This document shows positions 1-64,000 of a stretch of DNA of 64,000 nucleotides, piece after piece. This DNA is from Octopus sinensis (Eukaryota). Below the pieces are notes generated by a model. The model had not been told where the DNA came from. It made no database searches and saw only the letters and a list, made by a program, of their open reading frames with translations. The translations under genes were made by a program, and so were the position numbers. How positions within the stretch are numbered: position 1 is the stretch's first letter; each line of letters opens with the position of its first letter. Location of the stretch: the NCBI RefSeq assembly GCF_006345805.1, contig NC_042999.1, positions 155,434,001 through 155,498,000 of the forward strand, in the 5' to 3' direction.

Positions 1-10
1 TATATATATA

Positions 11-190
11 CCGGAGTAAACACATAAATGTGAAACAAGGTGGAAAAAAGAGTACTCAAATACCAGAGGCAGAGTAATATGCTTTATTTAAAAGCATCAG
101 AAATTTAACAAAAGCTGTTACTCGGAATTTCACATTAACAAAACTGTCCGACGAACGGGAACGTGAAACTCTGCTGCTTTTAAATAAATT
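11..190. mobile_element. Penelope-like element terminal fragment with hammerhead-like remnant
   Basis: ctgt-CCGACGA-ACG GGAA CGT-GAAA-CTC at 144-173, and an inverted partial partner (ctgttactcggaatttcac) at 115-133. Confidence 0.4.
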
Positions 191-203
191 ATATATATAT
201 ATA

Positions 204-248
<45 letters not shown>

Positions 249-349
249 GTTTCAGTCATTAGACTGCGGCCATGCTGGGGTATCGCCTTAAAGGGTTTAC
301 TCGAGCAAATTGATCCAGTAGTTTTTATTAAGTTTAGCACTTTAATCTT

Positions 350-590
350 ATTTCTTTATTGCCCACAAGGGGCTAAACATAGATGGGACAAACAAGGACA
401 GACAAAGGGATTAAGTCGATTATATCGACCCCAGTGCGTAACTGGTACTTTATTTATCGACCCCGAAATGATGAAAGGCAAAGTCGGCCTCGGCGGAATT
501 TGAACTCAAAACGTAACGGCATACGAAATACCGCTAAGCATTTCGTCCAGTGTGCTAACGTTTCTGCCAAGACTTGCCAAACTTCTAAGT
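350..590 (-). mobile_element. SINE family S2 copy (core gtcgactttgcctttcatcctttcggggtcgat), nested in an S1 copy spanning 245-800
   Basis: Matches further copies at ~10615-10830, 16240-16410, 19890-20110, 30655-30820, 31150-31345, 33113-33345, 48825-48965, 61195-61620 and 62300-62500. Confidence 0.85.
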
Positions 591-928
591 TACAAGGACG
601 TTGACAAACCAACACCAGTTGTCAAGTGATGGAGGAGGATAGACACACACACACGACAGGCTTCTTTCAGTTTCCGTCTATTAAATCCACGCACAAGGCC
701 TTGTTGTGTAAGACGCTATAGTAGATGATACTTGCCTAAGGTTTCGCGTAGTGGGACTGAACCAGGAACCATGTGGTTGGGTAGAAAAAATTCTTACCAT
801 ACAGCGATGAGTTCAAATCAGCTTTGTCTTTTGTCTTGTTGGGGTCAGGTACTTTCCTGTATTTATTCCGGATCTTTATGCTCTGTGGCAAACGTTCAGG
901 TCAGGTCTTCACTGTGAAGAGACCTTCA

Positions 929-1354
929 GGATCTTTTCGGTTTGAACGGCAGTTTTTTCTAGCGGTGTCATATGAAATTGTCACCCATAATTATGACCCT
1001 AGTATCGCTCTATTGCATTTCAATCTGTTTTAGGGTTAAATTTAGTTAGGGTTAGGGGTGGGGAGAAGGGTATCTTTTTTCTTCACAAATGTAAATAAAC
1101 CCAATCTGTTTCTTAAATGAGGGGTATAGTCATACGGCACAGAATGATTTTTAACTCAATAGACATCACTGGTTGGTTGAAATTGCAGAAATCGAAGAAA
1201 AACAACAACAAATATCTTACAAACTATAGAATTTTCTCAATAAAGCCAAGAGAAAAAGATGTTTTATAAACACATTCTACCAGTATACGAAGTTTAACAT
1301 TTTTTAGTTACCTAGAAATTATGTTAAAAACTGCCGTTCAAACCGATAAGATCC
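929..1354. mobile_element. MITE with 29-bp TIRs and 8-bp TSD
   Basis: TIR ggatcttttcggtttgaacggcagttttt / aaaaactgccgttcaaaccgataagatcc (1 mismatch). Perfect TSD gaccttca at 921-928 and 1355-1362. Confidence 0.85.
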
Positions 1355-1394
1355 GACCTTCATTCCACTCACGAATAACAGAGGCTTATGGTGG

Positions 1395-1740
1395 AAGACA
1401 CATGGCTTAGGGAAGGGTATTCGGTGAGTGCTTTAGTGGTTAGAATATTCGGTTCACGATCGTAAAGCCATGAGTTCGATAATTGGCAGCGCTGGGGTCT
1501 TGAGCTTCACACTTTTTTTCACATTGCTCCAGTCTACTCAGCTGTCAAGTTGTACTTGTAATTCGAAAGGGCCAGCCTCGTCACATTCTGTATTACTATG
1601 GATCTCACTGAGAACTACATTAAGGGCACGCGTGTCTGTAGAGTACTCAGCCAAGTGCACGTTATTTTCACGAGTAGGCTGTTCCGTTGATCGGATCAAC
1701 TGAAACTCTCTTCGGTAATCAACGGAGTGCCAGCGCAGTA
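1395..1740 (+). mobile_element. tRNA-derived SINE family S3 (diverged copy)
   Basis: tRNA-like head (catggcttag...gtggttag...ttcg). Related copies at ~2970-3260, 15170-15330, 15543-15803 and 20245-20545. Confidence 0.65.
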
Positions 1741-1839
1741 GAATACGCTTGTCTAAGATGTCATGTAGCAGATTGAACCTGGGACCTCACGGTTGCGAAG
1801 TGAACATCACACATCTCTTCACACACAAACACACCCATC

Positions 1840-2093
1840 TACGTACATACATACACACATAATGCATATATATATATACATACATACATACATACATACA
1901 TATATTAGACCGTTAGCTCCTACACGCATTTTTTTCTCTCCTTGTTTCTTTTCTGTGTATCTTTCTGTTGAAGAGCGTAGGCTCGAAACGTAAAAGACTT
2001 GTTCTATTTCTATTCCTGAGCGCTATACTAATACATTTGTTTGTTTGTACTCCACCTGCCTTCGTCTTTTGTTTATTTTCGTAAACCTTCCCG

Positions 2094-2130
<37 letters not shown>

Positions 2131-2181
2131 CACATACATGTGTGTGTGTATGTATGTATATTTACATACATATATGTATGT

Positions 2182-2252
<71 letters not shown>

Positions 2253-2418
2253 AACTTTCGCACACATGTTCACATATATAATTACACACACATTAACACA
2301 TACACAAACACTCTCATCCAGATATACATAAACACAAACATACACATAATACAACCACTGTCTCTCTCTCCTTCCCTCTCTCGCTCACGTATATTTTCAA
2401 AACGTTTCGTACACACAT

Positions 2419-2455
<37 letters not shown>

Positions 2456-2560
2456 AACACATACAATCTTCACACTTTCACGTTTACACACATTCACACT
2501 TATACACACACACACATACACACACACAAATATAACCATAAACAGACACGCACACCTATT
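1840..2560. repeat. Compound microsatellite region (TACA)n/(TA)n/(CA)n flanking a dispersed repeat
   Basis: Seen directly; source of the YIYI/HTHT ORFs. Confidence 0.9.
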
Positions 2561-2969
2561 TATAGCCTTTCTACCGTTGTTGACACTTGTTTTTGCTGTT
2601 GTTGCTGTCTTTGTCGTTGTTGTTGTAAACCAAAACACGTCTGATTTCAGTTGTTTTCCCCACAAACATTTTACGAAGGTATTAACCCAGTTTTCATTGG
2701 GTTAATGTTACGATGTTTTATTTCAGATAGAAATCTCTCGGTGGGATGGGAGTAGAGATGGAAGGGAGGAACACGACACCTACCTACCCACCCCTCTTTT
2801 GCGTGAGGAATACATAAAGGCCAGGTGTTGCAGTAAAAAAAGGGATCTTGTTGTTTTTAGCCCCAGGTTCACTCTGATCTGGTATGTCTATGATCAAAAG
2901 TGGTTTCGTCTCTGACCATCATGTCACATTCCACAAGCATTTAAGTATCATTAAAACATGGCCGTGTGC

Positions 2970-3260
2970 AGGCGCAATGGCCCAGTGGTTAGGGCAGCGG
3001 TCTCGCGGTCGGAGGATCGCGGTTTCGATTCCCAGGCCGGGCGTTGTGTGTGTTTATTGCGCGAAAACACCTAAAAGTTCCACGAGGCTCCGGCAGGGGG
3101 TGGTGGCGACCCCTGTTGTACTCTTTTACCCCAACTTTCTCTTACTCTCTCTTCCTGGTTCTTGAGTAACGCTGCGATGGACTGGCGTCCCGTCCAGCTG
3201 GGGGAACACATACGCCACAGAAACCGGGAAATCGGGCCCGTGAGGCTGGTTAGGCTTCAA
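2970..3260 (+). mobile_element. SINE family S3, CpG-rich copy
   Basis: ggcgcaatggcccagtggttagggcagcgg...gtttcgattccc head with pol III A/B-box-like segments; tail gactggcgtcccgtccag...gaaaccggg. Confidence 0.8.
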
Positions 3261-3704
3261 AAAGGGCGGATCTTTTCTTTTTGAAAGCCAGATTTTCCTA
3301 GTTAACTAAACAATTTGAAACTTCGTATACTGGTAGAATGTGTCAAAAGAAAACATAATTGTAAACCAAAATGAAAACGGAATTGTAATTTCTAAGTTTA
3401 ACGTTGTTTAAAAATTCGAATTTTAACCAATGATATTCTTTCTTTCGGGGCGCATAAATAAATAAATAAAAACATGGTCATCAATAAGGTCAATGGTCTG
3501 TGATGGTCTACCTTGGTCATAAGTGGACAGCCATCATGTGTGTTTGTGTGTGTGTGTAATTTTTTGGACTAATCAGTATTAGTGTCAATTAGTGTGTTGT
3601 GTAAAGCACGTTCATAGTTCAGACTACCTGATGTCATCCACGTTTGGGGTATATTCCCGCTGGATCTACTTCTGGAATTCTGCAGTCTTAGTTGAGATAA
3701 TAAT

Positions 3705-4192
3705 CGATGCAGGAAGCAGAAGATGGATTGGATATTAGTCTTTAATCACTAAGACGATCGTTTCAAACCCTCCTGCGACTGTCCTTTATAAGTGGGATAT
3801 TGTGCATCCAATTGTGGTGAAGCCTGGGGTCACATCGTGGTGTCCCGCTAAATATTTTGAAGTCTCGCAGTCATGTTGTTTTCCCGCTGTATCAGCGAAT
3901 GGGGGCTAGCTACAGTTGTCCTTATATTAAATAGTCATAATAAAATAATCGTGACCCATTCGCTGGTACAGCGAGCAAACAAAACATCAACATGACTGCA
4001 AGAACTCAATATATTTAGCGGGACACCACTTTATGCATGCATGTACTTGATGTGACCCAGACAGCGCTGATCGATGCAACACATTTGGATGCACACCATC
4101 TCGCTCATAAAGAACAGTCGCAGGAGGGGTCGAAACAATCGCAGTACTGAATAAAGACTAATACCAAATCCATATTCCGTTTCCTTCTATCG
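3705..4192. repeat. ~490-bp imperfect fold-back (inverted repeat) element
   Basis: Arms pair, e.g. gatattagtcttta/taaagactaatac, ggtgtcccgctaaatat/atatttagcgggacacc, cagcgaatggg/cccattcgctg. Confidence 0.85.
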
Positions 4193-4323
4193 TCAGTAAA
4201 TCATAAATCCGAAAAAGAAGCACACTCTAAGTTATACAACAGTAGAGTATACAGATAAAGATAGATATGGCCGGTTCATGAGGTACCCCGGGTAACCCCA
4301 TCAACCGGCTATATCTATCTTTC

Positions 4324-4357
<34 letters not shown>

Positions 4358-4358
4358 G

Positions 4359-4424
<66 letters not shown>

Positions 4425-4705
4425 AGGTCTAAAAAGGTTGAATGTAGATTCGTCCTTTAATTTAGAGGTTTCCAAAAAGGATTTCTAATGTTGATTCTTC
4501 ATATTTTGCTGGGAGTTTACAGGCGTAAAGTTGCGAAGATATGAAAGTAATACTTGTATATGATGTGTGGTGAATTTATGAAAAGAAGTCCCATAAAACG
4601 CATCAATTTATAAGTTGTTAAAATATATAAGAAACGGGAGACAGACACGGAAGGTCCCTAATTCTTCATCAGTTGTCAACTAATTGGTAATACCATCTCA
4701 CACCA

Positions 4706-5056
4706 TCTCTCTCTATATAAAGCTGAAGTTGTCTGTGTATGGCAGGTTTCGTAGCCTTCAACTAACACTATCTTCTCCGAGACCCAGCGGCGCAAGTTGA
4801 CCAAAATTGAGAGTATGATAGAAGAAGGCTTGCTTTTCCTTCCGTAGAAGAAAAAATTCAAATCGGACCATTTTAACACCAAAAATTATTTACATCAAAA
4901 AGGTGCTTTTTTTCTATGAAAATTCCTAATTTTTACGATTTTTGACTGCTGTGTCGCCATTTTTCGGTGCATTTCAACCAGAAAAATGTTCACTTAAAGA
5001 GAATAACAAGCTACATAATGCAAATTTTTTACTTTTCAAAGTAGCGATACTGCTAG
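4706..5056 (+). mobile_element. Putative non-autonomous Helitron-like element
   Basis: Begins A|TCTCTCTCTATATAAAG and ends gatactgCTAG; no TIR or TSD seen. Confidence 0.4.
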
Positions 5057-6239
5057 CTAATGATAAAACTGAGAACTTCCCATATTGGTGGTGTCCGCAA
5101 AAATTGCGGAGAATATGGGGCCGAGAGCAAGCAAAACAATACGGAGTAGACACACGAAAGTGAATAAATGTGATTTAGGACGATGGAAAAAGACGAAATA
5201 AATAAGAAACCAGCAAAATACAGACATAACATGAGAGAAGTCACTCAAATCATATCTCAATTTGCATAACACTGATTTATTACAACAATTTTTGCAACAT
5301 CTAATGGCTAAAGTTCTTTGCATTTTCCTGTTGACCATTTATTGATTGTTTACAATCTCCTCAAACTGGATAATCGTATTTTTTTCCACCCTCTTCTTTT
5401 TTTTTTTTTTTCATCATCATTTAACGTTCATGTTCCGTGCTGACATTGACTGGACGGTCTGACAGGAATTGAAGAGTCCACGAATTGCATCATGCTCCAA
5501 TATCTACTTTGGCGTAGTTTCCAAAGCTTGATGCCCTTCTTAACACTAACTGCTTCATAGCTTGTATTGGGTGATTTTTTCTTGTCGCCATGTCACCAGC
5601 ACTAATATGACCGTCAAATAGTTTCCAGGACTATGAACCCTTAGGGGACAACTTTTTCTTTTTTATATATTCTAGTTTTCGACATTACGAAATTTAACCA
5701 ATACAATTATGCTGAATGTGTTTTTTTAAAAAAAATTTAAAACATTTTAAAATATTTTCTATTATTTCTCCCACGTTCTGACAAGTCTATTTTTCAAGAT
5801 ATCTTCCTTCGCTTTTTAATACATTTTTTGTGCACACACGAATAAACATCTTGATAATTCTAAAACTCTAGGGATGTTTGTGGGTAACTGAAATATCTCA
5901 GAAATGGTATATTTTATCTTAATTCTTTTTGCATATTTATTTTCATACTTACCTTCGGCAGTGTAGTACAAGGACCTCTATTTAAACGATTAAACACAAT
6001 TTTTATTTATTGACGAAAAATACATGGCTTCCATGACGTCAACACACAAACAGAATACACACATGAATGTCATGGCTTGTCAATCAACACAAACACACGT
6101 CCGCTATCTGTGACATATACACACACATAGTCTTCGCGCTCTTTAAGAAAAACATTTTAATCATTTAGAAATATTTTTAACTTAATGTGATTTCATCATC
6201 CGGAGTTCGTTAATTTTTGCAAAATTTTTTATTTACTTT

Positions 6240-6453
6240 TATTTTTAAAGTGAAAGAGAGGAGAAAATGAAAGATGTATGTACGTGTATATGAAATAGAC
6301 GTGTGTGAAAGAGAGGAGGAGAGGGAGGAAGATAGAGAGAGAAAAGAGAGAGTGAAGTGGTGCATTGTCGTACATCTTTTTTGTGTACGTGAGCATGGGC
6401 GTGTGAGAGTGTGTGGTGTGTGTGTGAGTGAATGTGTTCTTATGTATAAGTGG

Positions 6454-6522
<69 letters not shown>

Positions 6523-6585
6523 ACGTCCATTTCATATACACGTTCATACATCTTTCACGTTCTCCTCTCTTTCACTTTAAAACAA
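6240..6585. repeat. Inverted repeat flanking GA/CA microsatellites
   Basis: aaagtgaaagagaggaga...atgaaatagacgtgtgtg pairs with cacacgtccatttcat...tctcctctctttcacttt. Confidence 0.8.
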
Positions 6586-6699
6586 AAGTAACAGGTGATT
6601 TTCAGGAAAAAAATTGTTTCAAAAAACGGCTTCTACTCATGTAAATTGATTACTATTGTTTGGATAGTTCCGATTAAATAAGTCTAGAAATTAGGTTAA

Positions 6700-7184
6700 A
6701 TATATATACATGTATAAGTACCGTGAATTCCCATTCTACAAAATGGCAAACAATTCCGTGAATACGTTACCGAGCAACGCTGGGTAGTGAGTCTAATATA
6801 TGTATATATTATAAAGTGAGGCTAAAAGTTAAGGCGTTTTCCACACTTCAACGTTTTATTATTATTTTTTTATTTTTTCATCTTTTTCAGTTCGTATTTT
6901 TCCTCTTCTCCTCCTCCTTGCTTTTTCTACTCTCCTTATTCTCTTTACCCGCTAATATTATTACACACACACACAATGTTATCTTTATATATCCTCCACA
7001 TATACACATTCATACATACAAGTTGTATATTTACATATAGAAATATTGATAAATCCACGAATACCTACACACACGTATACACTTAATGTAATGTGTATGC
7101 ATCCTACATACACTCATACACGTATATACGCTCATGCTTTCACGCTATTTACCAACAGAAAATTAGATACATTTACGAATACCT

Positions 7185-7217
<33 letters not shown>

Positions 7218-7228
7218 ACACACACACA

Positions 7229-7266
<38 letters not shown>

Positions 7267-7365
7267 ACACACACACACACACGTAATAAAATATATCCAT
7301 AAAGATACATAAATCGGCGAATATCCAGCTTTTAGTGAATACCCAACCGGCTATCATTGTTTAGT
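6700..7365 (+). mobile_element. Helitron-like termini (two adjacent elements)
   Basis: GC hairpin ccgagcaacgctggg followed by CTAA (~6770-6797), then a TCTAATATAT start and a ccggctatcattgtttagt end. Confidence 0.35.
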
Positions 7366-7557
7366 GTACTTAAGTCAGTTTAAGAATAAGACAAGCATTT
7401 TTTATGTAAAAAGAAAAAAAAGTACCATCTAACAGACAGGATGACTCTAACGAAGAAAGGAATTTAATTTGCTTCAATGGCTCAGTTCAACTGTTGCAAC
7501 TTTTGTAACTTATTTACGTATTTTAAACACCTTTTTGTTACTTGTCTGTCAAGACAT

Positions 7558-7589
7558 AAAATGGCTTCTCGAAGGACAAAATGGCCGCC
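7558..7589 (+). promoter_or_regulatory. Candidate promoter/TSS region with two YY1-type motifs
   Basis: AAAATGGCT (7558-7566) and CAAAATGGCCGCC (7577-7589) in unique, CpG-containing sequence, just upstream of where repeats become CpG-depleted. Function is inferred. Confidence 0.35.
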
Positions 7590-8721
7590 AAAAACGCGTT
7601 AATAAAACTTTATCAGACTTTCGTTAAAGCATTTGTAAAGATAAAAATATAAATAAATTAAATATACAATAAATTAGCCTGTTCTTTGAGATCTTATCAG
7701 AGAGCAGGAAACTATTCAACAGTGTCTTACAGATATGTTTTCTTTTTATACCCGGTCTGTTTTATCCAACCATATATACAACAACGTGTATAATTTATTC
7801 ATTCTACTAAGCAATTTTTCTGTCATCCATAAATACTTATTTATTTTATATATTTTATATCAATTCTCTCGTACGTTTTCCCTTATTGTTTTCTACTTAG
7901 AAGAGAATTTTTTTAATAATAAGTCAGCCTGGAAAATCTATAACATTAGCATATGTATAAATGTATATTTGTGTGTATATATATATATGGGTATGTGTGA
8001 ATGTATTTTTCTGTTCGCGTGTATTTGTGTGGAACGGATCCTGTATACTTCCGTACACATGTACACTAAAACATATACACACCCATTATACAGACAATAA
8101 ACACATTCATATATACAAAGTTCAGGCACTGTTTCTCTTGCCAACAAACTTACATAGATTGAGTCAGATAAGGGTTTTGAGAAAGGAAAATATAAATAGA
8201 AAGTTATATCCTTTGTAATTGCTGGTTATTAATGGTATGTACTTACGTATGTATGTATGAACTTTTATGTGTGTGTGCGTGCGCGCGCGCGTGTGAGTGT
8301 TTTATATAAACACATAGCTAGCTAGGTAGGCAGAGATATAACCGTAGGCGTGACTATGTCGTAGGAAGTTGCTTCCCAACCGGGTCCAGTTTCATTGCAT
8401 GGCACCTTGGGCAAATGTCTTCCAATACTGCCCCGGGGTGGCCAAAGCTTTTGTGAGAGTATTTGATGGACGGGAACTGGAAGAAGCCCGTCGTGTGTGT
8501 GTGTGTCTGTCTGTTTTTTTTTTTTTTATGTATGTATGTATGTATGTATGTATGTATGTATGTATGTATGTATGTATGTATGTATGTATGTGTTATCATC
8601 TTGTGTGACTGTTCTGGGAGGATTTTTACAGCTGAATGCCTTTTCTAACTCCAACCACCCAGCAGAGTGGACTTAGAGCTTTTTATATGGCCCAAGCACA
8701 GGCAAGGTAAGTTTTGGCAAG

Positions 8722-8769
<48 letters not shown>

Positions 8770-8989
8770 CTATATATATCATCATCATCATCATCATCAT
8801 CATCATCGTTTATGTCCGCCTTCCATGCTGGCATGTGTGGGACGGTTTGGCAGGAGCTGGCCAAACAGAAGCCTGAACCAGATTTCTGTAATTATTTTGG
8901 CAGGATTTTTACAGCTGGATGTCCTTCCTAACACCAACCACTCAGCAGAAAGGCATATGACCCAGTGGTCAGAGTATTGCACTCACAAT

Positions 8990-9345
8990 CCGTAGTAAAC
9001 ACGTTGGTATCATATGGAGGTTAAAATGATGCAAAGTGCATTGTAACCAGTGATATATAACAATGCCTGATAGTCTGGTCGATCATATGGTCAAGTGATA
9101 TATATGTGTGTGAGTGAGTCTCCTGACCTTGACATCACATGAAAGTCATGAATGACTACCACCATAGTGCTCATAGTGTCTTTGTTTCTATTCTTTCATG
9201 AAAAACATGTCTGACCATGGGGGAATATTACCTTACTCGGAAGCAGGTGAAGGTTAGCAACAGGAAGGGTGTTTGGCTGTAGAAAATCTGCCTCAATAAA
9301 TTCCATCTGACCCAAACAAGCATGAAAAAGGGGATGTTAAAACAA
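8990..9345 (+). mobile_element. SINE-like family D with RTE-type tail
   Basis: catggggaaatattacctt...aggaagggc...gtagaaaatctgc...gcatggaaaa motif; also at ~23100-23300, 26000-26280, 36250-36420 and 37900-38120. Confidence 0.65.
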
Positions 9346-9569
9346 TTATTTTCAGTACAAAACAAATAGGACCATGCATAGACAACCTGCTACATCCACC
9401 TAATTTACAAATAAACCATCATTTGCATAAGTGATGACTAAGATCAATGAAACTGAATAAATCATTATTGTATGATATATTTCATACACATAAAACAACA
9501 CACCTTAGAAATTTTGCAGTCATTTGGGGATTCCACATATGGAGAGTAAGTATTAATTTATGAGTTTCT

Positions 9570-9890
9570 CTCAAGTGTTGGGCCTCAGGGAGGCAATGAC
9601 TGAGATCTTTGGCATTATATCATGCTTGGGAAAAAGACCCATCAAGCCAAGTAAAATTGCAGTCATGGCAGATACTAGTGCCACACAAATGACACCCATG
9701 CCGGTGGCACATAAAACCACCCATTACACTCTCAAGTGGTTGCCATTAGGAAGGACATCCAGCTATAGAAACCCATGCTAAATCAGACTGGAGTCTTGTG
9801 CAGCCTTCCAGCTTACCAGCCATGGTCAAACCATCCAACCCATGCCAGCATGGCCAATGGACGTTAAGTTATGATGATAATGATGATGAT
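9570..9890 (+). mobile_element. RTE-clade LINE 3' end with (GAT)n tail (family R)
   Basis: Shares cctcacggaggcaatgac...gagacctttgg with the RTE ORF end at 54400-54480. More than 20 related 3' fragments occur, e.g. 8780-8950, 10230-10540, 14575-14870, 16415-16675, 17670-17850, 22630-23030, 23800-24100, 35180-35460, 36580-37450, 38150-38350, 40035-40570, 40870-41225, 63120-63370. Confidence 0.8.
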
Positions 9891-11619
9891 GAACCAGTGG
9901 GGTAAGCTGTGATTCTCTAGATGACAATTATCATTTTATGGTATATTTTATAAACCATAAACTACCATCCTTTAGAATTCTCGTAGACGTTTGGCGAGTC
10001 AACCATATTGTTGCTATGTAGACCCTTCTGTTTTTGTACCAGAGGTTATTGTTTGTGTATATATTTGACAACTTTACCATATATATGTATGAAACACACA
10101 CGCAGACACGTATATATGGGTTTGTGGTTTTGAATTTACTTCCACTATGTGGTTCCCTAAGAAGCTCCTGGGCTGATCAATACTCTGTGAGCGTGTATTG
10201 TCTGTATGTGTCAAAATTCATCAAATATCATCATCGTTTAAAATCCGCCTTCCATGCTGGCATGGGTGGGACGGTACCACAAGAGCTGGCCAGGCCAAAG
10301 CCTACACCAGACTTCTGTGACTGTTTTGGCTGGATTTTTACAGCTGGGTGCCCTTTCTAACAACAACCACTAAGGAGAGTGAACTCAGGGCTTTTTATGC
10401 AGCACAAGCACAGGTGAGGTGAGTAGTGCTTTTTATGTGGCACATGAACAACCAAGGTCAGTTTTGGCAAGATTGTTATAGCTGGATGCCCTCCCAAACA
10501 CCAACCAATTTTCCATGTGGATTGGGTGCTTTTAAGTGGTATTTTACCAATTCTCTTATGACTTCAGCAGTCCACTGCCCTTAGTGTCCTGATTAAGATA
10601 TTTAATAATAATAACAATAACAGTTTCAAATTTTGATACAAGGCCAGTAACTTGGAGGGAGTGGGGTATATCAATTACATTGACCCCACCAGTGCTCAAC
10701 TGGTACTCATTTTATCAAACTCAAGAGGATGAAAGGCAAAGTTGACTTTGGCGGAATTTGAACTCTGAATGTAAAGATGAGCAAAATGCTGCTAAGCATT
10801 TTGTGCTAACGATTCTGCCAGCTTGTTACCTTTATGATAATAATGTCAGTTGAGTCTATATAATCATCTTATCATAAAAATACCCCCAGTACACATCTGC
10901 ACAGAAGGAAGTTTGGATGGAAAAGAAACAGTTTTAAGTTTGCATTATAACTTAGAAAGGTTTTGGCCAGTATTGGCCCAGGTCATGTCTAACTTAATAG
11001 CACCACCTGGCATTATAATTTAAATTAAAAAAAACAAATTCTTTCCTTTAAAAAATACATTTTTTTTTTACCATTGTCTTACATTTGAATATGTAAAAAC
11101 TAGTCAAATTATGTGACTTGGCTTCAGGCCCTAACAAGATCCATCTTAAATTCTGTACATGTGCTGTACAAAAAGCAGGAAGTGGAAACAGACGAATTTT
11201 AAATAATATCAAAACATACATGCATAGTATAGACACGCACACATTTAGTATAATTAGGTGGCGTGGGCGTTGACAGAGAACAGAGTTCAAATTGGTAATA
11301 ACTTCATGCATAGAAAATTGAAATATTTAAATTATTTTATGCTTAATATATTGACAAAATGACATTTAATGTGCAACAATGGAAAAAGGCAATGTTCTTA
11401 GCTTCTCTTCCTGTCTAAAGAAGAGAAAAAAACAGCATAAAGAGAAAAAATATAGAACACACCAACTTAAAGTATTTCAATATATACAGTAAAATTATGC
11501 TAGTTTATTTTATTACTAGCTCCAGTTAAAGTTGGGTGTTACCTTCAAATTCTGATCATGTAAGCAGTCACTGACATGAGGTAGAGTAGAAGGTGTTAAT
11601 GTTGTAATATCAAACCTGG

Positions 11620-12050
11620 AAAAAGGTGGCGAGCTGGCAGAAACGTTCTGAGTTCAAATTCCACAGAGGTTGACTTTGTCTTTCATCATTTCGGGGTCGA
11701 TAAATTAAGTACCAGTTGCATACTGGGGTCGATTTAATTGACTGGTCCCCTCCCCAAAAATTTTGGGCCTTGCGCCTAGAGTAGAAAAGAATATTTTAAA
11801 GGCAGCGAACTGGCAGAAACGTTAGCATGCAGGGTTAAATGCTTAGTGGTATTTCATCTGTCTTTACATTCTGAGTTCAAATTCCACTGAGGTTGACTTT
11901 GTCTTTCATCCTTTCAGGATCGATAAATTAAGTACCAGTTACGTATTGGTGTCGATCTAATCAACTGGCTCCCTCCCCAAAAATTTCGAGCCTTGTGCCT
12001 AGAGTAGAAAAGAATATTTTAATTGCAGCAAGCGGGCAGAAACGTTAGCA
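11620..12050 (+). mobile_element. Head-to-tail multimer of S2 SINE
   Basis: Two near-full units plus a third head, joined at gcctagagtagaaaagaatatttt. Confidence 0.8.
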
Positions 12051-12212
12051 ACATTTGAAATTTTGTCTACGTGAATCTAGCTGAAGAGAACTGATCAAAT
12101 TTACATTAACAAACGTAATTTGGAAAGTTGGAAACCTAGGTCCTTGATTATTTAATGTTCTTCCTAGATGTAAGATGAAATTTTTTATGTTTACCACCCA
12201 CAAACGTCTTTG

Positions 12213-12252
<40 letters not shown>

Positions 12253-12344
12253 CAGTGATGCTTTACTATAGCGTTGTATATTATCGTCTGCTATTTCCCT
12301 TAAAAATTGGTGCATTGTTGTACCACTATCCTATATATACTCTT

Positions 12345-12750
12345 TTACTCTTTTACTTGTTTCAGTCATTTGACTGCGGCCATGCTGGAGCACCGCCTTT
12401 AGTCAAGCAAATCAACTCCGGGACTTATTCTTTGTAAGCCCAGTACTTATTCTATTAGTCTCTTTTGCTGAACCGCTAAGTGACGGCGACGTAAACACAC
12501 CAGCATCGGTTGTCAAGCAATCCTAAGGGGACAAACACAGACACACAAACATACACACACACACACATATATATATATATACATATATACAACAGGCTTC
12601 TTTCAGTTTCTGTCTGCCAAATCCACTCACAAGGCTTTGGTTGGCCTGCGGCTATAGTAGAAGACACTTGCCCAAGGTGCCACGCAGTGGGACTGAACCC
12701 AGAACCATGTGGTTGGTAAGCAAGCTACTTACCACACAGCCACTCCTGTG
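12345..12750 (-). mobile_element. tRNA-derived SINE family S1 (~420 bp, internal TA/CA microsatellite)
   Basis: Head gcaggagtggctgtgtggtaag...gggttcagtcccactg. Other copies at ~13085-13455, 17855-18255, 21663-22045, 23330-23780, 32000-32220, 38450-38900, 39080-39590, 41350-41790, 48425-48820, 57360-57700 and 61930-62205. Confidence 0.85.
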
Positions 12751-13573
12751 CCTATTTATATATATATATATCATCTATCTATCTATTTATGGTGTATTCT
12801 GTGAAGAACATAGTATAATACAGTATAAAGCTCATTCACCTTCAGATTTACCCTGTGCTATCCAGTGGTAGTATTATACATACTTCCTGGTTTGCATTTG
12901 GGCATCTGTTGTGTGTGAACAGATAAATGAAAAAATTGGAGTCAAGAAGAATAGGTGAGGCATTTATTTTTTAATCACTACAATTGTTTCCATGCAACGT
13001 AGTTCTTCAGGAGTGCATGTACTTGATTATGCAACCGTTTCCTTGTATTATGAGATCTAGTTGTGTTTCCTCAGGCGATATACTCTTTTACTTCTTTCAG
13101 TCATTTGACTGCAGCCATGCTGGAGCAGCGCCTTTAGTCAAGCAAATCGATCCCAGGACTTATTCTTTGTATTCCTAGTACTTATTCTATTGGTCTCTTT
13201 TGCTGAACCGCTAAGTTACGGGGATGTAAACACACCAGCATCAGTTGTCAAGCGATGTTGGGGGGACAAACACACACACACATATACATATATATATGAC
13301 GGGCTTCTTTCAGTTTCTGTCTACCAAATCCACTCACAAGGCTTTGGCCTGCCGAGGCTATATAGTAGAAGATACTTGCCCAAGGTGCCACACAGTGGGA
13401 CTGAACCCAGAACCATGTGGTTGGTAAGCAAGCTACTTACCACACAGCCACTCATACACCTATATGTAAATATTCCCTTCGTAAGTTTAAAATCCTCGGG
13501 TTTGAGAACATCATCTCTGTCTGTTGTACCCCTTCTCGTTGACTCCAGTTTTCTCACTTAGATATGTTTATTC

Positions 13574-13612
<39 letters not shown>

Positions 13613-13919
13613 ACTCATATCTATGTCTGTGTGTGAAAATGTGTTCTTACCTACATAGTTTGGGTTTTCTACCACATCTTTAAATAGACTGGAAATTGCC
13701 TGACTTAATGTAAAACCATAGTTGATGAATATGTGTGTGTTTTAAATACACACTCATGCGCACACTCCTATACACACAAAAACATGTGATGTGTGTAGAA
13801 TGACTCGCGTGACCTGTTGCGCAGCGGAAAGTATTAAAATTGGAGCCTCAGCTGCATTTGATATGGGCTACACCTGTCGGAGAGGGCAAAAGAGAGGGAG
13901 AGAGAGAGGGAGAGGGCAG

Positions 13920-13931
13920 GAGATAGATAGG

Positions 13932-13985
<54 letters not shown>

Positions 13986-14000
13986 TAGATAGACAGACAG
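13920..14000. repeat. (GATA)n microsatellite
   Basis: Seen directly. Confidence 0.95.
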
Positions 14001-14545
14001 ACAAATAGATAGGGGAAGAGAGAGAGGGGGAGGCGTTTTTCAGTCATGCAGATTGAGTGCGAGCTCATCCTGCATGCTTCAGATGACATTCTTGGGAGTA
14101 GTAGGACATACTTGAGGGATTCAGTCAAGGTATTTTACAGATGTGTTCTATTGTCAGCAGTTATAAGGTGTTTACAGGGAGTGGTGGTGTTGGCGGTAGT
14201 GTTGGTGGTGTTGGTGGTGTTGGGTAAATACCCTGGGTGTTGTAGTTGTTTAGTTCTTTGTCAACTCTGAACAGACCTATTTATCATATCGTTCTACCCC
14301 TGACCACCCCCCTGTCTAGGTGTATCTTATATAGCATAGCCATTTGGTTTTCACAATGAGTGTAATTTGAAGGACATTTGCTGCTGTTTCTAGCAGGCTG
14401 AGCCACCTAGTAGAGGCCCTTTTCTTAATGATAGTAGTAGTTGTTTGTGTTGCTTGGCTCCAGGTCAATAGTCTTCAAAAGTAGTGTACAATTTTAATTC
14501 ATGGCTCCATCAGTAACTCATTATACACGCACACACATACATACA

Positions 14546-14576
<31 letters not shown>

Positions 14577-15379
14577 CATCATCATCTGCTGTCCATGCTG
14601 GCATGGGCTGGACAGTTTGACCAGAGCTGGTAAGCTGAGTGGTTGCACCAGTCTCCAGTCTAATTTGACATGGTTTTCTATGGCTGGATGGCCTTCCTAA
14701 CACCAACCACTCTGAGAGTGTAATGGGTGCTTTTACATTCCACCAGCATGGGTGCCATTTGTGTGACGTTTACATGCCATCAGCATGGGTGTTAATTTGC
14801 GTGACACCAATATCTGTCACGAGTGCGATTTTGCTCAGCTTGATGGATCTTCTTCTCATATATATTTTCTTATGTATCAAGAGAGAGACAGAAAGACAGA
14901 TAGATAGATATGATGGGCTTCTTTCAGCTTCTGCTTACCAAATCCATTCACAAGGTTTTGGTTGACCCAGAGTTATAGTAGAAGATACTTTCCCAATCTG
15001 AAACCATGTGGTTTTGAAGCAAACCCTTTAACCGCACAGCCACGCCTGCAACTTTAGAGTCACGAATTGACAAAAATAATTTTGACACTTCCACATGTCA
15101 TCTGGCAGAACGTCAAGAATGTGATAGCAAGAATGAGAGAGAGAGAGGTATAGAGAGCGAGAGAGAGAGGGGGGCACCAGTAGTTTGTTAGTATTTACTT
15201 TCAGCTGATCAGAAGGTCGTGGGTTTAATTCCTGGGTTGGGTGGTATGTTGTGTCTTTGAGCAGGACACATTATTTCATGCTGTTTCAGTCCACTCGGAT
15301 GAAAATGGATACCGACTGAGTACTGGTGCGGCCGTCCCTCTTTCCCTCCTGTTGTCACATCTTCAATGTTCCACTAGAT

Positions 15380-15896
15380 CAGTGATTCTCAGCTATATTT
15401 AACCTATGGAGCTTTTCATTGCTATTTTATTCAAATGGCCATTTGACATTTAAAAAAATCTTATCATATTTTCATAATTAGATATTATTATTAATTGTAT
15501 TAAAAAATCTGTTAAAATATTTTCTATATTGTAGGAGTATAACTGTGGAGGCGCGTGGCTTAGTGGTTAGGGTGTCAGCATCATGATCGTAAGATTGTGG
15601 TTTCGATTCCTGGACCAGGCAACGCGTTGTGTTCTTGAGCAAGACACTTCATTTTGTGTTGCTCCAGTCCACTCAGCTGGCAAAAATGAGTAAAGCTGCG
15701 ATGGACTGGCATCCTGTCTAGCTGGGGAACACATACGCCATTGAAACTGGGGGAACCGGGCCCATGAGCCTGGCTAGGCTTTAGAAGGGCACATTTATTT
15801 ATTTAGGAGTATAATTGAATTATTGCACATAAATTTTAACAAGAAAATCTTATATGGACCCCAAAGAGTGATGTAGACCCTGGTTGTGAACCACTA
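15380..15896. mobile_element. hAT (Charlie-like) MITE containing a nested S3 SINE
   Basis: Termini cagtgattctcagc / ggttgtgaaccacta; 8-bp TSD cactagat/cattagat. The nested SINE (15543-15803) has an 11-bp TSD taggagtataa and an (ATTT)n tail. Confidence 0.75.
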
Positions 15897-17243
15897 CATT
15901 AGATGAAGGGTGAGAGGGCCAAGAGTGTATCTGCTCATTATGGATGTGTTATATTGTCAGTTGTTGTAAGATGTTTACAGGGAATGGTGGTGGTGGTGGT
16001 GGGTAAATACTCTGGGTGTTGAAGTTGTTTAGTTCCATGTCAACTCTGAACAGACATATTTATCATATCTTTCTACCCCTGACCACCCCTATGTTTCTTA
16101 TATAGCATAGCCATTTGGTTTTTACAATGAGTGTAATTTGAAGGACATTTGCTGCTGTTTCTGGCAAGCTGAGCAACCTAGTAGAGGTGCTCTCATTAAT
16201 GGTAATAATAGTTGTTTTCGTTGCTAAACATCAAGTCAATAGGTCTTAAGATGGTAAGCTGGTAGAATTGTTAGCATATTGGGTGCCATGCTTAGTGGCA
16301 TTTCATACATCCTTACATTCAAATACTGCTGTGGCTGGCTTTGTCTTTCATAATTTTGGGGTTGATAAAACAAGTACCAGTTGAGCACTGAGGTCGATGT
16401 AATCAACTTACCTTTTCATCATCATCATCGTTGTCGTTTAACGTCCGCTTTCCATGCTGGCATGGGTTGGACGGTTTGACTGAGGGATGGCAAACCAGGC
16501 TCCAATCCAATCTGGCAGAGTTTCTACAGCTGGATGCTCTTCCTAACACTAACCACTCCGAGATTGTAGTGGGTGCTTATTACATGCCACCGGCATGAGA
16601 GCCAGTCAGGCAGTACTGGCATCAATGGTGCTTTTCACGTGCCACCAGCATGGGTGCCAGTCAGATAGCACTGCTCCCCCAAAATTGCTGGCCTTGTGCC
16701 AAAAATTTGAAACCATTATTATTACATGTCTCAAACACACTTAAGAAAAGCATATCACAGTATACAATGTCATTCTCAATTGCAAGTGATGGACAAGATT
16801 TTATTTTTATCATTGAGACAAAATAATTTAACTTTTTTTTGTTTATCTCATTTCATGAATTTAAATTTAGAATGGCATCCTTGGTTTCATGTTTCTCATA
16901 AATTGAGTAATGGTTTTCTGCTTTGCCAATGGATCCAATAACAAGGGTGTGCTTGTATTGGATTAATTACAAGATTCTTTTGTTCAACACTGATTTATTA
17001 CTCAATTTTTTTTTTTCACCCTTGTGCAGGTTTTTATCAACAAAAATATACACATTTTGTGTATGTGTGAGTGTATGTGTGTATTTGCATGTCTATACAC
17101 ATACATACATGTGTGTGTAGGTGTATGTATGTATGTTGATTTATGTTGGATGAATGAGAGAAGTGTGCTCAAGGGATATTGTCGATGATATGGGTTTCTT
17201 TTCATTGAAACCGGAGTAAAGAGTTTCAATTAAGAAAGTGTAT

Positions 17244-17503
17244 ATATGTCATTTAGAGATAGAAGTCCCCATGCAATTCATCAAACCCTAATATACAGCA
17301 CACCATATCATAGAATTTTATTTTAATACTTACTTTTTCAGTTTCAAATTTCTCTTCTACACGTGTTTCCCTCATGAAACACGTGTAGAAGAAGAATTTG
17401 GAACTGAAATAGTAAGAATTAAAATATAATTCTATGATATGGTGTGATGTATATTAGGATTTGATGAATTGCATTGGGACTTCTATCTCTAAGTAACAGA
17501 TAT
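17244..17503. repeat. 260-bp fold-back element
   Basis: ttagagatagaagtccc/gggacttctatctctaa; apex tctacacgtgtttc-cctcat-gaaacacgtgtaga. Confidence 0.9.
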
Positions 17504-17561
17504 TTCCTTATCGAGAATAATTCAATTTATTTGAATCACTGTAATGCTGGAATTTTTATTC

Positions 17562-17600
<39 letters not shown>

Positions 17601-18807
17601 CCCACACACACACATATACACACACATACACACATTTATATAAATAATAGTTACTATATATATATACAGTAGCATGTAAAAAGCACCCACTACACTCCTG
17701 AAGCGGTTGATGTTAGGAAGGGCAATCCAGCTGTAGAAGCCTTGCCAGATCAGATTGGAGCCTGGTGCAGCCTTCTGGCTTGCCAGTCCTCAGTCAAACT
17801 GTCCAACTCATGCCAGCATGAAAAGCAGACGTTAAATGATGATGATGATGATATCAGGAGTGGCTGTGTGGTAAGTAGCTTGCTAACCAGCCACATGGTT
17901 CCGGGTTCAGTCCCACTGCGTGGCATCTTGGGCAAGTGTCTTCTGCTATAGCCCCGGGCTGACCAATGCCTTGTGAGTGGATTTGGTAGACGGAAACTGA
18001 AAGAAGCCTGTCATATATATGTATATATATATATATGTATATGTTTGTGTGTCTGTGTTTGTCCCCCTAGCATTGCTTGACAACCGATGCTGGTGTGTTT
18101 ACGTCCCCGTCACTTAGCGGTTCGGCAAAAGAGACCAATGGAATAAGTACTGGGCTTACAAAGAATAAGTCCCGGGGTCGATTTGCTCGACTGAGGGCGG
18201 TGCTCCAGCATGGCCGCAGTCAAGTGACTGAAACAGGTAAAAGAGTAAAAAGAGTATATATATATATATATATATACATACACTCGTGCATGTATATGAT
18301 CATAAAATTTTCAATAAATTAACTACAAGAGCATTAATTAGAAAGGGATTCTTGATGGAAAGTAGAATAAAAAAAATATTTTTACTGCATAACCTTGTCC
18401 ACCAAACGAAGCAAACTGATTTGCATTCTCGAAATAATTAATTAGTGATACCAAGACAATTATTAAAACATTCCAGGGATTCTTTATTCGAGTTTACTCG
18501 GATTAAATTTTGCTCACACTTGCACAACACTGTGGCTTATTCACCTACAGATAATGTGTAATAACTCACACACATACTTTTATACTAAGGAGTCATGCCA
18601 GTTCATTACATGAATGCAAGTTTATCCACACATACACACATACATGTTCACATTCATATACATAAATGCACACACTAACCAGATCAGGTATCCGCAAACC
18701 CCCAAGAGCTGTCTTCACTTTAAACAAAAGACCTTCCTTCTCACTTTGTTAGTCACCAGCTTTTCAATTCTGAAAAAAAAAATCTGAAATAAATCTCAAA
18801 TACACGC

Positions 18808-18813
18808 ATGCAT

Positions 18814-18879
<66 letters not shown>

Positions 18880-19124
18880 ACATGCATATATATACACACA
18901 CACACATACACACACGCATATATATACACACACACTCACACACAGACACACACACTCACATACACAAGCATACACATAAACACACATACATACATACACA
19001 CACCCACTCACACACACATACACACACGCATATATATACACACACACTCACACACAGACACATACACAAGCATACACATAAACACACATACATACATACA
19101 CACACCCACTCACATACACACATG

Positions 19125-19157
<33 letters not shown>

Positions 19158-19480
19158 TTTCTCTCACTCACTCACACATACATACATATACACACATATA
19201 TCTCTGTGTGTGTGTGTATGTGTGTGTGCATGCGCATGTGCATGTCTGTGCTTGTATATATGTAGACACACACACACACACAGACATGTTGTATGTGTAA
19301 TGTATTTATGTATGCAAAAAAGATATATATATATGTATATGTAAACTTACATACATGCATACACATACACATGTACATATATATATGTGCACGTGTGTGT
19401 GTCTGTGTGTGCATATTTATGGCTATATCTTTATGTATACATGTCAGTACATGTGTGTGTATATCCATCATACAGGTGCC
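18808..19480. repeat. Compound (CA)n/(TA)n satellite with an internal higher-order duplication
   Basis: The block catacacaagcatacacataaacacacatacatacatacacacacccactcaca occurs twice (~18960 and ~19065). Confidence 0.85.
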
Positions 19481-20673
19481 ACTGGGAGACTTTCTTCTCA
19501 GGAATGATATTGTATAATGTGTGGAATGTGGACGGAGGAGAAGGAGCGAGGGGTGGGGGTAAGATTAGTGACATTCCTAAGGAGATTATCCTTACTCCTT
19601 GTTTAGCTGTCTTCAATGGTTTTCTGAGTTAATCTTCAAAATATTTGTCAAGGTCTCAATAAATTAGCAGCCCCCTTTTTTTTAAATATTTTTTATAGGC
19701 ATCAAGTAAGGAGCTTGCTTTGCAAAACCATGGTTTTAGTTTCAGTCCTATTGTAAGCCACCTTGAACAAGCATCTTCTGGTGTAACTCTAGGCTAACCA
19801 GTGCCTTGTAAGTGAATCTGGTTGATGGAAACTGTAAGGAAGCTCATCACATGTGTGAGTTCCCTTGAGTTTGTGATTGCCTCTCCCACACCTATTTCTT
19901 TACTACCCACATGGGGCTAAACACAGAGAGGACAAACAATGACAGATACACGGATTAAGTCGATTATATCAACCCCAGTGCGTAACTGGTACTTCATTTA
20001 CCGACCCCGAAAGGATGAAAGGCAAAGTCGACCTTGGCGGAATTTGAACTCAGAACATAGTGGCAGATGAAATACTACTAAGCATTTCGCCTGGCATGCT
20101 AACGATTCTGCCCCTCCCACACCGCTTGACAACTGGTCTTGGTTTCTTTATATCCTTATAACTTAGCAGTTCAGCAAAAGAGACTGATAGAATAGGTACC
20201 AGACGTAAAAAAATAGATACTGGAATCAATTTATTCAACTAGTAGTGGCACATGGCCTAGTGGTTAAAGCAGCGGACTTGCAGTCGAGGGATCGCAGGTT
20301 CGAACCTCTGACTGGGCAATGTGTATGTTTTTGAGTGAAACACCTAAGCTCCACGTGGCTCCGGCAGAAGGTAATGATGAACTTCTGTTGAATCTTTCGC
20401 CACAACTTTCTCTCACTCTTTCCTCCTGCATCTAGCAGCTCACTTGCGATGGACTGGCGTCCCATCCAGGTGGAGAACCTATACGCCAAGGAAACCAGGA
20501 AACCGGCCCTTATGAGCCAGGTGTGGCTCGAGAAGGAACAAACAACAACAGCAACAGCAATTTATTCAACTACACTCTTTAAGATGGTACCCCAGCATAG
20601 CTGCAATCCTATGACTGAACCAAAAAAAAATGATAGATAAAATATTTACTTTCTTATAATTTGATCTGGAGAG

Positions 20674-21173
20674 TATCATAAATCCTCGAGTATAATACTC
20701 AAGGGATTTTTAGGGGGCTGTACCTCTGAAAAACCTAAACCTTGTGTATAATACGCACCCCTTCTCTAACTTGAGTCAAGGAGGTCTATATTATGTCCTT
20801 GGTTTGTAAAAATGTATATGGTAATGTCCTTTATTATTATTGTACATACAACATAATGCAAACATGTAGCATTTTTGTGCATTTTGTTTGCAGAAAATAA
20901 AGAAATAACAGTAATAACGTTTAATAAATGTTGCTTACAGCAAGTTATGGATGATTCTTTTATGACTTCATTGATTTCAGGCTTAGCTTAAGGTATTTTT
21001 GCGCCCAATATCACAAAATGTGTCTGAATAAAAATTGCCGGACAGCAAATAGACACTCGGATATTGCTTAGAAAATATTTTTCATTTTTAACCTCGTATA
21101 TAGTACACATTAGGGATTTTGACCGTTAAATTTTGGGGAAAAAAATGCGGATTATACTCGAGTGTTTATGGTA
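20674..21173. mobile_element. Tc1/mariner (pogo/Tigger-like) non-autonomous element
   Basis: TIRs tatcataaatcctcgagtataat / attatactcgagtgtttatggta with TA ends. Confidence 0.7.
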
Positions 21174-24100
21174 AGTGGGGAAGTTGTTGCAAATCTAGAC
21201 ACCTGACCCAAATGTTTGCAACAGGGTGGACTCTATTAAGGGTACCCAAGGGTCATTTGGGGGTGGGTGAGCAGTTAAAGAAGGTGGTGAAATGTTAAGA
21301 CTGTCCCTGAAAAATGACTTGGCATGCATTAAGCTGGGCTGTGGTTGTTGTCCTGTTTTGAGATAGCAGTGGATGTGGTTTATGGTGATGCTGAGAAAAG
21401 TGATGTAGTTGTCATCATCGTCATCATCATCATCGTCCTTATCATTGTCATTGTTATCTGTATCATTGTCATCGCTGTCCTTATTGTCATCATCAATAAT
21501 GGTTGCGGTGATGATAAAACAGGCTGAAAAAACCCTCCAAAAAACCCCCAATAACACTACGAGATGGCAGAGTTGTTAACACACAGGAAGAAAGGTTCAT
21601 AGCATTTCGTCTGTTTCTACATTCTGAGTTCAAACTCCACCAAGGTCGTCCAAGCCTTCTATAGGTGCAGGAGTGGCTCTGTGGTAAGTAGCTTGCTTAC
21701 CAACCACATGGTTCCGGGTTCAGTCCCACTGCGTGACACCTTGGGCATATATCTTCTACTATAGCCTCGGGCCAACCAAAGCCTTGTGAGTGGATTTGGT
21801 AGACGGAAACTGAAAGAAGCCCGTCGTATATATATATATATATGCATATGTTTGTGTGTCTGTGTTTGTCCACCCAACATAGCTTCACAACCGATGCTGG
21901 TGTGTTTACGTCCCTGTCATTTAGCGCTTCAGCAAGAGAGACTAATAGAATAAGTACTAGGCTTACAAAGAATAAATTCTGGGGTTGATTTGCTCGACTA
22001 AAGGCGGTGCTCCAGCATGGCCACAGTCAAATGACTGAAACAAAGAAAAGAAAAAAAAATATTTTGTATGCTGCCAAATGGAATCGAACCCATTTTCTTC
22101 ACCTTTAGAACAACCAGCCACCTGCCACCTGACCAAACTTTTCAGCCTGTGTGCTTTAATTAATTATACACAGGTTTAGGAAGAAGGTGTTGCTGACAAG
22201 TGTCAACCAGTGGCATTATTAAAACAGCTGGGTGTTTGTGTAGTAACAGAGGTCAATGGGAGGAGGGGAAGAGGAGGAGGGGAGGAAGAAGAGGAGGGGA
22301 GGAAGGAGAGGAGGAGGAATAGTAGTTTTATAGAAGACCTTCACTCCCCTTTCTTTCCAGCCACTTTCTCCTCTTGTTAATCTATCTGATTGAGAGATAA
22401 GGGTGAGAAGAGGTAGTGTAGTTGTGATGGTGGTGGTGGTGATCGTAGTGATGATGTGAGGCGTGTAGTCTGGTGCTTTTATTCATGTAGACAGATAGAA
22501 CTGTGAGTAAACAAGTTACAGAGTTCAGGTGTAATATGTGTGTGTATATAAACCTGTATTGTGTGTGTTCAGTTTATACAGGTGAGAGTATTTATGAATG
22601 TGTACCAATATATCTACAGGTGGAAATATGTATGTGTATCATCATCATCATCATCATTGTTTAACGTCCGCTTTCCATGCTAGCATGGGTTGGACGGTTC
22701 AACGGTTCGACTGGGGTCTGGGAAGCCAGGAGGCTGCACCAGGCCCAAAATGGTCTGGCAGTGTTTCTACAGCTGGATGCCCTTCCTAATGCCAATCACT
22801 CCGTGAGTGTAGTGGGTGCTTTTTACATACCACCAGCACAGGTGCCAGGCGAGGCTGGCAACGGCCACGATTGGTTGGTGCTTTTTACATGCCACCGGCA
22901 CAGAAGCTAGTCGGGGCGGCGCTGGCAACAGTCACATTCGGATGGTTCTTTTACATGCTACCGGCACTGGTATCACAACTACAATTTCTATTGATTTTTG
23001 AGCGATTTCGATTTCGATTTCACTTGCCTCAACAGATGTGTATAGACACACACAGGCATACACATATCCCCATTACTTAATGTCCATTTTTTTCCTTTCT
23101 TGTACATGCTGGACAGAAATTGTCCAGGCTGCTTTTCTATGGCTGGATGCTCTTCCTGTCACCAACCCCCACCTCTTTCCGAACAAGTAATAAATAAATC
23201 TCCATGGAAGACAAGAACAACCTCACTTGTATGTTGGTGATGCTCATTTACAATTATCACATGGTGTCAAAACAAGGGTACATACAGACGCCCACATACA
23301 TACACACGTGTTATAAACATCAAGCTTCTTTTAGTGTACCAAATACTCACAAGGCGTTTGTTGGCGTAGGACTATAGTAAAAAGCACTTGCCCAAGGTAC
23401 CACGCTGTGGGACTGAACCTGAAACCACATTCTTTCTTTTTTTCTTTTACTTGTTTCAGTCATTGGACTGTGGCCATGCTGGAACACTGCCTTTAGTTGA
23501 ACAAATTGACCCCAGGACTTATTCTTTGTAAGCCTAGTGCTTATTCTATTGGTCTCTTTTGCCAAACCGCTAAGTTATGGTGGGGTGATAAACACATACA
23601 CAAATACATACATGCACACACACACACATATATATGACAGGCTTCTTTCAGTTTCCATCTACCAAATCTACTCACAAGGCATTGGTCAGCCCAAGGCTAT
23701 AGTAGAAGACATGCAGTGGGACTAAACCCAAAACCCTGTGGTTGGGAAGCAAGTTTCTTACCACATAGCCACTCCTGCACCTATATACATACATATTCCG
23801 ATGCCAGTGCCACCTGACTGGCTCCCGTGCCAGTGGCATGTAAAAAGCACCATTTGAGTGTGGCCAATACCAGTGCTGCCTGACTAGCTCCCATTCTAGT
23901 TGCATGTAAAAAGCACCCACTACACTCTCAGAGTGGTTGGCATTAGGAAGGGCAATCCAGCTGTAGAAATCTTGCTAGATCAGATTGGAGCCTGATGCAG
24001 CCTCCTGGCTTGCCAGTCCTCAGTCAAACCGTCCAACCCATGGCAGCATGGAAAACGGAAAGCGGACGTTAAACAACGATGATGATGATGATGATGATAG

Positions 24101-24622
24101 TATGAGATGCCACACAGTGAGATGAGTCTGAACCTGAGACGATGTGGTTAGGAAGCAAACCTCTTACCACACAGCCATGCCTGCACCTGTGTGTGTGTGT
24201 GTGTTGTTAGTGTGTATGTGTTTGTGGGTTTGTGTGTATGTTTACTTATATCATTCGGAGACTTTAGCTTATACTTTTATTTAAGGAACAAGTTTTACAC
24301 TGATTGAACCTAGGCAAATATACTTTCTGGCTTCACCGTAAAACATTTAAAAGTGAAATATCTTGGTTCACCACTTTTATATGTCAACATTACATCTGTG
24401 GAAACAGTAGGAAGCCATTTATCTGTGTTCTTTTGTAGAGAACTAATCCTTAACACAAATACATCTTTAGATGTCTAAGTACCATTTTAAGCTTGGGTGT
24501 TATGTATTTAGAAGCAGAGAGTTTTTAGGTGTATAATTACCATTTTCAACTAGTATGTTATGTTGATTTTCAGATGTGGAAAGTATTGAGTACACACACA
24601 CAGACACAGACACACAGACACA

Positions 24623-24715
<93 letters not shown>

Positions 24716-24884
24716 TAGATACATAGGTATATGCGCAGGAGCAGCTGTTTAGTTTAAGAAGTTTGCTTTCCAACTTCATGGTTTTGGGTTCAATCCCATT
24801 ACCTGGCACCTTGGACTACCATAGCTCTAGTCCTACCAAAGTCTTGTGAGTGGATCCAGTAGACAGAAATTGAAAAAAATATAA

Positions 24885-25450
24885 GGTGGCAAGCTGGCAG
24901 AATTGTTAGCGTGCCGGGCGAAATGCTTAGCGGTATTTCTTCTGCTGCTATGTTCTGAGTTTAAATTGCGCCGAGATCGACTTTGCCTTTCATCCTTTCA
25001 GGGTCAATAAAATAAGTATCAGTTACACACTGGGGTCAATAAAATCGACTTAATCCGTTTGTTTGTCCTCTCTGTGTTTAGTAAAGAAATAGGTATTTCG
25101 TCTGCCGTTACATTCTGAGTTCAAATTCCACTGAGGTCGACTTGGCTTTTCATCCTTTTGGGGTTGATTAAATAAGTACCAGTTATGCACTGGGGTCGAT
25201 GTAATCGATTTAATCCGTTTGTCTGTCCTTGTTTGTCCCCTCTGTGTTTAGCCCCTTGTGGGGAGTAAAGAAATAGGCATTTCGTCTGCCGTTACGTTCT
25301 GAGTTCAAATTCTGCCGAGGTCGACTTTGCCTTTCATCCTTTCAAGGTCAATAAATAAAATACCAGTTACGCACTGGGGTCGATGTAATTGACTTAATCC
25401 CTTTGTTTGTCCCCTCTATGTTTAGCCCCTTGTGGGCAATAAAGAAATAA
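24885..25450 (+). mobile_element. Triple tandem S2 SINE
   Basis: One head followed by three ~185-bp core/tail units, each restarting at gtatttcgtctgccgttac. Confidence 0.85.
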
Positions 25451-25499
25451 GAAATTGAAAGAAACCCATCATCTACATACATACATATATCAAAACCTC

Positions 25500-25858
25500 T
25501 GTCAAATGTAAACATAACAGGTTGGATATTGTTATTTGGGATAGAGGGGCAAAGGTATGTACTATCATAGGGGTCAGCTGCCCTGCAGATATAAATATCT
25601 CTTTGAAAATCAAAGAAAAAGAGGATATCTATGGACAGCTGCTTCAAAACCTCCAGCTTCTATATCCAGACTATGAACTCATATTCATATCAATAATAAT
25701 TGGAGCACTAGGTTTTGTTAGTAAGTGCTTAAAGGAGAATTTGGATAAACTGGGATTTTAAGAAAGAGAAATTAACCGGTTGGTTTGTACATTACAAGTG
25801 TAATCTGTGAGGGGAACAGTAAAAATATGCAAGACTTTTCTCAAGTTCCAAATGTGAA
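25500..25858 (+). mobile_element. Non-LTR retrotransposon 3' fragment, restriction-like endonuclease (REL) domain
   Basis: DIVIWDRGAKVCTIIGVSCPAD...KEKEDIY...IIIGALGFV; contains in-frame stops. Confidence 0.75.
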
Positions 25859-26471
25859 TTTGTCTGTGTTAACTACATCCCAAAGATGGAGACTTGTATC
25901 TTTGTTGGAAACCAGCTCCCTCCTCAGTGGAAAATTTATAATAATTAGAAAATAGAAGAGACATACATACATGTAAACATGTGTGTATGTGTGTGTGTGC
26001 GTGTGTGTGTGTGTTTGTGTGTGTTGTTTGTCCACTCTTGTCTTGACATCGCATAATAGTTGTAACTGAGTATCAGTGTCATACAAGTAGTGTCTTTCAT
26101 TTCCAATATTTGCTTAATATGTGTTGAGGCAAGGGGAAATATTACCATACTTGGAAACAGGTACGAATTGGCAACAGGATAGCATGCATCTGACCACAGA
26201 AAATCTGCTACAGTAAAATCTGTTTAATCCATACAAGCATGGAAAAATAGACCTTAAAATGATGAAGATGATACTGAAAATTGGTATGTGTGTGTAAATA
26301 TATTTATAAAGTTTTGTATAGAAAGAAATTACTCTTTCTAGGAATGTCTTACATCCAAGTGTCCACTGGTTTATTTCTATATCGATTAATTTATAAATAC
26401 TTTCATGTATTCGATATGACAACAGAATTTTAGTAATATAATATAAAGAAAATGGAGAGTTTAAACATAGG

Positions 26472-26754
26472 AAAATCAATTTATTTACATAATAGTCAAT
26501 TTCATAATGCCTACATATGTTTCAATATCCACCTTCATTCATATTTTAAATTAAAAATTGCGTTATGAATTTAGAAGGTAAAAATCTCTTCAGGGTAAAA
26601 ATTGATATATTCATTTACATCCTAATAGATGTAGTGTTCACTACAGACTTCTAAATTCATAACACAATTTTTGATTGTAAAATATGAATGAATGTAGATA
26701 TTCAAATGTGTGTAGGTGTTATGAAATTAACTATTATGCAAATAAACTGATTTT
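26472..26754. repeat. 283-bp fold-back element ~480 bp upstream of the coding exon
   Basis: ~105-bp arms, e.g. ttatgaatttagaag/cttctaaattcataa and cattcatatttta/taaaatatgaatg. Confidence 0.9.
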
Positions 26755-27237
26755 TCTGTGTTTGAACTCTTTATTTTCCTTATATTATATATTATTTTGC
26801 TGAGGCATGGTGATTACCAATAACCTGATGTTAGAACTCATATACATATGCTTCAGAACAAAGTGTCTAAAGCTCCAGTGAAGCTATAGAGTGATACTCA
26901 AGCACTCAACTATGAGTGCATTGCATTTTGTAGCAGAAACAGCTGTAAGCCAATGAAGTTCATGACATAATTCCTTCTTTCCTTGTCATTTATTTAATTT
27001 CTTATATATATGTGTGTGTATAATTTTGAACTAATCTGTTGTGTGTTTAATGCTATTCATTTTTGGATGTACATCTACTGTTTTCAACAATACCAATAAA
27101 CCTGTAAATGTATAGTCACTATATTTCCAACTAGCATGTTCTGAATTTATAACACTTCTTTAGGTTTTTAATTTATAAAATTTAATCAAAATATTGTTAT
27201 TCTAATTAATGTTATTTTTTTTTCATTTTCTCCTTAG

Positions 27238-29246
27238 GAATCAATGGAAGACCAAGTCTTGAGAACAATGCAAATTTTGACAAATCTTTCCAGAAATTTT
27301 TAAAGCAATTCCAATATCGAGGTGCATCTGTTGCTTTGATGCGCCAAGGGAAACTCTTATACTCCCATGGTTATGGCAGTACACAGAATAATGTTAAAAT
27401 GACACCAGAAGTCTTGTTTCCAGCTTCAAATATTTCTAAATTACTCACTGCTGTATCCGTTCTTAAACTTGTTGAAAATGGTAAAGTGAACCTTACTGCT
27501 AAAGTCTTTGGTAAGTTTGGAATTTTGAATCACTTACGACCTTGGAGCATTTTTCGAACTGACAACAGGCTGTATGACATTATAGTCGATGACCTTCTTC
27601 GGCATGCTGGTGGCTGGGATTCAGCTATGCCACCAATGTTTGATCCAGTTCTGAATTCTATTTACTTAAAAAATGGTTATCGCATTCCAAACATCACTTC
27701 CATCATGCAGTTAAAGAACACTGCTGAAATGAAGGATATTTTCAGATACATGATGTCGATTCCACTGAATTTTAAACCAGGAACGAAATCAGTTCATTCT
27801 CATCTTGGTTATGTTATTCTGGACCAAATTATTGAGAAAGTTCAAAATTACGATTATCCAACATTTGTAAGGAAAAATATTTTAGAGCCTTGTGGAATGT
27901 GGCATACAAGATTCGGAAAACATATGAAAGAAAACAGGATAAAGAATATGGTTAAACGTAGCTTGGTCGGAAACTTTAATACAACTTATTCTCTACACCT
28001 AGAGAGGGAGGTGGTCTCTCTCACTGATGGCTGGTATACCAATGTTTATGATATTATGCGCTTTTTTCGATGCTTGGATCATACTGGTACACATCGATTA
28101 CTTAAAAAATCTTCCATCAAAAGTCTCTTGGCAAAACCAAGAAAAATGAAAGCTTCAGGCTCATGGGTTGGTGCTAACCTAAATGTGAACAAACATGGTC
28201 GAGTTTGTCTGGAAGGAGATGGCATAATTGATGGTATGCTGTTGTGCCACCGGAACTTCTTACAAACGGTTCAGAATCCAGGTAATTCCTCATATATGTC
28301 TTCAGAGACATTTGTTATGCTATTAGTTGGTGGTCACAATAAACCATTACCAGTTCAAAACTTCATGAATTATTTCAAAGATTGGTCGCAAAATGGTGCT
28401 AATTACTTCTCTTATGATTTGGCCGATATTCGGGTAGGGCATGTAGGAGTTAACGAACAAATTATTAAATACAAGTTGTCTGAACACCATATTTCAGCAT
28501 ATGTCAATGCTATTAAAGACCAACACTTCAAAATTGAATGGATAAATGCTTTTGAGTATAATAGAGAATCTTATTTTTCTGTTATCTCTAAAATAAACCC
28601 AGATGAAAGTCTTAGTTCTTTCTATCTGGAGCATGGGCTTGACGAGAAGGGTTTGCTCCACTTCAAACATCTTTATTCCAAGGAAAATGTATATCTGTCT
28701 TTATTACAGAGCTATATCAGTTTCGCACACACAGACAAAAACAGATATATGGCACTATTTGATACGGTGAAAGAGGAACCTGTTGATATTCGATTTGGAA
28801 TTCGACAATATTCCCAATGTTACAAATTGTTTGCTCAAGTTTATAATGAGAAGGGTTATGTCCCAAGAGTCCAAAGTTTTGTCCACATTGATCAAGAACC
28901 ACAAGTGTGTTTCATTTTGGAAAAGAAACCTGTAAAAGAGTACAAAGAATACATAGATATTTCCCTGAAGGAACTGACTGAGAGCGTTGTCTCAAATGCT
29001 AAGGCACACCGTGTTATGACATACTTGGACACTTCCAGCAAGTATAAAAGACCAAGATTTTCAGTCATTTTCAGGAAAGACCCTTCCAGACAAGGCACAT
29101 TCAAAAACAATGTCGAGATATCACAGCTTGAAGATATCATTGCCGATGGGTACTTGAAGGACAGTTTTTTCCCAAAACTAATTGCTGGATATTCAGATAA
29201 GAAAGGCACATTATATTTTGCCATTTATATGGAAAGAATCTTATAA
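27238..29246 (+). CDS. Terminal coding exon of a beta-lactamase-family (serine hydrolase/PBP fold) protein with five C-terminal BTRD1-like repeats; catalytic motifs degenerate; N-terminus on unidentified upstream exon(s)
   Basis: The 636-aa ORF (27336-29246) stays open upstream to a splice acceptor (ttttttttcattttctccttag|GA, AG at 27236-27237, phase 1), adding INGRPSLENNANFDKSFQKFLKQFQYRGASVAL. Family motifs: GASVALMRQGKLLYSHGYG, FPASNISK, LLRHAGGWD, PLNFKPGT, HSHLGY, ILEPCGM. Repeat-like C-terminus from 28455. Stop TAA at 29244-29246. No repeats interrupt it. Confidence 0.9.
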
Positions 29247-29779
29247 ATTCCTCCTTTGTTTGTCTTTTATATTTAATATACACACCATACAGATTGATCA
29301 TACATCACCAAATATATGCTATAACAAAATTTTATGTAAATGACATCTCAAAGACAAAGAAAAATTGTTCCTATCCAACTGGAATTTATTCTGTATTATT
29401 TAAAAAAAAAATCAAAATACTTTTCTCACAAGTACCAGTTAAAACGATTTTGCAAATACTTGTCTTTTAATGAATGCTTCTACAAAATTGATGACAGAAT
29501 GTAAGAATTTATGATTTTTGTACATACCAATTTCTTACAAAAGCAGCAAAGCTTCCACATGTAGATGGAGGTGAAATGAGATTTTACTGTATTCATGCCT
29601 TTCTCAAGAGAAGGTGAAAGGGCTTGAAGTCATGGGAGTTAGGTTTCCAAGAATTTTGGTTTATTCTATAAATAGAATCCTTTATTTGAGTAATTAGTGT
29701 AAATATATGAATAGAATAATTCTTGTGTATATTCATTGTAATAATTAAGATTATTATAATGGTAATAACCATAATAATC

Positions 29780-29940
29780 ACATTGTTGATCTGCATCTTT
29801 GGATTCTTGTAGAATACATGGTAACACTTTTCTGCGGGTCAACAAAGTGTCTCCGTTTTGAATAACCTTCAGACTTTTAGGTAGAATTTTGGGTGTTGTG
29901 CTAAATGCACCAATTACCACAGGGACAATTGTCACCTTTT
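29780..29940 (-). mobile_element. REL LINE 3' fragment
   Basis: TIVPVVIGAFSTTPKILPKSLK. Confidence 0.6.
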
Positions 29941-30049
29941 TGTTCTACAATCTATTATTATTATCATTATTATTATTATTTTGGTTTGGCTCAGGTTCGG
30001 TCTTATTCCTGGTAGAATTTATGTGGGTAGTGGGTTACTACCTGTAACC

Positions 30050-30600
30050 TTAGGTATCACAAGTTTTCAGCAGTCTTTCAAATGTTTCGAAACCTCCTGA
30101 TAATCCTTACTGTCTTGAAGAGACAAACTTTCTGTAGGAGCTCTACAGGGTATTGTAGCCCAATCTCCTCCAGCCATTTGTCTATATCTTTGCTTACTGT
30201 TCCCAAGGCACCAATTATTATAGGTACGACCTTGACAGTTCCCATGTTCCAAATTCCTCCTATTTCCAATTTTAAGGAATTGTATTTAAAAAAATTTTTC
30301 TTCCTCATTCTTTACAATCCTGGAATCAAACAGGCATGATGGGTCAATAAGTAAGTAACTTTGCTTTTCCTTATCTATAATTGTTATTTCTGGTCTATTA
30401 TTTTCTAACTTCTTGTCTGTTTGAATAGGAAAATCCCACAAAATCTTACATTTCTCTGACTCCAGTACTCTTTCGACTCGGTGATTGTACCATGTGTTTC
30501 CAGTTTCAAATCTCCATTTCTGACACAGTTTCCAGTGTAAATCTTTTACAACCTGGTCATTCATCAATTTTTTATATTCTTCCTGCACCAACTTATTATT
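30050..30600 (-). mobile_element. R4/Dong-like REL LINE 3' fragment with (TAA)n tail
   Basis: LHWKLCQK...WYNHRVERVLESEKCKILWDFPIQTDKKLENNRPEI and VKVVPIIIGALGTVSKDI...LLQKVCL; frameshifted. A sister fragment lies at ~44290-44520 (+). Confidence 0.85.
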
Positions 30601-31045
30601 ATCATTATTATTAAAGCAGCCAACTGCTAGAATTGTTTGGACACTGGCTAAAATGCTTGTCTGCATTTCGTCAGTCTTCACGTTCTGAGTTCAAATTCTG
30701 CTGAGGTTGACTTTGCCGTTCATCCTTTCGGGGTCAATAAAATAAGTACCAGTTGAGCACTGGGGTCGATATAAATGACTTACCCTCTCCACCAAACTTT
30801 CTGGCACTGTGCCAAAATTTGAAATCATTATTATTATTATTCTATGTTTGACTTTTTCTTTACATTTGCACAAGCTGGCTCCAAGTCTCACCCAGAGACC
30901 TCAAGAGACAATTTGGAAGTTTATGTTGGTATTATGCCTAGGGTGCCATATATTTGGTCTTGTACTTAGTGTTGTATGTCTAAAAAACCATACGAAAATT
31001 ATGTTTGTTTTAAAACTTGAGATTACGTAGAAAGTATTTTGCGTA

Positions 31046-31105
<60 letters not shown>

Positions 31106-31559
31106 CATTATTATTATTATTATTATTATTACTATTATTATTATTATTATCAAGGTGACGAACTATGCCAGGCAATATGCTTTGTGACATTTCAATCATC
31201 TTTACATTCTGAGTTCAAATTCCGCTGAAGTCAACTTTGCCTTTCATTCTTTCGAGGTCGATAAATTTCGTACCAGTGAAACACTGGGGTCGAGTTAATC
31301 GACTAGTCCCCTCCCCAAAAATTTCAGGCCTTGTGCCTACAGCAGAAAGGATTATGCTTCAGCTTGACTCGAAATTACAAGTTTCAACCAGAGATGTCAA
31401 GGAACAACAAGGTTTTGCATCAAAAGATGCAGCAGATGATGTGTCATGAAATTAAAACTGATGCTTGTGTTATTTTATTGACGTTTTTCTTTTTTCCTTA
31501 TACAGTATGGATGTTGTTTTTACTTCTTCATGCTAAATCTCAAGCCTTAACAGGCCTTG

Positions 31560-31990
31560 ACAAGCCTTAGACAGCAAGTAGCTTTCTAAAAATATGAGTT
31601 GTTCCAAAAAGTGAAGATACTCAGAGCACTTACATGCCTGTCTTGATCTCCAACCATTCCAGGTGGTCTGATCATTTTTGTTTTAATTAAAACTAATGAT
31701 TCAATGCTAAACTATACAGTTTGGACTTTTGCTGCTGGGCATCTCCGTATTCTTGATATTTCTATTCCTAATTCAGCATATTTCAAGGTCTTTTCTAATT
31801 CTTTTTCTAAAGGAAATGTAAAATTTATTATTATTATTTCTGTCATGCATATTGATATATCAACTGCAATGTTCTATTCTTCAGTCTGTCTGGATCTTAA
31901 AACTCCTTACAATTTCTGCTTTACCAAATTTGTTTAGAATCTTTTCTGGTACCTGATTGTACCATTCCTCTGAAGTGTTGGAAGTCTTTT
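31560..31990 (-). mobile_element. Old REL LINE 3' fragment
   Basis: Manual translation gives EWYNQVPEKIL...FKIQTD...LKYAELGIEISRI...LFGTTHIFRKLL with stops. Confidence 0.55.
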
Positions 31991-32218
31991 ATCTTTGACT
32001 TGTTTTAGTCATTAGACTGCGACCATGTTGGGGTTCTACTGTGAAGAATTTTTAATTCAAAGAATGAACCCCCAATAATTAATTTTTTTTTTTTTTGTTT
32101 TTTTTAAAAGCCTGATACTTATCCTATCAGTCTGTTTTGCCAAAGTGTTTAATTACCAGGATGTAAACACGCCAACACCGGTTGTCAACCAGTGATGCAG
32201 GACAAACACAGACAGAAA

Positions 32219-32273
<55 letters not shown>

Positions 32274-32409
32274 ACATTCGTTATAGATATTTAGCAGAAG
32301 CAACAGACTAACTTAAGGGCCGAGAGTTTTGTGTATCAGCACTTACCAAACCTGTTCTCCATCATCAAACCTGTTCTTGGATCCTATTTTGCATCACCAA
32401 ATAAATAAA

Positions 32410-32444
32410 TAAATATATATATATATATACATACATACATACAT

Positions 32445-32529
<85 letters not shown>

Positions 32530-32606
32530 GTATATATATATGTATATATATATATAATATAATATATAATATAATATATATAATATATACATATAATATA
32601 CATATA

Positions 32607-32640
<34 letters not shown>

Positions 32641-32790
32641 GTATATATATATGTATATATATATGTATATATATATGTATATAATATATATATATATATC
32701 TATATATATATATACATATAATATATACATATATATATACATATATATATACATATAATATATACATATAATATATACATATAATATATA

Positions 32791-32856
<66 letters not shown>

Positions 32857-32877
32857 TATATATATACATATAATATA

Positions 32878-32935
<58 letters not shown>

Positions 32936-32985
32936 TATAATATATATATATATGTGTGTGTGTATATATATGTATATGTATATAA
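32410..32985. repeat. ~570-bp interrupted (TA)n microsatellite
   Basis: Seen directly; similar tracts at 49550-49980, 58020-58220 and 60335-60590. Confidence 0.95.
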
Positions 32986-33033
32986 ATTAATATAAACAAC
33001 AATTTGCAATGTTTCACCAAAAAGGAGAATTAC

Positions 33034-33612
33034 AAATGTCACTAAATGTGACTAAGGTGTTAGGAAACACCTACATTGCTAGAAATAAGAGCTAAATCAC
33101 TCTAATGCTATATATTTCTTTATTGCCCACAAGGGGCTAAACACAGAGGAGACAAACACGGACAGACAAAGGGATTAAGTCGATCAGATCGACCCCAATG
33201 TGTAACTGGTACTTTATTTATCAACCCCGAAAGGATGAAAGGCAAAGTCGACCTTGGCGGAATTTGAACTCAGAATGTAATGGCAGATGAAATACCGCTA
33301 AGCATTTCGCTCAGCGTGCTAACGTTTCTGCCAGCTTGCCGCCTTGTTATAGTCGATGCACATGAATGAAAACATATACACTAACAGGTTCCATAATCGC
33401 CTGAAAAGTGCTGAGCCGTCTTAACTGATGAGGCAATGGAAATTGCTGAAACTGATGCGGCGATATTAAGAATTCATGATCAGCACTTTTCAGATGATTA
33501 TCGTCCCTGTTAATGTATATGATTTCATTCATGTGCATCAACTACAGAATTAGAGTGATTTAGCTTTTATTTCTAGCGTTTCCTAACACCCTAGTTACAT
33601 TTAGTGACATTT
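33034..33612. repeat. Fold-back element with S2 SINE inserted in its left arm and a hammerhead-like motif at the apex
   Basis: aaatgtcactaaatgtgact/agttacatttagtgacattt; ctgaaaagtgctga/tcagcacttttcag; SINE at 33113-33345. Confidence 0.85.
33419..33471 (+). ncRNA. Decayed type I hammerhead ribozyme-like motif
   Basis: Stem I TCTTAA/TTAAGA, CTGATGA, stem II GGCAAT-GGAA-ATTGCT, GAAA, weak stem III, U-A at the cleavage position. Confidence 0.6.
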
Positions 33613-34289
33613 ATATATATATTTCAATAAGATAAAAAAATATATATATATATATACACCTATATAAACACACATGCACACACATATGAAATGAGCTTTT
33701 TTCAGTTACCAGATCCAATCACAAGGCTTTGGCTGGCCTGAGGCTACAGTAGAAGACATTGCTTTAAGTACCACGACCTGGGACTGAACCAGTGTAAATT
33801 GAGACAAACATTATCTTGTTATCCTGATGTTGCTTGTAGTCTTCCTGAGCCGAAATTTTGCAACCTGCTTACATTACGCTCCATGCTTTCTGCTTTCTGA
33901 TTACATAGGTGACTCTTGTACAATGAAATGATGGAATTGATATTGTTATTATTATTATTATCATCATACTGTGCCATTTCTAATTGTAAACCTTTTGTGG
34001 TTAATAAAGAAATCGTCATTATTATTACTATTATTATTGTTATTATTATCGGTTATCATATTGTTAGTAATTTATGCAGGTAGCTGTTTTGTCCATAAAC
34101 TTTCATGAAAAACAAATATTGAACAATACCATAATGTATTTGATGATTTTGTAACACAATATGAAAACAATAACAATATATAAATGTTTGTGTGAGTATT
34201 ATTATTATCGTTATCGTTATTATTATTATTATTATTATTATTATTCCATCATAACATAGTGTAGGTAAAAATGCACCAGTGCTTTTAGT

Positions 34290-34620
34290 CATCTGTCAAG
34301 TCACAACAAGGACCTCAGACAGATAATACTTTCCCTAAGATGTGCGCTGTTACCAATAAGGCTACTTTTTGCGAGACATTCATCTTGCATGGGATTTTCA
34401 GTTGCCTTAAGAAGTCTTGAAGTTTCAATGAGATTGGGCTCAGCACTTCGATCACCACTAGTATCACTTTTACATTACCCTCTCACATTCCATACAGTCT
34501 TGCCATTTCCACTTTCAATCAGGAGTGATGCTGGGGTACAAATATACAAAGTCCAATATACCCATCATGACTACCCGTCTGATAAAGTTACACCAGCCAC
34601 ATGCATCACAACCATAACTG
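34290..34620 (-). mobile_element. REL LINE 3' fragment with (TAA)n tail
   Basis: Degenerate LKIPCKMNVSQKVALLVTAHILGKVLSV end; a related fragment lies at 35680-35850 (-). Confidence 0.65.
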
Positions 34621-35568
34621 CATGACATGGTGACTTCATATCAAGATAAACAGCACATGACCTTGCAGGTGGGGCCCAGGTAGAATTTTCTTTAGGTTGA
34701 GTAGCCCATTCCGCTCGAAAGGTCCCTGAATAAGGTTTGTTTAAAGACGATCAACAAAACATCCATGTTTCCAGAAGTCATATTATCATCATCATCATCA
34801 TTTAACATCCATTGTCCATACTGACATGGGTTGGATGGTTTGGCTTGGCTGGCACGCTGGAAGGTTGCATCGGGATCCAGTTGATTTGGCATGGTTTTCT
34901 ATGGTTGGATGCCCTTCCTAATGCCAACCACTCCGAGAGTGTAATAGGTGCTTTTATGTGCCACCAGTACAGGTGCCATTTGTGTGACACCAGGGTGCGT
35001 TTACAGAAAAACTAGAACTCAAATTACAAGTATATGTATATTTTCACCAACACCCAGCAGAAGCAATAGAATGACTCATGTGTTGGCACCTAAGTGCCAA
35101 TGCATGAAACTCTCAGACCTTGAGTAACTCTGCTGCTTCTTCTAAATATAAATGAATATATGTGTGTGTGTGTGTATAGCGCCGCCCGACTGGCCTCCGT
35201 GCCGGTGGAACGTAAAAAGCACCATCCGACCGTGGCCGTTTGCCAGCCTCGTTGGCACCTGTGCCGGTGGCACGTAAAAAGCACCCACCACACTCACAGA
35301 GTGGTTGGCGTTAGGAAGGGCATCCAGCTGTAGAGACACTGCCAGATCAGACTGGGCCTGGTGCAGCCTTCTGGCTTCCCAGACCCCAGTTGAACCGTCC
35401 AACCCATGCCAGCATGGAAAGTGGATATTAAATGATGATGATAATGATGATGATGATGATATATATATATACAAATTAATAAAATTGTTATCATCATCAT
35501 CATCATCATTATTATTATTATTATTATTATTATCATCATCATCATCATCATTATCATTATTATTATTG

Positions 35569-35618
<50 letters not shown>

Positions 35619-37050
35619 ATCGCACAGTATACAATATTGTGAGGTTGTTGATTGAAGATATTGTGTCTACCGGGGTTTTATACTTTCTGTCAAGTTACAA
35701 CAAGGACCTCAGACTTACAGTACTTTACACAATATGCTTGCAGTTCCAAGTAATGCCGACTTTTGCAATACATCTAGATTGTAGGGTATTTCTAAGGTTT
35801 TCAGATGTTTTTTTCAGATTGGCTGTTACTGAACCCAATGCTCTGATGACATCATCATCATCATCATCATCGTTTAGCGTCCGTTTTCCATGCTAGCATG
35901 GGTTGGACAATTATTATTATTATTATTGTTATTATTACAATTTATTCTAAAGTTTTTATATCAATATTTTTTGTATTTTTAGGAATTCTGTGAAATATTT
36001 CTTCTTATTTTTTTAATTTTAATGACAGAATAAACACACTTTCAACACAGAAGCAAAACCTCCATTAACAGAGTTGGTATTTCTTTGATAGCTAATATCA
36101 AACATTAGTGCAACAATCTCAAATAAAACATCATAAATAAATCTTGCTTTTGATCTTCTTTACGGGTTTTATACAGAATGGTCTTCTATGAAATCTACTT
36201 AATTTTCTTAATTAAACCTAATCAATTAGTAAGGTTTCTTTCATCATCATCATCATCGTTGTCATCTGTTTCCATGCATGCGTGCATCATACAGAATTTA
36301 TTGAGACAGATTTTCTGCAGCCAGATACCTTTCCTGTCATACTCACCTGTTTCCAGGTAAGGCAATATTTCCTTATGGCCAGACATGTTTTCACAGAAGA
36401 CTGGAAATGAACTACGTTGTTTATATAATATGATATCAATATAAAGGTATACACAAAACACACATACCACACATATATATACATAAATGTGTGTGTATGT
36501 GTATGTATATATGGATATATGTGTATGTAGGTTTATACACACGCACACGCACATATATAAAAGAATATATATATCATTATCATCATCATCATCATCATTT
36601 AACATCCGTTTTCTATGCTGACATGAGTTGGACAGTTTGACTGAAGTCAGGAGAGCCAGCAGCTGCACCAGATTCTAATCTGATCTGGCAATGTTTCTAC
36701 AGCTGGATGCCCTTCCTAACACCAACCATTCTGAGAGTGTAGTGGGTGCTTTTTACGTGCCACCGGCACTGGAACCAGTCAGGTATCCCTGTATTGATCA
36801 CGTTCAGACAGTGCTTTTTACGTGCCACCAGCACAAGAGCCGGTCAGGTGGCCCTGGCATCGATTACATTCAGTTAGTGCTTTTTTATGTGCCACCAGCA
36901 TGGGAGCCAGTCAAGGGGTACTGGCATTGACCATGTTTGGATGGTGCTTTTTATGTACCACTGGCAAAGGAGCCAGTCAGTGGGTACTGGCATCAGCCAT
37001 GTTCAGATGGCGCTTTTTATGTGCCACCGGTAAGGAAGCCAGTCAGGTGG

Positions 37051-37089
<39 letters not shown>

Positions 37090-39214
37090 TTATCAACATC
37101 TTCATCATCCTTTAACATCTGTTTTCCATGCTGGTATGGGTTGGATGGTTTGACCAATGCTGGCAAGCTGGGAAACTGCACCAGGTTCCAGTCTGATTTA
37201 GTTTGGTTTCTATGGCTGGATGCTCTTCCTAATTCCAACTACTTTACAGTGTGTGCCGAGTGTATTTAACATGCCACCAGCCTGAGCACTTTTATGTGGC
37301 ACCAGTACAGGACTTTTACAGACCAATCCTCTTCATTGGGAGATGTGGTCTTAACACTTTTACTGTGGAGGATGGGTCTTCTTGAGTACGGCAAGGTGCC
37401 AGGTATCTCGGTCCTTTGTCGTCTCATCTGAAAGGTTATATATGTAACAAGCTTCTTTCAGTTTTTGTATACCAAATTTAATCCCAAGGCTTTGGTAGGC
37501 CCAACCTTATTGAAGAAGATACTTGTCCAAGGTGCCACACATAGGGACTGAACTCAAAATATGTGGTTGAGAAGTAAAAATTTTAACCATACTTCCACGT
37601 CTGTTTAGGTAGCCATTCTTAACCAATAAAATTCTTCAGTGTGTGGTTTGAAATGCAATGTGTTGCCTAACATTTTGGAAATGTTATAAGAAAAGCAGCC
37701 AAAATTTGGCTCCAATGTCTTGTTTCGTCTTGGAATTTTCATTAATTACTTATTAATTTAGAAGCAGGTATAGTAGTATGGTTAAATCATTTGTTTTTGG
37801 TAAGTGTCTTTTATTATATCCCCAGGCCAAACAATGCTTTGTGAGTGAAATTCTTGGATGGAAACTGTGAAAATACCATTGTACATACACACACACACTT
37901 GCACACATACACACATGACATTGCATGATAGTTATAGATGTTTGTCATTGTCATACAAACGGTGTTAGACATTTCCAATGTTGTGCTGTCTTTAACATGT
38001 CTGACTATGGTAAAATATTACATATTACAGATGAGAGCTGGTAACAAGGAGGGCATACAGCTGTAGAAAATCTGCTTCAACAAACTCCATCTGATTCATG
38101 CTTGCACGAAAAATGATGGTGATATGTGTGTGTATTTATATATTATCATCATCATCATCATCATTTAATGTCCATTTTCCATGTTCGCATGGGTTAGACA
38201 ATTTGACTGGAACTGGTAAGTGAAGGAGCTGCACCAGATTCCAGTCTGATTTGGCATGGCTTCTATGGCTGGATGCCTTTCCTTATGCCAACCACTCCAA
38301 GAGTGTAATAGGTGCTGTTTACATGACACTGGCAAATATACCACAACAGACAATAGGAGTCTGGCCAGCTCCTGTCAAACCATCTAAGGTCCAACTGCTG
38401 ACATCTACCATGCCATATTACTGTAAAAATATACAAAAAAATATACAATAGGTGCAGGAGTGGCTATGTGGTAAGTAGCTATAGGTGCAGGAGTAGCTGT
38501 GTGGTAAGTAGCTTGCTTACTAACTACATGGTTCCAGGTTCAGTCCCACTGCATGGCACCTTGGGCAAGTGTCTTCTACTATAGCCTCGGGCTGACCAAA
38601 GCCTTGTGAGTAGATTTGGTAAACGGAAACTGAAAGAAGCCCATTATGTATATGTATATATATGTATGTGTGTGTATATGTTTGTGTGTCTGTGTTTGTA
38701 CCCCCTAACATCACTTGATAACCGATGCTGGTGTGTTTATGTCCCCCATAACTTTGCAGTTCAGCAAAAGAGACTGATAGATTAAATACTAGGCTTACAA
38801 AGAATAAGTCCTGGGGTCAGTTTGCTCAACTAAAGGCGGTGCTCTGGCATGGCCACAGTCAAATGACTGAAACAAGTAAAAGAGTAAAAGAGTAAAAGAA
38901 CCACCTCACCAAAATCTCCAGGCTACAACATAATGCATGACTAACTCAGAATAGTATAAACAAATAAGCATTACATCAGAATTCTAAAGGGTTAAATATT
39001 ATTAGGAATTGTATAAAAACATATCTTGTATATTGCAGAAGGATGACCAATTTATTGCACAAAACCTTATGTACTTTCTTTTTTAAAGCCTGGTATTTAT
39101 TCTCTCAGTCTCTTTTGTTGGACTGCTAAGTTATGGGAGACATAAATACACCAACATTGGTGAAGGACAAGCCGTGGTGAGGGACAAACACAGACACACA
39201 CACACGATGGGCTT

Positions 39215-39427
39215 GCCGTTCAAGAATTTGGACAAGGAGATCTCCATTTCCAGAAACTTCGAAGGCCACCTCCCAGTGGTGTCAGGCTTCAATGAAGAGC
39301 CCTCGACTACAACAAGACGACCAAAAATTTTTTGTTTCTTTTTTTCAAGGTCTGGGGTCTCCCGCTCCTAAGCCCTAGACCATCACCTAATCACCCTTAC
39401 CCGTCTTGTTGCTTAACAACAACAACA
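39215..39427 (+). mobile_element. Young 5'-truncated retroposed insertion with (CAA)n tail inside an S1 SINE
   Basis: Perfect 13-bp TSD acacgatgggctt at 39202-39214 and 39428-39440. Confidence 0.8.
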
Positions 39428-39658
39428 ACACGATGGGCTTCTTTCAGTTTTCTTCCACCGAATCCACTCACAAGGATTTGTTTGACCTAGGGCTATAGTA
39501 GAAGACACTTGCCCAAAATGTGCCATGCAGTGGGACTGAACCCGGAACCATGTGGTTGGGAAGCAAACTTCTTACCACACAGCCTAAACTAAAATACTTT
39601 GTATAGAATGACACTCACCGATATTGTTTTTGTTGCTACCATTGTCATCATCATCAGT

Positions 39659-39702
<44 letters not shown>

Positions 39703-41799
39703 AATCATCATCATTACCATCATTATTATCATCAGTTGTGGTATGTTGATGTCATGTCTCAGGTGATCGAGATCATTCGACTGGCTGCTGCTGATGTTGC
39801 TGCTCTATTTCATTACCTTTTGTAACAAAAGACTACATATTGTATTTTGTTTTGTGTGTGTGCGTGTGTATGTGTGTGTAGCAATGTGTGGAATGTTAAT
39901 CATGTTACTGGAATGTCTGCTTCAAATCATGAACTTATTTTTCACTTTCTGTTGTTTTTCTTCTTCACCTTTTATTTCTTTAAAATCTTATCATTTTGAT
40001 TGTTCTTTTCTGAGGTGAAATAATAATAATAATCATCATCATCATTATCGTTTTGATGTCCGTTTTCTGTGCTAGCATGGGTTGCACAGTTTGACTGAGG
40101 TCTGGAGAGCCAGTGGCTGCACTAGGTTCCACTCTGATCAGGCACTGTTTCTACAGCTCGATGCTCTTCCTAACACGCCAACCACTCCGAGAGTGTAGTG
40201 TGTGCTTTATACATGCCACCAGCACAGGAGCCAGCCAGGGGGCCCTGGCATCGATCACGTATGGAGAGTGCTTTTTACGTGCCACTGGCACAGGGGCCAG
40301 TCAGGGGGTACTGATATCACCCACGTTCAGGTGGTGCTTTTTACATACCACTAGCACAGGAGCCAGTCAGGGCTATGATATTGGTTTTACTTAACTGAAC
40401 AGATCTTCTCAAGCACATCATATCGCCCAACACATCAGGAGTACTCTTAACTGGGCCAGACATGCATGGCTGTGATCTCACTTTAGTTGCCAGGTCTTCT
40501 CAACCACAGCATATCTCCAAAGGTCTTGGTCTCCTGCCATTGTCACTGTGAGGCCCAATGTTCAAAGGTAGACCCAACAAATAAAAACACTAGTGAGATA
40601 TTGCAACTGAGAGATTAAAGTGTGCCCCAAAGCCAAGGTATATAACTCTGCTTGCCTCAGTCAGCTAAGCTAACAAGCGAGCAGGTAATACTGCTATTTC
40701 ATTTATGCATTTGTAGTTGGTAGTTTGTTGGTTCTTTAAAAGTATTCTGATCTCCATAATTAGCACAATTCTTCCATTCTTCTTAACATGTGAGAACCTA
40801 AAAATGAATGCAACTTGGCACTTTACAATAATTTCAAGAATAGGAGGCAAAGTGGCTGAGTTCCTTTTGAGCATTGGGCCTCAGGGACGCAATGTGGCTA
40901 AGCTCCTTTTGAGAATTGGGCCTCACAGAGGCAATGACCAAGACCTTTGGCATTATGTCATGCTTGAGAAGAAGACTCATCAAGCCGAGCAAAATCGCAG
41001 TCGTGGTACCAGTGTCATGCAAATGGCACCCATGCCAGTTGCACATAGAATTACTCATTACACTCTCAGAGTGGTTGGTATTAGGAAGGGCATCTTGACA
41101 TAGAAATCTATGCCAAATCAGACTGGAGTCTGGTGCAGCCTTCCAACTTGCCAGCCCTGGTCAAACCTGCCAACCCATGACAGCACAGACAACAGACATT
41201 AAATGATGATGATGATGATGATGATGAATGGACATGACAAAATCATTAGAAATATATAGAACCAGTTTTACTACACTAGCATGGGTTAGATGGAGGAGAA
41301 GGATATTTGAGACAGGGTTTTACACACACACTCACACACACACATATATGCCAGGCTCAAAAATCAAAGTACTGGGTTCAATTTGTTCAACTAAAATTCT
41401 TCAAGTCAGTGCCCCAGAATGGCCTCAGTCTAATGATTGAAACATATAAAAGACAAAAGAGTTGAGTCCCACTATGTAGCACCTTGGGCAAGTGTCTTCT
41501 ACTATAGCCTCGGGCTGACAAAAGCCTTGTGAGTGGATTTGGTAGATGGAAACTGAAAGAAGCCTGTCATATATATTTGTGTGTGTCTGTGTTTGTTCTC
41601 CCCTCCATCACTTGACAACTGATGTTGGTGTGCTTATGTCCCGTAACTTAGCGGTTTGGCAAAAGACCCTAACAGAAAAAAGTACTAGGCTTACAAAGAA
41701 TAAGTCCTGGGCTTCATTTGTTCAACTAAAGGCAGTGCTCCAGCATGGCTGCAATCAAATGGCTGAAACAAGTAAAAGGATAAAAGTAAATGAATAAAA

Positions 41800-41842
<43 letters not shown>

Positions 41843-42199
41843 TACATATATATAAAAAATACAAAATGGGACAAAAACACAAAACATCCAGATAGGTGAT
41901 ACAAAAAAGGAACAACAAAATATCCAGATAGATGATACAAAGAAAACAAGGACGGGTCACTTGGAGTTTTCTTTCCTCAGTCAAGTTCTAGATTATCTTT
42001 GCAATTTCAGCTGGTTATACTCGAGATTGCTCCAATCTGGCCAGCCTCAAGGAAAAACTAAGCTAAGAGCATTAGATTCCTTGGAAGAAAGCAGCGAATG
42101 TCTATGGAAACAAGGACACAAAAAAAATGGATAATGTTACACAAATACAAATAACAGGACATAACAACAGGTATTTTTCAACTAAGGACTTATACACAT

Positions 42200-42362
42200 A
42201 TAAGTGAGAACTGTTCCTGTTATTGTAGGTGCCCTAGGTATGATAAAAAAGTAATGTCAGAAGCATCTAGATAACATCCCAGGAGAACCATGTCTCAGAG
42301 AAATCCAAAAGATTGTGCTGACAAGTACTGCCCACATCTTTAGAAAAACCCTGTCAATTTAA
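42200..42362 (+). mobile_element. REL LINE 3' fragment
   Basis: TVPVIVGALGMIKK...[28 protein letters not shown]. Confidence 0.7.
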
Positions 42363-42382
42363 ATGTCTGTGTTGTATTATAT

Positions 42383-43844
42383 GAGCAGAAAGGTTGCAAG
42401 CGTAAGTGCAGAGGTACCAAGGATCAACTTTTGATAGACAAAACTGTACTTAGAGACTGCAAGAAGAGGAAAAGTAACTTAGCCACGTCATGGATCGACT
42501 ATCATAAGGCATATGATATGATCCCACATTCTTGGATTATGGAATGTATGAACCTATTTGGTATTGTATCGAATGTTGAGCGATTGCTTGGAAAAAGTGT
42601 GGTGAATTGGAGGACGGACCTGATGGCATACGGAAGAAGTTTAGAGACAGTAGAAATCAGGAGGGGCATCTTCCAAGGGAACTGCTTGTCTCCACTGATC
42701 TTTGTACTGTGCTTGATGCCGCAATGTATTCAAAAGCTGCCAACAAGAAGTCAACCATTTGTTATTCATGGATGACCTCAAACTTTATGGTAAAGATGAA
42801 GCCCAAGTCAGTTCCCTCATCGATACAATGCATACCTTCTGATATCAGAATGGAGTTCAGACTGAGAAAGTGTGGTGTGTTAGTCTTAAAGATAGGCAAA
42901 ATCAAATGTATGGACAGGCTAACGATACTGTTGGGGGAGGTTATGAAGCAAGTAGAAGAGACAGGCTATAAGTACTTGGGGATATTGGAAATGGATAGAT
43001 TGATGGAGAAAGAAATGTCAGAAAAATATAAGGTGGAGTACTTGCGCAGACTGAGACTGATCCTTAAGTTGAAATTAAACGGACGGAATAAGATTGAAGC
43101 TATCAACACCTGGGTGGCTTCACTCCTTAGATATGGAGCAGGGGTAATCACATGGACAGTAAATGATCTAAACTGCTTAGACAGAAAGACAAGGAAGTTA
43201 CTAACCAGGTATGGAACACTCCACCCAAAAAGGGACACAGACAGACTGTATGTACCAAGAAAAAGAGAGGGAAGAGGACTTATTGGATGTGAACACAGCA
43301 TTAGAGCGGAAGAAAACAACAGAGCATGTCCATTGGACACTCTACAAGTATGGACTTGACAGAGCAAAAACTTGGTACAACCACAAACCTGAAGGCATAA
43401 TCGAAAATAGATATGCAAAGAGCCTATGGGATTTTATGATTCAGTGCGACCATGAGATAGAGAATAGGAAACCAGACATAGTCTTAATTGAGAGGGAAAG
43501 CAAACTATCATAGATATAGCATGACCAGCTGACAACAAGGTATGCGATAAGGAAGAAAGAAAAGTCGATAGATATGACAGATTATTTTGGGAGGTTAAAC
43601 AGTTGTGGTTGATGAAAAAGTTGGTAGTAGTACTGATAATTGTCGGAGCCCTGGGAACAGTAAGTAAAAATCTTGAGAAGTACATGGAACAAATAAGGGT
43701 GAAGCACTTGCAGAAAACAGCACTGCTTGGAACTGCTTGAATACTCTGGAAGGTGCTCGAAAATTAAGGGCTGTTACCTTAGTTTACTGATAGTGAACAG
43801 CTGACACTGTAGTACATCTCCAGCGTTAGAAGCTGTGCAAAGGC

Positions 43845-43870
<26 letters not shown>
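42383..43870 (+). mobile_element. Degenerate R4/Dong-like non-LTR retrotransposon (RT + REL), 5'-truncated, with (TAA)n tail
   Basis: [57 protein letters not shown]; frameshifts, stops and internal deletions; (AAT)n run from 43848. Confidence 0.9.
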
Positions 43871-43888
<18 letters not shown>

Positions 43889-45224
43889 GATAATAATAGT
43901 TGTAGTAGTAGTAGTAATAAAAATAATAATAATGATAATAATAATATGGAAACTGTGCCTGATATTGGAGGACCTCTAGGGATAATTGAGGAACCCCACC
44001 ATCCAAGATCACCCTGAATACCAACGACAAGTGCCCCCTCAAACTCCTTTCCTCCAATTCACAGGTCTATACTGAGTGTGGTACCATCCTGGGTTTTAAT
44101 TTTGCGTAACTTTATTTGATTTTTATAAATGAAGAATCTGGTGTGTTTATTTCAGTGGCTTATCAATGTACATAGTGAGTTTCTTTGCCCCAGGTGTTAG
44201 GAAGACACTCAGCAAGATAGAAAGAAGATTGAAGGAAGAAGAAAAGCACATAATAATGATGAGGATGATGATGATACTGATAATCAGAAATGGAGATTTG
44301 AAACTGGAAACACATGGTAGAATCATCGGGTTGAAAGAGTACTGGAGTTGGAGAAATGTAAGATCTTGTGAGATTTTCCTATTCAAATGGACAAGAAGTT
44401 AAAAAATAACAGACCAGAAATAACAATTTTGATAAGGAAAAGCGAAGTTGCTTACTTATCACTCCATGATGCCCATTTGATTCCAGGATTGTAATGAAAG
44501 AGGGTGAAAACCCAAAAAAATACAATTGCCTAAAATGCAGTACATTGTATTTTGTCTGTGCAAAAACACGGTATTTTTATCTCTTCATTATCAGGGATTG
44601 GAGAAGGGGCTGGGGCATACGATTGAAATACTTTGGATGAAATACTTTGGATGAAATACTTTGGATGAAATGAAAAGAAATAGTGGCACATTTCAATAGT
44701 ATTAGTTGTTGGTGTTCTGAGCTAAAGCCATTCCCAAATTCTCATTTGTGCCCAAATATTACAAAGTATTTCAATATTAAAGTAACAAGATGGTGAAACA
44801 AGAATGTGAATAAGTGAATGCATGATGAGAAAAAATATTGTTAAACTTCAAAACATGCTCAGAACTTTCTCACTCCCTCTCTTTCTCATTCCCTCTCTTT
44901 CTCACTTCCTCTCTTTCTCCCTTTCTCTCTTACTCACCCCTCTCTTTCTCACTCCTTCTCTTTCTCACTCCCTCTCTTTCTGTTACTCCTTTTCTCCCTC
45001 TTTCACTCACTATCACTTTCTTTCTCTTTCTCCTCCTCTCTCTCAACTACATTCTCACTCCCCTCCCTCTCCCCTCACCACCCTCCCCCTCTCTCTTGTG
45101 AAATCTTTATGTCTAAGTGTTTACAGTGATGCCATCCATCACTGCTCATCATAAAGAAATAAAACAGATTGAAACAGCTGAATGCAAAACAATCTCCTAC
45201 ACTCTCCAACTATTATCCTGGTTT

Positions 45225-45720
45225 CTTCTGTGAAATATCATTTAAAAGCATTCTTTAAAAAAATAAACATAGAAAATTTCATCCAGAGAATGAGATTGAA
45301 AGCCTAAGTCTTTGATAAGAGAGAACCAGGTACAGATGGGTGAGATTAGTATGGAACCAAGACACTCAAAAATCCAGCTCCAAACAAACATCTGGAATTA
45401 TTTGAAATGGATTTATTTAATCTAATAAGAAATGTCAAGTTCTGGAAACTGAACAACAAATTCCAGGGCCATTTAAAAGAGTAACAGGAATTTCTAGGCT
45501 AACCAAGATAAGATATCTATTAATTCTGATAAAAACATAGAAGTCTTTATCGTTTAGATTAAAAGAAAAAAATGTTTATAAAGATTATTATCTCATTGCA
45601 TCTCCAGAACATATATGTATAAAAAAATTCCATGTTGATATTTATAATTGTATTAACCTAGAAGTTAAGGATTTCACAACCACTCTCAAAATAGATGACA
45701 GCAAAATACGCAGTCCTCTC
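45225..45720 (+). mobile_element. Penelope-like element ORF N-terminal fragment (degenerate)
   Basis: FIQRMRLKA...KTLKNPAPNKHLELFEMDLFNLIRNVKFWKLNNKFQGHLK...INSDK, resembling the region upstream of the RT in Penelope-like elements. Confidence 0.6.
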
Positions 45721-45897
45721 TGCTCACCTCATATCACACATCATCATCATCATCATCATCTTCATCATTTAACGTCTGTTTTCCATGGTGGCATGGATTG
45801 GATGGTTTGACAGGAGCTAGCAAGCTGGAGAGCTGCACCAGGCTCCAATTATCTGTTTTCCAATCTCTTGTGGTTGTATTAATCTCTTTCACACATA

Positions 45898-45929
<32 letters not shown>

Positions 45930-46589
45930 CCTTTCACTTTAATTACACTCTATTTTGTTACCCTTCTGTTCCTCTCTCACTAGTACTCTATATTATTTTC
46001 TCTTGTATCACCTCATACTGTGGTCCTTTCTCTTGTATCACCCACTTGATCTGATTTTTCTCTATTATTCCTTCTTGATCATGTTGCTTTTACTCAACCT
46101 CCTCACCAACAACTCTCATGCAGCTCTCTTACATTCTTTTCTCTTTAATTATACTTTCTACTTTCTCTCCCCACTCACTTCTAATATTCTGGTCTTTTTC
46201 CATTACTCTTTCTTCTATCAGGCTTCCACTTTAGTTCTCCTATCACCTAGTTGTTGAGTGAAAGAAATGAATGACAAGGTACGACACAGAGACGTCTCAC
46301 TTTAGCCTTGCTGGAGGTGGGGGTCACTTTAGTGCATATGATGCAGAGCACAGAGTAGTCTTTGGTTTTACTTGAGACATGGCAATCTCTGTAGTGATGG
46401 TGCTATGATAAAATGCAGCCCAATACACTCTGGAAAGTGGCTGGTGTTAGGAAGGGCATCCAGCTGAAAAACTACACCCACAATGTAACATATGAGTAAG
46501 ATGTTGTCTTCTACTCATCTAGAAGAATAATAACTCCAAATATGATTTGGTTCAGACCATAATGATCTGTCCAACTTATCATAGAAAGC

Positions 46590-47010
46590 AGGCATGAAGA
46601 TGGTGGTGACAATGATGATGACGAAGATGATGATGATGATAATGATAATGATGACGACGACGACGACGATGATAATGATGATGATGATGACGACGACGAC
46701 AATGATGAAGATGAAGATGATGATGATGGTGGTGGTGACTGATGATGATGATGATGATGATGCTGATGATGAAGATGACAACGATGATGATGAAGATTAT
46801 AATAATGATGATGATGATGATGACGAAGATGATGATGATGATAATAATGATGATGATGAAGATGATGATGCTGATGGTGGTGGTGACAATGATGATGATG
46901 ATGATGAAGATGGTGATGATGATTATGATGATGACGATGGCAATGATGATGATGATGACAATGATGGTGATGATGATGATGATGATGGTGACAATGATGG
47001 TGATGAATTA
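46590..47010. repeat. Degenerate (GAT)n trinucleotide tract
   Basis: Seen directly; produces poly-Asp and poly-Met ORFs. Confidence 0.9.
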
Positions 47011-47382
47011 ACTAATGGAAGGAATAACACCTAAACAAATTAATTATGCAAATTTACGAAAGGAAATTCTGAATGGATTATTTTATTCAGAAACTTTTTG
47101 TTGCTGCTTAACCCCAGGACAGTGAACACCTAACAGATCTTTCATCAAAATGCTCCAGCTGTGAACATCCTGTTCTCATTTCTGACACAGTGAATCTTGG
47201 ACTACATTACTCAATGTGTTTCCTTTTTTTAAAAGAGCGAGGGACAATTGGCTGTGATTTCTATCAAGTTCAGGGAACATGTTCTAATGCTGGTTTGCTT
47301 TAAGGAATTCCTGATCATTTTAACAACTACAAATTACACATGCATGCTTGCTAGCACACACACACACACACACACCATTATC

Positions 47383-47423
<41 letters not shown>

Positions 47424-49770
47424 CATCATCATCATTTAACATCCCTGTTCCATGCTGGCGTGGTTGGACTGGGGGCTCATACAGAAACATATATATACAT
47501 ACATGCATATATGTGTGTGTGTGTCTGTGTGTGTGTGTATATAAAGACAAAATGAAAATGGAGATAATTATGTATAATAGTATGTCCTGCAAAGAACATC
47601 ACTTTGAAATCCATTTTCGCCATTGCAAAAGATTCTAAGATTCTTTTGTTTTCCTAAACATTTCCTCTTTAACCAATTCCTTATTTGGCAACAAATTAGC
47701 ATAATACAGCAGAACATTTCTGGCTCATTACAAATCAATTTCTTTAACGAGAGAAAAGAATGACAATTATGTTTACATATATGTATAACTAATGACATAC
47801 ACAGTTAGCAAAATGGTTGGTTATAGCTTTTACACGTGTAGGATCTAATAGACATTTTGTACTATTAACACAGTATGTGGCTTAGAATATACCAAGACAC
47901 AGTTTTTGGCACAGCAGGTATAGTATTAGTTTCGAATTTTGGCACAAGGCCAGCAATTTATGGTGGGGGTGTTAGTTTGGCTACATCCACGCTGTTGGGA
48001 GGTAGGTTTGGAGAGGGCTCAGGCCAAAATTACACATCCTTCCCCTCCATTGGTCAGTTGAAGCTTAGATAGTGTCACATGACAGTTAGCTGGTGCTGGC
48101 TGCTGGAGCCTACCAGCGAGTATTTAAAGGGATATTTGGTGAGATGGTCATTTGCCCACTGACATTCGTTGACATTGCATCGAAGAAACCAACAAACAAA
48201 AGGCCAAAGGACAAAAGAGAAAGGAAAAATGCACTCAACACTAGAGCTGAAGACACTTTCGAAAGGCAGGGAGGTGCCACGTCAAAAATGGTAGAGGAGT
48301 AGGGGCCAAAACCAGACATGGTTCCTCTTGATGATGTCTTTAGCCACTGGATCCTATAAAGGAGCTGTTGAGGTAGCGAACCATGAAATGTGGTTGGAAT
48401 TCATTCCCTTACTCTACTTTTTTCTTTACTCTTTTACTTGTTTCAGTCACTTGCCAGCAGCCATGCTGGAGCACCACCTTTAGTTGAACAAATCAACCCC
48501 AGGACTTATTCTTTGTAAGCCTAGTACTTATCTTGTCAGGCTCTTTTGCCAAACCGCTAAGTTACAGGGACATAGATACACCAACATCGGTTATCAAGTG
48601 ATGGTAGGGGGGACAAACACACACATACACACACTCACACACATATATACATATATATGATGGGCTTCTTTCAGTTTTCATCTACCAAATCCACTCACAA
48701 GGCTTTGGTTGGCCTGAGGCTATAGCGGAAGAGACTTGCCCAAGGTGCCATGCAGTGGGACTGAACCTGGAACCATGTGGTTGGTAAGTAAGTAGCTTGC
48801 TACTTACCACACAGCCACTCCTGACTAGTACTTATTTTATTGACCCCAGAAAGATGAAAAACACAGTCAAACTCAGTGGAATTTGAACTCAGAACACAAA
48901 ACTGGACGAAATAAGGGTTAAACATTTTGCCAGGTACGCTAGCATTTCTGCCAGCTTGCCACCCTCAGCAGGTATATTATTAAGTGTGAAATTTGATAGG
49001 TGGTGGTAAACCAAATAGTTATGTGAACTGGAAGCCATCATCATCATCATCATCATCAGCATTTGATGTTCATTTTCCATGCTGGTATGGGTTGAATGCT
49101 TTGATAGGAGCAACCTAGCTGGAGAACTGCACCAGGATTCACTTCTCTGTTTTGATTTTATTTCTTTTCATAAAACAGAAAATGTGATTTAAAGGAGATT
49201 TGGCTGTTATTTCTAGCAAGTTGAGCGGCTGCTTTAAAAACTGCCCCTACAACAGCCTCATTAACTAAGACAATTATGATGATGTTCATATCCTGTAATT
49301 GAAACATATGGCATCGATTTAATAAAGAGCAGTGTTCATGTTTACCTCATTTATAATAAGTTGCACACGCAGTTTCAATACCCAGAGCAAGCATATTGCA
49401 TCGGGTTACAAAACAAAACGTCAACATGAATACTCTCACACATATGCATGTGCACACACATACATACACCCACTAACACCCAGCCACATACAAACACAAA
49501 CATATACATATATGCACACGTAAAAGCACACACACACATACATGTATATGTGTGTATATATATATATATTATATATATATATATATATTATATATATATA
49601 TATGTAAATGTATATATTTATATTTGTATATATAAATATGTATATGTGCTTGTGTATGTGTGTCTATATATATACTTATGTATTTATGTATATATATGCT
49701 TAAACGATGATGATATATGTATGTATATATATATATATTTAACTATATATATATGTATGTGTGTATATAT

Positions 49771-49803
<33 letters not shown>

Positions 49804-49810
49804 ATATATA

Positions 49811-49872
<62 letters not shown>

Positions 49873-49898
49873 GTATATATGTCACCTCCAAACCTAAC

Positions 49899-49943
<45 letters not shown>

Positions 49944-50019
49944 ATACACACACACACACAAACATATGCATATATAAACCAGCTTAAAATAACATTGTTA
50001 CGCAACTTGCACAACATCT

Positions 50020-50509
50020 TCCTAGAATTTCTTTCCCATTAACTCTTCTGCCGCCAACCAACCTCAATACCATCCTTCCTTAACTATTACCATTCTCACA
50101 TCAGTGTCTACAGTTTACCAAAAGACACATTTTTTGCGTGGTAAACCTAAAACATAACAAGGTTTAATATAAAACAATACAAATTAATAGTTGTTAGTGG
50201 TTCCTTTACCGAAATCTTGTTAACTGTCTCTCTTACTAGGAAGACTTTGAAGATTTTGAAGACTTGTTTTCTTTTCATATATATGTTTTATTCTAAGCGT
50301 GTTGGAATCTCTACCTGCTGTGTATAACTGGCTTCCATCATATACACCCAAATATACACCCCCTGATAAACTTTCATACACACCCACATTTATCTGTGTG
50401 TGTACATAGATGTGTGTGAGTGTGTTTATGCATGTGAATGTGCATATATCATATGTCCTGTCATGCGTATATGTGTGTATACATGTGTGTGTATGTGAAT
50501 ATATGTCTA

Positions 50510-50546
<37 letters not shown>

Positions 50547-52000
50547 GCTGTTGATACATACTTATATATATTTATGTATACATACATACATATATATATA
50601 TAAATCTGCTAGATCTCACTCATAAGGGAATCTTACATTTCTTATAAACTCTATATTTGGAAGGACCCATTTTAAACTCTGTTGGACCTTTGAACTCTAC
50701 TCATAGGATATTGGAATATTGCATATATACCATTATGCCTAAAAAATGGATTTACAATTTTAATACCCATGCATATCTTGCATCTGTTTTCTTTCCTCCA
50801 CCTCACTCTCTATTTTGTATCACATCTAAACTAACTATGACTTAACTATCCTCTCACACCGTCTCCGTTGAAGGGATATGGTTAATAAATATCCTGGAAA
50901 CAGCTGTAAGACCTTCTATCTATAAATGTTCTAATATCTACACAGCTTTGGTTTTTTTATCTTATTACAGAAAAAATTCATATATACACACGCTGACATA
51001 GAACCAACGTTGAACCCTTTATTTGCAATATTACCGAATCTGGAACTTAATTATGGTCTGTCTATAGCACTTATTCAACATTACCTGACACCTTTGGGTT
51101 TCAATGGCACCATTATCTCTTATAAAACTCAACTTCTCGGTATTATATATATATGTATATATATAAAATCAAAATAAGCAACAGGATATCAAGAAGTGAT
51201 GCAATACAATCGTTTCAAGCAGCTCCATTTAATTGAACAATGCAATCATTATGTCAATTTAAATGCAGGGCTATCCTCAGCTGCACAAATGAATAAATAG
51301 AATTTCAATCAGTCGGACACATTAATATAATTTTACTCAAATACTTTAATAGAGCAAGAAGTTAGAAAAAATCCATGTTGTCACTATTGTAGGTAAGAAT
51401 ATGCTATGTTTCCAAGAAATGTATGAAGTATGTTGGAGTCATAGCTTGTAAAGGATTGTGGTTCACTTTTAATTTATTAGTCTTTTTATCAACTACTAAA
51501 TCTAAGACTAGAGGATTGTGTCTGATTAGAACGAAGGGCAGGAGTGCATTGACAGCTCATAGCTGGGTATAGTCATAAATATTGTCAAGATTTTAGGAGT
51601 AGTATAAAGTAACTGTCTATAAAGGAGGCTGGGTAGGGGAAGACCCCAAATCAAGATGTTAATTACCAGTTAAAGGGGCAAGGCGCTAATAAAACCTATG
51701 ATGTCAATACAGAGGAAATTTTATCATGGGGTACTATGGGTGATTGCATATAAACAATATTGTTATGTTGTATAAAGATAAAATTTAAGATTATCAAATA
51801 TGACATCATAACCAAAATAGATAAAATGTGTATATATACCAATTTTCAACACTAAACAAGGAAGATTACATAGAATCAGTTTAATATTCACTCATGTATT
51901 TAATTATTTACTTATTAGGTGGTTTCTATAAAGACTGCTCTAGGCATTTACTTATGGAATACTGTAAAGATAAACATGCTATCTGTATATTAATTATAAG
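50020..52000. mobile_element. Probable old Penelope-like element relics, including a hammerhead-like remnant at 50861-50912
   Basis: gtct...GGGATAT/ATATCCT...GAAA-CAGCTG-TA-agac; weak ORF-end-like remnants on the minus strand. Confidence 0.35.
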
Positions 52001-52029
52001 CTAAGAATCAGAAAAAAATAAAATAAAAG

Positions 52030-52078
<49 letters not shown>

Positions 52079-52349
52079 TTACATAAATTCCAATTCAACT
52101 TACTTTCTTCTTCAATTTCAACTCTCGATCGATGCCCGCAGCAAGTTCTTAAAAATTTATCTTACTATTTTTATTCGTTGTTACTACGTTTATTCATACA
52201 TTGTTATGAAAATTTAACCTTTTTAGGCTACTTTCAAGCCTTCGCCATAACTTGATTTATCTTTCCTATCTCTCTCTCTACAAAATTTAACCTTAGGCTA
52301 CCTCAAGCGTAATCCCATCTCTTCCCATCTTTCCGCCATTGGCGGTGCA

Positions 52350-53245
52350 CCCGCCCCCCCCCCCCACCCCCAGCACCAATACCGATGAACCCGCCCCCCC
52401 ACCCCCAGCACCATACCGATGAACCCGCCCCCCCCCACCCCCACCACCAATACCGATGAACCCGCCCCCCCACCCCCAGCACCATACCGATGAACCCGCC
52501 CCCCCACCCCCAGCACCAATACCGATGAACCCGCCCCCCCACCCCCAGCACCAATACCGATGAACCCGCCCCCCCACCCCCAGCACCAATACCGATGAAC
52601 CCGCCCCCCCCACCCCCAGCACCAATACCGATGAACCCGCCCCCCACCCCCAGCACCAATCCGATGAACCCGCCCCCCACCCCCAGCACCAATACCGATG
52701 AACCCGCCCCTCCACCCCCAGCACCAATACGATGAACCCGCCCCCCACCCCCAGCACCAATACCGATGAACCCGCCCCCCCCACCCCCAGCACCATACCG
52801 ATGAACCGCCCCCCACCCCCGCACCAATACCGATGAACCCGCCCCCCACCCCCAGCACCAATACGATGAACCCCCCCACCCCCAGCACCAATACCGATGA
52901 ACCCGCCCCCCCCACCCCCACCACCAATACCGATGAACCCGCCCCCCCCCACCCCCACCACCAATACCGATGAACCCGCCCCCCCACCCCCACCACCAAT
53001 ACCGATGAACCCGCCCCCCACCCCCACCACCAATACCGATGAACCCGCCCCCCCACCCCCAGCACCAATACCGATGAACCCGCCCCCCACCCCCACCACC
53101 AATACGATGAACCGGCCCCCACCCCCACCACCAATACCGATGAACACTGTTCTCACCCCCCACCACCAATACCGGTGAACTCTGTTCTCACCACCACCAC
53201 CACCAATACCGGTGAACACTGTTCTCACCCCCACCACCAATACCA
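52350..53245. repeat. C-rich/G-rich ~34-bp minisatellite (copy 1), about 23 core units
   Basis: Unit agcaccaataccgatgaacccg(c)n-a-ccccc; the last units diverge (gtgaacactgttctc). Confidence 0.95.
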
Positions 53246-54060
53246 GTATACCCTGTTCTCACCATCTACACCGGATACGCCTTACTCATCTACACCGGGT
53301 ACGCCCTACTCCCTCCCCCCCCCCCACTACCCCTTCTCCTCATATGCTTTCACTGTGAAAAGACAAGCTGCTAGCGCCATAGCTCATCAACTGCCCACCG
53401 ATCTTACGCTTCCTCCTGACACTGCCTCATTCCGACCATCCCCTTTAGTACCCTCCCGCCTCGTAATATCCTACGTTTTTATTTCTTAGGAACCTTCACC
53501 AACCCCTTCCTGCCATCGTTTCCTCCTTACCCCAACCTTCCCCACTGGTTGCTCCCCTATATTACCCGCCTCAACTGGACCCCCCCCTCCCAACTCAACT
53601 CTAGAATATCTGTATTTCTTTCCTCTACCTAATTACGTTACTCAGTGACGATAAATGCTGTGACTACAAAGACCCGGGCTGCTTTCTGCAGCAATTCCAC
53701 ATACCCCTACCCATTCTAAGTACCCCGGATCCCCAAAGTACCCTGGATCCCCAAAGTACCCCGATCCCAAAGTACCCCGATCCCCAAGTAACCCCGGACC
53801 TCGTTGCCCCCGTGCCGCTGACACGTTAAAATGCTCGAACCGATCGTGACGATGCCGGACCCTCCGGCCCCTGTGCAGGTGGCACGTAAAAAGCACCCAA
53901 TCCACTCACGGAGTGGTTGGCGTTAGGAAGGGCATCCAGCCGTAGAAACTCTGCCAGATTCAGACTGGAGCCTGGTGCGGCCCCTGGCTTCCCAGACCCG
54001 GTCAAACCGTCCAACCCGTGCTAGCGCGGAAAGCGGACGTTAAACGATGATGATGATGAT

Positions 54061-54500
54061 GTATGTACGAACAGCCATGTGACATGGCAGTGAAACTCGG
54101 GCTGTGACTGTTGAGGACATGCGTAAGCTCACAAAGAATGAAGCCAGTATGCTCCTATGGATGTGTAATGTCAGTGTGCATACTCGACAGAGTGTAAGTA
54201 CCTTGAGAGAAAAGTTGGATCTAAGAAGCATCAGTTGTGGTGTGCAAGAGAGAGACGATTGTGCTGGTATGGTCATGTGGCGAGAAGGATGAGGATAGCA
54301 GTGTGAAAAAGTGCCACACCCTAGTGGTTGAGGGAACCTGTGGAAGAGGTAGACCCAAGAAGACCTGGTATGAGGTGGTAAAGCACGACCTTCAAACATT
54401 AGGCCTCACCGAGGCAATGACTAGTGACTGAGACCTTTGGAAATATGCTGTGCGTGAGAAGACCTGGCAAGACAAGTGAGACCATAACCCGTGGCCTTTA
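54061..54500 (+). mobile_element. RTE-clade LINE ORF2 C-terminal fragment (second copy at 56561-57000)
   Basis: HGSETRAVTVED...LREKLDLRSI...RRLCWYGHVARM...GRGRPKKTW. Confidence 0.85.
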
Positions 54501-54534
54501 CCAGAGGTGTAGCCAGCCCACTTATATATCTATT

Positions 54535-54612
<78 letters not shown>

Positions 54613-54879
54613 TTACATAAATTCCCAATTCAACTTACTTTCTTCTTCAATTTCAACTCTCGATCGATGCCCGCAGCAAGTTCTTAAAAATTTATCTTAC
54701 TATTTTTATTCGTTGTTACTACGTTTATTCATACATTGTTATGAAAATTTAACCTTTTTAGGCTACTTTCAAGCCTTCGCCATAACTTGATTTATCTTTC
54801 CTATCTCTCTCTCTACAAAATTTAACCTTAGGCTACCTCAAGCCGTAATCCCATCTCTTCCCATCTTTCCGCCATTGGC

Positions 54880-55765
54880 GGTGCCCCGCCCCCCCCCCCC
54901 ACCCCCAGCACCAATACCGATGAACCCGCCCCCCCACCCCCAGCACCAATACCGATGAACCCGCCCCCCCGCCCCCCACCACCCCCAGCACCAATACCGA
55001 TGAACCCGCCCCCCCACCCCCAGCACCAATACCGATGAACCGCCCCCCCCCACCCCCAGCACAATACCGATGAACCCGCCCCCCACCCCCAGCACCAATA
55101 CCGATGAACCCGCCCCCCCCACCCCCAGCACCAATACCGATGAACCCGCCCCCCACCCCCAGCACCAATACCGATGAACCCGCCCCCCACCCCCAGCACC
55201 AATACCGATGAACCCGCCCCTCCACCCCCAGCACCAATACCGATGAACCCGCCCCCCCCCCACCCCCAGCACCAATACCGATGAACCCGCCCCCCCCCCC
55301 CCCAGCACCAATACGATGAACCCGCCCCCCACCCCCAGCACCAATACCGATGAACCCGCCCCCCACCCCCAGCACCAATACCGATGAACCCCCCCACCCC
55401 CAGCACCAATACCGATGAACCCGCCCCCCCCCACCCCCACCACCAATACCGATGAACCCGCCCCCCCACCCCCACCACCAATACCGATGAACCCGCCCCC
55501 CCCCACCCCCACCACCAATACCGATGAACCCGCCCCCCACCCCCACCACACCAATACCGATGAACCCGCCCCCCCACCCCCAGCACCAATACCGATGAAC
55601 CCGCCCCCCACCCCCACCACCAATACCGATGAACCGGCCCCCACCCCCACCACCAATACCGATGAACACTGTTCTCACCCCCCACCACCAATACCGGTGA
55701 ACTCTGTTCTCACCACCACCACCACCAATACCGGTGAACACTGTTCTCACCCCCCACCAATACCA
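54880..55765. repeat. Same ~34-bp minisatellite (copy 2)
   Basis: Same unit and a similar order of variants as copy 1. Confidence 0.95.
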
Positions 55766-57031
55766 GTATACCCTGTTCTCACCATCTACACCGGATACGC
55801 CTTACTCATCTACACCGGGTACGCCCTACTCCCTCCCCCTCCCCCCACTACCCCTTCTCCTCATATGCTTTCACTGTGAAAAGACAAGCTGCTAGCGCCA
55901 TAGCTCATCAACTGCCCACCGATCTTACGCTTCCTCCTGACACTGCCTCATTCCGACCATCCCCTTTAGTACCCTCCCGCCTCGTAATATCCTACGTTTT
56001 TATTTCTTAGGAACCTTCACCAACCCCTTCCTGCCATCGTTCCTCCTTACCCCAACCTTCCCCACTGGTTGCTCCCCTATATTACCCGCCTCAACTGGAC
56101 CCCCCCCTCCCCAACTCAACTCTAGAATATCTGTATTTCTTTCCTCTACCTAATTACGTTACTCAGTGACGATAAATGCTGTGACTACAAAGACACGGGC
56201 TGCTTTCTGCAGCAATTCCACATACCCCTACCCATTCTAAGTACCCCGGATCCCCAAAGTACCCTGGATCCCCAAAGTACCCCGATCCCAAAGTACCCGG
56301 ACCTCGTTGCCCCCGTGCCGCTGACACGTTAAAATGCTCGAACCGATCGTGACGATGCCGGACCCTCCGGCCCCTGTGCAGGTGGCACGTAAAAAGCACC
56401 CAATCCACTCACGGAGTGGTTGGCGTTAGGAAGGGCATCCAGCCGTAGAAACTCTGCCAGATTCAGACTGGAGCCTGGTGCGGCCCCTGGCTTCCCAGAC
56501 CGGTCAAACCGTCCAACCCGTGCTAGGCGGAAAGCGACGTTAAACGATGATGATGATGATGTATGTACGAACAGCCATGTGACATGGCAGTGAAACTCGG
56601 GCTGTGACTGTTGAGGACATGCGTAAGCTCACAAAGAATGAAGCCAGTATGCTCCTATGGATGTGTAATGTCAGTGTGCATACTCGACAGAGTGTAAGTA
56701 CCTTGAGAGAAAAGTTGGATCTAAGAAGCATCAGTTGTGGTGTGCAAGAGAGAGACGATTGTGCTGGTATGGTCATGTGGCGAGAATGGATGAGGATAGC
56801 AGTGTGAAAAAGTGCCACACCCTAGTGGTTGAGGGAACCTGTGGAAGAGGTAGACCCAAGAAGACCTGGTATGAGGTGGTAAAGCACGACCTTCAAACAT
56901 TAGGCCTCACCGAGGCAATGACTAGTGACTGAGACCTTTGGAAATATGCTGTGCGTGAGAAGACCTGGCAAGACAAGTGAGACCATAACCCGTGGCCTTT
57001 ACCAGAGGTGTAGCCAGCCCACTTATATATC

Positions 57032-57088
<57 letters not shown>

Positions 57089-57092
<4 letters not shown>

Positions 57093-57358
57093 TGTAAATA
57101 ATAATAATGCTATTTTTTAAATAAGCTTAAAGCTTGTGGCAATCACCATGCAATGACCAAGGAAAGCAATCTAATAACAAGGCATATAAGCCCTCGACAG
57201 AAAAAAGAAGGCTTCCATATAACATACGGATAGGAAAACCTTTTTTCGGTCGAGGGCTTATATTCCCGGTTATTAGACTATTTTCCTTAGTCATTGCATG
57301 GTGATTGCCATAAGCGTTAAGCTTATATAAAAAATACCATTATTATTATTTACAGGAT
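57089..57358. repeat. 270-bp fold-back element
   Basis: atcctgtaaataataataatg/cattattattatttacaggat; caatcaccatgcaatgac/gtcattgcatggtgattg; ataagccctcgac/gtcgagggcttat. Confidence 0.9.
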
Positions 57359-58058
57359 TTGTTTCCCAGCCACATAGTTATAGTTTCAATCCCACTGTGT
57401 GGTACCTTGAGCAAGTATCTCCTATTATACATTTTGGCAGAGCAAAGCCTTGTTAGTGGATGAGATAGATGGGACTGAAAGGAGCCCATCATATATGTCT
57501 TTGTGTATGTGTTTGTCCCCTAACACTGCTTGACAACTAGTGTTGGTTTGTTTACATCCCTGTAAAATAACAGTTCAACAGAACAGCTCGATAGGGGTTA
57601 ATCCATTTGGGGTTAATTCATTTGACTAAAAATGTTTCAAGGTGGTGCCCCAGTATGGCCACAATCAAATGACTGAAACAAGTAAAAGTTAAAAGATTTA
57701 TAGATGTGGGTTGAACAAAGATACCAGCCAACACCTCCCAGCCCTGACAACCCATGCCACGAACATTAGATGATGATGATGGTGATATATGTATGTATTA
57801 TATGTATACGCACACACACACACATATGCATATATATATGTGTATATATTGTATATATTTATATATAGATGTACACTTTGCTGTGGAATCTCTAAAGAAT
57901 TGTGTTAACAAACCCCTCCCTCTGCTATCATATTGCTTCCTTCCTTAAAGACAAAAGAAATGTTCTTCCTAAGAGATTTCACCATTTCTTTTGTTCTCAA
58001 TCAAAATCACATTGCCTAGATGCATATTTTCTTACAACACACACACATGTATATATAC

Positions 58059-58122
<64 letters not shown>

Positions 58123-58399
58123 ATATATATACACATACATAAACACACATATATATGCACACATACTCACACCTACACACACATACATATATGTGTTTAT
58201 ATATGTATATCTATATATATCCTTTAAGTTTGTTTACAGGAAATGTTTTTGAGTGAGCATATAAAAGCTTCTATTTTATCATGCCAGCCACAGCCTAATG
58301 ATACCAGCCAGCATTAACAGTCAGTTTCATGGGTTTGTACTGAGTTGTGCTGATATAATGTAGGATAAATATAGTAATAATAATAATATAATAATAATG

Positions 58400-58472
<73 letters not shown>

Positions 58473-58569
58473 TGATAATAATAATAATAATAATAATACG
58501 GCGAGAAATGGAAGAAAATTTGAAGAAAGAAGGAAAAAAAAAATAATAATAATTATAATAATAACAAGA

Positions 58570-58918
58570 GCACTCAGAGAGCACAAACCTTCACCAAGGC
58601 AACACCAACATCCTCTCAATGATTAGCCGGAGATGATTTTTTAAAAAGAGAATATCTAAAATAAACTCGACTGCTCTCACAAAGGAGAATACTAAAAATG
58701 CTCTCAAAAATCAAGTAAAAAAATCGGAAAAATAATCCAGAATTCTTGTCTAGTACTGGATCAATCCCCAAATCTAATAAGTTTGTGCCAGTCTTGAGGC
58801 CAAACATCCCTGAAAGTTTCATCCGAATCCATCCAGCAGTTCTTGAGATATCTTGTCCACAAACAAACAAAGAAACAAACATGACTGGAAACAATACCTC
58901 CACCTTCACTAAGGTGGA
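58570..58918. mobile_element. Helentron-associated (HINE-like) non-autonomous element
   Basis: Ends acactcagagagcacaaaccttcaccaagg and aaacaatacctccaccttcactaaggtggag; resemblance recalled, not searched. Confidence 0.5.
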
Positions 58919-59369
58919 GATAATAATAATAATGATAATAATAATCCATAGATTGAACTTATAACTATTTTAATGCATTACTATGCGCATTTCCACAAAT
59001 CACATGATTCTTATGATCATAGTCCATATTCCTGGCATGATTACAGTATAGTCCATAATACCCATGGACATCAGGTGGATCACAGTTCATGTGTTCATTT
59101 TCTCAGGTCATATGGCATTTACATTGGAAGCAGCAAAGGTATAACTGAAGAATGTTTATCAGTTTCCACCAATGTAAAGATTGACTGGGGCATGTGGGCC
59201 ATCCTGTGTGTATTTGGTGGGGAGGAGTAGAAAGCGATGGAAAGAGAGAAAGGAATGGTAATTTAAAGGGGAGGGAGGAGTATGTGGTAGTGTTAGACTT
59301 TTTTGATATTTGTATATGTATTCCAACACACACATACACCATAATCGATAATATGGCCCATGGAAGGGA

Positions 59370-60334
59370 CCTTTATATCTACTTCATATAACTAAATTTT
59401 TTAAACATCCAAGGGAAATAACCCATAGCACCTGTACAATATTTTTTAAACGCTCAAGGAAAATAACCCAATTCATTGTTTATGTTCGATTTTTTGTGTG
59501 TCCTATTTCTAATTTTTGCAGACAATATTACTTTTATACTTTGACATGTAAGTAGAACTCATGTCTGGAAACTTCGTGACATACTTAGATTGTTTAAAAG
59601 AAAAAATCAATAATAGGGCCCTTCCAATGGATCCTTCTATCTACTATATATTGCTAATATTTTATTTAAACAACCCAAGGGAAATAACCCATACCACCTG
59701 CAGATTTTAGCGAAGCTATCAATATTCTGCATTCCATTACTCAGTTTCGAACTACTAAACATTATTATTGCACTTCCTTAATTTGAATCTTAAACATTAA
59801 AGACTTCATTCATACATTTCTATACATACATACTTTTTTGAATGTCCATTACTCTGGTAATTCTGCATTTTTACAGTTATATTTTTTCCATGATAGTAGA
59901 TAAATTTTTTATTCCACAACATATTTATCGTGGCTTCATGCAGGCATAGCGTGGATTCGATCCTCGATTGCTAAATTTCACTTAACACTTCAACAACGCT
60001 TTTACTCACAGTAAAACAATAGTTTTTATGGGAATTATAGCAGTTATACATTTCTCAGATGCCTTCGCTAAGCAGAATGATGTCTTTGTCTCTTGCCAAC
60101 CTTCAACAACCTCGCTCACCAACCTCTGACTATCTTTCTCGCCAACCTCCGCAAACCTCTCTCACCAACCTCCAACAATCTCTCCCTCCTCCAGCTGACA
60201 GTTTTTTGCACTTTTTCCTGATGGAAAATACACCTTTTGTGGCAGTTATAACGAAATTGCTTTCTTATATCAGAATAATAAGGCATGTCAATAGAGCATC
60301 TTTACTCCCAGGAATTACCGGGTACACCTGCTAG
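59370..60334 (+). mobile_element. Helitron-like element with duplicated 5' segment
   Basis: 3' hairpin cccaggaattaccggg, then CTAG|T at 60331-60335; direct repeat aaacatccaagggaaataacccat at ~59403 and ~59667. Confidence 0.55.
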
Positions 60335-60379
60335 TACATATATATATATATATTTATATGTATATATATATGTATAAAC

Positions 60380-60467
<88 letters not shown>

Positions 60468-61283
60468 ACATACATACACACACACACATATATATATATA
60501 TACACACATATAAACATATATACATACATATATATATATATATGCATACATATATATATATATACACGCATAAACCCACACACATTTATATATGCATGTA
60601 AGTTATTTCATGCTTACATATTACTGACATACTTTTAGTTAATAAATAAGTAAAACAGAGGAAGAAAACTCTAAATGGCAAGTAAAAGAAGTCATAATGG
60701 AGAAAAATCTTTGATGTGTGGGCATTTATTTGTGTTTCATTCAAGACAAACAAAGCTCAGTTTTGGAAGTCAGTAGTTTTTACTTAAGATCAGACACCCA
60801 GTAATGCAGAGGACAAGTTCAGCTAAACTAAGTGCTCCAGTAGTATCGTTTGTGAGTCATTGTTTAAGAGTATGAGAGACATATCTGTTGTTATAATTTT
60901 AAAAAACACAGCTGTGTCTCATTGTTACAACATTTCTGAAATGACAGGGGTTTTTTTGTTTTTTTTAAAGTGTGAGCATCAAAAGATTTATCAATTTGTG
61001 GAGGAGTGACGAGAATTGACACCATTCTTGCCCTCACCTTCACTACTGATATTTTCAGAAAATTGAGAACAAAGAATATTTTAACCCTTTTGGTACTGTA
61101 TTTCCATTGAAATTCACTGCATATGATTTAATTAATTTTGATAATCAAGATTTGGAAGGATTTAGTAATATTAATGTTTCTCGTTAATATTATTGTTAAG
61201 GCTGTGAACTGGCAAAACCATTAGCACATCCGACGAATAGCTTAGCAGCATTTCCTATTCTTTACATTCTAAGTTCAAATACC

Positions 61284-61511
61284 TATTTCTTTACTACCCA
61301 CAAGGGGCTAAACACAGAGGGGACAAACAAGGACAAACAGATTAAGTCGATTACATCAACCCCATTGTGCAACTGGTACTTACATAATCGACCCCAAAAG
61401 GATGAAAGGCAAAGTCGACCTCGGCAGAATTTGAACTCAGAACATAGCTGCAGATGAAATACCACTAAGCATTTCACCTGGCGTGCTAATGTTTCTGCCG
61501 GCTCACTACCT
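61284..61511 (-). mobile_element. S2 SINE nested in another S2 SINE
   Basis: 14-bp TSD taagttcaaatacc at 61270-61283 and 61512-61525. Confidence 0.85.
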
Positions 61512-61682
61512 TAAGTTCAAATACCACTGAGATCAGCTTTGCCTTTCAGCTTTTCAGGGTTGATAAAATAAAAAGCACTGGTTTTAATATACCCAACTAG
61601 ACTGCTTCCCCTAAATTTTTGAAAGAATTATGAAATTAGTGTAGCATGGCGAGCTGGCAGAATCATCAGAACATTAGAAGAA

Positions 61683-61846
61683 ATTTTGTTGTGTCTGGGG
61701 AGAACCTCTCTCTATTAGTGCCTTATTATTTAACACACTCACCAGTAAAGTTTCCACTCATTTACTTATTATTTATGAATGGAAACGTTACCAGTGAGTG
61801 TGTTAAATAACTAAAAGAGAATGACTCTCCCCAGACACAACAAAAT
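61683..61846. repeat. 164-bp fold-back element
   Basis: attttgttgtgtctggggaga/tctccccagacacaacaaaat; ttatttaacacactcac/gtgagtgtgttaaataa. Confidence 0.9.
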
Positions 61847-64000
61847 ATGCTTCGACACACAAATTCGCATAAAGAATCTTGCAAACCAAATCGAAAAATG
61901 AAATAAGAAGAAATGCTGTGCATTAAAGCGTAGGAGTGGCTGTGTGGTAAGTAGCTTGCTTACCAGCCACATGGGTCCGGGTTCAGTCCCACTGCATGGC
62001 ACCTTGGGCAAGACACACACACACACATGTATGTATATATACATATATATGACGGGCTTTTTTTCAGTTTCCATCTACCAAATCCACTCACAAGGCTTTG
62101 GTCGGCCCGAGGCTATAGTAGAAGACACTTGCCCAAGGTGCCATGTAGTGGGACTGAACCCAGAACCATGTGGTTCATAAGCAAGCTACTTACCACACAG
62201 CCACTCCTGATGATGATGATGATGATGATGATGTAATCAATTATTCTCCTGGCTTTGTATCTAAATTAATAACCATTATTAAGCTGGTGTGGAGCATTGA
62301 GAAATACACAATGCTTTGAAGTATTTGATTCGGCTTTTTAATTTTTAGGTTCAAATCCCACAATGGTCAGCTTTGCCTTACATCCCGTTGGGCTGGGGGA
62401 GGATAAAATAAAAAGCCAGTCATGTACTGAGGTTAATGCAAATGACTAAAATCCTCCCCTCAAAATTTCTGGCCCTGTGTCTAAACCAGAAGCCATTATT
62501 AAGCTGGTGTTTTGCTGGCTTGAACAGAGATAAGAAGACATCACCAATGATCTTTGCCAGAGAGGAATAGGGAGGAATAGAGCATATTAGTTAAGGGACC
62601 CGAATTGATCCGGTTGTGATTATTTAAACCAAAACCCTGGTGCAAACAAATGCAACAGAATGGATTCTGTTAAAGGTAACCAAAGACCAAGTGATGATGC
62701 TAACCAAATCAACAGAGTGAATTTTCTCCACAAGGATACATAAATCCTATGGGTTTCACTTTCATATAGGCCACATCATTCAGATTTCACTATCAAGGTT
62801 TGGCTTCCTACCAAACTTTAGTAGAAGGCCTGTCCCAAGATGCTGCATTGCAATGTTAAACCTGAAACATAAAATTATAATGGTAGGCTGTTCTACATGG
62901 CATAAAAGCTTTAATAGCAACAGACACACATGTTACAAATAGAATCTGAAAGTGGAAGACTTTTTTCAAGTTTTCTACAGTCCAACAATGGAGTTTTTTT
63001 CATGTTTGTTTCTTTGTTAGAAACTACTTCTTTCTTTACAGGAAGACTTCAAATAATTGAAAAAAGAAGACACTAGAACTTTATCTGTTGCTACACTGCC
63101 AGTAAAAATCATCATCACCACCACCATCATCATCATCGTTTAACGTCCGTTTTCCATGCTAGCATGGGTTGGATGGTTTGATTGGGGTCTGGGAAGCCAG
63201 GAGGCTGCACCAGGCTCCAGTCTGATCTGGCAGTGTTTCTACAGCTGGAGGCCCTTCCTAATGCCAACCACTCCAAGAGTGTAGTGGGTGCTTTTTATAG
63301 AGGCCAGAGGAGGCTGGCAAATGGCCATGATCGGTTGGTACTTTTTACATGTCACTGACACAGACACCTGTCAGGTGTCGCTATGCATGTATCTTCTTTT
63401 AATAGTAGAATGCTATATAGTGAAAGTCTTGGTAGTTACTATCAATCTTTCACGTACACACTCTCTTCCTCACTGAATTTCTCTCTCAACAGCAAAAATC
63501 TGTCGTTATAGTGAAAGTCTTTTCTTTAAGTCTGTGTTACGTTGTCTCTACATTGAAGAGCATACAGAAACATATAGACACACAGAAATACACATATACA
63601 TAAACAACCAAAAACATAACTATTTATATTGTTACATAGTGAAAGTTTTTTTCTTTTGAAGTCCTTGTTGCATTGTGTTGACAGACTTGCACTTAAAATT
63701 TCTGCAGTTTAAATCAAAATTGTGTTAGTTATTATGGTGACAACACTACTTATCTATCTTCAACACACACTCTCTTTATCTCACTGTACTTCTTCAACAA
63801 CAACAACCTTTTTACCTCCCTTTCTCATCATCAGTAACGATCCCACTAGAATGGTGTTTTTTATGTGCCACCGGCACGGAGGCCAGATAGCTACTCTGGC
63901 AACAGTCACGCTCGAATGGTGCTCTTCTTGGATGGTACTCTTACTCAGATGTTGCTCTTAGGGGTTATCTCCACTGTTGATTCCTCCCTTTCTCCCCTCC

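What the first reader, a model, noticed from the sequence alone, without database searches (positions are those of the whole stretch)
27417..27803. Beta-lactamase-fold protein with substituted active site (SxxK to NxxK, YxN to HxH): candidate pseudoenzyme or binding protein
Seen: aligned to the family pattern F-x-x-x-S-x-x-K, the sequence reads F-P-A-S-N-I-S-K, placing Asn (AAT, 27429-27431, one base from Ser AGT) at the nucleophile position. The YSN motif after PGT reads HSH (CAT/CAT, 27795-27803; each one base from TAT and AAT). No HxG/KTG motif is recognisable. The ORF is nevertheless intact for ~670 codons with structural motifs conserved (LLRHAGGWD, PLNFKPGT, GYVIL), in a region where all transposon ORFs have decayed. 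Established: SxxK and YxN are the catalytic motifs of class C beta-lactamases, DD-peptidases and PBPs. Inference: a selected non-catalytic role, such as binding D-Ala-D-Ala peptidoglycan stems or another ligand (immune or symbiont sensing). Alternatively, Ser31 shifted by one position, or a His-based site, could provide new chemistry.
Basis: partly seen in the sequence, partly recalled or inferred. Interest (0 to 1): 0.82.

Follow-up and report, generated by a model that had tools for sequence, protein, structure and literature searches.

The report
Catalytically dead beta-lactamase-fold octopus protein
This is the main exon of an uncharacterised Octopus sinensis gene for a secreted protein with a penicillin-binding-protein/beta-lactamase fold; it has lost the catalytic serine and tyrosine yet has been kept by selection since before octopuses and cuttlefish split, next to a sister gene that still has them.

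Summary
Window 27238-29246 (+) is the last coding exon of Octopus sinensis LOC115209921 and encodes the whole mature protein (669 aa). It matches Pfam Beta-lactamase (E 1e-31). Ungapped alignments to solved relatives put Asn65 (27429-31) on the nucleophile Ser, and His187/His189 (27795-27803) on the Tyr and Asn of YxN.

One claim is wrong: the third motif is recognisable as His338-Arg-Asn, and that His is invariant in 22 animal relatives.

The C-terminal 270 residues form five EHEE repeats. Their only solved counterpart is the fungal polyglycine hydrolase Fvan-cmp (7TPU), where the domain order is reversed.

The gene is not decaying: dN/dS is 0.09-0.25, the same as its tandem paralogue, which keeps Ser/Lys/Tyr/Asn/His. 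Cuttlefish orthologues with the same Asn and His occur as spliced, polyadenylated mRNAs.

Across this uncharacterised bilaterian family, loss of the Ser goes with loss of the Tyr in at least five clades. That argues against a shifted nucleophile. No Asn-to-Ser recoding appears in 33 assembled transcripts.

Best reading: a selected, non-acylating pseudoenzyme that probably binds a ligand. The ligand is unknown. A His- or metal-based new chemistry is not excluded.

The parts
27236..27237 (+). Splice acceptor AG of the phase-1 intron that follows the signal-peptide exon (that exon is outside the window)
   Evidence: The sequence reads ..ttttctccttAG|GAATCAAT. The O. vulgaris and O. bimaculoides loci show exon 1 ending TCAG|GTAAGA and the same acceptor. 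A cuttlefish-clade genomic locus, L010, has the intron at the same position.
27238..29246 (+). Terminal coding exon of Octopus sinensis LOC115209921 (XP_029634384.1 residues 21-689), encoding the whole mature secreted protein; stop TAA at 29244-29246
   Evidence: 100% identical over 669 aa to P0184 (O. sinensis), 99.85% to O. vulgaris and 95.5% to O. bimaculoides; translation
27276..28148 (+). Pfam PF00144 Beta-lactamase match (residues 14-304); the modelled fold continues to about residue 395 (28421)
   Evidence: E 1.1e-31. AlphaFold2 model: pLDDT 82, pTM 0.87. Best Foldseek hits are 2QMI, 4GDN, 9SN1 (Lip3), family VIII esterase 4IVI, EstG, LACTB, ClbP and AmpC.
27426..27440 (+). Motif 1, S64-N65-I66-S67-K68: Asn at the nucleophile position, Lys retained; N65-I-S is also an N-glycosylation sequon
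   Evidence: Asn65 is conserved in all octopod and decapod orthologues.
27795..27803 (+). Motif 2, H187-S188-H189 in place of Y-S-N
   Evidence: His187 is conserved in octopods and decapods; position 189 is His in octopods and Ser in decapods.
28248..28256 (+). Motif 3 equivalent, H338-R339-N340 (family consensus H-[KR]-G), on the predicted beta strand 333-339
28422..29243 (+). C-terminal domain of five E-H-E-E structural repeats (polyglycine-hydrolase-type repeat barrel, Pfam PF17660 family)
   Evidence: Domain model: pLDDT 89.7, pTM 0.89, five EHEE units. The only significant PDB fold match is 7TPU_A, E 1.3e-5. PF17660 hits 13 of 22 family members, but not the window protein itself at E<=1.

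Best explanation
The region is the single large exon that encodes the mature form of a secreted two-domain octopus protein. The N-terminal domain has the class C beta-lactamase / penicillin-binding-protein fold. The C-terminal domain is a five-repeat barrel of the kind so far solved only in fungal polyglycine hydrolases. The gene is the catalytically disabled member of an old tandem pair in cephalopods. The neighbouring paralogue keeps Ser-x-x-Lys, Tyr-Ser-Asn and His-Lys-Gly. This copy has Asn for the nucleophile Ser and His for the general-base Tyr (plus His for Asn in octopods). Shown: the substitutions; their conservation from octopus to cuttlefish; purifying selection equal to that on the intact paralogue in both domains; and expression of the cuttlefish orthologue as spliced poly(A) mRNA. 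Inferred: it can no longer form the acyl-serine intermediate, so it works non-catalytically. It probably uses the retained pocket (Lys68, His338, Ser64/Ser67 and the new His residues) and the repeat barrel to bind a peptide-like ligand or partner protein outside the cell. This would parallel the non-catalytic receptor members of the PGRP and GNBP families (analogy from general knowledge). The ligand is unknown.
For: - Fold and motif positions.
- Identity as O. sinensis LOC115209921.
- Hydrophobic signal-peptide exon and conserved phase-1 intron.
- Purifying selection: dN/dS 0.245 (dS 0.08) to O. bimaculoides, 0.09 (dS 1.2) to Argonauta and 0.07-0.11 among three decapod orthologues, similar in both domains. 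The intact paralogue gives 0.213 for the same species distance.
- Similar protein divergence in the dead and intact lineages: 53/60% versus 56/60% identity for the two domains.
- The tandem, same-strand paralogue with the full motif set lies 46-60 kb downstream in O. bimaculoides and O. vulgaris.
- Both types are expressed in runs with adjacent SRR accession numbers, so probably one decapod species: SRR24189490/97 and SRR24189493.
- The Sepia esculenta orthologue (run SRR19578111; PMC10141105) is a spliced, polyadenylated transcript listed in 76 blocks of the assembly collection.
- Family-wide co-loss of Ser and Tyr: 28/7/1/27, Fisher p 5e-10, in at least five separate clades. Lys68 is retained in 56/63, Asn189 in 52/63 and His338 in 46/63.
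Against: - No biochemical data exist for any animal member.
- Ser64, directly before Asn65, is conserved and could in principle act as the nucleophile.
- Three His residues (187, 189, 338) are expected to line the former active site in octopods, which would also fit a gain of new chemistry rather than pure loss.
- Retention of Lys68 and His338 is equally compatible with residual catalysis.
- Octopus expression rests only on gene models; no spliced octopus transcript was seen here.
- The Ser/Tyr association test is not phylogenetically corrected.
Confidence: 0.62

Rival explanations
1. The protein is still an enzyme with a rebuilt active site. Either Ser64 serves as a shifted nucleophile with His187 as the base, or His187/His189/His338 (with Asn65) bind a metal or form a His-based hydrolytic site inside the old pocket.
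For: Ser64, Lys68, His187 and His338 are conserved across octopods and decapods. H-x-H plus a third His is a common metal-ligand pattern (general knowledge). Other dead clades combine Asp/Glu at position 65 with His at 187 and 338. Constraint around the motifs is as strong as in the intact paralogue: 63% versus 66% identity.
Against: His189 is Ser in decapods, so the three-His set is specific to octopods. One decapod orthologue (Sepia) has also lost Lys68 (SNISN). Ser64 is simply the ancestral state shared with active members. Many dead relatives have Val/Ile/Phe at 187 and no Ser at 64 or 65. Tyr to His is a single transition, so its recurrence is unremarkable. The geometry could not be measured.
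Confidence: 0.15
2. The beta-lactamase-fold pocket is irrelevant or blocked, for example by a glycan on Asn65, which sits in the N-I-S sequon created by the substitution. On this view the function lies in the C-terminal repeat barrel or in the protein as a scaffold or carrier.
For: The N65-I-S67 sequon is present in all orthologues. The protein carries a signal peptide and four further sequons. The C-terminal domain is slightly better conserved than the N-terminal one: dN 0.28 versus 0.38, and 60% versus 53% identity.
Against: The sequon follows automatically from Ser-to-Asn in an S-I-S-K context, so it need not be used. N-x-S sites at a buried helix start are often unoccupied (general knowledge). 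The beta-lactamase domain is itself under strong constraint, with dN/dS about 0.1.
Confidence: 0.15
3. A-to-I RNA editing recodes AAT to AGT, restoring the Ser nucleophile in some tissues, so the genome encodes a conditionally active enzyme.
For: The codon is AAT or AAC in all orthologues, both editable to Ser codons. Cephalopods recode extensively (general knowledge).
Against: All 33 transcript-derived decapod sequences read Asn. There is no unusual local RNA structure and A27430 is unpaired (z +0.52). Editing cannot turn CAT into a Tyr codon, so the general base would still be missing.
Confidence: 0.04
4. It is a decaying duplicate (an unprocessed pseudogene) whose open frame survives by chance.
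For: Catalytic residues are lost and the surrounding DNA is repeat-rich.
Against: The frame is 669 codons long. dN/dS is 0.09-0.25 across species pairs with dS up to about 1.3. The intron position and signal peptide are conserved. Decapod orthologues are expressed as spliced mRNA.
Confidence: 0.02

Closest known systems
Fungal polyglycine hydrolases / chitinase-modifying proteins (Fvan-cmp, PDB 7TPU; Bz-cmp, Es-cmp)
   Same: Secreted two-domain proteins that combine a class C beta-lactamase-like domain with a barrel of five EHEE structural repeats (PMC9912923). 7TPU is the third-best sequence hit in the PDB. It is the only significant fold match for the C-terminal domain.
   Different: The domain order is reversed: here the beta-lactamase fold comes first. 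The host is an animal, not a fungus. The Ser nucleophile and the Tyr (Tyr447 in Fvan-cmp) are replaced by Asn and His. Sequence identity is only 12-20%. Polyglycine cleavage is therefore not expected for this copy.
PBP-related / S12-type serine hydrolases: Pab87 from Pyrococcus abyssi (2QMI), Flp and FmtA of Staphylococcus aureus (4GDN, 5ZH8), Lip3 DL-peptidase (9SN1), family VIII esterases such as EstG, and class C beta-lactamase AmpC
   Same: The same fold and the same positions for the three motifs.
   Different: All of these keep Ser-x-x-Lys and a Tyr/Ser in motif 2, and all are bacterial or archaeal. None has the C-terminal repeat barrel in this arrangement, so far as seen here.
LACTB family (metazoan mitochondrial PBP homologues; PMC2266909)
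   Same: Animal proteins of the PBP/beta-lactamase superfamily, with weak sequence similarity (E about 5e-8).
   Different: LACTB proteins are defined by intact SXXK, [SY]X[NT] and [KH][ST]G motifs and are mitochondrial. This protein fails all three motif definitions in full, has a secretory signal peptide, and carries an extra repeat domain.
Non-catalytic immune receptors derived from enzymes (non-amidase PGRPs; GNBP/beta-GRP glucanase-like proteins)
   Same: By analogy only (general knowledge): secreted invertebrate proteins in which a duplicated microbial-polymer hydrolase lost catalytic residues and was kept as a binding protein beside active paralogues.
   Different: Different folds, and no evidence here for microbial ligands or immune expression.

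Membership tests
PBP / serine beta-lactamase superfamily (Pfam PF00144; SxxK acyl-serine transferases) | Homologous fold and sequence | tested here: met
   PF00144 E 1.1e-31 against a cut-off of 27 bits. Foldseek probability 1.00, with TM up to 0.76 normalised to the target.
PBP / serine beta-lactamase superfamily (Pfam PF00144; SxxK acyl-serine transferases) | Motif 1 SXXK with a nucleophilic Ser | tested here: not met
   Reads N65-I-S-K68. Asn aligns ungapped to the Ser of 2QMI, 4GDN and 7TPU; the Lys is retained.
PBP / serine beta-lactamase superfamily (Pfam PF00144; SxxK acyl-serine transferases) | Motif 2 [SY]X[NT] | tested here: not met
   Reads H187-S-H189.
PBP / serine beta-lactamase superfamily (Pfam PF00144; SxxK acyl-serine transferases) | Motif 3 [KH][ST]G on strand beta3 | tested here: inconclusive
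   H338-R-N lies on predicted strand 333-339. The His is conserved, but the second and third positions deviate; intact paralogues have H-K-G.
PBP / serine beta-lactamase superfamily (Pfam PF00144; SxxK acyl-serine transferases) | Covalent acylation by beta-lactams or substrate turnover | not testable with these tools
   Needs Bocillin-FL, nitrocefin or activity-based probe assays.
Polyglycine hydrolases (fungal cmp proteins) | Five-repeat EHEE barrel domain (PF17660) | tested here: met
   Five EHEE units are predicted at pLDDT 89.7. 7TPU is the sole significant PDB fold hit, E 1.3e-5. PF17660 is found in 13/22 family members, best E 6.9e-11, but not in the window protein itself.
Polyglycine hydrolases (fungal cmp proteins) | Repeat domain N-terminal, beta-lactamase-like domain C-terminal | tested here: not met
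   The order is reversed: the beta-lactamase fold covers residues 14 to about 395 and the repeats 396-669.
Polyglycine hydrolases (fungal cmp proteins) | Catalytic Ser and class C-type Tyr | tested here: not met
   Asn65 and His187. PMC9912923 describes the Ser nucleophile and Tyr447.
Polyglycine hydrolases (fungal cmp proteins) | [quoted passage not shown] | not testable with these tools
   A biochemical assay is required.
LACTB family | All three PBP motifs intact, and mitochondrial localisation | tested here: not met
   The motifs fail. The N-terminus of the full protein is a hydrophobic secretory-type leader, MDPLRKLSFWIVTLLALGLS. The definition comes from PMC2266909.
Pseudoenzyme (enzyme homologue lacking catalytic residues, retained by selection) | Key catalytic residues missing while close paralogues keep them | tested here: met
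   N65 and H187 here, against S and Y in tandem paralogue P0009/P0233.
Pseudoenzyme (enzyme homologue lacking catalytic residues, retained by selection) | Purifying selection and expression | tested here: met
   dN/dS 0.09-0.25. Spliced poly(A) transcripts of the decapod orthologues.
Pseudoenzyme (enzyme homologue lacking catalytic residues, retained by selection) | Demonstrated absence of the ancestral activity | not testable with these tools
   Needs recombinant protein assays.

The most novel reading that the evidence does not exclude
The pocket of this serine-hydrolase fold has been rebuilt in octopods into a new His-rich site (Asn65, Lys68, His187, His189, His338) that binds a metal or performs non-serine chemistry. 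More broadly, bilaterian marine invertebrates may carry an unrecognised family of secreted polyglycine-hydrolase-like proteins in which active and dead tandem paralogues work as an effector/sensor pair against microbial or dietary peptides.
Probability: 0.12. Interest if true: 0.75.

Novelty: new variant of a known kind. Interest (0 to 1): 0.45.

Why it matters
The beta-lactamase/PBP fold is among the best-studied enzyme scaffolds, yet few selected, catalytically dead, secreted members are known in animals. This case has three useful properties. It comes as a clean natural pair (intact and dead tandem paralogues). The dead state is old, predating the octopus-cuttlefish split or arising twice. 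It also belongs to a wider, wholly uncharacterised bilaterian family seen in molluscs, a brachiopod, a nemertean, an echinoderm, a hemichordate and amphioxus, in which the nucleophile has been lost repeatedly. The work links an animal family to the five-repeat barrel so far solved only in fungal polyglycine hydrolases, a domain of unknown function. Functional study of the pair could reveal what that barrel does and what non-catalytic jobs the PBP pocket can take on. It remains a sequence-level lead without phenotype, tissue or ligand.

Tried and rejected
- Paralogue or signal-peptide exon inside the window: tblastn found only the one exon. Exon 1 lies 63-84 kb upstream in related octopus genomes.
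- Pseudogene: rejected by dN/dS and conservation.
- Contaminant or bacterial DNA: rejected. The gene sits in chromosome-scale assemblies of three Octopus species with a conserved intron and collinear flanks.
- RNA editing: no Ser variants among cluster members and no local dsRNA signal.
- 'At least one Ser at position 64 or 65 is always kept': this held for the first 28 sequences but failed in the wider family, which includes LD, LE, LG and VD.
- Resolving whether the Asn/His state arose once: the four cephalopod groups form a near-star tree. Informative sites split 6/6/4, and NJ bootstrap gives 45% for monophyly of the dead copies and 66% for the intact copies. This is left open.
- Species identity of the other decapod transcripts from run accessions: only SRR19578111 (Sepia esculenta) could be traced.
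- Literature on the gene IDs or on PF17660 in animals: none found. A 'serine beta-lactamase-like' shell-matrix peptide hit (PMC7081993) was too weak to be relevant.
- Pfam scans of neighbouring short ORFs: no hits.
- Search for the SNF transporter gene, which is joined head-to-head to the Sepia transcript, in the octopus flanks: absent.
Full report
**What is in the window**

Residue numbers below count from Gly1 at 27237; add 20 for XP_029634384.1 numbering.

The finding lies in a 669-codon open frame. It begins directly after a polypyrimidine tract and an AG (27236-27237) and ends at a TAA (29244-29246). An in-frame stop sits just upstream, so this is an exon, not a free-standing ORF.

The translated exon is 100% identical to residues 21-689 of Octopus sinensis XP_029634384.1 (LOC115209921, 'uncharacterized protein'). 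It is 99.85% identical to O. vulgaris CAI9720376 and 95.5% to O. bimaculoides LOC106876528. The window is therefore O. sinensis DNA.

The other coding exon is 61 nt long and encodes the hydrophobic leader MDPLRKLSFWIVTLLALGLS plus one base of Gly21. In O. bimaculoides and O. vulgaris it lies 63-84 kb upstream, behind a phase-1 intron (G|GTAAGA ... TTAG|GA). It is not in the window.

The whole mature protein is thus encoded by window 27238-29246. This is by far the longest ORF in the 64 kb.

**Checking the observation**

Pfam places residues 14-304 in PF00144 Beta-lactamase (E 1.1e-31). An AlphaFold2 model built on 22 relatives (pLDDT 82, pTM 0.87) matches PBP-like and class C structures with Foldseek probability 1.00. 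The hits include Pab87 (2QMI), Flp (4GDN), Lip3 (9SN1), family VIII esterases such as EstG, LACTB, ClbP and AmpC.

Pairwise phmmer alignments to 2QMI, 4GDN and 7TPU run ungapped through motifs 1 and 2:
- A-S-N-I-S-K aligns with G-S-I-T-K, A-S-N-T-K and A-S-V-S-K. Asn65 (AAT, 27429-27431) sits on the nucleophile Ser and Lys68 on the catalytic Lys.
- V-H-S-H-L-G-Y aligns with F-Y-L-N-T-G-Y, E-Y-S-N-M-N-Y and A-Y-S-N-Y-C-P. His187 and His189 (27795-27803) replace the Tyr and Asn.

The translations were re-read directly.

A third motif is recognisable as His338-Arg339-Asn340 (28248-28256), on a predicted beta strand (333-339). It occupies the alignment column where bacterial relatives have K-D-G and the intact paralogues have H-K-G. 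His338 is invariant in all 22 animal sequences first aligned.

**The second domain**

Residues 396-669 fold, at pLDDT 89.7, into five consecutive strand-helix-strand-strand units. The only significant PDB match is 7TPU, the polyglycine hydrolase Fvan-cmp of Fusarium vanettenii (E 1.3e-5; the next hit has E 0.17).

The N-domain of 7TPU is described as five quasi-identical EHEE repeats forming a novel barrel of unknown function (PMC9912923). Pfam's model of that repeat (PF17660) hits 13 of the 22 family members, though not the octopus protein itself.

The protein is thus a polyglycine-hydrolase-like two-domain protein with the domain order reversed.

**Family and relatives**

Homologues with the same architecture occur in these groups:
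- other cephalopods
- bivalves (Mactra, Crassostrea, Solemya, Tegillarca)
- abalone (Haliotis)
- the brachiopod Lingula
- the nemertean Lineus
- the sea urchin Diadema
- the hemichordate Glandiceps
- amphioxus

All are annotated only as uncharacterised or hypothetical. The library of papers holds nothing on the gene IDs or on this repeat in animals.

The closest non-animal relatives are bacterial serine hydrolases. One, from the planctomycete Gimesia aquarii, has its beta-lactamase-like domain at the C-terminal end, the order seen in the fungal enzymes.

**The dead site is old and selected**

Asn65 and His187 are present in three Octopus species, a fourth octopus (Logan contigs), Argonauta hians and three decapodiform clusters. 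One decapodiform cluster is Sepia esculenta, traced through run SRR19578111 in PMC10141105.

Position 189 is His in octopods and Ser in decapods. The Sepia protein has additionally lost Lys68 (SNISN).

Nei-Gojobori dN/dS values:

| Comparison | dN/dS | dS |
|---|---|---|
| O. sinensis vs O. bimaculoides | 0.245 | 0.08 |
| O. sinensis vs Argonauta | 0.09 | 1.2 |
| Among the decapod orthologues | 0.07-0.11 | about 1.0-1.3 |

The values are similar in the two domains.

The intact paralogue gives 0.213 over the same Octopus species distance. Protein divergence between octopod and decapod copies is about the same for the dead and intact lineages: 53/60% versus 56/60% identity for the two domains, and 63% versus 66% around the motifs.

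The Sepia transcripts carry the signal-peptide exon spliced on, at the intron position seen in a related genomic contig. They end in poly(A), and the protein is listed in 76 blocks of the assembly collection.

This is a functional gene, not a relic.

**The intact neighbour**

In both O. vulgaris (OX597816.1) and O. bimaculoides (CM046603.1), a paralogue about 52% identical lies 46-60 kb downstream on the same strand. It has S-S-I-A-K, Y-S-N and H-K-G.

Its codons at the two key positions are AGC and TAC, against AAT and CAT here. Each is a single transition.

Decapods also have both types. Transcripts of each come from runs with adjacent accession numbers (SRR24189490/97 and SRR24189493), so probably from one species.

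The four cephalopod groups form a near-star phylogeny. Informative sites split 6/6/4, and NJ bootstrap gives 45% for monophyly of the dead copies and 66% for the intact ones. A single duplication and inactivation shortly before the octopod-decapod split is the simplest reading. Parallel origin or gene conversion between the tandem copies is not excluded.

**Pseudoenzyme or new chemistry?**

Across 63 family members that cover the motifs, the nucleophile column holds Ser (35), Gly (10), Asn (6), Asp (5), Ala (3), Glu (2) and Gln (2). Loss of Ser goes with loss of the Tyr:

| | Tyr kept | Tyr lost |
|---|---|---|
| Ser kept | 28 | 7 |
| Ser lost | 1 | 27 |

Fisher p is 5e-10. The test is not corrected for phylogeny, but the losses fall in at least five separate clades of the tree.

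Several dead clades have no Ser at 64 or 65 (L-D, L-E, L-G, V-D).

If the nucleophile had merely moved by one residue, the general base would be expected to stay. Its repeated co-loss argues that the acyl-enzyme mechanism has been abandoned.

Lys68 (56/63), the Asn of motif 2 (52/63) and His338 (46/63) usually persist in the family. This fits a pocket that still binds something.

In octopods the pocket would hold His187, His189 and His338 together, a pattern reminiscent of metal sites. I could not measure the geometry, and His189 is not shared by decapods, so this remains an open minority reading.

The substitution also creates an N-I-S glycosylation sequon at the former nucleophile in a secreted protein. 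Whether it is occupied is unknown.

**RNA editing**

The codon is AAT or AAC in every orthologue, so it is editable to a Ser codon. However, all 33 transcript-derived decapod sequences read Asn. The 201-nt local fold is unremarkable (z +0.52) with A27430 unpaired. Editing also cannot restore the Tyr. Low-level or tissue-specific editing needs read-level data.

**Verdict**

The specific ligands proposed are unsupported.

The feature is a new variant of a known kind. It is a conserved, catalytically disabled, secreted member of the PBP/beta-lactamase superfamily with a polyglycine-hydrolase-type repeat barrel, paired in tandem with an intact paralogue, inside a broad and unstudied invertebrate family. 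Interest is moderate: it is a good, well-defined lead for biochemistry, but without ligand, tissue or phenotype.

Noticed in passing
window 52355-53217 and 54890-55739: Two arrays of a C-rich 35-bp minisatellite (about 25 copies each, 88-91% matches). They produce spurious ORFs of 270-315 aa in three frames on the minus strand.
   Followed up: partly
window 12341-12761, 13081-13474, 17855-18264, 21661-22065, 38480-38894, 48415-48823: Copies of a dispersed repeat of about 400 bp. They are 83-90% identical to several places in the O. vulgaris and O. bimaculoides loci, in both orientations, and look like a SINE-type element.
   Followed up: no
window 25522-25761 (+), 29666-29935 (-), 30078-30308 (-), 30286-30681 (-): Short ORFs flanking the exon share a motif of the type (V/I)IGALG(T/F)VSK. 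They look like decayed fragments of one retroelement family, but none gave a Pfam hit.
   Followed up: partly
window about 25870-26090: An AC/TG dinucleotide microsatellite, seen as THTHTH-type translations in the ORF list.
   Followed up: no
L012 / L011 (O. vulgaris OX597816.1, 166.85-167.05 Mb) and L001 / L013 (O. bimaculoides CM046603.1, 43.85-44.00 Mb): Tandem arrangement, conserved between species, of the dead gene and an intact-motif paralogue. O. vulgaris has three consecutively numbered models (CAI9720374-376), so a third copy or a fragment may exist.
   Followed up: partly
L003 523-2445 (-) and L004 315-2237 (-), Sepia esculenta transcript contigs: In two independent RNA-seq assemblies the orthologue's mRNA is joined head-to-head, about 555 nt between start codons, to a 640-aa SNF-family (sodium:neurotransmitter symporter) mRNA. 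This suggests overlapping first exons or a bidirectional promoter in cuttlefish. No SNF exon was found in the available octopus flanks.
   Followed up: partly
P0003 and its cluster (Sepia esculenta orthologue), motif 1: The cuttlefish orthologue reads SNISN. It has lost the motif-1 Lys as well as the Ser, in all 15 cluster sequences examined (P0003 plus 14 members).
   Followed up: partly
gene structure: window 27238-29246; L010 2899-4914; P0069 (Gimesia aquarii): The entire mature protein is encoded by one exon in an intron-rich genome, and the only intron follows the signal peptide. The nearest non-animal relatives are bacterial. This would fit an ancient bacterial origin of the family, but it was not tested.
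   Followed up: no
P0013-P0019, P0034 (bivalves); P0048-P0056, P0067 (taxa unknown): Other clades of the family have Gly, Ala, Asp or Glu at the nucleophile position, with Val/Ile/Phe/His at the Tyr position. Repeated inactivation is therefore a feature of the family, not an octopus peculiarity.
   Followed up: partly

What the first reader, a model, noticed from the sequence alone, without database searches (positions are those of the whole stretch)
28455..29243. Five tandem BTRD1-like repeats fused C-terminal to the beta-lactamase domain: microbial-type architecture in an animal gene
Seen: five ~50-aa units, each ending in an aromatic-small-hydrophobic-aromatic-like strand (YFSVISK, RYMALFD, QVCFILEK, RFSVIFRK, YFAIYME), with HGLD and KGYVP-type elements. 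Established, from recall: Pfam BTRD1 (polyglycine hydrolase-like structural repeat) occurs with beta-lactamase domains in bacterial serine hydrolases and fungal polyglycine hydrolases, the latter with repeats N-terminal. Inference: the family may derive from an ancient horizontal transfer, consistent with both domains lying in one intron-free exon. The repeats may be the ligand or substrate-recognition module.
Basis: partly seen in the sequence, partly recalled or inferred. Interest (0 to 1): 0.7.

Follow-up and report, generated by a model that had tools for sequence, protein, structure and literature searches.

The report
Inactive beta-lactamase-like octopus protein with repeats
This stretch is the tail of an octopus gene for a probably secreted protein that joins a catalytically dead beta-lactamase-type domain to a five-repeat barrel first seen in a fungal protease; the gene family is old and spread across marine invertebrates, so it is not a recent bacterial import into molluscs.

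Summary
Window 28458-29240 (+) encodes five ~50-aa strand-helix-strand-strand units at the C-terminus of a 668-codon exon (27238-29246), and the N-terminal half of that exon is a PF00144 beta-lactamase domain. Pfam BTRD1 does not hit the octopus protein itself. Homology rests on three other results: 33 of 39 family members hit BTRD1; a cephalopod-only profile aligns collinearly with bacterial 5xBTRD1 domains (E 4.6e-10); and the predicted C-terminal domain has one significant PDB match, the polyglycine hydrolase N-domain (7TPU, TM 0.67).

Proteins with this domain order occur in molluscs, nemerteans, a brachiopod, echinoderms, a hemichordate and amphioxus. They form one clade (NJ bootstrap 78%) and mostly share the same gene structure, a signal-peptide exon followed by one large exon. 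The bacterial relatives examined carry the repeats N-terminally, as the fungal enzyme does. The family therefore predates the mollusc lineage, and a transfer before Bilateria stays open.

The window protein has Asn in place of the catalytic Ser and His-Ser-His in place of Tyr-x-Asn, yet evolves under purifying selection (dN/dS 0.24). It is most likely a secreted non-catalytic binding protein. An octopus paralogue keeps the catalytic motifs.

The parts
27236..27237 (+). Splice acceptor AG after a pyrimidine-rich tract, ending a phase-1 intron. The signal-peptide exon is not in the window.
   Evidence: Sequence. The O. bimaculoides orthologue has exon 1 (20 codons + 1 nt, then GTAAGA) 63.2 kb upstream of the large exon. 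Searches for exon 1 in the 27 kb upstream in the window found nothing.
27238..29246 (+). Large terminal coding exon: 668 codons plus stop, encoding everything except the signal peptide.
   Evidence: Open frame. It is 96% identical in protein to O. bimaculoides LOC106876528. dN/dS 0.24 against that orthologue.
27276..28394 (+). Beta-lactamase / penicillin-binding-protein-like domain. Pfam match covers residues 13-303; the fold extends to about residue 385.
   Evidence: PF00144 E 1.1e-31. PDB sequence matches 2qmi, 4gdn, 7tpu. Foldseek matches to PBP/class C folds.
27429..27440 (+). Remnant of the S-x-x-K motif, here N64-I-S-K67. The nucleophilic Ser is replaced by Asn, which also creates an N-I-S glycosylation sequon.
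   Evidence: Family alignments. HMMER alignments place N64 opposite the first residue of the aligned S-V-S-K of 7tpu (numbered Ser343...Lys346 in PMC9912923) and opposite the motif Ser of 2qmi, with K67 opposite the motif Lys.
27795..27803 (+). Remnant of the Y-x-N motif, here H186-S-H188.
   Evidence: Aligned with the Y-S-N of 7tpu, numbered Tyr447-Ser-Asn449 in PMC9912923. Family table.
28458..28595 (+). BTRD1-like repeat 1 (residues 407-452, EHEE).
   Evidence: Models. Collinear hhalign with bacterial 5xBTRD1 domains.
28620..28763 (+). BTRD1-like repeat 2 (residues 461-508), which opens with HGLD.
28779..28925 (+). BTRD1-like repeat 3 (residues ~514-562). It contains KGYVP, and its first strand is poorly predicted.
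   Evidence: (pLDDT <50 for 513-526).
28941..29078 (+). BTRD1-like repeat 4 (residues 568-613).
   Evidence: The aligned repeat passes Pfam BTRD1 in the bivalve-type relative P0011 (species not named).
29088..29240 (+). BTRD1-like repeat 5 (residues 617-667).
   Evidence: The aligned repeat passes Pfam BTRD1 in Mactra P0010 (34.1 bits against a cutoff of 23).

Best explanation
Window 27238-29246 is the large second coding exon of an octopus gene, the orthologue of O. bimaculoides LOC106876528. Its product is a two-domain, probably secreted protein. The N-terminal domain has a penicillin-binding-protein / class-C-beta-lactamase fold. The C-terminal domain is a barrel of five BTRD1 (strand-helix-strand-strand) repeats, homologous to the N-domain of fungal polyglycine hydrolases and of bacterial BTRD1-serine hydrolases but placed on the other side of the hydrolase domain. 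The gene belongs to a family present across Bilateria, so it was inherited vertically at least since the protostome-deuterostome ancestor. In this octopus copy the acyl-enzyme machinery is gone: the nucleophilic Ser is Asn, and Tyr-x-Asn is His-Ser-His. The whole protein is nevertheless under purifying selection. I infer that it works as a non-catalytic binding protein. The old substrate cleft and/or the repeat barrel would hold a ligand, perhaps a peptide or glycopeptide of the kind the active paralogue cleaves, rather than hydrolysing it. Shown here: gene structure, domain identity, homology, taxonomic spread, residue replacements and sequence constraint. Inferred: secretion (from the orthologue's first exon), loss of activity, and the binding role. 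The confidence given is for the whole statement; the structural and evolutionary parts alone would rate about 0.9, the binding role about 0.5.
For: Exon and orthologue. PF00144 domain. BTRD1 homology rests on four results. Bivalve-type relatives (Mactra and two unnamed sequences) pass the Pfam cutoff, at positions that align with repeats 4 and 5 where the best stretch was reported. 33 of 39 family members match PF17660, best E 4.4e-19. An HMM of the animal repeat domain hits the N-terminal repeats of Gimesia P0059 at 5e-20, and Pfam scores those as five BTRD1 repeats at 172 bits. A cephalopod-only profile against bacterial 5xBTRD1 domains gives probability 96.7%, E 4.6e-10 over 260 collinear columns. 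Fold: five EHEE units, and 7tpu_A is the only PDB match below E 1e-3 (E 2.4e-6, TM 0.67, 269 columns, against next best E 0.016 and TM 0.11). PMC9912923 describes that domain as five EHEE repeats of 44 residues forming a barrel. Distribution: Tegillarca, Solemya, Mactra, Haliotis, Aplysia, Octopus, Argonauta, Tubulanus, Lineus, Lingula, Antedon, Apostichopus, Glandiceps, Branchiostoma. Core clade bootstrap 156/200. The signal-peptide exon plus one big exon is seen in Octopus, Mactra, Haliotis and Antedon, and probably Glandiceps. Dead motifs. Constraint: 31 non-synonymous against 32 synonymous changes, dN/dS 0.24, similar in both domains. 79% identity to Argonauta.
Against: Loss of activity is inferred from motif replacement only. 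Ser63 and Ser66 flank the Asn, and two His replace Tyr and Asn, so an altered catalytic arrangement cannot be excluded by sequence. No ligand, expression pattern or localisation was examined. The signal peptide is seen only in the orthologue, because exon 1 lies outside the window. Both models are of moderate confidence (pLDDT 71-73, shallow alignments of 11-13 sequences). The tree is neighbour-joining on 316 columns, with no taxon labels for most sequences. The function of the BTRD1 barrel is unknown even in the solved fungal enzyme.
Confidence: 0.6

Rival explanations
1. The family entered animals by one ancient horizontal transfer of a bacterial BTRD1-serine-hydrolase gene before the bilaterian radiation. 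It then gained a signal-peptide exon and had its domain order swapped. This rival concerns origin only and is compatible with the functional explanation above.
For: The nearest non-animal relatives of the hydrolase domain that could be placed are bacterial, and several of them also carry five BTRD1 repeats. The gene is nearly intron-free in several phyla, with a single phase-1 intron right after the signal peptide, a structure often seen in domesticated transferred genes (general knowledge). None of the 30 proteins whose sources were looked up, about 20 of them with an organism name, came from vertebrates, arthropods, nematodes, cnidarians, sponges or non-animal eukaryotes.
Against: No bacterial protein with the animal domain order was found among the 150 best matches. 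Most database representatives are unnamed, so absence from non-bilaterians and protists was not tested. Branchiostoma and Lingula members have 4 and 6 coding exons. The tree does not resolve a specific bacterial donor clade. The PGH N-domain fold is reported from all kingdoms (PMC9912923).
Confidence: 0.3
2. The octopus protein is still an enzyme, with a re-wired active site (for example Ser63 or Ser66 as nucleophile and His186/His188 as base) and a new substrate.
For: Purifying selection acts on the hydrolase domain as strongly as on the repeats. Lys67 of the S-x-x-K motif is kept in the octopod copies. Tyr to His keeps a potential general base (inference).
Against: The nucleophile position itself is Asn in both octopods and in the related (probably decapod) copies, one of which (P0003) has also lost the Lys. 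Other lineages of the family replaced the same Ser by Gly, Ala, Asp, Glu or Gln. This is the pattern of repeated loss of catalysis, not of a conserved alternative mechanism.
Confidence: 0.12
3. The region is a decaying pseudogene or a bacterial contaminant in the assembly.
For: None beyond the lost catalytic residues and the bacterial affinities of the two domain families.
Against: There is an uninterrupted 668-codon frame in a window that is only 31-34% G+C here, and dN/dS is 0.24. A splice acceptor precedes the exon, and the orthologue sits at the matching position with 89-94% identical non-coding flanks in O. bimaculoides. The window is full of animal-type microsatellites and tandem or dispersed repeats.
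Confidence: 0.02

Closest known systems
Fungal polyglycine hydrolases (chitinase-modifying proteins), e.g. Fvan-cmp, PDB 7TPU (PMC9912923)
   Same: Same two domain families. These are a five-repeat EHEE barrel (Foldseek TM 0.67 to the predicted octopus C-domain) and a PF00144 hydrolase domain (7tpu is the third-best PDB sequence match, E 2.7e-12 to 6e-18). Both are secreted proteins (secretion is inferred for the octopus protein).
   Different: Domain order is reversed: the repeats are N-terminal in PGH. PGH keeps Ser343, Lys346, Tyr447 and Asn449, whereas the octopus protein has Asn, Lys, His and His. There is no detectable sequence match between the repeat domains. The PGH substrate is a plant chitinase linker, which has no obvious counterpart here.
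Bacterial BTRD1-serine hydrolases, e.g. Gimesia aquarii WP_197998529 (P0059), annotated 'serine hydrolase / penicillin-binding protein 4'
   Same: Five BTRD1 repeats plus PF00144. The repeat domain is homologous at the profile level. These proteins are among the closest non-animal relatives of the hydrolase domain.
   Different: The repeats are N-terminal and score strongly against Pfam (172-213 bits). The genes are intronless in a bacterial gene context (shown for P0120). Their catalytic motifs were not examined here.
The paralogous cephalopod proteins (O. vulgaris P0009, Argonauta LOC115227542 P0008, and unnamed P0006 and P0007)
   Same: Same architecture and length, 53-56% identity, and the same two-exon gene structure.
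   Different: They keep S-I-S/A-K and Y-S-N and are therefore probably active hydrolases.
Gigasin-6, an oyster shell-matrix protein
   Same: It is a secreted molluscan protein with a beta-lactamase domain that its authors regard as an inactive lactamase relative with a non-enzymatic role in shell matrix and larval settlement (PMC5854119, PMC9456362). This is a precedent for non-catalytic use of the fold in molluscs.
   Different: It is shorter (563 aa). The part of its sequence printed in the supplement (about the first 240 residues) lacks this family's conserved blocks by eye. Neither membership nor presence of BTRD1 repeats was tested.
LACTB (mitochondrial serine beta-lactamase-like protein of animals)
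   Same: It is an animal PF00144 protein and matches the hydrolase domain (E about 1e-12).
   Different: It has no BTRD1 domain, is mitochondrial and filament-forming, has an intact catalytic Ser, and belongs to a different subfamily.

Membership tests
Pfam PF17660 BTRD1 (polyglycine hydrolase-like structural repeat) | Match to the Pfam HMM at or above the gathering score (23 bits) | tested here: not met
   There was no PF17660 match for the window protein, its C-terminal 263 residues or any single unit, even at E<=10. The feature is met by relatives: P0010, P0011 and P0012 scored 34.1, 28.6 and 24.9 bits, and 33 of 39 family members matched at E<=0.01.
Pfam PF17660 BTRD1 (polyglycine hydrolase-like structural repeat) | Homology to canonical BTRD1 repeat arrays shown by profile comparison | tested here: met
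   hhalign of 8 cephalopod sequences (window first) against 6 putatively bacterial N-terminal repeat domains (one named, Gimesia; three confirmed as 5xBTRD1 by Pfam) gave probability 96.7%, E 4.6e-10 over 260 collinear columns. With bivalves added, E was 2.6e-14. The family HMM hits Gimesia repeats at 5e-20, and also in shifted registers.
PGH N-domain fold (7TPU residues 13-262) | Five EHEE structural repeats of about 44 residues closing into a barrel | tested here: met
   Predicted models only. Both models show five EHEE units. Foldseek against the PDB gives 7tpu_A at E 2.4e-6, TM 0.67, rmsd 4.4 over 269 columns, with no other match below E 0.01. The fold definition is from PMC9912923.
Pfam PF00144 Beta-lactamase (serine beta-lactamase / PBP-like hydrolases) | HMM match above the gathering score (27 bits) | tested here: met
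   110.7 bits, E 1.1e-31, residues 13-303.
Active serine beta-lactamase / DD-peptidase-type hydrolases | S-x-x-K motif with the nucleophilic Ser | tested here: not met
   The motif is N64-I-S-K67. The Asn aligns with the nucleophile Ser of the S-V-S-K in 7tpu (numbered Ser343 in PMC9912923) and with the motif Ser of 2qmi.
Active serine beta-lactamase / DD-peptidase-type hydrolases | Y/S-x-N motif (class C Tyr150 equivalent) | tested here: not met
   H186-S-H188 aligns with the Y-S-N of 7tpu, numbered Tyr447-Ser-Asn449 in PMC9912923.
Polyglycine hydrolases (fungal cmp enzymes) | Repeat domain N-terminal to the hydrolase domain | tested here: not met
   The order is hydrolase then repeats in the window protein and in all 49 animal-type proteins scored.
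Polyglycine hydrolases (fungal cmp enzymes) | [quoted passage not shown] | not testable with these tools
   This needs a biochemical assay. The missing nucleophile makes the activity unlikely.
Horizontally acquired bacterial gene in molluscs | Restricted to the recipient lineage and nested within a donor clade | tested here: not met
   Members occur in six bilaterian phyla. The core animal clade is monophyletic with 78% NJ bootstrap. No donor clade is resolved.
Horizontally acquired bacterial gene in an early animal ancestor | Absent from non-bilaterian animals and other eukaryotes, with bacteria as sister group | tested here: inconclusive
   The nearest outgroups that could be placed are bacterial.

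The most novel reading that the evidence does not exclude
A bacterial BTRD1-serine-hydrolase gene was captured once by an early animal and re-ordered so that the repeat barrel follows the hydrolase domain. It then diversified into a bilaterian-wide family of secreted proteins that has lost catalysis many times independently. The octopus copy would be one such pseudoenzyme, now acting as a secreted receptor or lectin-like binder, for instance for microbial peptides or cell-wall fragments.
Probability: 0.2. Interest if true: 0.6.

Novelty: new variant of a known kind. Interest (0 to 1): 0.4.

Why it matters
The five-repeat barrel of polyglycine hydrolases is a recently solved fold with no known function. 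The paper that solved it listed only fungal and bacterial relatives among its top 50 hits. This analysis shows an uncharacterised, conserved family in at least six phyla of marine invertebrates that combines this barrel with a beta-lactamase-type domain in the opposite order. Within the family the catalytic residues have been replaced repeatedly while the proteins stay under selection. That gives natural pairs of probably active and inactive paralogues within one animal, for example in Octopus. Such pairs could be used to find out what the barrel binds and what the hydrolase cuts. The result also corrects an attractive but premature horizontal-transfer story: any transfer must predate Bilateria.

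Tried and rejected
(1) I searched for the signal-peptide exon in the window by fuzzy peptide matching and found nothing. The O. bimaculoides gene shows why: its intron is 63 kb and the window holds only 27 kb upstream.
(2) Self-comparison of the five units by hhalign was almost uninformative.
(3) The sequence profile of the C-terminal domain against the PDB gave no 7tpu match, only one chance-level hit.
(4) Foldseek with the full-length model was dominated by beta-lactamase folds and said nothing about the repeats. A separate model of the C-terminal domain was needed.
(5) The search for homologous proteins with the C-terminal alignment A2 returned no hit at all, not even the family's own members. 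With A3 it returned only the already known molluscan proteins. Both appear to be limits of the word index.
(7) I considered Gigasin-6 as a possible characterised member. The part of its sequence printed in a supplement does not show the family's conserved blocks, so it is cited only as a precedent.
(8) Literature searches for BTRD1, PF17660 and beta-lactamase plus transfer in molluscs found no description of this animal family.
(9) The antisense ORF 28892-29224 lies inside the coding exon and was rejected as a chance ORF.
Full report
WHAT IS THERE. The finding lies inside one long open frame on the + strand. The mechanical ORF runs 27336-29246. The frame is open further upstream, to a pyrimidine tract and an AG at 27236-27237, so the exon is 27238-29246: 668 codons counted from 27240, plus a stop. 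The product is 96% identical to O. bimaculoides LOC106876528 and 79% identical to an Argonauta hians protein, so the window is octopod genomic DNA.

In O. bimaculoides the gene has two coding exons. Exon 1 has 20 codons plus one base, encodes MDPLRKLSFWIVTLLTLGLS, and is followed by GTAAGA. It lies 63.2 kb upstream of the large exon. The window holds only 27 kb upstream, which explains why I could not find exon 1. The gene as a whole does have one phase-1 intron, just after the signal peptide.

THE TWO DOMAINS. Residues 13-303 match Pfam PF00144 (Beta-lactamase) at E 1.1e-31. The best solved relatives by sequence are the Pyrococcus PBP homologue 2qmi, FmtA-like 4gdn, and the polyglycine hydrolase 7tpu.

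The C-terminal 265 residues give no Pfam hit at all in the window protein, whether whole or cut into the five units, even at E<=10. The five units also barely resemble each other at profile level: only R2-R4 reaches E 8e-4. It is confirmed indirectly, by four independent routes.

(i) The bivalve-type relatives (Mactra and two unnamed sequences) pass the Pfam gathering score for PF17660, at positions that align with octopus units 4 and 5. In a 39-member alignment of the family, 33 members match PF17660, with a best E of 4.4e-19.

(ii) An HMM built from the animal C-terminal domain hits the N-terminal region of a Gimesia aquarii serine hydrolase at 5e-20, and also in registers shifted by whole repeats. 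Pfam scores that region as five BTRD1 repeats at 172 bits.

(iii) A profile made only from cephalopod sequences, with the window sequence first, aligns collinearly over 260 columns with an alignment of six such N-terminal repeat domains (Gimesia plus five unnamed, bacterial or metagenomic). The probability is 96.7% and E is 4.6e-10.

(iv) AlphaFold2 models of the whole protein (pLDDT 71) and of the C-terminal part alone (pLDDT 73) both give five strand-helix-strand-strand units. Searched against the PDB, the C-terminal model has exactly one match below E 1e-3: the N-domain of 7tpu_A, at E 2.4e-6, TM 0.67, rmsd 4.4 A over 269 columns. The next hit has E 0.016 and TM 0.11. The 7TPU paper describes that domain as five quasi-identical EHEE repeats of 44 residues, with little sequence conservation between repeats, closing into a barrel (PMC9912923). 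That is the pattern seen here, including the weak self-similarity.

WHO ELSE HAS IT. A full HMMER scan of 1.84 billion cluster representatives with the family profile found about 45 representatives covering both domains in the same order. These were followed by tens of thousands of plain PF00144 proteins.

Looking up 30 representatives gave named members from bivalves (Tegillarca, Solemya, Mactra), gastropods (Haliotis, Aplysia), cephalopods, nemerteans (Tubulanus, Lineus), a brachiopod (Lingula), echinoderms (Antedon, Apostichopus), a hemichordate (Glandiceps) and amphioxus. One further C-type protein (P0131) lies on a 79.6-Mb eukaryotic chromosome. No named hit came from vertebrates, arthropods, nematodes or non-bilaterians, but most representatives carry no name.

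In a neighbour-joining tree of the hydrolase domain (160 sequences, 316 columns), 48 animal sequences form one clade with 78% bootstrap. Its crude internal order runs from deuterostomes through nemerteans to molluscs. Cephalopods have 100% support. A second animal clade (Lingula, a second Argonauta gene, P0131) also has 100% support. Whether the two animal clades are sisters is unresolved.

The structure of a signal-peptide exon followed by one large exon recurs in Mactra, Haliotis, Antedon, probably Glandiceps, and the O. vulgaris paralogue. Branchiostoma has four coding exons and the Lingula gene six, each still with all the repeats in the last exon.

WHERE THE MICROBIAL RELATIVES DIFFER. 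Among the 150 best hits, seven proteins carry the repeats on the N-terminal side of the hydrolase domain. Pfam confirms five strong BTRD1 repeats followed by PF00144 in the three tested. One is from Gimesia (Planctomycetota), one sits in an ordinary bacterial gene neighbourhood, and one is on a metagenome contig. Fungal 7TPU has the same order. I found no bacterial protein with the animal order. The domain pair is thus shared with microbes, but the arrangement in the window is, as far as sampled, an animal one.

ORIGIN. These data place the family at least in the last common ancestor of protostomes and deuterostomes. A recent or mollusc-specific transfer is excluded. A single older bacterium-to-animal transfer remains possible. 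In its favour are the bacterial nearest relatives, the near absence of introns, and the lone intron after an added signal-peptide exon. However, no donor clade is resolved, and I could not test for absence from non-bilaterians or other eukaryotes. I put this at about 0.3.

In the family alignment the S-x-x-K motif reads N-I-S-K in the window protein and its octopod orthologues. The Y-x-N motif reads H-S-H. HMMER alignments to 7tpu and 2qmi put Asn64 opposite the nucleophilic Ser (Ser343 in 7tpu), Lys67 opposite Lys346, and His186/His188 opposite Tyr447/Asn449.

A paralogue present in O. vulgaris and Argonauta, and related sequences that are probably from decapods, keep S-I-S/A-K and Y-S-N. Across the family the nucleophile has been replaced many times, by Gly or Ala in bivalves, Asp or Glu in an unnamed clade, and Gln in a nemertean, while deuterostome and many other members keep it.

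Despite the loss, the octopus gene is constrained. Against O. bimaculoides there are 31 non-synonymous and 32 synonymous differences, giving dN/dS 0.24, with similar values in the hydrolase half and the repeat half. The flanking non-coding DNA is 89-94% identical.

HOW IT MOST LIKELY WORKS. Shown: it is a two-domain protein, its orthologue starts with a signal-peptide-like hydrophobic exon, it lacks the acyl-enzyme nucleophile and general base, and it is under purifying selection. Inferred: it is a secreted pseudoenzyme that binds rather than cleaves. Either the former substrate cleft or the repeat barrel, or both, would act as the recognition surface. The authors of 7TPU suggested exosite binding or protein-protein interaction for the barrel.

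The Ser-to-Asn change creates an N-I-S sequon at the old nucleophile position. If glycosylated in the secretory pathway, it would further close the site. This is speculative. Oyster Gigasin-6 is a precedent in molluscs for a secreted, apparently inactive beta-lactamase-fold protein with a structural or signalling role. I did not establish that it is related beyond the shared fold.

VERDICT. The evolutionary interpretation needs correcting. This is an old, bilaterian-wide, uncharacterised family with an animal-specific domain order. The window copy is a catalytically dead member. I rate it as a new variant of a known kind, of moderate interest.

Noticed in passing
window 52355-53217 and 54890-55739: There are two arrays of the same 35-bp C-rich minisatellite (unit CCCGCCCCCCCACCCCCAGCACCAATACCGATGAA), each with about 24-25 copies at 88-91% matches, starting about 2.5 kb apart (about 1.7 kb of sequence between them). 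They account for the jump to 54-56% G+C and GC skew of -0.44 to -0.56 at 52-56 kb, and for the long artefactual Gly/Trp-rich ORFs on the minus strand.
   Followed up: no
window 11646-12050, 24932-25412: Repeats with 160-223 bp periods, at two loci, share a core (…TTCTGAGTTCAAATTCCAC(A/C)GAGG/ATCGAC…CATC(A/C)TTTCA…ACCAGTTAC…CTGGGGTCGA…). They look like a dispersed SINE-type element of the octopus genome. Related 66-bp tandem units are at 36745-37045 and 40202-40372.
   Followed up: no
window 42607-43359 (+) and 30286-30681 (-): Two ORFs of 250 and 131 aa resemble retroelement ORF2 fragments by eye. Neither matches any Pfam family at E<=0.01.
   Followed up: partly
window 29247-30838: The 1.6 kb after the stop codon is 93.8% identical to O. 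bimaculoides, more than the intron upstream of the exon (89.4%). The first + strand AATAAA after the stop is at 30736. Together these suggest a 3' UTR of about 1.5 kb.
   Followed up: partly
window 27429-27437: Replacing the catalytic Ser with Asn creates an N-I-S N-glycosylation sequon exactly at the former nucleophile position. The same N-I-S is present in the O. bimaculoides and Argonauta orthologues and in P0003-P0005.
   Followed up: no
related proteins P0060 (Argonauta LOC115210556), P0064 (Lingula), P0131: This is a second, distinct animal clade with the same order (hydrolase, then five repeats) and intact S-I-S-K and Y-S/C-N motifs (checked in P0060 and P0064). It has 100% bootstrap as a group, and its members have introns (six coding exons mapped in Lingula). 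Cephalopods therefore carry at least three genes of this architecture.
   Followed up: partly
tool behaviour: the search for homologous proteins with the C-terminal alignment A2 scored 4162 candidates and reported none at E<=0.01, although full-length family members in the database contain this domain. This negative result should not be taken as absence of homologues.
   Followed up: no
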